Assembly: GCF_011386835.1 (NCBI RefSeq) | Contig: NC_088797.1 | Span: 29,574,001 to 29,638,000 of the forward strand | From: Chrysemys picta bellii | Lineage: Eukaryota | Reading direction: 5' to 3' | DNA: 64,000 nt | In this document: positions 1 to 64,000 of the stretch, piece by piece | Layout of the letters: each line of letters opens with the position of its first letter | How positions within the stretch are numbered: the stretch's first letter is position 1 | Translations under genes and position numbers: made by a program | Notes under the pieces: generated by a model | Databases searched by the model: none | What the model was told of the DNA's origin: nothing | What the model saw: the letters and a program-made list of their open reading frames with translations, nothing else

Positions 1-1549
1 AAGTCCATGGGGCCGGATGCGCTGCATCCGAGGGTGCTAAAGGAGTTGGCGGGTGAGATTGCAGAGCCATTAGCCATTATTTTTGAAAACTCATGGCGAT
101 CGGGGGAGGTCCCAGATGACTGGAAAAAGGCTAATGTAGTGCCCATCTTTAAAAAAGGGAAGAAGGAGGATCCGGGGAACTACAGGCCAGTCAGCCTCAC
201 CTCAGTCCCTGGAAAAATTATGGAGCAGGTCCTCAAGGAATCAATTATGAAACATTTAGAGGAAAGGAAAGTGATCAGGAACAGTCAGCATGGATTCACG
301 AAGGGGAAGTCGTGCCTGACTAACCTAATTGCCTTCTATGATGAGATAACTGGCTCTGTGGATGAGGGGAAAGCAGTGGATGTGTTATTTCTTGACTTTA
401 GCAAAGCTTTTGATACTGTCTCCCACAGTATTCTTGCCACCAAGTTAAAGAAGTATGGGCTGGATGAATGGACTGTAAGGTGGATAGAAAGCTGGCTAGA
501 TCGTCGGGCTCAACGGGTAGTGATCAATGGCTCCATGTCTAGTTGGCAGACGGTTTCAAGTGGAGTGCCCCAAGGGTCGGTCCTGGGGCCGGTTTTGTTT
601 AATATCTTTATTAATGATCTGGAGGATGGTGTGGACTGCACTCTCAGCAAGTTTGCAGATGACACTAAACTAGGAGGCGTGGTAGATACACTAGAGGGTG
701 GGGATCGGATACAGAGGGACCTAGACAAATTAGAGGATTGGGCCAAAAAAAACCTGATGAGGTTCAACAAGGACAAGTGCAGAGTCCTGCACTTAGGACG
801 GAAGAATCCCATGCACTGCTACAGACTAGGGACCGAATGGCTAGGTAGCAGTTCTGCTGAAAAGGACCTAGGGGTCACAGTGGACGAGAAGCTGGATATG
901 AGTCAACAGTGTGCTCTTGTTGCCAAGAAGGCTAATGGCATTTTGGGCTGTATAAGTAGGGGCATTGCCAGCAGATCGAGGAACGTGATCGTTCCCCTTT
1001 ATTCGACATTGGTGAGGCCTCATCTGGAATACTGTGTCCAGTTTTGGGCCCCACACTACAAGAAGGATGTGGAAAAATTGGAAAGAGTCCAGCGGAGGGC
1101 AACAAAAATGATTAGGGGTCTGGAGCATATGACTTATGAGGAGAGGCTGAGAGAACTGGGATTGTTTAGTCTCCAGAAGAGAAGAATGAGGGGGGATTTG
1201 ATAGCAGCCTTCAACTACCTGAAGGGGGGTTCCAAAGAGGATGGAGCTCGGCTGTTCTCAGTGGTGGCAGATGACAGAACAAGGAGCAATGGTCTCAAGT
1301 TGCGGTGGGGGAAGTCCAGGTTGGATATCAGGAAAAACTATTTCACTAGGAGGGTGGTGAAACACTGGAATGCGTTACCTAGGGAGGTGGTGGAGTCTCC
1401 TTCCTTGGAGGTTTTTAAGGCCCGGCTTGACAAAGCCCTGGCTGGGATGATTTAGCTGGGAATTGGTCCTGCTTTGAGCAGGGGGTTGGACTAGATGACC
1501 TCTTGAGGTCCCTTCCAACTCTGATATTCTATGATTCTATGATTCTATG
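1..1549 (+). mobile_element. CR1 LINE, 3' half (ORF2 reverse transcriptase, 3'UTR, octamer tail); continues upstream of the window
   Basis: ORF 7-1455 is 482 uninterrupted codons. It has the RT motifs [22 protein letters not shown] and FADD, and the CR1 C-terminus [23 protein letters not shown]. The CR1 3'UTR follows and ends in (ATTCTATG)x3 at 1526-1549. Confidence 0.97.
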
Positions 1550-1852
1550 ATCCACAGGCTAACAGAGCTGGGTTTGAACTGAGATAAGTGCAACCATGCA
1601 GGGGGATTATTTCAGTCTTTAACCCAATCCGGCACCAGGTACCAAATGGGCCTGGGAAGGACAGCTGTGAAGACTGTAGGGCATTAGGATAAAATTGTTA
1701 TCAACAATAGGTGTGACTCAGTTTCCCCACTTGCTGTGTATTACTACCCACTGGTTTTGAAGGGGTTACTGTTTCCTCTGGGGCAGGGGTAATAACACGT
1801 GTGGGTTGGTGTCTCAGCCTGTCTGGGTTGGTAGGAATGCTCGATCAAGAAT

Positions 1853-1951
1853 CACATTAATCTGACGAAGTGGATATTCACCCACAAAAACGTATGCTCT
1901 AGTACATCTGTTAGTCTATAAGGTACCACAGGACACTCTGTCACTTTTTAC
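1853..1951 (+). mobile_element. Short Penelope-like element end carrying a degenerate hammerhead-like motif
   Basis: CTGACGA-AGTGGATATTCACCCAC-AAAA-ACGTATGCTC...GTTAGTCTATAAGGTACCACAGG resembles, from memory, a common turtle Penelope terminal repeat. It is flanked by the direct repeat CGATCAAGAAT at 1842-1852 and 1952-1962. Confidence 0.55.
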
Positions 1952-2035
1952 CGATCAAGAATGGGTCCTGTATGAATAGGGGGCCTTGGAGAGATGGTAG
2001 GAAACCCCAGGACCGGGCATTAACTCTCAACAACT

Positions 2036-3640
2036 AGCCGCCAAGGACACAGAACTTGTGAATATGGCAGAGTGGCAGCTGGGGTCAAAGGAGGTGCCAG
2101 GGGCAGGGCCACCCGGGGGGAGGGGCCAGGGGTGGCTCTAAGCAACAGCAAAGCAAGCAGGTGCTTGGGGCAGCCCATTTGCAGGGGTGGCAGCCAGCAG
2201 GGATCCAGCCTGAGAGCTGAGAACCAACAGGGGGCCCTGGGAGCTGTAGTTCCTTGGTTAGCTCCCTGCCTATAGAGCCAGCCCTGGAGCAAGGAAATAA
2301 CTACATTTCCCAGCATTCCCTTGGCTGCTATCAACAGGAAAGGGAGGGGGAGGGAGTATGGTAGCTGAAACCTCATGTTGCAGCTTGCTGTGAATGGAGA
2401 GCTTACTGCTAGAGCAGGGTGGCACTGTGAATGGGGAACAAGTGTGCCCAAGGAGTAGAAGGCTTTGGCCCAGATATCCCCTTCAGAAGACATCCCCAGA
2501 GTGGATTAGGGATACTGGTGTGACTTCACCTTGCAGCCCCCAAAGAAAGAATGGCTGGACTAAATGGACAGTGCCTCTCTCTATCTGAAGCCTAGCAAGG
2601 GAGGTATGTGGATCCCACTAGAATTTAAAATTAAAAGTAAGGGAGGGGAGGCTCTGGACCTGGGCAGCTTTAGATACAGAACCAGGCACGTAGGAGGATT
2701 TCCACTTCTGAGCCATGGAAGCAGAAATTGACTTTTTTTCCTTTCCAGATTTGGCTAATATTCAGCAAGGGAATCTAGCACCTGCCTTCCAGATTTGAAC
2801 ACCTCAAAATTCAGGAGTGTTCAAGCTCAATTCGGGCAGCTGTTACTTCATTTCCCCCAAATCAAATATACTGATCCACTGTAACTTGCTGTAGAAAAAG
2901 TAGGATAAAATTGAGCAAGAAATGCTTCCCAGTGGTTTTTAGGACTGGAATTGCTATTTTCAACAGCCATTGCTTTTTTTTGTTTGTTTAAAAGGAAGAC
3001 AGTGATATTGCATTGGCAAATTCCCCATAGAAACAAAGAGTGGAACAAAAGAATAATAAAGGCACCTCAACTTTTCCCCATTTATGGAGGACAGTCTTAT
3101 AATATGCATCCAGATACCCTCCAATCACACAAGCTGAAAATTGTTCCACTTTACTGCAGTTCTGTAACCATATAGGAACCAACCCTGTCTGTTCTATGCA
3201 CATCCAAAATTCCTGCTGAATGACCCACTCTGGGAGCAAGTTACCAGTGACCCAGGGCTGGGGCGGAAGGAGGGTGCGGGGGGGGGGGGGGAGAGCCCAG
3301 GGCTGGGGCGGCAGGGGGGTATATGGGTGAGGGGAGGCCCAGGGCTGGGGCAGCAGGGGGTGCAGGTGTGGGAGGGAGAGCCCAGGGCTGCGGCAGCAGG
3401 AGGGTGTGCGGGGGAGCCCAGGGCTGGGGTGGGGGCAGCCAAAATTTTTTTTGCTTGTGACGGCAAAAAACCTAGAGCCAGCCCTGGGGTCGGGGGGGGG
3501 GGGGCAAGTGGGGAAATTTGCCCCAGGCTTCGCAGGGGCCCCCACGAGAATATAGTATTCTATAGTATTGCAACTTTTTTTTTATGGAAGGGGCCCCCAA
3601 AATTGCTTTGCCCCAGGCCCCCTGAATCCTCTGGGCGGCA
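2036..3640. mobile_element. Probable non-autonomous DNA-transposon-derived interspersed repeat (boundaries uncertain)
   Basis: AT-richer core followed by a G-rich CCCAGGGCTGGGG repeat block. It ends in GGCCCCCTGAATCCTCTGGGCGGC, which resembles a hAT-MITE terminus. No clean TSD found. Confidence 0.35.
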
Positions 3641-4524
3641 GGGGACAGCATTAAGGACTCGGCTGCTCAGGACAAAGAGTCAGGGACCCAGATAGAGAGT
3701 TGGGGTCCAGGAGGCCTAGGGAAGTGAGGCTGGTGATGGACTCTGAATTCAGTATTGCCTTCCCTCTATTCACCTAAGGGCCCTTTGGTGCTGGATTCCA
3801 GCTGACTAACAATCCCCAACTTGCTCTGAAAAGCCTGCCCCATCTCACAGCAGATCCTCCCTGATGGCATTGCTCCCTGACAAGCAGAAATCTCTGCCAG
3901 TGATCCGAACCCATCAGAACTCGCTGGGAGTGCCAGTGAGAAACAGGGGAGCTGGAGCCTGAGGGCCCAGTCCTTGAACGATGGAGCCACGGGGCTCACC
4001 CTGGCAAAAAGTTGAGTCCAGGGTCTGGCATGTTAAAGGGGGCACTCCCAGAAGAGACTATACAAAGGCTGAGGCATGGGACCCCGTTGGGCTGTATCTA
4101 TTGCACACGGCATCTCCCACACCCATCACTGTGGCATCCTGGCACCTACCCGGTCGGGCATTAAGCAACCTAACTAAGGTCTGTCCTCATTCTCTCTCCC
4201 ACCCTGCCCCAGGGTGTGCAATGCAATGCAGTGAGGGGGGCCTGTAGGGAAGGGTTCTGGTTATACCAAATCTGCGCTCCCTGTGTGTTTCCAGCAGAGA
4301 ATGCTGCTTGGAACCTGTCACAGGAGCTGGCTGGGATGGTCCCTGGTTGGGGGAGGGGGAGGGTGTTGTGCTCCCTCACCAGAGGAAGTTCTCTTTCCCC
4401 CGACACCAGAGGAATCACATTGAGCATGGGGAGAGGGGTGAGTTGTGACAATGTGGGGTGGGGACAGGGACTCTCAGCTTCATACTAGCTGCCTCATACA
4501 GGCACCATCTCCAGTTCCTCCAAG

Positions 4525-4800
4525 GTTCTGTTCCTGGCTGGGAAAGAGGAGTGGGGTTTAGTGGTTAAAGCTGGGAGCCAGGACTCTTGGGTTCTGTCCC
4601 TGGCTGGGGGACGGGAGTGGGGTTTAGTGGTTAAAGCTGGGAGCCAGGACTCTTGGGTTCTGTCCCTGGCTGGGGGACGGGAGTGGGGTTTAGTGGTTAA
4701 AGCTGGGAGCCAGGACTCTTGGGTTCTGTCCCTGGCTGGGGGATGGGAGTGGGGGTTTAGTGATTAGGGCTGGGAGCCAGGACTCCTGGATTCTGTCCCT
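4525..4800 (+). repeat. Tandem minisatellite, 66-bp unit, about 4 copies (GGGAGCCAGGACTCYTGGGTTCT family)
   Basis: GTGGTTAAAGCTGGGAGCCAGGACTCTTGGGTTCTGTCCCTGGCTGGGGG recurs at 4561, 4627 and 4693. The ORF track shows a 22-aa periodicity. Confidence 0.95.
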
Positions 4801-4849
4801 GTCCATCCATATCTGTTTTGTGTCCAAGATGGCTGATGGGGTCACTCAG

Positions 4850-5390
4850 CTATGCTCTTCTTGAAATCTTGTCCTCCCTTGGCTCCGGTGACTGTGTCTT
4901 CTCCTGGTTCTCCTCCTACCTCTCTAATCATTCCTAGTGTGTCCCTTGAAGGATTTTCCTTTCTGTGGGTGTTTCACAGGGCTCTGCCCTTGGCCCCCGT
5001 CTCTTCTCCCTCTTCCCCTTAGTTCTGGGTAATCTCATCCTCGAACACAAATTCAACTACCATCTCTATGCTGCTGACTCACAGATCTATCTCTCTGCTC
5101 CAGACCCATCCCCTCCTGTCCACACTGAAATTTCTGCCTGTCTCTGCCATCACCTCGTGGCTGTCTGTCGGTCGGCTCAAACACAACATGGCTAAACCAG
5201 AGCTCAGAATCTCCCCCTCCCTCCTACCGCCTTTCTCAGTCACTGTGGACACCACCCCCATCCTGCCTGTCACTCAGGCCCCTAACCTGGGCATCATCTT
5301 CATCTCAGACCTCTCTCTAGGTGCTCACATCTAGGCTGTGGCTAAATCTCCCCAGTTCTTTCTTCATAACATCTCTAAAGTTCAGCCTTT
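4850..5390 (+). mobile_element. Degenerate L2 LINE RT fragment
   Basis: Translation [15 protein letters not shown]...[17 protein letters not shown] corresponds to the RT PQGSxLGP and YADD regions in L2-type context. Frameshifts are present. Confidence 0.85.
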
Positions 5391-6005
5391 CCTAGCCAAG
5401 AAGTGGTGTATTGGGCTCGGACTCAGGGCTCCTGGGTTCAGCTCTTCTGTGCCTCAGTTTTCCCCCATGCAATGGCGACGGCACTACTGCAGGGGATGCT
5501 GTAAGGATACAAACCTAAATGACCACAAGAGGCCTGACGACACAGTGATGGGAGGCCTATAAACACCTTGGTAGACCTCTAGAGGTCCCTGGGAATGTCA
5601 GATGCTGGACATAATGCCCAGTTCCATCATATGGGGAATAAAAGTAACTAAGGGCTCAAACATTTTATTGCTTCTGTCAGCCAAGTGCATTACATTCAGC
5701 AGGGCTCCTTGCACCCTGCCATTCACCCCACAGCTCCCTGGGTGCCACCTGCCCATTGTTCTCGATTTCAGGGACTCCCTCCAATCTCCCCCTGCCAGGC
5801 TCTGTCTGCCCACCAATCTCCCACTGCCACCTGGCACTCTTCCCGCACATAACGCTGGGATCCCCTTTCTTCCCCCCACCAGAGGCTCTGTTCACCCCTT
5901 CTCCATTCCTCCCCATGCCACAGTCCCCCGACCTCTCCCATGCGGGGGGCTGTGGATACCCTCTCTGGCTTTTTGGATTTCCCCCAAAATCCATAGGGCT
6001 CTGCC

Positions 6006-6172
6006 CAGTGCTTAATTTGTAATGAAAGGGGCTCAAACAATTCTTTTATATTCATACCTGATACAGCAAACAGAGGTGCCAGGGCTATGAACTGCCAAGC
6101 CCAGAGGTGCTGGGGCTAGGAACTGCCATGCCCAGAGGTGCCGGGGCTCAACCCTGGCACAAATAAGCACTG
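6006..6172. mobile_element. hAT-type MITE, 167 bp
   Basis: TIRs CAGTGCTTAATTTGT / ACAAATAAGCACTG. Perfect 8-bp TSD GCTCTGCC at 5998-6005 and 6173-6180. Three internal CAGAGGTGCYRGGGCT repeats. Confidence 0.92.
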
Positions 6173-7888
6173 GCTCTGCCTGTTGTGGACATTCAGCCAT
6201 TGTGGAATGGACTGGATGCAGTGTTCAAAGGTTATCACATTATTGACACAAACACACGGTTGAGTAGGGACTTTCCATGCTCAGTCAGGCAGAGCTGGGG
6301 CCAGGAGGGTGGATAATATTTGTATCAGGGAAACACCTGGGGGCCCCAGGCAGGGATTGGGGCCCCACTGTGCTGGATACAAAACAGTGTGTGTGCTTGG
6401 TCCCCATGAGTCGCATCCTGCCACTAGGGGCTGCTAAGGTCTAAGCTTGCACCCAAGCCAGGAGTCAATGCTTGCCAGCATGAAAGCCCAGGGTGGAGGA
6501 GCAGAAGCAAGAATTAGTGGGTGTGCAGGTGGCTGGGGACCACATCCCCATGCTCCATTATGCATGGTGCTGGGGAGGGGGTACGTAGGGGAGTGATGCA
6601 TTGTCTACCTGCCAGCCCTTGCAAAGGCCCAGTGAGGCGGCACTAACACAAACAGGCACTTCCTGGCCTCCTGTGGGCAGCAGGCATAGCTGCTACAGTC
6701 TGGGCCTGTGTCTGTTGGGAACTTGAAACCCCCCAACCCCCTCCATGCAGCACAGTGCCCCCTAGTGAGGGGTGGGGCGCTGGAGTCAGCGCTGACTGTG
6801 AGGCCAGAATGCCCTCTACTGAGCCCCCCCTATTCTCTGCAGCATAGTGCCCCCTACTGCCTCGCTGGAGCATTGGTGTCAGAACTGACTGTGAGGGGAG
6901 AGCACCCCCCACCACACTGCTTGCAGCCCAGTGCTTTGTGTCTAGTTACCATGTCTCCATAGGCAAAGTTTCTGCATGCCAAGTAGCCGCCCTGGCTTCC
7001 TACTATGCTCCTGGCTGGTGGGTTGGGGAACAGCCCCCTCCCCAGATCCTCCCAGCCTGGAGGCTCCTGGGTTTGTACAGCTGGGGAGAAAGAGCTGGAT
7101 CGCTGCTGTCCGCTCTTACTTATCATGGCCTCAGGATCCGGACATCTGCTTCCTGGCCTGGCCTGGCAGCCCTTTGTCTCTGAGATGTGGCTGGGCAGGA
7201 AGGGACGGCGGGACCCATCCCTGTTCTGAGCAAGACATGGGGAACTAGTTACTTCATGGAGCCTGGACTATCCAGTATCCAGCCACCTACAGCCTGTCCC
7301 CTTTGAACACAGCCCCTGCCATCTCAACCCGGGCTCTTCCACAGCCCTGCCCGGGCCCCTCAGTCCTAATCCACAGCCCCCTGGTATCTCCACATCCCTC
7401 CTTCGGTGTCCCAAGGCTCCCAACCCTGTATCCCCTGCAGGCACTGGACATTTCTATGGGGCTGGGCCATGGTGAGTGGATATAAATCACCCTAAGAACA
7501 TAGAGGTTAAGCTTGTCTCTCTTCCCTCCCCCCCCATCCTTTCTACAGCTGAACTGGTGTTTCACTGAAAATTTTTCTTTACTGTTGCAAATCGGGAACT
7601 CGGACACTTGGAGCTGAAATCTAGATAGCAAGGAACTGTGACATTCCCAACATAGAGAAAATAGGACATTGCAAACTCAACAAATCCTGTAATCTAAACT
7701 GAACGGACTCAGGATATGTAGGAACTGGAACACTTAGAGTCCCGGAAAGAAAATGACAATAAGCTCTCTCTCCCCTCTCTCATCACACTGGGGCCATACC
7801 GTGTAGGACCCAACATTCCGGGCTCAGAGAAGCAGGAAATCACCAATCAGGAGACACGGACTCTGCCCAAAGTAGCAATTTTAAAACA

Positions 7889-7894
7889 TTTATT
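7889..7894 (-). terminator. Probable CCDC85B polyadenylation signal
   Basis: TTTATT on + (AATAAA on -), about 480 nt downstream of the CCDC85B stop. Confidence 0.6.
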
Positions 7895-8369
7895 TTTACT
7901 TCTTTTGGGGGAGGGTTTGCCCTAATCTCCCCGTCCCCTGAGTCAAAGTGCTCTCACTACACCGCGGGGTTGGAGTTAGCACCTGGGGGGAGAGGGGTTG
8001 CTGAAGAAGCCAGAGAGACGCTGCTTCGGGGGGGTTGCACCCAAAATGCATTTTTGACCTTCCCCCCCAGTAACCAGCTCCATTCCCTAACCCCCAAAGT
8101 CTGCACTGGGATCTTCACGGAGGTGAACCCCCTCCCCATCCTCTGCAGCAGCCCTTCCCCAGATCCCAGGGGAGAGACCCCTGCCACAGCCTGCGGGGGG
8201 AGGGGGATCCTCTGCTCTCCAGTCCTTCTGGTGGGGGCGGTTGGGTGAAGTCACTGGGAGCAGCTCCCTTGATGGGGGGCTCCTGGCCCCTTGAGAGAGT
8301 ACAGTCCTGGGGGGCAGGCCCCTGGGGAGGTCTCTAGTCCGGGTGGGTCCCGGCCCCCCGGGGGAGTCT

Positions 8370-8975
8370 CTAGTCCTCGGGCGAGCAGGCCAGGTGCAGC
8401 TGGTCCGGGCTGCCCACGCTGCCGGTGCTGGAGCTACCGTCGCCCAGGTCCCGGGGCCCGCAGGGCAGGCTGAGCTCCGAGGAGCCGACGGGGCTGTTGT
8501 CGGCGCGGGCGGCGCATTCCTCCTCCAGCGCCAGGCAGAGCGCCTTGAGCTCCAGGTTATCGGCGGCCAGGCGCTCCTGCAGCCCCTCCAGCCCGGCCAG
8601 CTTGTGCAGGCAGGAGGCCAGCTCGTCCCGCAGCACCCGGGCCGCCTGCTGCCCGAACAGCTGCCAGTCCCGGGCCAGCCGCTTGGCCTTCAGCCGGTCG
8701 TCGTCCAGGAAGCAGCAGAGGTCGCGGAGCTCGCGGTTCTCGGCCGCCAGGCGCTCGTTCACCTGCTTCAGCTCGCGGATCTCCCGCAGATGCTCCTGCA
8801 GCTGCCGATTGACGCCCTGGATCAGCCGCCCCCGCTGCACCAGCGCCGCCAGCTTCTCCGCCTCCTCCTGCCGCAGCCGCCGCACCAGCTCCTCCTTGCT
8901 GTAGCCGCCCAGCTCCGAGTCGCTCAGCTGGGCCAGGGCCCGGCTGGCCGCCGGCTCGCCGGCCTCGCTGCCCAT
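8370..8975 (-). CDS. CCDC85B: Coiled-coil domain-containing protein 85B (DIPA), 201 aa, single coding exon
   Basis: MGSEAGEP...KEELVRRLRQEEAEKLAALVQRGRLIQGVNRQLQEHLREIRELKQVNERLAAENRELRDLCCFLDDDR...CGPRDLGDGSSSTGSVGSPDQLHLACSPED* matches the CCDC85 family and the CCDC85B C-terminus. ATG at 8975 is in good Kozak context (GCGATGG). The gene is head-to-head with FIBP, as in human. Confidence 0.95.
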   Translation of the reverse strand: MGSEAGEPAASRALAQLSDSELGGYSKEELVRRLRQEEAEKLAALVQRGRLIQGVNRQLQEHLREIRELKQVNERLAAENRELRDLCCFLDDDRLKAKRLARDWQLFGQQAARVLRDELASCLHKLAGLEGLQERLAADNLELKALCLALEEECAARADNSPVGSSELSLPCGPRDLGDGSSSTGSVGSPDQLHLACSPED

Positions 8976-9095
8976 CGCGCTGCCGCAAGGTGGTTCCTGC
9001 TCCCCCGCCCCTTCCAGCGCCGCCACCCCGCCTCCTCCCGCCCGCAGATCAGCCCCCGTCCCGCAGCTTCCCCTGGCGCAGGCCCCTGCTCCTCC

Positions 9096-9434
9096 GGGGC
9101 GCACGGGCCCCCCTAGCCACAGGCCTTGGTTCCTTCGGGGCGCACAGAGCCCCCCTTCTTCGGGGCCCACGGGCCCCCCAGCCACCGACCTTGGCACCTT
9201 CGGGGCGCACGGAACCCCCCTTCTTCTTCGGTTAGGGCGCACGGGCCCTACCCAGCGACCTGAGCTCTTTCGGGGCGCACGGGCCCCATTGGGGCGCGGA
9301 ATCGCCTCTTTTGGGGCGCAGGCTCCCTCCCAACCACGCACTTTGGCTGCTTGGAACCGCACGATCCTCTTCTTTGTCGCGCACGAACCACCTTCGAGGA
9401 CGATTCTCGGCTTTTGGAGGGGGGGGGGGCGCAC
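9096..9434. repeat. Degenerate minisatellite with a GGGGCGCACGGGCCCC core upstream of the CCDC85B ATG
   Basis: GGGCGCA core at about 9097, 9138, 9203, 9235, 9273, 9314 and 9427. Confidence 0.8.
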
Positions 9435-12410
9435 GACCCCCGTCTCCTAGACGCACCGTCCCCAGCGCAGCCAGCTGCCCCCTTCCAGCGGCGCGCGGCT
9501 CGGGGGGTCCGGGCTGCAGGGGCTGAGCCCGGCGGAGGGAGAGGAGGATGGTTCCCCCCTTCCCGGGGCGGGGGATCCCGGCAGAGGGTGCGCGCCCCCG
9601 CGGTGCTGGTGTCTGCCGGGGCTCAGTGCAGCCGGCGCATCCTGCGGCGGGGACCCGCCGGGGCGGGGGGTGGGTAGCGGGGCTGCGGCTCGGAGTGATG
9701 CTGGAGAGGGGGGAGGATGGAGGAATGGGGAGGGGGGAGGAAGCCGTGACGTGGGAATAACAATGCGAACGGCACAAATGCCAGCAGCGGCACCGCATCC
9801 CCCAGCCCGGCCGGCGGGCGGGCTGGCTCTGGGGCGGGGGGAGGCTACGACGGGTGGGGGGAGATGACAGGCGGGGGGAGGGGTGGCTAGAGTGGGCCGC
9901 TCGGGCCAGGCTGGGAGTCTAGATCGGGTGGGGCAGCGGCGGGAGGGGGGCGTGACAGGTGCCTGTGATGGAGACGGGGACGCGGGGAACTCGGGTTTGG
10001 GGGGGAAGGGAAGGGGAAGGAGGGCGGGGGGGACTAGTGCATGGCAGGAGCGAAGGGCTAGGGCAGGTTAGGTGGGTAAAGGGGAGGAAGGGCTGGGGGC
10101 GGGGCGAGGCGAGGGGTGCTGGGTGTGTAGGAAGGAGGTGGGGGCAGGTGTTCAGTGGGAGGCCAGGTCTCCCCCACGGATGTATCGGGGGGCTGAGTGC
10201 GCTGGGGGAGTACAGCCTGTCTGTGACCAGCGTGCACCAGTGACATTCGGGTCATAAACCAGTGACCTGAGGCCCTCCCTGAGCTGCATCTGGTATGGCT
10301 GGGGGAGGGAATTGATGGAGTCCTACAGGGGAAAGCGCCCCTTACCCCTTCCTTGCAACACAGCACTCCCCTGGGCCACTGCCCCCCACCAAGCGCCTGC
10401 CCCACTCCCTATAGCACCCCTCCCATATTGGGGCCTGCTCTGACTGCTTCTTACTGAGCCCACCCCCACCCCAGCTACTTCTCCCATCGCCCAGCTGTGC
10501 TCCCCCCCCCCCCACACACACACACTCTGTTCTGAACAGGCGGGGAGGGGCTGCCAGGAATCCTGTCCCAGAGACAGGAAGGATGTTGGGCTACAATGGA
10601 AAAGGAGATACGGGGTGGGGGGAGGAAGGAAGTGCTGTTAACCCTTCGGGCCCCACGCAGGCCTGGGTAGGGAGAGGGGTGCTAACAACCCCCCCCACAC
10701 ACACACACACACAGGGACGCCAGGAAGGGGGCTGCTGTCTGGGAAGGGGCTAAGGGAAGAGGTAGAGGGCAAGGAGCAAAGGGGCTTTGAACCCAGGTCT
10801 CTGGGGGAGGATGTTCTCTAGCAGGGAGGAGGTCTGGGTGGGAGCTGAATCTAGGCATCTGGGGGGCGTTTTCTACCAGGGAGGAAGTTGGGGGGGGTGG
10901 AACCCAGGAGTCCGGAGCATGATTCCTAGCAGGGAGAGGGGTGGGGGTTCAATAGCAGGAGGGAGGGGGAATCTCTAGCAGGAAGTGGGGCTTGAACCCC
11001 GGAATCCAGAGGTCATTCCCTAGCAGGGAGCAGGGGTTGGGGAGTAGATGGGCCATGGTTGGCAGATAGATCCAGATTCCTGCAATGCCGAGACTGTTGG
11101 GAACAAAGGGCCTTTGTGTTCCCGCTGGGACTTGGGCGGGGGGAGGGAAGGGAAGCTGGAACATGGGCACAAGGCAGGAAAGGGAGAGGTGGGACAAGAG
11201 GCTGGGAATGGGAGACCCCAGCGCACCCCACTCGGGGTTACCGAATGCCCCCTCCCCGAGAGACCTCCAACTGGGCAGGACCAGGGCTGGCCTAGGAGAC
11301 CAGGAGAATCCAGCTCTGCAGAGAATGGGGGCGGCGGGGGCGTTCTCCCCTCGGATTCAGGGCTGACCCCAATGCCCCCAGCACAGTGCAAGGGATTCTT
11401 ACATAAACGGCCCCCAGGCCTCACCCCACGTGGCTGCATCTCAGCTCCCAGCGAGGGATCCCTCCAGAAACAGAGTGAAAGCTGGCTGCAATTGAGCTGC
11501 TAAAGAGAAAGCCGGGGAGTCTGCCCTCTTCACAGCCTCAGAGGGGAGAAAGCGCCCCCGAAATCCTCCCTGTAACTGCAGAGGACAAAGGAGACCCCAG
11601 GGACACCAGATGCAGCCTGCAGAGGGGCGCGCCGGGACCTTCCGCAGTTCCCCTAACCCATGTTAAATCATAGGCTGGAGTAGCGGCAGATCCAGATCGG
11701 CGTCTGCCCATCCCTTCCAGAGCTAGGGACAGAACCCAGGCGTCCTGGCTCCGTGTTGCTCACACCCAGATGGCTCCGCCCCGTGCAGGGTGACGCGTGC
11801 AGCCATGCTGCTCCTGCGACCTGGAAGCAAACAGCTCCGGGGTCATATGGAAAGTGTCAATCGGGGGACACCTCCGCAGGTTCGTCTTTGTGCTGGGGGT
11901 GGGGGGAGCTGGGAGCCAGGACTCCTGGGTTCTGTCCCCCGCCCTGGCATGGGAGTGGGGTCTAGTGGTTAGAGCAGGGTGGGGCTAGGTGCCAGGACGC
12001 CTGGGTTCTGTCCCAACTCTGGGAGGGGAGTGGGGTCTAGTGATTAACACAGAGTGGGGCTGGGTGCCATGACTCTGGGGTTCATTCCCAGCTCTAGCAG
12101 GGGAGTGGGTCTAGTAGTTAAAGTGGAGTGGGGGTGGGAATCAGGACTCCTGGGTTCTCTGTCAGCTCTGGGAGGGGAGTGGGTCTAGTAGAGCAGGGGG
12201 ACTACAGGCAGGACTCTCTGGCTCTCAGTTATTGTATCAGGGGGTGGTCCCCATGGTACGACTGTCCCCCTGCTCTACTAGACCCACCCCATTTTGCCCC
12301 CTTCTCTCCCCACAGGCTCCCTGTCTCTTCTCTGGAGGCCAGCAGGGGGCAGCTGGGAGTTTGGGTCCAGCTCCTGGAGCCTTGGCCAGGCTGAATTGGT
12401 GCCGTGGGCC

Positions 12411-15400
12411 ATGACCAACGACTTGGACATCTTCGTGGGGAACACCACGCTGATAGATGAGGAGGTGTACCAGCTCTGGCTGGATGGGTACTCAGGTATG
12501 GGGATTGGGGGGCTGGATGCCAGGATTCTGCCCCGGCCCGTGGGGGGAATTAGGGTCTAAGTGGGCTAGAACAATGGGTGACTGGAGGTCAGGACTCCAG
12601 GACTCTACCCCCAGCTCTGAGAGAAGAGTAACTCTGGGTGAGTGTTTCCCTCCCCAACAACCCATCTGTGCCTCAGTTTACCCTGTTGCTTTGCTAATGC
12701 CAAGGAGGGAAATAGGATGGTTGTCCCATTGACCCTGTCCCCCGATAGCGGGTGGTGATAGATGACGTCTTGCCCTGCCCCACTCCACGCATTGATCTGA
12801 CTTCTGAGCCCCTTTCCCCTCCCAGTGAGTGATGTGGTGGGGGGTTGACCCTGCTGACCTCAGCCCCTTACCCCTCCCAGTGAGTGATGCGGTGAGCCTG
12901 CGGCTGCGCAGCGGGATCCTGGAGCAGACGGGGGCCACGGTGGACGTGCTGCAGAGCGACACCATGGATCATTACCGCACCTTCCACATGCTGGAGCGCC
13001 TGCTGCACACCCCCTCCAAGCTCATCCACCAGCTACACTTTCAGATCCCCCCCTCCCGCCAGGCCATGCTCATTGAAAGGTGTGGGGGTATGGGGCTGGA
13101 AGAGGAGGGGGTTGGACCCAAGGCTGGAGGGAGGCCAGATGGAGGCCAGGAGGCTGGGTGGGGAAGTGACGGGGGCAAGGCCAGGAGGGAAGGGGGGAGG
13201 TTGGGGAAGTTTGGCCCAAGGCTGGGGGGAAGGAAGGGAGGAGGAAACTGGGCCTGAGGCTGGGGGGAAAAGCTGGGCCCAAGTGGGGGGGGGGGGGGCA
13301 GAAGCCCAGCCCATGGCTGAATGGGGGAGGGGAAGCTGGACCAAGTTTGTGTGGTGTGTGTGTGTGTCTGAGGTCCCACTGGGGGAGTCTGAGGCTCTGG
13401 GGGCACAGGGGTGTCTGAAGCACAAGTGGAGCAGAGAGGGGGCAGCTGAGGTGTTGGGGTATGGGTGTCTGAGGTGCCCTCTGTCTCCCACTCCTGCGGC
13501 GGCAGGTACTATGCCTTCGACGAGGCCTTCGTGCGTGAGGTGCTGGGCAAGAAGCTCTCCAAGGGCACCAAGAAGGACCTAGATGACGTCAGCACCAAGA
13601 CAAGCATCACCCTCAAGAGCTGCCGGCGCCAGGTATGGCTCAGCCTGGGGCTCCCATAAGCCTCTGGGGCAGCAGTTACCATTAGACCCAAGCTGGCAGC
13701 TCTATGAGTCTCTCAGACAGTGGCCCCTATCAGATCACAGGCCAGGGGTTCCCATGAGCCTGTAGGGCAGCAGCTACCCTCAGGCTCTGAGCTGGCAGCT
13801 CCCATGAGCCCCTGGGGCAGCAGCCTGTCGGAACATGGGCTAGGGACTCCCATGAGTCTCTGGGGCATCAGGACACAGGCTGGGGATTCCCATGAGCCTC
13901 CTACACCATAACACCTATCTGGACCCTGGCCAGGGGGATTCCCAGGATCCTCTGGGGCGGTGTCTCCCATCAGGCCCCAGGGTGGGGGCTAGCTGGCTCA
14001 GGGTGGGGGGAATGGGATACGGGGCCCTTCCCCTCTAGGGCTCTGACTCTCTCTCCCTTCCCCCCCCCCCACTGGTGTCCTCCTCAGTTTGACAACTTCA
14101 AGCGGGTGTTTAAGGTGGTGGAGGAGATGCGGGGGTCCCTGGTGGAGAACATCCAGCAGCACTTCCTGCTCTCAGACCGGCTAGCCAGGTAACAGGTCGG
14201 GGGGGTACCAGTGGGGCACACCATGATGTAGCTCTGCCCCTAGAGTGTCTCTGCTGGGTTGGCTTGACCCCTCCTACACTACACAGAGCCCTCTGCTGGG
14301 CTAAGGCTCCCTGGAGCAGTGAGGCTGGAAATTAACATCTCCTTAGGATGCCGGGGGTCCTGGGGCAGCTCCCTCTAAGCAATCAGCTCAGGCTCTCTGC
14401 ATGCTCAAGCAGAAACGATCACATGACTCCAGGATCTGGAATCCTGGGCTCGAGCCTGCAACCCTTGGACCGTCAGCTGGGCCTGCTCAGCACAGACCTG
14501 AGCTGCTCTAAGCCATCCTTTCAGATCTGGGTGCACTCGCCTGGCAGTCAGTGCTGGCCCCAATGCCATGCTGCAGAGAGTGGGGCGGGAGGGAGGGACA
14601 GAGGAATTTTCTGATTCAGTGTACGGCACCCTCCCCTACCTCACCCCCAGGGACTACGCTGCCATCGTCTTCTTCGCAAACAGCCGCTTCGAGACGGGCA
14701 AGAAGAAGCTGCAGTTCCTGACCTTTGAGGATTTCGCTTACTGCGCAGAGCAGATGATCCAGAACTGGACACTGGGAGCCGTGGGTGAGACTGGGGACCC
14801 CCGGCTTGGGAGGAGATGGGGCAAATCGTAGCCCCTAAAGAGCTGTGCCTGGACAGCTCCTGGCACAATCATTCAAAAACACCCCATGGTGCTATGGGGA
14901 CCTGCAATGTCAACTTACTCTATGGGCGTGGGGGAGGGGAGGCAACATCATACGTAGCTCAGCCTGGTTCTGTGGGGTTGTGCTGTGGGGAATGCATCAG
15001 CTGGACTTCCCCTAGAACGGGGAGCTACCCACTGTGGTCCCAGACTTATTCCCGCCTCTGTGTAACCAGCCCCCACGCCCCAGCCCAGAGGTGGCTGCAA
15101 ATCAGTGCTGGGTTACGGATCCCTGTAGAAACAGCTCCTCCACACCCCAAAGCCTTCTCCCATTGTCCACCTGTTCCCCCCAGACTCCAATGTGGACGAC
15201 ATGGACGTGGATCTGGATAAGGAATTCCTGCAGGAACTCAAGGAGCTCAAGGTGCTGATCGCGGATAAGGATCTGCTGGATCTGCATAAGAGGTACAGAC
15301 CTGATGTGGGCGGGGCTGGGAGCCAGGACTCCTGGGTTCTCTTCTCCATGTGGTCTGTGTTGTAGTGCATGTGGTGGAGCTGGGAGGAGTAGCATTTTTG

Positions 15401-17417
15401 GGGGTGTCTGTTCTGTCCATATGTGATGCCGTTTCTTGGCCCCAGGCCTGGGGAGAGCTGGCAGCGGGCCCCTGACCTCTCTGTCCCCCTGCAGCCTGGT
15501 GTGCACGTCACTGCGCGGGAAGATCTCGGTGTACAACGAGATGGAGGCCAACTTCAAGGTGTGTCCTGGGGCCAGGGGTGGAGCACAAGGAGGGAGTAAT
15601 GGGAATGTGGAGGGAGGATTCCCCCTGCCTGGTTCAAGAAGCCCCCTTCAGTGGCCAGGCTTCTGAGTGGTGCCCCCCGTTGGCAACACCTATCAATGCA
15701 TTTCCTCTGCGTTACCTGATCACATGGGTCCCCCGTGTGCCAGTGAAGAGCTGGAGCCCATGGCCTGGCTTGCCTGGTGCCACAGCCTCCTGCTCTGGAC
15801 CCCCTGAACCCCCCACCTCCATCTGCACCTGGCATGCCTGAGGCATCCACCAGAGGGGGATTCTGAGTCAGGCTGCCTGGCCCCACAATGCCTGGGGGCA
15901 CTGGGGCCATGGACACCCTCCCCTCAGATCCATCCTCCTCTCCTTTTCGGGTGTCCCCAGCTCCACCCTCGGCCCCTACCCCTCTCCCAGCTTGGAACTG
16001 GGAGGCAGGATTCCTGGGTTCTCTCCCCTGCTCAGTCACCAACTCACTGAGCGACCCTGGTGAGTCCCTTCCCCTGTGTGTGAATTGGGGGGCAGGGGAG
16101 GGCGGTTTGTAACTGCGCAGATCTGTGAGGCGTGAGGGCCCTCGTGACTCTCTGGTGACCTGTCTGGGCCCCACAGAACCTGTCACGGGCACTGGTCAAT
16201 ATGGCCTCTAAGCTGATCCACACCAAGGACGTGCGTGACTTCTTCATCGACCTAGTGGAAAAGGTACCACCTCGCATGCACCCTGCACGCATTCCCCACC
16301 CATCCCATTCCCTCCCCCCCGGCGGTCATGGCCCCCCGCATCCAGACACAGGAGGCTTCACTGACTGGTGGACATACCCCCATACACTGCCCCATATATA
16401 CCAACCCCTTCTCCCCCCCCACACACACATAGACTTCTCAGATTCTCCACCGCCAGGATTTAATGTCTGTGGGTGAATTGGGGGTGGCATGGCACTCCTG
16501 GGCGCCCCCGAAGCCAGCCCCCAGAACACATGCTGCCTTTCATGCCTGGGAAGAGGGAGATTTGACCTTCATGCCCTGATCGCCCCCCAGCTTCCATGCT
16601 GGTGGGGGCAGGAAGTTGGTTAGTGCCCAGGACGGGGAGGGGGACTATACTGGGGACTCTGGCCCGTTGGGAACTGGGCTGAGACCCATCAGCTCACCCC
16701 ACATGGGGAATTATAGACTTGGAGAGGCACCTAGAGGGGAAATGCCCCAGGTCCCATTTCCCCAACCCCCTGAGCCAGCCAGTCCCAATTCCCAGCAAGC
16801 AGGGGGTGAGGGTGAGATTGAGGTTGTGGGGTGTTGCCCCCAGGATGCAGACTGTCTGACTCCTTTTCCCCTTTCTCCCCAGTTCATTGAGCCCTGCAAG
16901 TCAGATAAGTGGACCTTGAACGACGTCCGTCTCTTCCTGACGCAGTACACGACATCCGCTCACAACTTGGACGCCTTCCGGTAAGTGCCGCCCACCAGGG
17001 ACGTGGGGGCCGCCACCACCAAAATCACTGCACACAGACTCTTCCTGTCTTAAACTCGAGGGTAGCGTTAATGGCAGCTGTTAACCAGAAGCCCCACCCC
17101 AGAGCCAGCTGCATCTGAGCACCAAGCGAGGGATCCCTTCATAAACAGCCTCTGTTCTCCACTTCACAGAAGGCTGCATCTCAGCACCAGGTGACAGAAC
17201 CCCTTATATGTAGCCCCATACCCCACCCCAGAGCAGCTGCATCTCCATTCCAGGCGAGGGGTCCCTGTATAAACAGCCTCCATGCCCCACCCCAGAGGTG
17301 GACGCGTCTCGGTGCTATTGTCTGACATCCCAGTTCTTTACCTGCAGGCACCAGGCTCTCTGGGATCGGTACATGAGCACCATCAAATCCTGCTTGCTTA
17401 AGATGTACCACGACTGA
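12411..17417 (+). CDS. FIBP: FGF1 intracellular binding protein, 357 aa, 10 coding exons
   Basis: Exons 12411-12495, 12881-13079, 13506-13632, 14088-14188, 14651-14784, 15184-15292, 15495-15558, 16177-16263, 16883-16980, 17348-17417. All introns are GT-AG and the total is 1074 nt. The protein [28 protein letters not shown]...[28 protein letters not shown]...LLKMYHD* is FIBP. An acceptor at 12315 indicates a 5'UTR intron. Confidence 0.97.
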
Positions 17418-17567
17418 CAAGCAGGGGGAGCCCTGAATGTTTTAAATGCCCTGCTCTGCCACTGATCCTTCTGCCAGATCCCTCTGCCCTGGTTCTTCCC
17501 CAGGGCCGGGCGCTGCCTCCCCCAAGATTCCCTCTCTCCATCTTCGGAGTTTTAGCTCATTTTGGAA

Positions 17568-17573
17568 AATAAA
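17568..17573 (+). terminator. FIBP polyadenylation signal
   Basis: AATAAA 150 nt after the stop, followed by a GU/U-rich tract (about 17586-17620). Confidence 0.8.
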
Positions 17574-17625
17574 TGGAAGAGCCAATTGTTGGATTTGAGT
17601 TTTTGTTTGGATTTTGTTCAAAGCA

Positions 17626-17880
17626 CGGGCCTGGCCCGGTATCCCCATTGCCACCAGCCCCCAATCGGAGCCATGGGGCCAACCCAGTATCGCTACTACC
17701 GACACTCCGTGGATCAGAACCAGGGCCCAGCCTGGTATCCCCACCCTGCCCTGGATCGGAGTCATGGGCTCGGCCTGGTATCCCCATCCCATCCGCAATC
17801 GGAGCCACGGGCCCGGTTGGTATCCCCACCATCAACACCCCCTGGATTGGAGCTACAGTGCCAGCCCGGTTTTCCCTTCC
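17626..17880 (+). repeat. Degenerate minisatellite, about 45-bp unit, 5-6 copies
   Basis: GGTATCCCCA...GGATCGGAGCCAYGGGCYCRGCC recurs. Confidence 0.75.
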
Positions 17881-19379
17881 CCATCCGTGGGCGGCTGTGG
17901 CGGAGCCGTTTCCAGGAGTTGCTGCCTCCCCATGGTCACAATTCAGCTCCTTCCAGGACTCATCTTTGAGGTGACCCATGCTATGGGGAAACTGCCAGAT
18001 GTGGGGGGGCTCCCTCAGATCTACGCATGGCTTTGGGAGAAACACAGACCCCGGAGCTGAACAAACCTAATGAGATTTCACCCCACACACTGCTACATCC
18101 CTGCATACAGCTCGTGGGGAGCCCAGGAGTGGGCTAGCAGGGGGCTGTGAGCCAGGATTGAGGAGTGCTGGCAGAACTGGGAAGGTGAGGGGTGGGGCTA
18201 GGGCTGGGCTAGCAGGGGGCTATGGGCCAGGATTGAGGGCCACAGCTGTGTCATTGATTCTATTTACCATAATTTACTCTAAAATGTAAATAGGAAATGA
18301 AGGGCCAAAGTCTTGAGTGAGCACTCTGGGGGCAGGGGATACATGTTGGTGGAAGTTTGTTTGGGATAGAACCCAGGAGTCCTGATTCCCATTCCCCCTC
18401 CCCACGCCACATGTCTCTGTTCTCCAGACGCCCCTGCACAGGGGCCCAGTGCCAGCTCAGACAGAAAACCGGAGCGTCCGTGCAGCTAATCCCTTCCCCA
18501 GGGGGCTGCTCTGTCTGTGCCTCCCCATTCCTGAGTGAGGCCCTGGGGGCACCATACCATACCGCTGCCCCGCCCCAGCTCCCAGAGCTCCGCGTAGAAC
18601 TCCGGGGTTCTAGCCCAACTCGGGGAGGTGGTCTAGTGGTTAGAGCAGGGGGGGCTGGGAGCCAGGACTCTAGGTTCTGTTCCCAGCTCTGGGAGGGGAG
18701 GGGAGTCTGAGGGGTTAGGGCAGGGGGAGGGCTGTGAGCCAAGACCCTCCAGAAAAGGTTTGAAGTTCCAGTGGGGGGAAGCCACAGTCTCATGCCTGGG
18801 ATCCACCCTGGTGTGCGTGTATCCAACACGGATCCATAGATCTTCAGGCCAGAAGGGACCATGAGACCAGCTAATCTGGGGGCCCAGGCCGGAGAATGTC
18901 ACCCCCTCACCCCCGGTGCTGAGCCTAGGCACGGGTGCTGGACTGAAGCATCTTCCTGAAGGTAGCCAGGCTGGAGCTGGAGACCCTGGGCTGTTTGGTC
19001 CCAGGGTTAATTAACCTCAGGGTTAAAAACAATGCTGCATTTCTCCTTGGACCATGTCCAGCTTTAACACTGGGGAAGGCTATCAGGGTGTCCACACCTC
19101 TGCGGGGGGCTCTGGGCTCTTTTCTCCCTCCCCCTCCAGGAACTCACTAGCCACTTGTGTAAGTCAGCAAAGGTCACCGGCTGGGGAGCAGGATGGCACA
19201 CAGGGCCTAACCCCTCTCGGGGGTGCCGCTGAGTGGCCAGGGGATAAATGCACAGACACAGAACCCCCATCCCCTGCTGAGATGGGGCATGTGCGGGGAG
19301 GGTGTGTTTAGAGAGGGACAAATGAGCCTTGGGATTAACAGTCCCCACTCCCTGGGATGGGGTGGAGATGGACAGGAAG

Positions 19380-19990
19380 GGAGGACAGAGGTGGAGATGA
19401 GTGGTGGGGGTTCCATGGGGGTGGGCAGGAGGTGGCAGAGAGGGTGTGGAGACAGGGGTTTCCAGGGAGAGGCAGGGGTGTGTGGAGGGGGGAGTGGAGG
19501 GAGGCTGGGGGCCAGGGTGTTGATGGGTGGGTGAGTGTCTGGGGCGAGCAAAAGAGAACAGTGCTGGGGCAGAGGAGTCTAGGGTTGATGGGGGTGAGGG
19601 TGGAATGGTTGGGGGCTGAGCGTCTTGGGGGCAGGAGGGTGGAGCGGGGCTGTGGGGAGGACAGGGATGATGGGGCTGGAGCGGATGGGGCAGGAGGTGA
19701 TGAGGTGGAGTGGCAGGGGGTGACGGGGCTGGGGCAGGAGGTGGAGCAGTGGGGAGCTGGGGCAGGAGGGGGTGGGGGGCTGGAGCGGCTGAGGCAGGGG
19801 CTGCAGGGGGCAGGGGTGGAGTGATGGGGGGCTGGGGCAGGAGATGATGGGGTGTGGCTGGAGCAGGAGGTGATGGGGCAAAGCGGTGGGGAGCTGGGGC
19901 AGGGGCCGCATAGGGGTGGAGGTGATGGGCTGGAGCGGTGGGGGGCTGGGGCAGAGGCTGCATAAGGGCGGGGGTGGAGGTGATGGGGGG
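19380..19990 (+). repeat. G-rich low-complexity repeat (GGGGCTGGGGCAGGAG-like) upstream of the EFEMP2 promoter
   Basis: Repeated GGGGCTGG(A/G)GC(A/G)GG(A)G units and very few C-runs. G4-prone. Confidence 0.7.
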
Positions 19991-19999
19991 GCGCAGGGG

Positions 20000-20470
20000 C
20001 TGCAGGGGGCGCGGTCTCGCAGCTGGCCGGCCCGGGGCGCGCGGCGCCGGCTGTAAGTGGATCCAGGTGCGGGGCGGGTCCCGCTGGCTCGGGGCCAGGA
20101 ATTCGGGGCAGGGGGGCCGGGGGGAGCCAGCGCGTCTCTCCCAGAGAGCCTCGGCCGCCAGCGCCCGCTCCGTGTGCGCCCGCCCGGCCGTGGGGGATCG
20201 GGCCAGACCGTCCTGCCCGGGGGGCGCAGACCGGACCCCCCCGGCCTGAGCACGGGGGCGGGGGGCCGATCCCGGACGGTAAGTGGGGCCGGAGCCGTGC
20301 AGGGGTCAGTGCGGGGATCCCCCGGAGCGGACCGGGCCGTGTATGGGTCGAGCCCTGCGGGGGTGGGGATCCCGGGTGGCGTTATCTTTAAAAGCAGGAA
20401 AACACCCAGGGCCGCCCTGCGCCCCAAACTCCTGGAATCCCCCTTTGTATCCGTGGCACCAGCACCGCGA
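20000..20470 (+). promoter_or_regulatory. EFEMP2 CpG-island promoter and non-coding exon 1 (donor GTAAGT at 20279)
   Basis: CpG-dense with GC boxes. A perfect donor ACG|GTAAGT lies at 20278/20279. Exon 2 begins with an acceptor at 23384, 4 nt before the ATG, matching the human gene structure as recalled. Confidence 0.7.
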
Positions 20471-20759
20471 TTGGGGGGGATCCTAACCGGACGTGCTGGG
20501 ATCGGTGCAGGGTCAGAGGGACCCCGCCAGGTCAGACCCCTCCCTAAGGCCCAGATAAGCCATTTGTGACCCACTGACCCCAAAGGTGAGGGGAGAGAGT
20601 ACCCCTAACGGAGCCAGCTCAGAGATTGGGGGGGGGGAATTAAGATTTTTGGCTGGACCAAAGTTTAGATTGCCCCCCTTCCTCCGCCTCACCCCCTAAC
20701 TGCCTGTCCCCCACCTGGCCGAACCCTATGCTGCCTGATTCCCCCCCCTCCTTCCCTGA

Positions 20760-21460
20760 TCCCTTCCCCCCTTATGCTCCCCACACCATTTGCCCTTCCA
20801 CTGTTAGGATCCTTCCCCAATTCCCCTCCCCCCAACCTCCCCCACCACCCACCTCCCCACTGCTGGGATCCTTCCCCAATTCCCCTCCCCCAGCCCCTGC
20901 TCCCCACACCGCCTGTCTCCCCACTGATGAGATTTTCCACCAATTCTCCCCCCCACCCCCAGCCAGCACTCCCAACGACTCCTGTTTCCCTTGCCTGTCT
21001 GATCCCTGCCTCAGCCTAAATTTCCCCGTGGCCCTCACCTCCTTTGCTGCCATGATCCCTTCCCTGCTCTGTGATCCCCATACTGCCTGCCTCCCCCATG
21101 GCTGGGATCCCTCTCTGATCTGTGCCCTGGCCTACATTCCCCATGGTGCCCACCTCGCTCCCTGCCAGGGATCCTGCTGTCAGGATCCCTCCCCCACCCT
21201 GCACTCCCCACACCATCTGCCTCCCACAGCTGGGATCCTTCCCCAATTCCCCTTCCCCCATATCATGTTCTCCACACACCCCACCTCCCCCACTGCTGGG
21301 ATCCCTCCCAGTCCATCTCCTCTACTGCTGGGATCCCAGCCTGCGCTCCCTACACTGCTCACCTCCTGCCCCCCCGCATGGCTGGGATCCCCCACAGCCT
21401 GCACTCCCTACACTGCCTGCTTCCCCCACTGCTGGGATCCCTCCCAGTCCATCCCCCACA
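20760..21460 (+). repeat. C-rich degenerate minisatellite (CCCCACTGCTGGGATCC core) in EFEMP2 intron 1
   Basis: About nine variants of the core between 20800 and 21440. Confidence 0.75.
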
Positions 21461-22595
21461 GCCTGCCTTCCTTGCTGTCAGGGTCTCTCTCTGATCCCCA
21501 GTCCACCACCTGTGTCCAGCTCTCCCAGAAAAGCCCCTCTGGAGAGAAGTCTCAGGAGATCCTGCCTTTTGGGGGATCCCTCTCTGATTGGCTGTCCTCC
21601 CCAATGCTCCGCCTCCTGGGGAGGAGCAGCCAATCAGAGCTTGTGTAGGAGACAGGCAGGGCTCTTCTCTCACCCACCTTCTTCTAGTAGCAGGACAGAG
21701 TTTTGGGGTAAGGGAGAGGAGAGTAGGAAGAGCCCAGCAGGGCACCTCCAGTCTGCCCCCTCCCTTCCCTGCAATACCAGGCCTTGGGGCAACAGCCGGA
21801 GAGCAGAGTCTAGAGCGGCTGTGGGTGGGGGAGGTGTCATTTTGTACACTTCTCTAGGGCACACCCATGTTCCCTTACATGTGCTCTGGCTGGCTGGGAG
21901 AGGCCACAGGGCTCCAGGCCCCGGAGGCTAATTATAGACCCGGCCAGACATAAATATTAACACTGCTGGGTCAGTGAGAAGGCTCCTGCCAGGCTGTGCA
22001 TTGGAACCATCCACACATACTTTCTGCTGTGTACCACTTTGCTCCCCTCAATCCCCTAAGTATGCCCCCTCCCCCTGATCCCACCGCTAACACCAATACC
22101 CTGTCCCCCACCACGCTATAATGTTCCTGCCCAGCCTTGGGATGTCCCGGCTCCCCACAGCTCTGATTTGCTGATGGCTGCTCTGGGGTCCCCTCCTCCC
22201 ACAGATTGGGTTGGCTGTGGGGCTTTGGGTTCCAGAAGATCTGGGAGGTGGGTGGGTGTCTATTCATAGCCAGGGAGAGGCTATAATTAGCCTGGACTTG
22301 ACCAGAGCTCCTGCCTCAGGAGAGGAGTTGATAGACTCCCTTAGCCTCTGTTGGATAGTGCCCCTGAATCCAGACCCATAGTCCCCTGCCCTCCCAGCCC
22401 TGGGCTCCCTTCCCCCCCCCCTGCACTGCCAGCTGATGCCCCCCTCATTCCAGACCTGTGGTCCCCCTGCCATCCCAGTCATTGAGGCCTAGTCTGGCAA
22501 TGCCTGTTTGGCTGGATTATAATGGGGACTCAATGCTGAGTCCCTCCAACTTGTGACGTGCCCTCACTTTGAACCCAGCTATGAAACCTCCAAAG

Positions 22596-22827
22596 CAGGG
22601 GTCCCCAATGCGGTGCCCGCGGGCGCCATGGCATCTAAATGCGCCCGCATACTGGCCGGTGGACGAGCATCCGCTGAAATGCTGCCAAATTTCGGTGGCA
22701 TTTCGGCAGCGACGCCTCTGGATGACGCCGCTTGTCGGTGGCATTTCGGCGGATGCTCGTCCGTCGCCACGGTTCTCCGTGGCTCATCATCTGGCGGGAG
22801 CCAGACGAAAAAGGTTGGGGACCACTG
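22596..22827. mobile_element. hAT (Charlie-like) MITE, 232 bp
   Basis: TIRs CAGGGGTCCCCAA / TTGGGGACCACTG. TSD CTCCAAAG / CTCCAAGG (7 of 8). Confidence 0.88.
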
Positions 22828-23388
22828 CTCCAAGGGATCCAGAACTCCAAGGATCTCTGCCATTGGGGTGTGGGGGGAGGCCCAGTGGGAAGGGCAAGAT
22901 ACAATGTATGGGGAGGGGCTGCCATTCAGGGTTGGTCCCCACTCCTCCTTCATCACTCTCCAAATGGGGCTAGATGGACTTCAAGTGGGGACAGGAATGG
23001 GGGTAGTCTGGATGCTCTGAGCCAAAGTGTCCCCACCAAACTCTTTGGCTTTGAATCCACTGGGCGTTGGGAGACTGGGGACGGCGGGGGAAGCCTCAGT
23101 TTTCAGGGAGGGGGATCCATGTTCCATATGTTTTCAGGGCACTGTTGGGTGCGCTCAGCCCCATGGCAGCTGCAGGGACAGGATCCCTGTCCCCAAGGCC
23201 CAAGGGGACTTGCCTTCATTCTCAGCAGTACAGAGGCAATGACACATAGTGGGGATACCAGGCCATTGGTCAGATCCAATTGAGAGGGGTCTCTGATTAC
23301 CTGTCTGGGGGTTGTTGGTCCAGTCTGAGGGGCACTGGCAGGACTGTGGGCGGGTGACACTAACCCCTGCCTTACCCCTGGCAGGACC

Positions 23389-30522
<7,134 letters not shown>

Positions 30523-32095
30523 TGCCCCAGCCTGGGTAAGACAGGGCCAGTTTGTGGGGGTGGGGATGAGTGGGGGGGTCCCTGATTAGCGATGGGGGGC
30601 TCCCTAAATGGGAGAGCCCCATTATCTCTGCTCCCTGCCCCTTCAGACCCTCCCAGACCAAGAAAGATTTCACCCAGCTCTGGGGCATGTCCGCTCTGAG
30701 AAGCCAGGAGAACAATCCCCAGCTGGAAACCCTAAGAGTCAGGGAGCCCTGTCGGGCAAGTTTCTCCCAGAGAGAGTCTTGAGGGGGCTAGATCCTGGTC
30801 TCTCTGTCCCGCAGACAAAGGCCAATCAAAGCCAATGCCAGACACTCAGCCTGGAACTGAGGGGTGGGTGTTTATCAGGGAGAGGGGATTTGCTGTGGGA
30901 ACAACTTACCTGGGCGGGGGGAGACCGGGGAGAAACTCTACTGCTCAGGGGCTTCCAATGCAGCCGGGCTGTATCCCTCAAGCTTGAGCACCAGACATGG
31001 GCTGCGTGCTGGGTTTGCTGTGGGGACATGCTCCAGCACATGGGAAAGGAGCTGAGCTGAGAGCCATTTGCCCCAGGGTCCTGGCCTGTACCAGCTGCTC
31101 TGGGAAGTGTACAACTGGGCAGGGGGGCAGATTGTCTCACCCAGCTGTGTTGTGGGCTGAGATCAGAATGTCCTGTCTGGCTGTAAAAGCAAGGAATCCC
31201 AGAGCAGGTGGAGCCATCCTGGGCAGACCATGGAACAGGGGGGAGGAGGGGTGTGTGTGTGTAACACACCTGCCTCCTCCTCTCCCTAGGGGCTGAAGCA
31301 GCAAAAAGCAGGATCCCAGCCCCACTGTTGCTGTTTTCTGCCCCTGCAGGTTGGCACTGGTCCCAAGGGGACAGTGCAGCTGGACCCAGCTTCGGCTCGC
31401 CGGCTCTGGAGAGACATCAGTGGGGTACGGGACCCCAGCTGCCACACTGGAAACTGACATGCAGCTGGGCCCAAATCTCCCATCCCTCGAGCCTGCCCCC
31501 GGGCTCTGCCCCTCCCTGGCTGGAGGCCCCCGAGCTGGGCTCCTGCTCAGACCGGAGGTGGGATTTTGGCCGACTGTTCCACTTTTTGGTTTGAAAAAAG
31601 GAAAATTTCAGTAAAAGCACCAAGACCAAACCCAGAGTAAGGCAAAGCAGGTTGAGTTGGGGGTTCTGGTTCTGCCACCAGCACCAGAGCCGATTGGGGA
31701 AGGTGGGGGCGGGTCTGGGCCCGGGCAGCACTAGGCACAATTGTGTGAGTGTGAAAAAATAATTGGCCATGTGAAGAACAGGCAGCTGTGCTTGAACATT
31801 GGCCAGAAGCCCTTCAATAGGGGGAACTATCCCCTCCCAGGGTGGAGCGAGGGAGGGGGGCATATGCTTAGTAGGGGGCACGCTCCCTCCGCAGCCAGGA
31901 CCAGAAGCTCAGCTCTGGGACAAGATAAAACTGAGTTGGGTGTCCATTCCTGCCCATTAGCTCCCCTTCCCATGCGATGGGGGGTGAATCCTGGCATCTG
32001 AGGCCCCTCACAGTGGGATCCCCCCACATGGCCCTGACTCTCCCCCCACCCCCAGGGCGAAGGAAAATCCCAGTAGGAACAAAGGAGCCATCAAA

Positions 32096-32101
32096 TTTAT
32101 T
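32096..32101 (-). terminator. Probable MUS81 polyadenylation signal
   Basis: TTTATT on +, about 290 nt past the MUS81 stop. Confidence 0.65.
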
Positions 32102-32386
32102 GGAACAAGGAAAATACAAAGATTCATTAAAACAAAGCCTGGGGCCGAAAGCCCCCGACAGTCCTTACACACACACACCCAGAAGCCTCTCTCCCCATAG
32201 GGCCACCATGCCCCCTGGGCGTACACCCCACAGAGGCAGAGTCCCCACCCGACCGCTCTGCCCCTGGAGACGGGTGCTGGCTCCCCCTGTCGAAGGGCTA
32301 CGGTGCCCCTGCAGTCCCCAGCTGGGGCACTAGGCCCAGTGTGAAGCCTGGGGTCCCTGGCAGCAGGACAGATGAGATCCCCCTGC

Positions 32387-35300
32387 TCAGGAGAGGGGGC
32401 CAGGGCTGCAGTACAGCTGGGAGAGCGTCCTGCTCAGGGCAGGGCCCAGGTTCCTGGGGGAGGAAGCACAATGGGGAAGGGGGTGTTAGGGCCAGGGGAG
32501 GGGCACAGCAGGAGGCCCCAGCTTCTGACCATCAGCCACAAACTGAGGCACAGAGACCCCAGGAGTCCTGGCTCCCTGCCCACCTCTAGACCCCAGGGAC
32601 TAAAATAGCCCCAAAGCCTGGAAATAATTCAAAAATCCTAAAGAAGCTTTTGAAGCCCGAGGGAGATTTTACAGATCCCTGGAGTGAATGAATCGGCTGG
32701 CCTGAGGGGCACCGGCAGAGCTGTGGTAAGGGGGAGCCCAGTACCAGGCTAGCAGGGGGGCGTGGGTCAGGCCTGAGGGGCCGCACGATGCTCACTCTCA
32801 CCTCTGCAGTTTGCCACACTTGACGGTGCTCAGCAGCTTGTCCCGGCTCTCAGGGTCTGGGCAGGCGGAGTAGGCGGCCAGCAGGCTGATGGGGTGGAGA
32901 CAGACAGTGAGTGGGGGCAGGGACTCAGGGGCTCCCAACCCCCAAGCTTTGTAGAGTAGAGGAAAGTGAGGCATGGAACAAGACAGGCATTCAGTCAATA
33001 GGAAAGGAACCCAGGAGTCCTGGCTCCCAGCCCTTCCACTGCTCTCCTACCAAACCCCACTCAGAGCTGGGGCCAGAACCCAGGCAGGTGGGGCCTGTAC
33101 CTGGCCGGTGTGCTGTATCTCTCCAAAATGGCGGCTGCTTTCTCCCCACTCACTCCACTGATCTGCATGAGCTGCCGAGCGAACACCTCGCGCACAGTCT
33201 GGGCCTAGGGAGGCAGAGAGAAATGGGGGCCAGGGTCAGAGCCGGGGGAGCTGCCAAGGTGTACTCCAGTAATCCAGCCCTAGGGTAGAATCCTGGGAAG
33301 GGACAGAGCCATCCCAGCTCCTGGAGCCAGACAGTCCCCTGCCCCGGATCACAGCCAGTGTCCCATTCCCTGTCCCGGGGCTGGAAATAGGGTCATGGCC
33401 ACTCTGCCCAGTCTCACCTTGTTCTTGACAGCTCCCTCATTGAACTCCTGGAAGGTCATTAGGGTGCAGGAGTCGCTGTTGGGCTGCAGGGGGCAGCGGC
33501 CCTGAGCCTCTTCTTTGGTGCAGCTCACCAGGGTCTTGTTCTGGGGAGAAAAAGGAAAGGGGCACCTCATAAATCCAACCAACATCCCTGCTGGCGCCCC
33601 TCAATCCTGACCCACAACCCCCTGCTAACCCAGCTCTGGGCTCCCGGCTCCCCAACCCCGAGCTCTGCCACCGCCCCTCAGTCCTGACCCACAGCCCCCT
33701 GCTAACCAAGCCCTGAGCTCCCTCTCCCTCCAGCTCTGCCAGCGCCCCTCATTCCCGACCCACAGCCCCCTGCTAACCCAGCTCTGGGCTCCCTCTCCCT
33801 CCAGCTCTGCCAGCGCCCCTCATTCCCGACCCAAAGCCCCCTGCTAACCCAGCTCTGGGCTCCCTCTCCCTCCAGCTCTGCCAGCGCCCCTCATTCCCGA
33901 CCCACAGCCCCCTGCTAACCCAGCTCTGGGCTCCCTCTCCCTCCAGCTCTGCCAGCGCCCCTCATTCCCGACCCACAGCCCCTTGTTAACCCAGCTCTGG
34001 GCTCCCGGCTCCCCATCCCCCAGCTCTGCCACCGCCCCTAAGTCCCGACCCACAGCCCCTGCTAACCCAGCTCTGGGCTCCCCCTCCCTCCAGCTCCGCC
34101 GACGTCCCTCAATCCCAGCCCTGGGCTTAGCTCCCCCCCACAAGCTCTGCTGCCACCCCTCACTCCTGACCCACAGCCCCCTGCTCACCCCATACAGGCT
34201 GTTCAGATGACGTGTCATGATGGTCAGATACGCAGCCGATTCCCGCAGGTCACGGGTGCGTTTGACGAAGAAGCCATCCACTACCTGGGTGTGGGGGAAG
34301 AGAGCATTAGGGAGTGGGGGGCATGGAGAGCCTAGAGCGGGCCTGGGAGGGCGGGGGAGACAGGGCACCTGAGTTCACAGCCTCCTTGAGGTTCGGAAAT
34401 TTTCTGGCCTTAAACCTGTGCCATTGGGAGGGGGAGCGGACACAGAAGGGCCCCTGCATCCAAGTGCTGGGTTGGGGAGTCCATAGCTGGATGCTGGTGG
34501 TTGCCTGATGCCAGGTGCTCTGTGGGAGGCTCAGGAGCTGTACTTGTATGTGGGGGGAGTGCCCTGCTGGGGGGCTGCTGTACCAGGGGGCTGGGCAGGG
34601 GTTCCCATACCTGAGTGCTGGTGGCTGCCTGCTGCAGGGTGCTCTCGGGCAGGCTCAGGTGCTGGGTCAATCCTGATTCCTCCAGCAGGTAGATGGGGTG
34701 GCACAGCCCACAGCGATGCAGACGGAACTGGGGGGTGGAGTGGGGGGTTAGCGTGGGAGGGAGGCCCACCCTGGTTCCCACCCCATGACTCCATCCAGAC
34801 AGCCCCCAGATCCCCTCCTCGATCCCCCAGACACCCCACTCCCCCCGCACCTTCTGCTCATGGAAGCGCCCATCGATGATGCTCCCACACAGGTCAGCCA
34901 TTCGCTTCCGCTCCACCACGTAGTCCAGGGCCAGCTCCCGTGCTGGGGGCAGGTGCAGCTGCCCTGAGGCAAGATGGGGCTTAGGAAGAGAACAGAACCC
35001 CCGCCCCCCCACCATCCATGCATGGCCAGAATGAGGCAATCTTGATGCCGTGAGGCTCAGCCCTGCCCGTGGCATAGTTCCCCCCCACACACACACACAC
35101 TTGGAGTGGCAGCCAGGGACACCCCCCCCAGTACTCCTACCCTGGGGCCAGGGTGTATCTGCATGCACGGGGCTAGGGTAGTGCCCCACTGAGATGTGTG
35201 AGGCGGAGCCACCCTTCAGAGCCATGGGCTCAGGCAGCGCCAGTCACATTCGAGGAGCCCTCCCTCCCTCCCCGCTAGCCTGGGGGCTCCTACCTGGGCG

Positions 35301-38300
35301 GGGGTGGACCCTCTCACGGGCGACCCACACGAAGTCCCCCACATGCAGCTTGCGAATGTCGAAGGGCACGGCGTTCCGGCGCAGCTCGGCCAGCAGATCC
35401 TGCTTCCGGGCTGCTGGGCCACTGCGGGGAGAGATGGGGTGGGACTGGGGCCTGCTCAGGAGCCCTTGCGATGCCAGCCAACCCTCCAGGACACCCTGAG
35501 TGACCTCCCCACCTCAGCCCCCAGAGCCCAACCTGCCTGGGACCCCCCCACAATAAACCTCCCTGCTTGGGATGCCGCATAACCCTCTCCCCCAACCCCC
35601 CCGGCCAGAAGCTCAGGCCCCCCCAACGCACCCCATGGTCTCGATAAAATCCACACACAGGATGATGTCAAACTGGCCAGGTCTCAGCACAAATTCAGGG
35701 TCAGGGGGCCTCTGCCCTCCAGAGCCACCCGCTGCCGCCTCCTGGGGTCCCAGGGTGCCGTCGAGCCTGCAGCAAAGTGGGGCAGACAGCACAGTGAGAA
35801 CACAGCCATGGAGAGGGGCCAGGAAAGGTGGGGAAGTCCTGACCCAGCCACCCCCCACCCCCACCCCGAGCACTGGACTTGGGAAAGCTGGGAGCTTCTG
35901 CCACAGCGGTCAGCAAAGAAAGGGTTAACACTGCCTTTGGCTGGGTCTAGAGACACCACAATGAATGTCCCCACTCTCCCCCCCCCCCCCCCGCAGTCCT
36001 GACTCCCACCACCCCTGCTCCAACGTGCTAGACCCCACTCCCCCGCAGTGCTGCAGAACTCAGGGGTCCCAGCTCCCAGCCCCGCCCCCCGGCTCTCACA
36101 GGCTGTCAGCAGCTGGCACTCACAACTGGGGCTCCGGGCGCAGTTTCTCCTCCCCAGCAGAATGCGTGGGCTCTGTGCCCTGGGGTGTCTTGGATTCTGG
36201 GGCTTGACCCTCTGAAATCAGGGCCTGCTCTGCAGCCACAAGCCTCTGGGCTAGCGCCAGCCCCTGCGGTGTCAGAGAGTACCTGCGGGGAGCAAAGGGC
36301 ATCGGTACCCACTGAGTCCCCTCTGCTGTCCCTGCAGCCTGGCACCTCCCGAGTCTCCTGCCCCTCTCCCCTAGCAAACCTCCAGGCAACACAACATCCC
36401 CTACTGAGCCCCCCCACCCCACCTGCCCCGCCCCTATTGAGCATCTGTGAGGATCTGGGGAAGGTGTGGGTACAATCTAAGCACTCTGAGTGGGGGCAGG
36501 AACTGGCTGCCTGGCTCCTTACCACGTGGGACGCTCCCTTTGAGGTGCAGCCTTTCACCTGCACAATGCCCTGTTCGCCCCCACAGTGGGCGGAGAGTCC
36601 GAAGGCCGGGGGCAAAGGGGTAATACAGAGCGACGGTGACGAGAGGTGCTCGGCCACAGCAATCGACTCACCCTAGACAACAGACTGGCCCCCCCAGGAG
36701 AGCTGGGTAGCGGGGGGAGGAGGCCTGGGCAGCGAGGTCGAGGGGCTGGGCTCACCTGGTGTGGCTGAGAGGGAGTCACCTGTCAGAGGAGGCTGCACGG
36801 TTATAAAGGGGAGGAGCTGAGCTCTTGGGAGGTTTGGGCCATTTTCAGCAGCTCAAGCCAAGGGAGAAGCCTTGAGGCAGGGGCCCTGCCTAAGCCCAGC
36901 TGAGTGGAGGCCTCCCCAGGGAAGGGGAGCTAGCGGCAGGCGCTGCAGGCAGGAGGTCGGGTCTGCAGGATCTGAGCTCTCTGCTCTGTGTGATGAGGTA
37001 CAAGAGCAGCAGGTGAGTCTTGGGGCGGGGTCCGGGTGAGAGATCTGCTTCACAGCTGCCACGGGGCTCCTGCGAGAGTTGAGCTGGACCCGAAAAGCTC
37101 ACACCTCAAGACGGGGGCTGTCTGAATGATCAGCGCTGCACCCAGGATCTAGGCTCACAGGAGCTGTACCCTTAGTGTGACAAGGGATCAAAACAGGAGC
37201 AGGGCCTGGACTCAGGCTCTGGGAGGCTTAAACACCCAGGGACCCAGAGGCTGGATTCCCCTCCCTGCAGGCTGGTGGGCGGTGAGTGTGTGCCCAGTAA
37301 CATGGACTAGGGGACCAGGTTATGGCACTCATCCCAGTGCAGAATAAGCTGCAAGCTTGGTGGGGAGGCTGTGATGTTCCAAGCAGGTATCCTCCAGCAG
37401 ACTGGGGTGCACCAGCCTACCTGTCCACCAGATGGAGATGGGGGCCAACCCTCCCACTAGATGCTCTCCTTTCAGTCAAGGGGAAAATGCCCATGACCTG
37501 GAAAAGAAAATATCTGACATGCTGGCCCTGGGGGGATTCAGCTGCCCAACAGTGCCTGGGCCACAGCTGTGGTGCTAGCATCTAAGCAGCAGGGGGCGAT
37601 GGTCTCTCTGTGGATTAGGGAAAGTGTCGTGCAATCACAGTGTCTGATGCTTAGCCCATGCCTTCAATGGAAGAGATTCTAGACAAGTGGGGATGCATGT
37701 TACCTCAGCAGCATGGAGCTCACCAAGGGCGACTGGCCTCAATGGGGCTCTAGGATTTCCTGGTTTTACCCTCTGGCCTAAAGGGGCACCTACCGCCTTT
37801 CAGCATCTGGTAGCTCAGTTACTGAAGGGAATGGAGGACTTGGCCTAGGCATATGTTGATGATATTTGTAGCCACATGTAGCCTAGGTTAGGGGGGTACC
37901 TGACCCCCTTAAAGTGTAGAGTGGGGATGGCTGAGGTGGCTTATCTGGACACAAGGTGGGGAGCAGCTGCAGAAGGCCAGACTCTGCAAAGGTGGAGGCT
38001 GTTAAGGATTGGCCTGCTCCCAAAAACCAAGAAACAGGCCTACTCCTTCACTGGGATGGCAGGGTATTACTGGAGATGTGTATCCCAATTAGCTCCCGAG
38101 CTGCTCCCAGCACTGAGCTGTATCGAAGGGCAAGCCAGCCAAAGCACTCTGGATGGCCCAGCGTCAAAGGGCGTTCTGGGCCCTGAAAGAAACTCCCCAG
38201 CCAGAACAAAGGAACAAGCTGTCAAGGGGCTGGTTTGAAGGTTGCTGCTGTGAACAGACAGGCTGCCCATAGAACAGAGTGAAGATGGAATGCAGAGAAC

Positions 38301-41119
38301 CAGGGTGTGGCAAAGCCGCTGCTGCTACCAACATGGACTCTATCTAAGTGCGGCTTTCCCAGGCCAGCCTGAGGACCCCGTGACACTGGATCCCTGGTGA
38401 CTAATCAATGCTCCTTCGGCCTAGCCGGGCTACCCGGCCTCACCGCAGATCCTGGCGTCGCTCTCTTGGAAGGAAAAGTTGCTGCAGGAGTTTTGATCTT
38501 TGCAGCAAGCCCAGCAGAGACCCACAGTAAGTCACTAAGGCTGCCCAGCAGCCCTTGGGGAAGGTGTGGGGCTGTGGGAGCTGGGGTTACTACCAGGAGA
38601 CTGTGTAAAGGCCGGGGCATATTCACAATAACTCCCAACAGCATACTACTCCCTGCTGAGCCCTCCCATTCCTTGCAACATGACACCCGCTCCGAAGCCC
38701 AGCACCCCCTCATACCACGATGCCCCAGTGAGCCCTGAATCACATCCCCTGCAGCACAGCACCCCCTACCTGGCCGGGACATTGGTTTTCAGCACCAGCT
38801 CTTTGCGGATCAAGGTGCCCACTGATGCCCAAGCCGTGTACCTATTTCCAGGGTCACCCTGCAAGACACAGATACCCCATGTGACTCTGCTGGGTGGGAC
38901 CTGCCTGAGCACCAGCAGAGCTTCGAGCAAGGGAGGAGGGCAAGGCTGGGGGAAGCAGAGGGGGTAGGGAAACTTGACGGGGGGGGGGGGGCGAGGTGAT
39001 GGGCTCAGATCCCTGCGTCAGTAGTGATGGCTCCTTAAGCCATCTCCAGAACCCATCAACTCCAGAACCTCATGATGAGTGTTTGATGGTGCCCGGACTG
39101 AAGGGGGCTGGCAGGCCAGGGGATTCTCCGAGACAGCTCTCACTCACCAGGGTGAAGGATTTGTCACACAGCGGCTGAGCCGCCCGCTGCAGCTCAGACT
39201 TCGTCAGGAACCCCCGGCTGTGTGGGCTCTGTAAGGGGGAGCAGGAGGAGTCAGCACTGGGGACAGAACATAGGAGGCCAGGCTCCAAACACCACTTGCA
39301 GAGCAAAGAATAGAATCCAGGAGTCCTGGCTCCCAGCCAACTGTTCTAACCATTAGACACCACTCCCCTCCCAGAGCTGGGCATGGAACCCAGGATTCCA
39401 GGCTTACCGTGCTGTCCTTATAGAGGGCTAGCAGCACAGCGTAGCCCCCGGAGCGTGAGGCTGGGATGTACCCCCGGGGGGGGACGGGGCTTCCTCTGGA
39501 AAGAGAAGTGACAATCAGCGGATTCCCCCAGCTCTGATCCCCTCGCTGCCTCTGACGTTCCCCCCAAGTCCCAACCTGTCCCTGCAACCCAGTGTCTTTC
39601 ACATAAACCCACTCCACCCCAGAGGGGCAATGAGGCACAGAGAGGCAAAGGGACTTACCTAGCGTGTTAGAGAGTCAGAGATAGAACCCAGGAGTCCTGA
39701 CTCCACAAACCCCCTTCTCTAACCACTAGACCCCATTCTCTTCCCAGAGCCAGGGAATAGAACCCAGGAGTCCTGGCTTCCAGCCCTTCTGCCAGAGGCC
39801 GTGCTCTCACCGTGGGGCGAGGCTCCAGATCCCCAAGTAAGGTCTGTGAGGCAGAGGGGTTGTTGGGGGAGCGGTGCTCTGTGCTGGGGGGATCACTTTC
39901 CTGTCCCCCCATGGAGGGGCTGGCCCCTCCCTTGGCTTCAAGGGGGGCATCTGCACCTAGGATTCAAATAGAAATAAGATAGGAGCTCCCCCACCAGCCA
40001 GTTCCCCTGCACAATCTCCAATCCAGGCCCAGGGCCCCCTAGAGAGGACAGGCCCTGTCTCCCATTCCCTGCCTCCCTCAGCCAGCCTGACCCTCCAACT
40101 GGGACAGGGCCTGGGGGTACGGGGGGCTCCATACTGGGAGCAGCCTCTCACTTGCTAGACTCAAGGAGGGGCCTGATGGGAGGGAGGGGGAGACAATACC
40201 CTCCCACGCCCTAGGAGAGACCCTACTACAATAACAAAGCACTGCCATTTGATTTTAAATCTACCATAGTTGCTAAGGATCCCTAAACATAGTAGACCCA
40301 ACTACTCAGAAGGCCTGTGCACCCCAGTGCACTTATGCCCTTGTGTGGCTGCCAACCCCGCCACTTAGCCTCCTTCAGCCTTCTCCTCACACCATGCCAT
40401 CCTGGGGGACCCCTTCAGTCCTGACACCCCATCCCTGGTGCTCTCCACCTACCCTGCTCAGCACGGTGCCTCTCCAGCCGCTCGTCCAGCCTGTGGCAGA
40501 TCCAGTCCCCAAAATGCTGCAGAATCGCGGCCTCACGCCCGCTGCGCAGAGGCAGCGGGTACCTCCGAAGGGACCGTAGGGCCTGAGAGGGAGGAAACAC
40601 TGACACGGGGAGCCTCCAGCCAACCCCACCCCCTCCCAATGTGGTCCTAGCTACAGGAACCAGGACTCTGGGGCTCTATCAAAGCTCTAGCAGGGGAGTG
40701 GGGTGTAGTGGGTTAGATCAGGGGGCTGGGAACCAGGACTCCTGGGTTCTAGTCCCAGCTCGGGAGGGGAGCGCAGTGTAGTGGTCAGAGCAGGGAGGCT
40801 GGGAACCAGGACTCCTGGGTTCTAGTCCCAGCTCGGGAGCGGAGAGCAGTGTAGTGGTCAGAGCAGGGAGGCTGGGAACCAGGACTCCTGGGTTCTAGTG
40901 CCAGCTCGGGAGGGGAGCGCAGTGTAGTGGTCAGAGCAGGGGGCTGGGAACCAGGACTCCTGGGATCTTGGCGGGCGAGCTCACCCTCTGATACACGAAC
41001 TGGGTCTTCTTGCCCTTCTCAGCGGCCTCATCCCTCCACTCTGTCAGCCACTGCACGAAGAGGGGATTAGGGCAGGCGGGCACCGGCTTCTTCCGCCCCA
41101 GCCGCCGGGGGGCCGCCAT
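32387..41119 (-). CDS. MUS81: Crossover junction endonuclease MUS81, 16 coding exons, about 597 aa after correcting one extra base in exon 4
   Basis: Exons (minus) 41119-40985, 40582-40453, 39956-39811, 39495-39408, 39228-39148, 38858-38770, 36282-36124, 35766-35632, 35421-35294, 34963-34851, 34727-34611, 34284-34189, 33540-33418, 33204-33101, 32885-32802, 32453-32387. Motifs: [61 protein letters not shown]4 catalytic [22 protein letters not shown], and C-terminal Hh[20 protein letters not shown]. The total of 1795 nt is 3n+1. Confidence 0.95.
33585..34185 (-). repeat. Tandem minisatellite, 71-bp unit, about 8 copies, filling MUS81 intron 12
   Basis: CCTCTCCCTCCAGCTCTGCCAGCGCCCCTCATTCCCGACCCACAGCCCCCTGCTAACCCAGCTCTGGGCT at 33721, 33792 and 33863, among others. 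Confidence 0.95.
40655..40968 (+). repeat. Tandem minisatellite, about 73-bp unit, 4-5 copies, in MUS81 intron 1
   Basis: GGAACCAGGACTCCTGGGTTCTAGTCCCAGCTCGGGAG...CAGTGTAGTGGTCAGAGCAGGG recurs at about 40729, 40802, 40875 and 40946. Confidence 0.92.
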
Positions 41120-41429
41120 CTCCGCAGGTGCCACCTGCTGCAGCCGGGGCAGGCGCAGCGCCCCTGGGGCCAGACAGAGGAGACAATGGGACACGGGGCC
41201 TTTCCCCTCTAGGGGCGCTGGCTCCGATCCAGCCCCAGAGTGGGGATGCGGGGGCTGACCGGGGGTGTCTCTTCTGCTGTCCCCGGCTGGGGACACGGGG
41301 GGGTCCTGGCTCTGCCCCCTCCCCCCCGATCAGAGTCGCTCTTTAGCGGGAGGGGCCAGCCCCCCCCCAAAGGAGATGGGAGGGGTCCCCCTGGGTTCCC
41401 GCTAACCCTACAGCTGCACCATGGGGGAG

Positions 41430-41645
41430 ACCCCCACTCTCTGCCCCGCGGGGGGGGGCACCGCGACCCCTGCGCCGGAAGCGGTTCCACCCTTTTCCCG
41501 CCGGGCCCCAGCTTCAATTGCACCGCCCCTGGCTGCGGGGACGCCAGGGCTAGAGTGTCCCTGCGGGAGCTCCAGCCCCATCTGGCGGCTAGAGAAAGAC
41601 GAAAACTCAGCGATACCCAAGGTCTGCGGGTGCCTCTCGGAACAG
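41430..41645 (-). promoter_or_regulatory. Likely MUS81 promoter or non-coding first exon (small CpG cluster)
   Basis: CpG cluster with an ETS-like CCGGAAGC at about 41475 and an E2F consensus TTTCCCGC at 41494-41501. A minus-strand acceptor at 41164 implies an upstream non-coding exon. Confidence 0.5.
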
Positions 41646-41663
41646 AAAGAGACCGGGGGTGGG

Positions 41664-42475
41664 GGGCACTGGCAGAGCTGGGGGGAGCCCAGGGCTGGGG
41701 TAGCAGAAGGCTGTGGGTTGGGGGGCACTGGCAGAGCTGGGGTGGGGTGGGGGGAGCCCAGGGCTGGGGTAGCAGAAGGCTGTGGGTTGGGGGGCACGGG
41801 CAGAGCTGGGGTGGGGTGGGGGGAGCCCAGAGCTGGGGTAGCAGAAGGCTGTGGGTTGGGGGTGAGGGGCACTGGCAGAGCTGGGGGGAGCCCAGGGCTG
41901 GGGTAGCAGAAGGCTGTGGGTTGGGGGTGAGGGGCACTGGCAGAGCTGGGGTGAGGTGAGGTGGGGTGGGGGGAGCCCAGGGCTGGGGTAGCAGAAGGCT
42001 GTGGGTTGGGGGTGAGGGGCACTGGCAGAGCTGGGGTGGGGTGGGGGGAGCCCAGAGCTGGGGTAGCAGAAGGCTGTGGGTTGGGGGGCACGGGCAGAGG
42101 TGGGGTGGGGGGAGCCCAGAGCTGGGGTAGCAGAAGGCTGTGGGTTGGGGGTGAGGGGCACTGGCAGAGCTGGGGTGGGGTGGGGGGAGCCCAGAGCTGG
42201 GGTAGCAGAAGGCTGTGGGTTGGGGGTGAGGGGCACTGGCAGAGCTGGGGTGAGGTGAGGTGGGGTGGGGGGAGCCCAGAGCTGGGGTAGCAGAAGGCTG
42301 TGGGTTGGGGGTGAGGGGCACTGGCAGAGCTGGGGTGGGGTGGGGGGAGCCCAGAGCTGGGGTAGCAGAAGGCTGTGGGTTGGGGACGAGGGGCACTGGC
42401 AGAGCTGGGGGGAGCCCAGGGCTGGGGTAGCAGGAAGCTGTGGGTTGGGGGAGAGGGGCACTGGCAGAGCTGAGG
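41664..42475 (+). repeat. G-rich VNTR, 60-88-bp units, about 11 copies
   Basis: GGCACTGGCAGAGCTGGGG(TGGGG)nGAGCCCAG(G/A)GCTGGGGTAGCAGAAGGCTGTGGGTTGGGGG. The AGAAGGCTGTGGGTT core or a close variant occurs 11 times. Confidence 0.96.
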
Positions 42476-42652
42476 AGGCAACTCCCCATGCCCACAGAGA
42501 CCCCTCTAGCTGCCTCGCTCCTTCTATCGCTTCCCCCTCCCCGGCAGTGCAGTGGGGCTCCCCTGATCTCGGCCACCAAGCAGTGGGGTCAGGAAGCACT
42601 AGGGGGCAGGTGCCTTGCTCAACCCCCATCCCACCTGGCCAGGCTACAGGGC

Positions 42653-43076
42653 CAGTGGCTCTCAACCTTTCCAGACTACTGTAACCCTTTCAGGAGTCGG
42701 ATTTGTCTTGCATAACCCCAAATTTCACGTCACTTAACAACTACTTGCTTACAAAATCATACATAAAAATAGAAAAGTGTCACAGCACATTATTACTGAC
42801 ATATTACTTACTTTCTCCTTTTTACTATTATAAAAAAATATATAAAATAATTATAAAAAAATCAAATGGAATATAAATATTGTACTTTCATTTTGCTTCT
42901 CGGTTCTCTATGAGCTGAGGGGTGAAAACATTATATAGAGAGCAATATATACAGGTCATTGTATGAAATTTTAGTTTGTTCTGACTTTGCTAGTGCTTTT
43001 TCTGTAGCCTGTTGTAAAAGTAGGCAAATATCTAGATGAGCTGATGTAGCCCCTGGAAGATCACTGAGATCCACTG
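42653..43076. mobile_element. AT-rich hAT (Charlie-like) MITE
   Basis: Starts CAGTGGCTCTCAACC and ends with a degenerate ...GAGATCCACTG. Flanks CTACAGGG(C) / CTATAGGG (7 of 8). Confidence 0.75.
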
Positions 43077-43213
43077 CTATAGGGCTTTTAGCCTGGCTGG
43101 GGAGGGGGTAAGGGATAGGGGAAGAGGCAGCATGTGTGTGAGAAGAGGAATGTACACATTGATGAGCAGGTTCATACATATTCATGAAGTTGACCCAGAT
43201 GGGGCTTTCAAGG

Positions 43214-43536
43214 TAGGGTGACCATATTTCCCAAAGGGAAAATGGGACACAGTGCAGGGCCTGGCCCGAGTGCCCCCCCCTCCCCCGACGGGGCTGGCCT
43301 GAGCTGCTCACCCAAGCCCTGCCTCCCCCTTCCCGTGCACAGCCGGCGCTCGGGTCACCTGAGCCCTGCCTGCCCCCTGCACGTTTATCCACACCAAACC
43401 ACACCCCACCTTTTTGACAAAAGTGGGCATTTGTCGTTTGCTCTTGCCAACTGATGAAGTCAAAAAAGTCGGGATGGCCAGGACAGGGCTTAAAAGAGGG
43501 ACTGTCCTGGCCAAAACGGGACATATGGTCACCCTA
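43214..43536. mobile_element. hAT MITE, 323 bp
   Basis: Perfect TIRs TAGGGTGACCATAT / ATATGGTCACCCTA. TSD TTTCAAGG / CTTCAAGG (7 of 8). Confidence 0.92.
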
Positions 43537-44316
43537 CTTCAAGGGGTCATGCTGAGAAAGAAGGGGAACCAACCTGCCCCCACCATGGGATCCACTGACC
43601 TTTCTTCAGATCATCCTTCCTCACCAGCTCTCCCCAACCCAGATGACTCCCTCCAACACACACACATACAGGTGGTTTCTCAATTTGATCTATGAGGGGG
43701 ATAATCTAGGAGCATTTGGTTAATCCCTTGGGATAGATATTCTTTTGCCTGGAGACAGTTCTGCCCCGCAGACAGCCCTTACGCAGCTCTGAGACTCGGG
43801 TGTCTCTGGGGTGGGGCATAGGGACTGTTTATACAGGGATCCCTCCCTTGGTTCTGAGTCAGTTTCCTGTGGGGTGGTGTGCAGGGGCTGTTAATACAGG
43901 GTTCGCTGGTGTGGTGGGCTCAACATTGGTTTTGGGGAAGAGCACTCCCTGCTGAGTCTTGCAGGATGCCCGGAACAGCAGCATAGAGAGGTTTGGCACT
44001 GCCTGTTAACTCTGGAGCATAATGGTGACCACTTATATGTGACATGTAAATTGTGCTTGGGTTTTGGCCCAAAGGATGGGAGCAGCAGTAGGATTGTCCC
44101 TAAGATGTATAACCAGGGTTGCTTGTAGGGTTGGATGAACAGGGTGGTCACCTAACTTCCAGGGGGTACTGTGCCACTCAGCCTTTTTCCCCCCCTTTCC
44201 TGCAGCCACTACCTCAGGGCAGTGCAGTTGAGGGGGTACCCACAATGTTTGCAACACTGCCAGGCAAAATGCCTAGGATTGCTCCTGGGTACAGCCCAGC
44301 CAAACTATCCCTTTGG

Positions 44317-44602
44317 CAGTATTGCCAACCCCAAGTGTTCAAAAGTCATGAGATTGGCTTTAAAATCATGAGGTTATGTAAACATAATTGATTTGGTGTT
44401 TTTTAGTTGTCTTCTGCTTTTTGAGCCTTTAGGGTGCATTGTGGTCTCATTTTGAAGCTTTCTCCACAGCCACAAGGGCTAGAAACTTATTGTTCTTTAA
44501 GAATGAAGGCTGAAGTCCTCACATCTCCACTTGACTCCAGGAGTTGAGGCTTTAAGGAAAACTATAATTACCATGACAAAATCATGAGAGTTGGCAACAC
44601 TG
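44317..44602. mobile_element. Older hAT-type MITE
   Basis: TIRs CAGTATTGCCAAC / GTTGGCAACACTG (1 mismatch) and an AT-rich interior. The TSD is not preserved. Confidence 0.65.
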
Positions 44603-44755
44603 CTGTGGGCAAGGCTGGGTCTGGGCAGGGGCCAGAGTAATCAGCCAGGGAATGGGAAGGGAGTGGGGAGCAAGGACTCCAGAGCAGCTCTGGTCCCTCC
44701 CCCAACACCTAAGGCCTAGGACCAGTGGGGGTGGCCTCCCGGCTGCCCTAGATGT

Positions 44756-44947
44756 CCTTATAAGGAGTGGATGCTGCAGGAGGCGGGGCCTATTTTTGTG
44801 CTGCTGTTCACGCCCTTATTTGGAAGCGACGCAATGATGGGGGGAGGGAACAGAGCCAGGAAGGGGAAGGGGGCGGGCTTAGGGAGAGGCTCAGCCAACC
44901 AATCCGGTCTTCGGATTGGGCTGCCCTAGAGCCTGTCACTCTATATA
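44756..44947 (+). promoter_or_regulatory. CArG-CArG-GC box-CCAAT-TATA module upstream of CFL1
   Basis: Perfect CArG boxes CCTTATAAGG (44756-44765) and CCTTATTTGG (44814-44823), CCAAT (44899-44903), ATTGG (44915-44919), TATATA (44942-44947). Confidence 0.6.
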
Positions 44948-45697
44948 CATACCCCACCTCCCCTTGCACCGGTTCCCCCCACCCAACCCCCCCAGCCCCG
45001 GGACCAGCAGCGCCTGAACAACATGATTTATTATCGCAACTGTTGTTTTATTTCTAGGCGGGGTCCCACGTGGGAGGTTGGACCTCAGCCCCTGGGGAGG
45101 ATCCCGCTACCAAGCCCCTTGGTCACTATCCTGGGGTCCCGGCTCCCACCCACCCTGCTGTAACCCTCTAGAGCGCCACCCAGAGCCGGGGCAAGCACCC
45201 AGGAGTCCAGGCTGCACCACCTGCTGCCCCCAGCACGGCAGCGGGTCTAAGTCTGGGCCCCAGCCCCAGGGCCCTGCAGGAGGCGTGGAGATGATTAAAG
45301 ATCATCATCCCATTATTCAATGGGGTCTACGTTACCCATGATGCACTGCAACTGCAGGACACCCCGCTGTGCTTTCTCTCAGACTAGGCGCGCCGGCGCC
45401 TCCCTGCCCCCGGGACTACATCTCCCATGATCCCCCGGAATGCAGCTCTCATCCTTCCCTCGCGCTCCCCCCGCCATTTCCCTGCGCTTTGCGGCTCCTG
45501 CCCAGCGGCACGGACTCCATTTCCCTGCGTGCCCCACGGCCCGCGCCGCCCGGAAGTACCCCTCCCCCATAAAGCGGAAGCGGGCGGCCGGTTGGTTTGG
45601 GGCGGGGCAGTACTTGGTCTCGACACCGACCGACCGAGAAGCTGCTGCAGAGCGAACCCCGCGCAGCCCGGATCGTGATCCCCCTGCCCGCAGCACC

Positions 45698-51373
<5,676 letters not shown>

Positions 51374-52418
51374 GCCGCTCCCAGTGCCAGTTTATACCGG
51401 AGCTTCCATGTTAATCAGTCCTGTGCTACCTTTTTTGGGGGGGGTGGGGGTGGGAGAGCCGTTGGGGTGGGGTGGGGTGGGATAATTCCTTAGATAATGT
51501 TTCGATTCTTTCCCTCCTAAGTCTCCTTCTCCGGTTTGCACGATCAGAGTCCCCAAGACACTCCACAGCCCGGCCACAACTGCTGTGCAGGGCACCTGCC
51601 AAACCCACTGCCTCCTCGGTTACCTGGAACTTCCGCCTTGGAGACCAAGGGGACCATTCCCTGGGCACTGTAGCTTCTCAAGGTCCGGGGCTATTCCACC
51701 ATCAGAAGGGACCATGCATTGAGCTCTCTCGCTTGATGTCTATAGACACCAAGAAGGGCCCATTCTTGGAGTGCTGGAGTTCAGTCTTGGGATTGTTCCA
51801 CCATTCATGGGGATCATCCCCTGAGCTCTGTCTAGTTCTGGGACCATTCCCCGTTTCCATTCCAGTAATGTCTCCTTCAAAGGTTGATCAGGGACCAACT
51901 GGCTTCATCGTTACGTTGCCCTCTCCTGACAGCCCATCTCAAATCCTCCATAGGACTGAGGTCTTGATGGCCAGTCCACTGCTGGCCAGGGTGTTCCCAA
52001 AAGGGGCTAGTGAGTGAGGGACCCTCCAACAGCCAACCCCAGGTCTTGAGCCACTAGCAGTTTCTGGTGGAAGGTGACATCCTAGTAGCTCCTCTTAACT
52101 GCATCCCTGTAGCCTCCTCCTGACTGGAATTAGAAATTTCTGGTGTGTGTAAATTTTTTTTTTTTTTAAGGGTTTTGTGTTTTGAAACAGTGAAAGATGC
52201 TGATTCTCTCTGGCCCCACCGGGAGAGCTGGGGGTGTCCCCGGAAAGCAACCCCCTGCTGCCAATGCGTCCATGACTTAGTGGCTTTGTGCTTGTCTGTA
52301 GTACTGTGTATAAATGGAATATTGTGGAGAAACTTGCAAAATTTAAGTAACTGGAGGCTGGGACACACCCTTCCAGTGGAACTTACTAATATGGAAGCAG
52401 CACCTGTAATGACCTTCA

Positions 52419-52424
52419 ATTAAA
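52419..52424 (+). terminator. Probable CFL1 polyadenylation signal
   Basis: ATTAAA at the end of a 3'UTR of about 1.05 kb, followed by a U-rich tract at about 52456-52465. Confidence 0.65.
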
Positions 52425-53708
52425 AAATGAATGCTAACAAGCTACTGCCCTGCCTGGTTTTATTTGGCAGGTTTGAGGCCACCAGAGAAACTGAGACAGA
52501 GGGACATTAGGGCTGGAACTAGTACCCAGGAGTCCTGGCTCCTGGGAGCCTGCAATCAGTGCTGAGCCTTGGGTGTGGGTGGCCATGGGAGCTGGGTGTA
52601 GCTGCTGCTTATGAGTAACAGCACCTGCCTTTTCTTGTAAAACACACAGGAGTGCAGGGGGACCTGGGCAGGTCCTGCCCTAGGCAGCTAGACTGCTCCC
52701 CACCCCCTTCCTGAGGCCAGCTCCACCTGTCTCCAGTCAGTCAGGCCTGGCGTGGTGCCCTAGCCCTCTTGCAGCTGTTCAAAGTCCCATGCTGGGTGTG
52801 AAGGAGCAGCGGTGCTGAGACCTGCAAGCATCTCCCTCCATGTAGTGTCTCCTATGGAAGCCCTGCATTAGCCTGGCCTGGGGGTGGATAAGGGCGGGGG
52901 GGCATAAATCATAGCTGGGATCAGCCCTTTGCTCCTTGGACCTGCCAGCAGAGCTGTTCAGGGGGTTGGGACTATGAGGGGGGACAATGGTGCTGCCCCC
53001 TCCCTGCTCTCACCATCTCTTGCTGCCCCCAGAAGCCACCCACAGCTTCATCCTGTGTGGAGGGAGAAGGAGGCTAGCATTACCCCACAGGAGTGCAACT
53101 GGCTAAAGCTAACCTGCTCTAATCCACCAGCCCCCGAGGGGGAGCTAGAACCCAGGAGTCCTAGCTAACAGCCGCCTTATGGTCTAACTGGACCATGGGT
53201 GAGTGATGCTTGGAAGGGTTTGGGGAGGGGCAGGAGCCAGGATCCCTGGGTGTGTTTGAAGGTCTCCTTTCCTAGTGCTAGTCCCTGTCAGGCCATATAC
53301 AGCCTTAGGAGGGGATGAGGCCTGAACAGGTTCCCTGCCTTCTGGGGTGTATTCCCTCACAGGGGGAGCCAGGGGAGGGGAGAGCTCTTCCTGGCAGCTG
53401 TGTGGGCACTGCTGGGGGGAGGCCAAGCCTCTCCCACCCCACGGCAAGTTCACAGTGGTTTGGGATGCTAGGCCAGCTTCTCTGCTCGGAGTGATCAGCT
53501 CGGGGTGCTGTGATCGAGCAATGCTGGGGCTGGTGGGAGTCAGGGTGAGCAACCTTTGAAAGAGGGAAGTCCCAGCAGCAGGGGAGGAAGCAGGGCTGGG
53601 GTGAGAGCCTTGATGCTGTGGGGGGGGCTGGGCCCTAGCTGAGCAGGTTTGGCAAAGGGGGGGTTGATAATGAGGCTGCATGGGGTGAAGCTGGATACAA
53701 AATGGGCC

Positions 53709-53714
53709 TTTATT
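53709..53714 (-). terminator. Probable SNX32 proximal polyadenylation signal
   Basis: TTTATT on +, about 920 nt beyond the SNX32 stop. Confidence 0.55.
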
Positions 53715-53896
53715 GGGGGAGTTTGGGGCTGGGGGGTACAGAGTTGGATAGAATTGAATGATGATAGCCTACTGCAGTTTCACACTTCCCCCTATCTCAC
53801 ACCCCTTCCTCCCCTCATTCTGCCCCTCCCCCTGCATCTAGTTGCTGGGAGATGGCATCTAGCCTGGATTCTTGTGCATGGCTAGAACACCTCCAA

Positions 53897-54194
53897 ATCA
53901 AAGGACTGGAAGGGACCTCAAGAGGTCATCTAGTCCCCTGCACTCAAGGCAGGACTAAGTATTATCTCTGACAGGTGTTTGTCTAACATGCTCTTAAAAA
54001 TCCCCCATGATGGAGATTCCACAATCTCCCTAGGCAATTTATTCCAGTGCTTAACCACCCTGACAGTTAGGAAGTTTTTCCTAATGTCCAACCTAAACCG
54101 CCCTTGCTGCAATTTGAGCCCATTGCTTCTTGTCCTATCCTCAGAGGGTAAGAAGAAATTTTTTCTCCTTTAAACAACCTTTCATGTACTTGAA
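53897..54194 (-). mobile_element. CR1 3'-end fragment in the SNX32 3' region
   Basis: Translation GRFRLDIRKNFLTVRVVKHWNKLPREIVESPS plus CR1 3'UTR (GGAAGGGACCTCAAGAGGTCATCTAGTCC on +). Confidence 0.92.
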
Positions 54195-54633
54195 TGCACC
54201 TTAACATCCCCCCACCCCATGTGGTCTTACTGCAGTCGGGGGGTGGGGGACAGAGGGGAAGGGGCTCACCTACGACCTGTCTCCATGCCCTCCTGCTCTA
54301 ACCCACTATACCTCACTGTCCTTCCAGAGCTGGGGATAGACCCCAGGAGTTCTGGCTCCCAGCCCACTCCCCTCCTAAAGGAACTCTAGGTTGCAGCCAT
54401 CTCTGGGAGGCCAGGGGGAGGGAGTTTAATGGGTGTTGGGGGGGGTTGCCCCCACAGTCAGAGGGGGCCCCCCAGAGTTGGCAGAGCAGGTATGGGGGGG
54501 CTGGAATGCCAACAGGGTTAGGGCAGGGATATATGGGGCTGGATTATGAGGCAGCAGCAGTAGCGCTGGGGGGGGGTCTCTGCACCAAGGCGCTGAGAGG
54601 CCCCTCCCGCAGGTGCAGAGCTGGGTGGTAGTA

Positions 54634-57600
54634 TCAGGCGTCGCCCTTCAGCACAATCAGGGTGTTCCGCAGCAGCAGGCTACTGGCCTGGAAGAGAGGG
54701 GAGGGGGTTAGAGATGGGGAGACACCCCCCCCCAGTGCAATGCTCCAGGGGAAACTGGGACCCCAAGAAAACCTAAAATGATCCACCCCACACCCCTCTC
54801 ACAGCTGGGGACAGAAGCCAGGAGTCCTGGCTCCCAGCCTAACTGGGAGTGGCATTGCACTGAACCTGTACGAGGACCCAAGTGTGTCACACTGCTTCCC
54901 CCTGCAGGCCACACCTGGATATTGCAACTGAGGACAGGGTCTGTGCTGATGAGGGGCATGCAGGTGATTGGGGAGGAGCTCAGACAACCCTCCAGCCCCC
55001 CACCCCAGGGTGCAGAGGTCATGGGGGAGGAGGAACAGGGCTCCCCAGGGGCTTGGGGAGGCAGAGCATGCACTGGGTGAGGAGGGTAAGAAAGAGACGG
55101 GAGCTTCTGAAGGGTCCCAGTTCAGGTTGGGGGGGGGGGCAGGTAGTTGGGGGGGGGAGATCCCCAGGGGTTCCCAGCCAGGGTTGGAGGAGTTTCTGGA
55201 GGGTGGGGGGGAAGTGGTAGTGTCTGCAGCTCCATACTCAGGCTGGGGTAGGGGGGTTCCCAAGGGCTAGCAGGGAGGTGGGTGGGCCCCAGGCAGGGTT
55301 GCAAGATTTCTGGGGGTCCCTGATACCTTGGCATGTTTCAGCTCCAACTCTGCCAGCTCGATCAGGTTCTTGCGAAATGCGGAGATTCGACGTGACTTGA
55401 AATCAGTCAGTTCTGCCCCGGGAGAGAGAGAGAACCCAGGAGATCTGTATCCTAGCCCCCTGCTCTAACCCATTAGACATCCCCCCCACTTCCCCTCCCA
55501 GAGTCCTGGCTCCTAGCCCTTCTGTATTCACCTTGCTTGGCGGAGGCTGATAGCTGTTCAAAGCGCTGACAGCACAGCTGCTGATGGGCCTCAGCCGGCT
55601 TCACCTCCTTGTTCCTCATGCGGGCTCTGTCCAGTGCCTTGTTGGCATTCTCGTAATCAGCCAGGGCCCGCAGGCGCCGGTACAGCAGATCCTGGGGACA
55701 CAGACAGTTATACATCTCCATGCCCCACCCCAGAGGTGGCTGCATCTCAGTGCTGGGTGAGGGAGCCCTATATTAACAGCCCCAGGCCCCATCCCAGAGG
55801 TGGTCGCATCTCTGCACCGTGCTGCCTGTACCTTGGCTGCCTGTGAGTCTCTCATGTAGTACTTGAGCAGATCAGACAGTTTCAGATCCTCATCTGATGC
55901 CACACGGCCCTCCAACTTCTGGGAAGGAGAGGACAGAAGGGGGGGGAGGTTGATCAGCAAAGGGGGTGTGTGTTAATCCCACAGTTAATCCTGAGCCTCT
56001 ACACTCCATCCTTCTGAGCTAATGTCACCCCCTCAGAGGTCCCAAACATCCAGCCATAGGGGGCGCTAGCAAGTGGGGGTGGAGACCCCCTAAGAAGGGG
56101 GCTGGAGGTGCAGGATAGGGGCCATGAAGGCCCTGCCTCCCCACTGCAGAGTCTGTGGGGTGTGGCTGATCCTGGTTGTGGGGTTCAGAGGAAGGTGGGG
56201 GACACCAGGAGATTGGGGAGGTCTGGAGCATGAGGAATGGTGGCAGAGTGTTTGTGTGTGGGGGGAGGTAGAAGCCCCAGAGCAGAGGGGGCCCATGGTA
56301 GAGTAGGGGATGGGGAGAGGCTCCTCACGGGGGGAGGAGCCCTCACTCACCCGCAGCCGTTCAAAGAGTTCAGCCAATTTCAGGAAGCTCCTGGGGAGTG
56401 AAGGGGAGACTCATCAGTGCCCCCCCTGGTACTTTCCCCCCAGTAACCCACCCATTACGCCCCCTCCCCCACACCACCAGCCCCCTAGTGCCCCCACACC
56501 CTTCCCCTACATTAGGGCCCCCTGATATTGCATCTCCCCCACCAGACAGCACCCCATCCCCTTCAGTGTCCCCTGTGTCCTGCCCCCCACCAGACAGCAC
56601 CCATCCCCCAGCTCTGTCTGAGGTGCCTCCTTCCCCCCAGAACTCTACCGCCACTCCGGGAAGTGCCGCCCCCCCCAATCCATCAGCGCCCAACTATCCA
56701 CAGGGCCCCATCACCACCACACTGGGCTGCCTTCCGCACCCCCAAAATGCCTCCCACCTCACCACTCTCCCTCCAGCATCTAATCCCCATTTGGCACCCT
56801 AGGCTGGGAGTGGAAGTGCCCCCTGGTGCCCAACTGGGATCACTGCAGTGGGGGAACAGAGTCCATTCTGGGGGAGGGCACACCTTATAGCAGCCCCCCA
56901 AGCTTGGTGGGGGTTATCAAGCCCCAGTCCCAGTGCCTCTTTCCCCAACACAGCTCCCACAGCAAGCAGTTCTGGGGGCCTGTAGGGAGCCCCTTCCCTG
57001 CACCTCAATACTCACGTCTGGAGCTGGCGGACTTCCTGTGTGCCTAGGCTGCCCAGTGCCACCGAGATGGGGATATAGTCCTCTGCCAGGCCTGTATTGG
57101 GGGGCAGCCATCAGGGCAGGGGATGTACCCCATTAGCCTAGGGACTCCCCCGCACCAAATCAGGACTCCCTGCCTCACACCCACCTCCAGGAGCCCGATG
57201 GGGGTTCCCCTCCCCAGAACCTCCACCACCCTGCCCCTCTGACCCCTAAGGACTCCCCCACTGCCTCCAGATAGGGGACAGCTCCTAGGCAGCTGCCACT
57301 CGCCAGGGGATCCCTGGTGCTAAGCACCCCAGGGGGTCCCCACCCACCAGTGCCCCGACCACCGGGAAGCTCCCCTCCCCAGGGGAGACACTCCTGAAAG
57401 GGGCAGTGCCAGGGGCCAGGGTGGGGCAGGAGGGTGATCCTGGTCCCAGAGGGGGCTGTAGGGGAGGGACCGGAGAGGGAGAACCCCACTCCTCACGTAC
57501 TCTTGTGGGAGCGCATGACGCGGTCGGCCTTGAGGCAGGTGTCACGCACCCGGGCGTGGTACTCCAGCAGGAACGTCCGCTCGTGCTCAAAGAACTCGTC

Positions 57601-60158
57601 CACCTCCTGCAGGGGGTGACAGGGAGCCAGAGAGCCGAGGGGTGCCCCACACATCGCCCCACGGTGGGGGCGTCTACGTGGGCTGGGCTAAGTGCTAACA
57701 TGGTCACTGCTGCAGGGGGAGGAACCTGTGAGGGCTGTGCCACTCTCCACTGAGTGTGGGAGGGACTGCATGCCGTGCCACTCTCTGTGGTACTGTGGTG
57801 GGGGGAGGGTTGCACCAGCTGTGCCACTTGCTGCAGTCAGGGTGGGGGGTGAGCTGTGCAGGCCAGGTTACTCTCCGCACTGGGGCTTGGGGGGTGGGGG
57901 GGTGGGTGTGGGTGTGTGTATGACAGAGCCCTGTTGGTGATTTGCTACTCTGTCAGCCACTTCTATCAGGCCCGACACACTCACTACACCTAACACACTG
58001 GTATCATGAGATATCACTGGAAAACTAACTCCCTGCTCATTAATATTCCAGTGTGATGTAGGGCCCAGGTGTGTACAAGGAGTTGGAAGTAAGCACTAGA
58101 ATGATGTTCTTCAGATGGGTTTGGCAAGCAGTGCATAAGGCCAGTCTGCCCTAGGCAAAGGAATGTGTATTTGCTCGGCTGACCGGTCATCAGGCAGAAA
58201 CAGCGAAGAAACCTCTGCGTACAAAGGTGAACAAAACCAGCAGCCTAGCGGGTTGGGGAGAGGCCTCTTAACTATACAGACAGGGGATCTGAACCACAAA
58301 TGATAAGCAACAATGAACTGCTTGTAGATAGTATTCCTGTATTATAAAAGTATAACGAGGAAGGATTCAAGTGGCCAGAGCACTTGAAATCCCAGGCCAC
58401 TGGGTCCTCCAGCCAAGCGGTTGAAGTACCCGGGAACTGAGTTTAGGTGAGGACCCTGCTCAGGCAAGGGTTGTAACTCGCTGAAGTGAAGTGTCAGTCA
58501 TAGAAGCACAGGTGTAACCATTTATCTTCACTCCTCTTACAGGTACCCTTTAAACCTCCGCCTTTGCCTTCACTAAATGTGTTTTACTATCCACCAGTTC
58601 GGTGCTGGGACTGCCATAAGAGCGTTTGTCAAACCCCAGTGAAGTCAGTGAGCGGCCCTGGATTGTCCCTCTGAAGGAACAACGAACTTCCTTACTTCAG
58701 TGAGTGTTGCAGGAGAGGGCTGGACAGTGCAGGACTGTCTGGGGGAAAGTCGGGACGGGAGGAGAGGGTGTTGGGGTCACTGGGGGTGGAAGGCAGGGTG
58801 TGACCTGCATGGTGGTAGCCTGGCTGTTGGTGTCAGGACTGTGAACCACAGCAGCAGAGCACCGAAGGCACCCAGAGCTGCAGGACAGGCATTAGTCCTG
58901 ATTGTCACTTGGAGATCTGTGCAGGGCCCATAGATTTCTGGGGAGATGGGATCTGATAGAGGCACACATGCTTTCCCTGCTCCCCAGGGGGGTTCACTCC
59001 CCCACCCCTGCATGCAGTGGGTCCTGGCTCACCTTCAGCCCTGACACCCCGGTGATGAGCGCCTCGTCAGCTGACTTGACGATGTTCCGGAAGAAGCCAC
59101 CCAGCAGCTCCTTGCGGTTCTTGCCACGCACACTGAGCTGCAAGGAAAGGGAGTGCCAGGTGTGGGGGGTGGGGAGAGGGCCCCCCAGGACCCTCTGCAC
59201 CTCACATCCCTCCCAGCCCAGCACAGGGGCTGCCCACAGCCAGAGATAATATGAGCATTAGGGGAGGGATCTGTGCAGGCCAGGGTTGGAAGGGAGAGGG
59301 GGACAGGGCAGTGGGGGAAGAAGGAGGTGGCCCCCTCACCTCCCTGGCTCCTTCCAGGCCCTGTGCTCCTCACGTTGTGGGGGGCAATTCCCCACATGGC
59401 CCCCCCTTGTTGGTGGGAGGTGGGGGAGACGGGAATGGCCTCAAATTGGGTACCAGGGGCCTGTGCCAGGGAGACAAGCAGCTCAGCAGGGGTGCGGGGG
59501 TTGCAGCTCAGCAGTGGAGAAGGAGTAGTGGGGGGTGGCTCATTGGGGAGGAGGTGGGGGGTTCAGCAGGGGAGAGGAGCGCTGGGGGGCCAGGGGCAGG
59601 TGTTTCAGGAGGCCAGCAGGATCAGAGGGAGGCTCAGGTGGGTGGGGGGGTCAGGGAGCTCACTCAGGGGTGGGGTGCTGGGGGGCTCACGTCTTGGTCG
59701 TATTCCAGGAAGACATAGAAGTTGTGGTCCCGGCGTAGGACGGGATGGGCTGCCAGGCGCTGCAGGAACACCTCGTGCATTGCCACCGTCTTTTTGAAGA
59801 TGGCCAGGTACTCGCTGCGGGAGACAGGCGGGTGAACATCTGCAGGGACCGTGTCTCGGTACTGACTCCCTGGACCACCCCCACTGCCTCCCTGTACTGC
59901 CCCCCCTGCAGTGCCCCCTACTAACCCCTCTGTATCACCTTTCGCGGATTGCCTGTACTGCCTCCATGGCACAGCACCCCCTAGTGCCACACTGGGGCAT
60001 TGAGGTCAGCCCCCACCCTCCCCTGGTGTCACTCACCCCTCCAGCTCCTGCTTCATCTTGGCGAACTCCTCCCGCGTCAGGGTGCTGTTCCCCTCCCCAA
60101 GGCGCTGCAGCTTCTCCCGTGATGCCTCGAAGTCAGGCCTGGGGGGTGCAGGGGGGAT
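54634..60158 (-). CDS. SNX32: Sorting nexin-32 (SNX5/6 PX-BAR family), last 10 coding exons, 319 aa; N-terminal exons not found in the window
   Basis: Exons (minus) 60158-60037, 59814-59691, 59137-59033, 57606-57501, 57091-57016, 56390-56351, 55918-55832, 55691-55532, 55412-55327, 54687-54634, total 960 nt with phases consistent. [23 protein letters not shown]...[24 protein letters not shown]...[16 protein letters not shown]...LIVLKGDA*. Tail-to-tail with CFL1, as in human. Confidence 0.93.
58057..58699 (+). mobile_element. Solo LTR (ERV/Gypsy type), 643 bp, in a SNX32 intron
   Basis: TGTAG...CTTCA termini, a 4-bp TSD GTGA (58053-58056 and 58700-58703), TATAAAAG at 58343-58350, and an abrupt drop in GC relative to the flanks. 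Confidence 0.75.
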
Positions 60159-61012
60159 CTGGGCCGGGGTTGGTGGGGGAAGAACCAGGAGAAATATTAG
60201 CTCTGAACCCCTCCTTCAGCCTCTCAAACCTCTGTGATCCCATGGCCCCCTGATACTAGCTGTGGGGCAGGCTGGGGGAAAAGGGAGGAGCAGGGCAGGC
60301 CACGGGTGAAGGTGGAGCTGATGGGGGCTCATGGTTGAGGCATGGGGGTGAAAGGGCAGAGCTAAGGGGGCCTCACAGTTGGGAGAGGGGAGTGAAGCTG
60401 GCAGGGGGCTAATGGTTGGGACAAGGGAGGCTGGGAGGTGGAGCTGGAGGGGCTGAGAAAGGATTCACAGCCAGAAGCTATGGGGCGGGGGGAGGTCTCA
60501 GAGCAGGAAGGCAAAGGGCTCAGATGTCCTGTTGGGGGATGATGCCTCGGGCTAGGGCAGGGCCATTGGGGGGTTCCATTAGGGGCAGGATGTCAATGAT
60601 TAAAGGATCCCCCTCCTCTAGAAACACTCTTCCTTCTCCACACACCCCTGCCTCCCTTACAGTGATCCTGTGTCTCCTCCTGCACCCCAAGCTCCATGCG
60701 CTTACAATTCACAGATTCACTGATCGGGAGCCCACTGTGATCATCTAATCCTCCTGGATAACACAGGCCATAGGACTGCCTGGAATTAACTCCTGGTTGA
60801 GTATGAGCATTGACAGCTAATAGCAACAATGATGTTCCGTTTCATACAGTTCCACAGAGGGGCAACCATTGCATTGAAATGCTTCAGGGTTGATAAGCAT
60901 CATGATGAAGTGATCTCTAATAGGTAAGTGGTGGCGATTTCCAAGGAGTACTCTACATTGGATGGCCAGCTGTCTAGTGCAGGGGAAGAGTGGACTCTTT
61001 TTAGGATGCTAT

Positions 61013-61210
61013 TGTAAACCATACACCTCCTGGGTGTGGTGTTCTGTCCCATCTAGTGGCACCAAGACCACGTAGAGAGAGAGAGATTAGTGAGTTTTCT
61101 CCACAGCCTCAGCTAAGAGCCATGTGGCTTTTAGCTCATGCAGTAAAGACTCATGCACTAAGCTTCAGAGGTCCCAGGTTTGAAGACGACCAGCGTCTGT
61201 CGGTGTTACA
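61013..61210 (+). mobile_element. 198-bp solo LTR containing a tRNA-like sequence (Helenus-type TRIM candidate)
   Basis: TGT...ACA ends and a 4-bp TSD CTAT (61009-61012 and 61211-61214). A-box-like TAGCTCATGCAGTAAAG (61132-61148) and T-arm/B-box-like GAGGTCCCAGGTTTGAA (about 61168-61184). Confidence 0.75.
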
Positions 61211-62189
61211 CTATCACCGAGATTGCTGGAGAACCACTTGGACTAAGGAGAATGAAAAAGCAACCCGGATTACAGATGATACCATCAAATTTTGGGACAG
61301 AAAAAAAAAGGTGCTGTGCAGAATGGATGCACTGGAAGGTTAGAGTCAAGTCAGTGAAGGGAGGAGGAAATGGGCAATAGAGGGAAACAAATGTCTTGAC
61401 TGAGGAGTCAAGAGAACCTGTCGGAATGATCATAATCAATGGTGGAACAGTTTCGCACAGCACATTGAGGAAGCTTCTGAAAGACGTGACCAGAAAGGTG
61501 TATTTGAGATTTTGATGTTCCTCACTGGATGTCCATTCTCTCAGCTTCTGAGCGTTAAGGACAAAAATGGAGAATACTGCCAGGATATCGGTGCACCACT
61601 TAAAAGTTGGTGGGAGCATTTTTGTGAATTGATTCACTGCCAAGATGTAAACTACAACTTAATTAAAAAATGAACCCAGGAGAAAATGGGCAGGTGACCT
61701 TAGAGGAAATGATGCTTGCGGTCAAACAGTTATGACATGATAAAACACCTGGTTTTGACCATATTTCATTAGAACTGCTAAAGAGTGGAGACCTGGATTG
61801 AATTCAGTTGTCTGAATAGTTTGGGAACCCGGTCACATTCCAGAAGACTGGAAAGGAGGCTGAATCCTCCCTTTTTTCAAAAAAGAGTGATCAGCTTGCT
61901 CAAATTGCCGGGGAATAACACTGCTGTCAGTCCCAGGGAAGGTGTTTACCATCACGTTACTGAGCCAGCTGAAATACTGTCTCACCCCAAACATGAGAGC
62001 CAACCCTTGTGGTTTCTGCCCAGGTTGAACTACAATCCAGCTATCTGTGCTCTGTGAAATGTTACTGAAAAACAACAAAAGGACGTTAACACCACATTTA
62101 AAGACTCTCCAGCTGCTTTTGACTCCACTGTGAACACTTCTGTGCCAGGATGGGGTGCCTGAAGACTTGGGGTGAAAGATCCACACTCC

Positions 62190-62432
62190 TGAGAGAAGTA
62201 GCTATGGCAACCTACCCCCCAGTGTAGCCAGCACTAGGTCATAGAATCATAGGGTTAGAAAGAACCACATGGGCCATCTAGACTAACCTCCTGCCTAGAT
62301 GCAGGGTTTGAATTCTTCTTCAACCTAGCTACTGCATCTCAGGGAGGTGGATTACCTATGCCAATAAGAGAAGTCCTCTCGTCAATATAGGACGTGATGC
62401 CACTGTAGCAATTTAAGTGCAGACATACCCTT
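62190..62432. mobile_element. Nested fragments: reverse CR1 3' tail (about 62238-62310) and a MITE-like piece ending GTGCAGACATACCC
   Basis: CATAGAATCATAG is the CR1 octamer tail in reverse. These pieces interrupt the RTE reading frame. Confidence 0.55.
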
Positions 62433-62951
62433 AGTGTGCCTGGTGGAGAAACTGTACCATGGTACATTTAGCTGCGTGAAGGTCAATGGTTGTATTACAG
62501 ACTGGTTTTCAGTAGAATCAGGGGTACACTAGGGATATGTTCTCTCACCTACATAATCTAATGTTCTGATAGACTATCTGACAATAAAACTGACTGTAGG
62601 AGAGGTGAAATTGAGAGATTCATCTTTAGATGATCTTTACCATGCTGATATTAATGCCTTACTTGGAGAGATTACTGGCCAACTACAGCTAATGCTGGGA
62701 GAGCTGTGAAAAACAGCAGAATCTCTGGGACTTAGGGTCAATGGTGATCAAACCAAAGCTATGCAGGCTTCCTACAAAACAGAAACGAATGACCTGCAAA
62801 TGATGCATGTAGACAGCAATGACATTGACTGGGTGAATAGGTTTATCTATCTGGGTAATCACTGGACAGTACGAGGCTCTATATCCAAAGAAGTCACACG
62901 TTGGATTGGTCTTGCATGCAAGGCATTTCGGTGTCTTCAAAGGCCTCTGGG

Positions 62952-63273
62952 CAGGGGTGCTGGAACAATTTGTATAGTGGGGGTCAGGGCAGGCGCAACC
63001 CATTAGGCAACCTAGGCGGTCACCTAGCGTGCTACAATTTGGGGGGCGGCAACCACGGCGGTATTTCGGCGGCGGGACCTTCCGCCGCCTCTGTGGGGGG
63101 TGGTATTTTGGGGCGGGACCTCCCGCCACCTACGGCGGCAGAAAAGCTGGTGGTGCTCCTGGTGGGGGTGCTGAGAGCCATTGAACCAAACTGTCAACCC
63201 TGTATAGAATGGAAACCACTTCAAGCCACGGGGTGCGGCAGCACCCCCAGCATCCCTAGTTCCAGCACCCATG
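62952..63273. mobile_element. hAT MITE inserted in the RTE
   Basis: TIRs CAGGGGTGCTGGAAC / GTTCCAGCACCCATG (1 mismatch). Perfect TSD CCTCTGGG at 62944-62951 and 63274-63281. Confidence 0.92.
62985..63161. mobile_element. Second hAT-type MITE nested inside the 62952-63273 MITE
   Basis: CAGG...CCTG ends. Perfect TSD GTGGGGGT at 62977-62984 and 63162-63169. Confidence 0.85.
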
Positions 63274-63759
63274 CCTCTGGGTAGCAGGATGTCCATGTGA
63301 CAACTAAGATACAAGTGTTCAATGTGGTAGTGATGAGAACTCTGTTGTATGGAGCAGAAACATGGCCGTGAAAAACAGGCGAAGAGAGGAAACTAAACAG
63401 TTGTCAGTGTCAAAACATCCACTGGTTTGATTTTGTCACAAACAAAGAGATACTTAGATGACCCCGGCAAGTTGCAATCTTGCATCCGCTGAGAAGAAGA
63501 CTCTAGTGGTGTGGTCATCACATGGAGAAGAAGGTGTGCTTTTACAGAAGCTTAATAGACTTGAGGTCAAAGAAAGTAGAGCATGAGACCAACCACAAAT
63601 GAGGTTGGAAGATGCAATTTTGAAGGATCTAAGAAGCCTAAATCCTCCCATGCTGACTCTTGCTGAAGGAAAAAGACTTGCAAGGGACTATTCAGGTTGG
63701 AAGTTAATTTTATATGCACCACTGCTACATCACAGCCATGTGAATCTGCTGCTGCTGTG

Positions 63760-63960
63760 AATTAGAGCAGACTAGAAAAACACCCAGTCTTGACTGGAAA
63801 ATGTCCAGTGATGGAGAATCGACCCCAGCTCTTGGTAAATTGCTCCATTGGTTCATTCCCCCCACTGGTACAAATTTGCACCCTATTTCCAGTCTGAAGT
63901 TGTCTGGCTTCAACTTCCAGCCCATGGATCTTGTTAGACCTTTATTTGCAGACTAGGAGC
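63760..63960 (-). mobile_element. Old CR1 3' fragment
   Basis: Translation KLKPDNFRLEIGCKF...NQWSNLPRAGVDSPSLDIFQSRL is a CR1 ORF2 C-terminus. Confidence 0.85.
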
Positions 63961-64000
63961 AAGACACCAATTAACCGTCTTCTTGGTTAAACTAAGCAGA

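What the first reader, a model, noticed from the sequence alone, without database searches (positions are those of the whole stretch)
61009..61214. Miniature LTR carrying a tRNA-like Pol III promoter and a CTCF-like site
Seen: a 198-bp TGT...ACA element with a 4-bp TSD, cleanly interrupting the RTE frame. It has an internal A-box-like and T-arm/B-box-like segment resembling a tRNA, and CCACTAGATGGGAC on the minus strand (61046-61059), a 13 of 14 match to the CTCF core. Recalled from the literature and to be verified: Helenus-type TRIMs have tRNA-like LTRs and make 4-bp TSDs in animals. tRNA boxes (TFIIIC) and CTCF are both insulator signals, so the family could be a mobile composite insulator or a Pol III-driven LTR parasite. 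The B box is degraded in this copy.
Basis: partly seen in the sequence, partly recalled or inferred. Interest (0 to 1): 0.7.

Follow-up and report, generated by a model that had tools for sequence, protein, structure and literature searches.

The report
Turtle tRNA-bearing mini LTR retrotransposon
This 198-base insert is the leftover single end-repeat of an old, gene-less turtle jumping element whose repeats carry a tRNA look-alike that likely served as its RNA polymerase III promoter; it fits the Helenus kind described in 2024 from fish, molluscs, wasps and fungi, and the proposed CTCF-insulator role found no support.

Summary
Real. 61013-61210 is a solo LTR (TGTAA..TTACA, CTAT duplicated; 6 of 6 paralogous empty sites hold one CTAT) in a decayed LINE, inside an intron of a turtle sorting-nexin gene. 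The genome holds roughly 2,000-5,000 such LTRs and two-LTR forms of about 480 bp: a 74-bp interior, a tRNA-Pro primer site (15-17 of 18 in 30 of 30), a polypurine tract and 4-bp duplications. The LTR has tRNA-like A and B boxes 45 nt apart but no cloverleaf. All Helenus (TRIMp3) features testable by sequence are met, and Kojima's 2024 table lists no tetrapod. Pol III use and a Gypsy helper are inferred. The CTCF-like site has G at a near-invariant C in 88 of 93 copies, ranks 42nd of 42 in the window and is no better conserved than the rest. New lead: a palindrome centred just before the A box. By eye it recurs, with compensatory changes, in 17 of 18 vertebrate and 28 of 43 bivalve Helenus LTRs, and that paper does not mention it. 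This scan noted Helenus-type elements in other genomes before; none of the 8 notes shown names a turtle.

The parts
61009..61012 (+). left copy of the 4-bp target-site duplication (CTAT)
61013..61210 (+). solo LTR (198 bp) of a ~480-bp non-coding TRIM; TGTAA..TTACA ends
   Evidence: two-LTR relatives
61044..61062 (-). CTCF-like 19-mer (core 61046-61059); G instead of the near-invariant C at 61048; weak
   Evidence: (11.6 bits with a recalled matrix, rank 42 of 42 in the window)
61090..61154 (+). long inverted repeat: the upstream arm is an inverted copy of the first ~30 nt of the tRNA-like part
   Evidence: (z -3.6 on +, -4.1 on -)
61111..61136 (+). core palindrome (12 pairs, 2-nt centre at 61123-61124) overlapping the T run and the A box; same layout seen by eye in fish, coelacanth and bivalve Helenus LTRs
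   Evidence: (by eye)
61129..61132 (+). T4 run at the head of the tRNA-like part; candidate Pol III terminator in the 3' LTR (inferred)
   Evidence: present in 107 of 131 copies; another T4 elsewhere in the LTR in 10 of those 107
61132..61143 (+). A-box-like segment (TAGCTCA...)
61177..61187 (+). B-box-like segment, degraded here (C>T and a short deletion after it)
   Evidence: (loose ends at 61180/61183)
61211..61214 (+). right copy of the target-site duplication (CTAT)
60804..62950 (+). host: decayed non-LTR retrotransposon (RTE-like by recalled RT motifs; ends approximate)
   Evidence: Pfam gave no hit on five short fragments
59715..60140 (-). two exons of a PX-domain sorting nexin gene; an upstream exon lies beyond the window end, so the element is intronic and antisense
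   Evidence: PX hit; upstream exon in L237

Best explanation
It is the solo LTR of an old, non-coding miniature LTR retrotransposon of a turtle (Helenus type), which was likely transcribed by RNA polymerase III from the tRNA-like boxes in its LTR and likely copied and inserted by the proteins of a Gypsy element. Shown: the full element is LTR (~204 bp) + 74-bp interior + LTR, with a tRNA-Pro primer site two bases after the 5' LTR, a purine tract before the 3' LTR, and 4-bp duplications at a palindromic target; most copies are solo LTRs; this copy predates the split from a relative about 6% diverged. Inferred: LTR-LTR recombination left the solo copy. Inferred: Pol III starts inside the palindrome of the 5' LTR, makes a ~295-nt RNA and stops at or near the T run in the 3' LTR, giving a very short terminal redundancy as in Cassandra. 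Predicted: the palindrome's upstream arm, present only at the RNA's 3' end, pairs with the RNA's 5' end (or folds locally), which would help strand transfer or termination. The family now decays neutrally; this copy is most likely inert.
For: Two-LTR forms: 23 of 30 loci found with the interior have both LTRs, interior 73-74 bp in all 23, exact 4-bp TSD in 15 of 23. Solo copies with TG..CA ends: exact 4-bp TSD in 24 of 40, 3-bp in 1, 5- or 6-bp in 0. PBS matches the genome's own tRNA-Pro 3' end at 15-17 of 18 in 30 of 30; the best of 24 other own tRNA sequences averages 12.6. The tRNA-like part scores about 33 against own Cys and Phe tRNAs and about 30 against Ala, versus 17 +/- 3 for shuffles. 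The commonest B-box forms are GGTTCAATCC 33, GGTTCGATCC 24 and GGTTTGATCC 20 of 111 matched, as expected from CpG decay of an intact box. AATAAA in 0 of 131 LTRs. An intact Gypsy family in the genome shares PBS-Pro, TGTAA..GGTTACA ends, a similar purine tract and exact 4-bp TSDs in 5 of 7 copies; a SCAN-gag element shares the exact LTR-PBS junction. Predicted transcripts fold better than shuffles in 6 of 7 copies folded (z -1.6 to -2.9), and the ends pair as a panhandle in 6 of 7. Short U tracts terminate Pol III better next to a hairpin (bioRxiv 10.1101/2020.09.11.294140).
Against: No transcript, start site or Pol III occupancy was observed; the contigs laid cannot show them. The A box departs from the recalled consensus at two positions. 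A T4 about 15 nt after the presumed start could also stop Pol III in the 5' LTR. The T run lies inside the palindrome's 3' arm, so the hairpin cannot form fully before the polymerase reaches it, unlike the constructs in the cited preprint. In turtle copies both strands fold about equally well, so RNA hairpin and DNA cruciform cannot be told apart. The panhandle follows from the inverted repeat and from where I placed the ends. The intact Gypsy is far younger (LTRs 98-100% identical) than the TRIM (median K2P 0.197), so it is at best a relative of the helper. ERV1-like elements with PBS-Pro also exist in the genome.
Confidence: 0.8

Rival explanations
1. Ordinary Pol II-driven TRIM whose LTR merely carries a fossil tRNA/SINE fragment; the AT-rich box about 30 nt upstream would act as a TATA box.
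For: An AT-rich box (GATTAA, GTTAAA, GATAAAA variants) precedes the palindrome in most copies; no cloverleaf is detected; Pol III use is untested for all Helenus (Kojima 2024).
Against: A and B boxes keep tRNA spacing and the B box looks intact before CpG decay; no poly(A) signal in 131 LTRs, whereas the Gypsy LTR has one; the same head layout recurs in distant Helenus families.
Confidence: 0.1
2. Mobile composite insulator (CTCF + TFIIIC) kept or exapted by the host.
For: The motif scores p about 2e-5 with a recalled matrix, and 52 of 90 unselected LTRs pass p < 1e-4; a sister subfamily keeps the motif while nearby bases differ; the intact Gypsy LTR has a better CTCF-like site at a similar position (15.7 bits).
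Against: G at the near-invariant C in 88 of 93 anchored copies, C in 2; 41 sites in the window score as well or better; diversity among copies is 0.159 in the motif, 0.170 in the A box, 0.161 in the B box and 0.165 overall; this copy's B box is broken.
Confidence: 0.06
3. Non-autonomous derivative mobilised by an ERV1-type endogenous retrovirus rather than by Gypsy.
For: PBS-Pro and 4-bp TSDs are typical of ERV1 (recalled); an env-bearing ERV1-like family with PBS-Pro is present.
Against: The ERV1-like LTR examined (L132) starts TGTTG and ends TAACA, unlike TGTAA..TTACA; Gypsy families match ends, junction and TSD length; Kojima finds only Gypsy PBS regions similar to those of animal Helenus.
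Confidence: 0.08
4. An ordinary tRNA-derived SINE or a MITE.
For: tRNA-like segment; 5-bp terminal inverted repeat.
Against: Fixed TG..CA ends, fixed 4-bp TSD, no tail, and direct-repeat two-LTR forms with PBS and PPT.
Confidence: 0.01

Closest known systems
Helenus (TRIMp3), Kojima 2024, PMC10886601; nearest in layout: coelacanth LTR1_LCh/LTR2_Lch (199/197-bp LTR), zebrafish LTR-11_DR group, sturgeon/paddlefish and many bivalve families
   Same: Under 1 kb, non-coding, two LTRs with a tRNA-like part conserved at boxes A and B, PBS complementary to a tRNA 3' end, PPT, 4-bp TSD, solo LTRs; LTR ends TGTA..TACA; by eye the same palindromic head before the A box.
   Different: Host is a turtle (Table S1 lists only coelacanth and ray-finned fish among chordates); primer is tRNA-Pro, whereas the listed vertebrate families use His, Leu or Lys; the inverted arm is about 30 bp, longer than the roughly 10-14 bp seen by eye in the listed families; the family is old and decayed.
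Cassandra (plant TRIM with 5S-derived LTR)
   Same: Pol III-type internal promoter in the LTR; transcription reported to start in the 5' LTR and end in the same RNA-derived segment of the 3' LTR with an 18-nt redundancy (as summarised in PMC10886601); the T4 at the head here would give a similar short redundancy.
   Different: tRNA-type (A/B box), not 5S-type promoter; transcription is shown for Cassandra, not here.
Transposon-borne CTCF/TFIIIC insulators (e.g. rodent B2, MIR; recalled)
   Same: A tRNA-like promoter and a CTCF-like word in one short repeat.
   Different: Those are SINEs with binding data; here the motif carries the least tolerated base at a core position and shows no extra conservation.

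Membership tests
Helenus (TRIMp3) | TRIM: two LTRs, non-coding, under 1000 bp | tested here: met
   about 204+74+204 bp in 23 of 30 loci
Helenus (TRIMp3) | PBS complementary to a tRNA 3' end just after the 5' LTR | tested here: met
   15-17 of 18 to own tRNA-Pro in 30 of 30
Helenus (TRIMp3) | polypurine tract before the 3' LTR | tested here: met
   GGGGAAGTA or a close variant before the 3' LTR in the 23 two-LTR loci
Helenus (TRIMp3) | tRNA-like sequence in the LTR, conserved at box A (TRGCY..YGG) and box B (GGTTC) | tested here: met
   similarity to own Cys/Phe/Ala tRNAs about 30-33 versus 17 shuffled; A-to-B spacing 45 nt; B box 0-1 mismatch in 47 of 80; YGG mostly decayed to CAG, kept as CGG/TGG in some copies; isotype not resolved
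Helenus (TRIMp3) | 4-bp TSD in animals | tested here: met
   24 of 40 solo copies exact 4 bp, none 5 or 6 bp; 15 of 23 two-LTR copies
Helenus (TRIMp3) | does not encode a functional tRNA | tested here: met
   no ARAGORN call in the window; no Rfam tRNA match in the window stretch or in 19 loci
Helenus (TRIMp3) | transcription by RNA polymerase III (proposed, not validated, in the defining paper) | not testable with these tools
   only assembled contigs were available
Helenus (TRIMp3) | mobilised by Gypsy in animals (proposed) | tested here: inconclusive
   Gypsy families share PBS, ends and TSD length, but no age-matched helper was identified
CTCF/TFIIIC insulator repeat | strong CTCF motif | tested here: not met
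   11.6 of 27.9 bits with a recalled matrix; G at core C in 88 of 93
CTCF/TFIIIC insulator repeat | motif conserved above background among copies | tested here: not met
   diversity 0.159 versus 0.165
CTCF/TFIIIC insulator repeat | CTCF/TFIIIC occupancy and enhancer blocking | not testable with these tools
   needs ChIP and reporter assays
tRNA-derived SINE | tRNA head at the 5' end, tail, variable-length TSD, no LTR pair | tested here: not met
   tRNA part is internal; fixed 4-bp TSD; LTR pairs with PBS and PPT
LTR retrozyme / ribozyme-bearing TRIM | self-cleaving ribozyme in the LTR | tested here: inconclusive
   no hammerhead or twister match in Rfam scans of decayed copies; only about 35 nt follow the B box

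The most novel reading that the evidence does not exclude
The turtle family is the first tetrapod member of one ancient lineage of animal Helenus (bivalves, sturgeons, carps, coelacanth, turtle) defined by a palindrome built on the head of the tRNA-like promoter. Because the upstream arm is transcribed only in the 3' LTR, the same LTR acts as a Pol III start in the 5' copy and as a structure-assisted stop and end-to-end clamp in the 3' copy, which solves how a Pol III transcript with a terminal redundancy of about 15 nt can be reverse-transcribed.
Probability: 0.3. Interest if true: 0.65.

Novelty: new member of a known kind. Interest (0 to 1): 0.42.

Why it matters
It extends tRNA-promoter LTR parasites (Helenus/TRIMp3) to amniotes, as far as the defining paper's list and my searches go, with thousands of copies in a turtle genome that may be mistaken for SINEs or tRNA pseudogenes. 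The shared palindrome gives a concrete, testable handle on an open point about these elements, namely where Pol III starts and stops when both LTRs are identical, and hints that many animal families share one origin, where the defining paper favours several. The individual copy is an old intronic fossil.

Tried and rejected
ARAGORN on the window and Rfam on 59000-64000 and 19 copy loci gave no tRNA or ribozyme match over the elements. The automatic A-box count often picked the upstream arm of the palindrome instead of the tRNA-like box, so I do not use those counts. Isotype of the tRNA-like part unresolved: Cys, Phe and Ala score alike, and only 8 isotypes plus Pro were sampled. Exact PBS-Pro search (544 sites): none of the 30 loci fetched was this TRIM; they led to Gypsy and ERV1-like families. 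Pfam gave no hit on five short fragments of the host LINE. Summed contig depths were not used as copy numbers. Run X19 is filed as polyA RNA and holds a contig across the 3' junction, but a contig in an intron cannot show Pol III transcription. Folding both strands did not separate RNA from DNA structure. The Cassandra primary paper was not held. No look-alike in the scan's own notes by sequence. Repbase and Dfam could not be searched, so a deposited turtle family under another name is not excluded. No family consensus was made, so tRNAscan or Infernal on a consensus remains open.

Full report
Observation. Six pairs of hits to other copies of the host LINE overlap by exactly 4 bp, and the six paralogs printed each carry one CTAT, so this is a true insertion with a 4-bp duplication. 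The host is a decayed LINE with many stops and a one-base loss just left of the site; 'RTE' rests on recalled RT motifs, since Pfam did not hit five short fragments. It lies antisense in an intron of a PX-domain sorting nexin gene. The genome is a turtle's: a window gene is 98% identical to a turtle CCDC85B cluster and 86% to the next, squamate, hit.

Family. A search with the element gave 2198 candidates, of which 40 were scored. Of the 30 loci fetched, 30 start with TG, 26 end with CA and 19 have an exact 4-bp TSD. One locus, L014, held two LTRs around 73 bp. Searching with that interior gave 357 candidates; 23 of the 30 loci fetched have both LTRs, all with 73-74 bp between them, and 15 of the 23 have an exact 4-bp TSD. 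A junction pattern gave 69 exact sites; 29 of the 30 fetched were this TRIM. A 21-mer of the LTR occurs 861 times (reversed control 0) and is intact in 15 of 51 LTRs chosen by their interior, which gives about 2,900 LTRs (roughly 2,000-5,000), not counting a sister subfamily. Of 30 loci taken in order along contig 1, 23 had no interior next to the LTR and 7 had. Among 40 solo copies with TG..CA ends from 60 loci, exact duplications were 4 bp in 24, 3 bp in 1 and 5 or 6 bp in none, at a palindromic RTG-CWWG-CAC target. LTR pairs with an exact TSD differ by a median K2P of 0.197 (0.148 with CpG masked; n = 15). With a recalled turtle rate near 1e-9 per site per year this points to tens of millions to about 100 million years, a rough figure. 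The insertion is present at the same site in runs of organisms A, B and C (both junctions) and D (3' junction; 32 differences in 528 bases).

Replication signals. The interior starts two bases after the LTR with a site that matches the genome's own tRNA-Pro 3' end at 15-17 of 18 bases in 30 of 30 loci, against a best mean of 12.6 for 24 other own tRNA sequences, and ends in GGGGAAGTA. Other PBS-Pro elements in the genome include an intact Gypsy family (PNMA gag, RT, RNase H, integrase) with TGTAA..GGTTACA ends, a similar purine tract and exact 4-bp TSDs in 5 of 7 copies, two of which were not located properly; a SCAN-gag element with the same LTR-PBS junction; and an ERV1-like family with different ends. 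Gypsy is therefore the likely helper class, but no age-matched helper was found.

tRNA-like part. Eighty copies align with own Cys, Phe and Ala tRNAs at mean scores of about 30-33, against 17 +/- 3 for shuffles; the reverse strand scores 17-20. A and B boxes are 45 nt apart. The three commonest B-box forms are the CpG-decay set of GGTTCGATCC (77 of 111 matched, out of 168 copies). No cloverleaf is called. A T4 sits at the head in 107 of 131 copies, and only 10 of those have another T4 in the LTR; none of 131 has AATAAA. The lack of other T4 runs in about 280 bases is not significant on its own.

CTCF. That position is G in 88 and C in 2 of 93 anchored copies. Among 90 LTRs chosen by their interior, diversity is 0.159 in the motif and 0.165 overall, columns above 0.4 left out. 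In its favour: 52 of 90 pass p < 1e-4, the sister subfamily keeps the word, and the Gypsy LTR has a better one at a similar place. It may be a U3 factor site useful to the element; an insulator role is unsupported.

Palindrome. The region 61090-61154 folds as one long hairpin (z -3.6; the reverse strand -4.1). In 144 of 168 copies with an ungapped core, 11 of 12 pairs are mostly Watson-Crick; one position is G-T, C-T or T-T. The upstream arm is an inverted copy of the first ~30 nt of the tRNA-like part (score 24.1 versus 13.2 shuffled, 107 copies). Reading Kojima's Data S1 by eye (parts 5 and 6 of 11), I find the same layout, GCTA plus purines, a 1-2-nt centre, pyrimidines plus TTTAGC, in 17 of 18 vertebrate LTRs (one partial) and 28 of 43 bivalve LTRs, with double changes such as AGGCC/GGTCT in zebrafish versus TGGCT/AGCCA in goldfish and GCTA/TAGC versus GCCA/TGGC in bivalves, and many G-T wobbles on the sense strand. 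It was not evident in the fungal LTRs of part 1 (not counted). These counts are by eye and untested statistically; parts 2-4 and 7-10 were not read in full. The paper's main text has no 'palindrom', 'hairpin' or 'inverted'.

Mechanism. Shown: anatomy, primer, TSD, solo-LTR majority, age. Inferred: Pol III starts within the palindrome of the 5' LTR and ends at or near the T run of the 3' LTR (about 295 nt), leaving a short redundancy as reported for Cassandra. Predicted: the 3' end pairs with the 5' end (6 of 7 copies folded; one further copy had no anchor), aiding strand transfer, or a local hairpin strengthens the weak T4, as hairpins do for U4 in human cells. The geometry differs from those constructs because the T run is part of the stem, so this step is the weakest.

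Literature seen. PMC10886601: parts 1-5 of 6 of the main text, term searches of the whole main text, supplement parts 1, 5, 6 and 11 and two supplement searches; its Table S1 lists only coelacanth and ray-finned fish among chordates. PMC7215508: two passages. bioRxiv 10.1101/2020.09.11.294140: abstract and two sections. Search listings only showed no report of a turtle or amniote Helenus or of the palindrome; the library lacks most subscription journals, and Repbase and Dfam could not be checked. The scan's notes list Helenus-type elements in other genomes and nothing similar by sequence.

Verdict. A real solo LTR of a new turtle family of a known kind. The insulator idea is unsupported; the conserved palindrome is the part worth pursuing. 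Interest 0.42.

Noticed in passing
L014 5' LTR; L050 and L051; L143/L144/L176; L233: Five loci show inversions or inverted duplications of part of the element, several with a break in or beside the central palindrome, which suggests it promotes template switching or cruciform repair. Not counted systematically.
   Followed up: partly
L127-L131, L137, L138, L169-L175: Young Gypsy family with PNMA-type gag, a single 1850-codon frame or gag/pol overlap, LTRs of about 1.5 kb that are 98-100% identical, PBS-Pro, 4-bp TSD, and a CTCF-like site (15.7 bits, recalled matrix) about 30-50 bp from the LTR start.
   Followed up: partly
L181 / L217: Older element with a SCAN-domain gag (Gmr1-like by recall) that shares the TRIM's exact LTR-end/PBS junction; a candidate relative of the helper.
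   Followed up: partly
L132 and similar loci: ERV1-like families with PBS-Pro; one has an env-like frame (TLV_coat).
   Followed up: no
L218-L236: Sister subfamily with a different first 20 bp of U3 and no AG microsatellite, but the same palindrome, boxes and interior.
   Followed up: partly
window 61022-61038 and, in better copies, the last 35 bp of the LTR: Two further short palindromes, one at the start of U3 and one in U5.
   Followed up: no
window 8373-8975 (-), 27.8-29.2 kb (+), 33.8-35.2 kb (-), 59.7-60.1 kb (-): CCDC85B, and exons resembling EFEMP2, MUS81 and a sorting nexin (names recalled); this order matches the human SNX32-CFL1-MUS81-EFEMP2-FIBP-CCDC85B block (recalled), so the host gene is probably SNX32.
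   Followed up: partly
window 60731-60800: A separate high-copy repeat fragment just left of the host LINE (depth peak).
   Followed up: no
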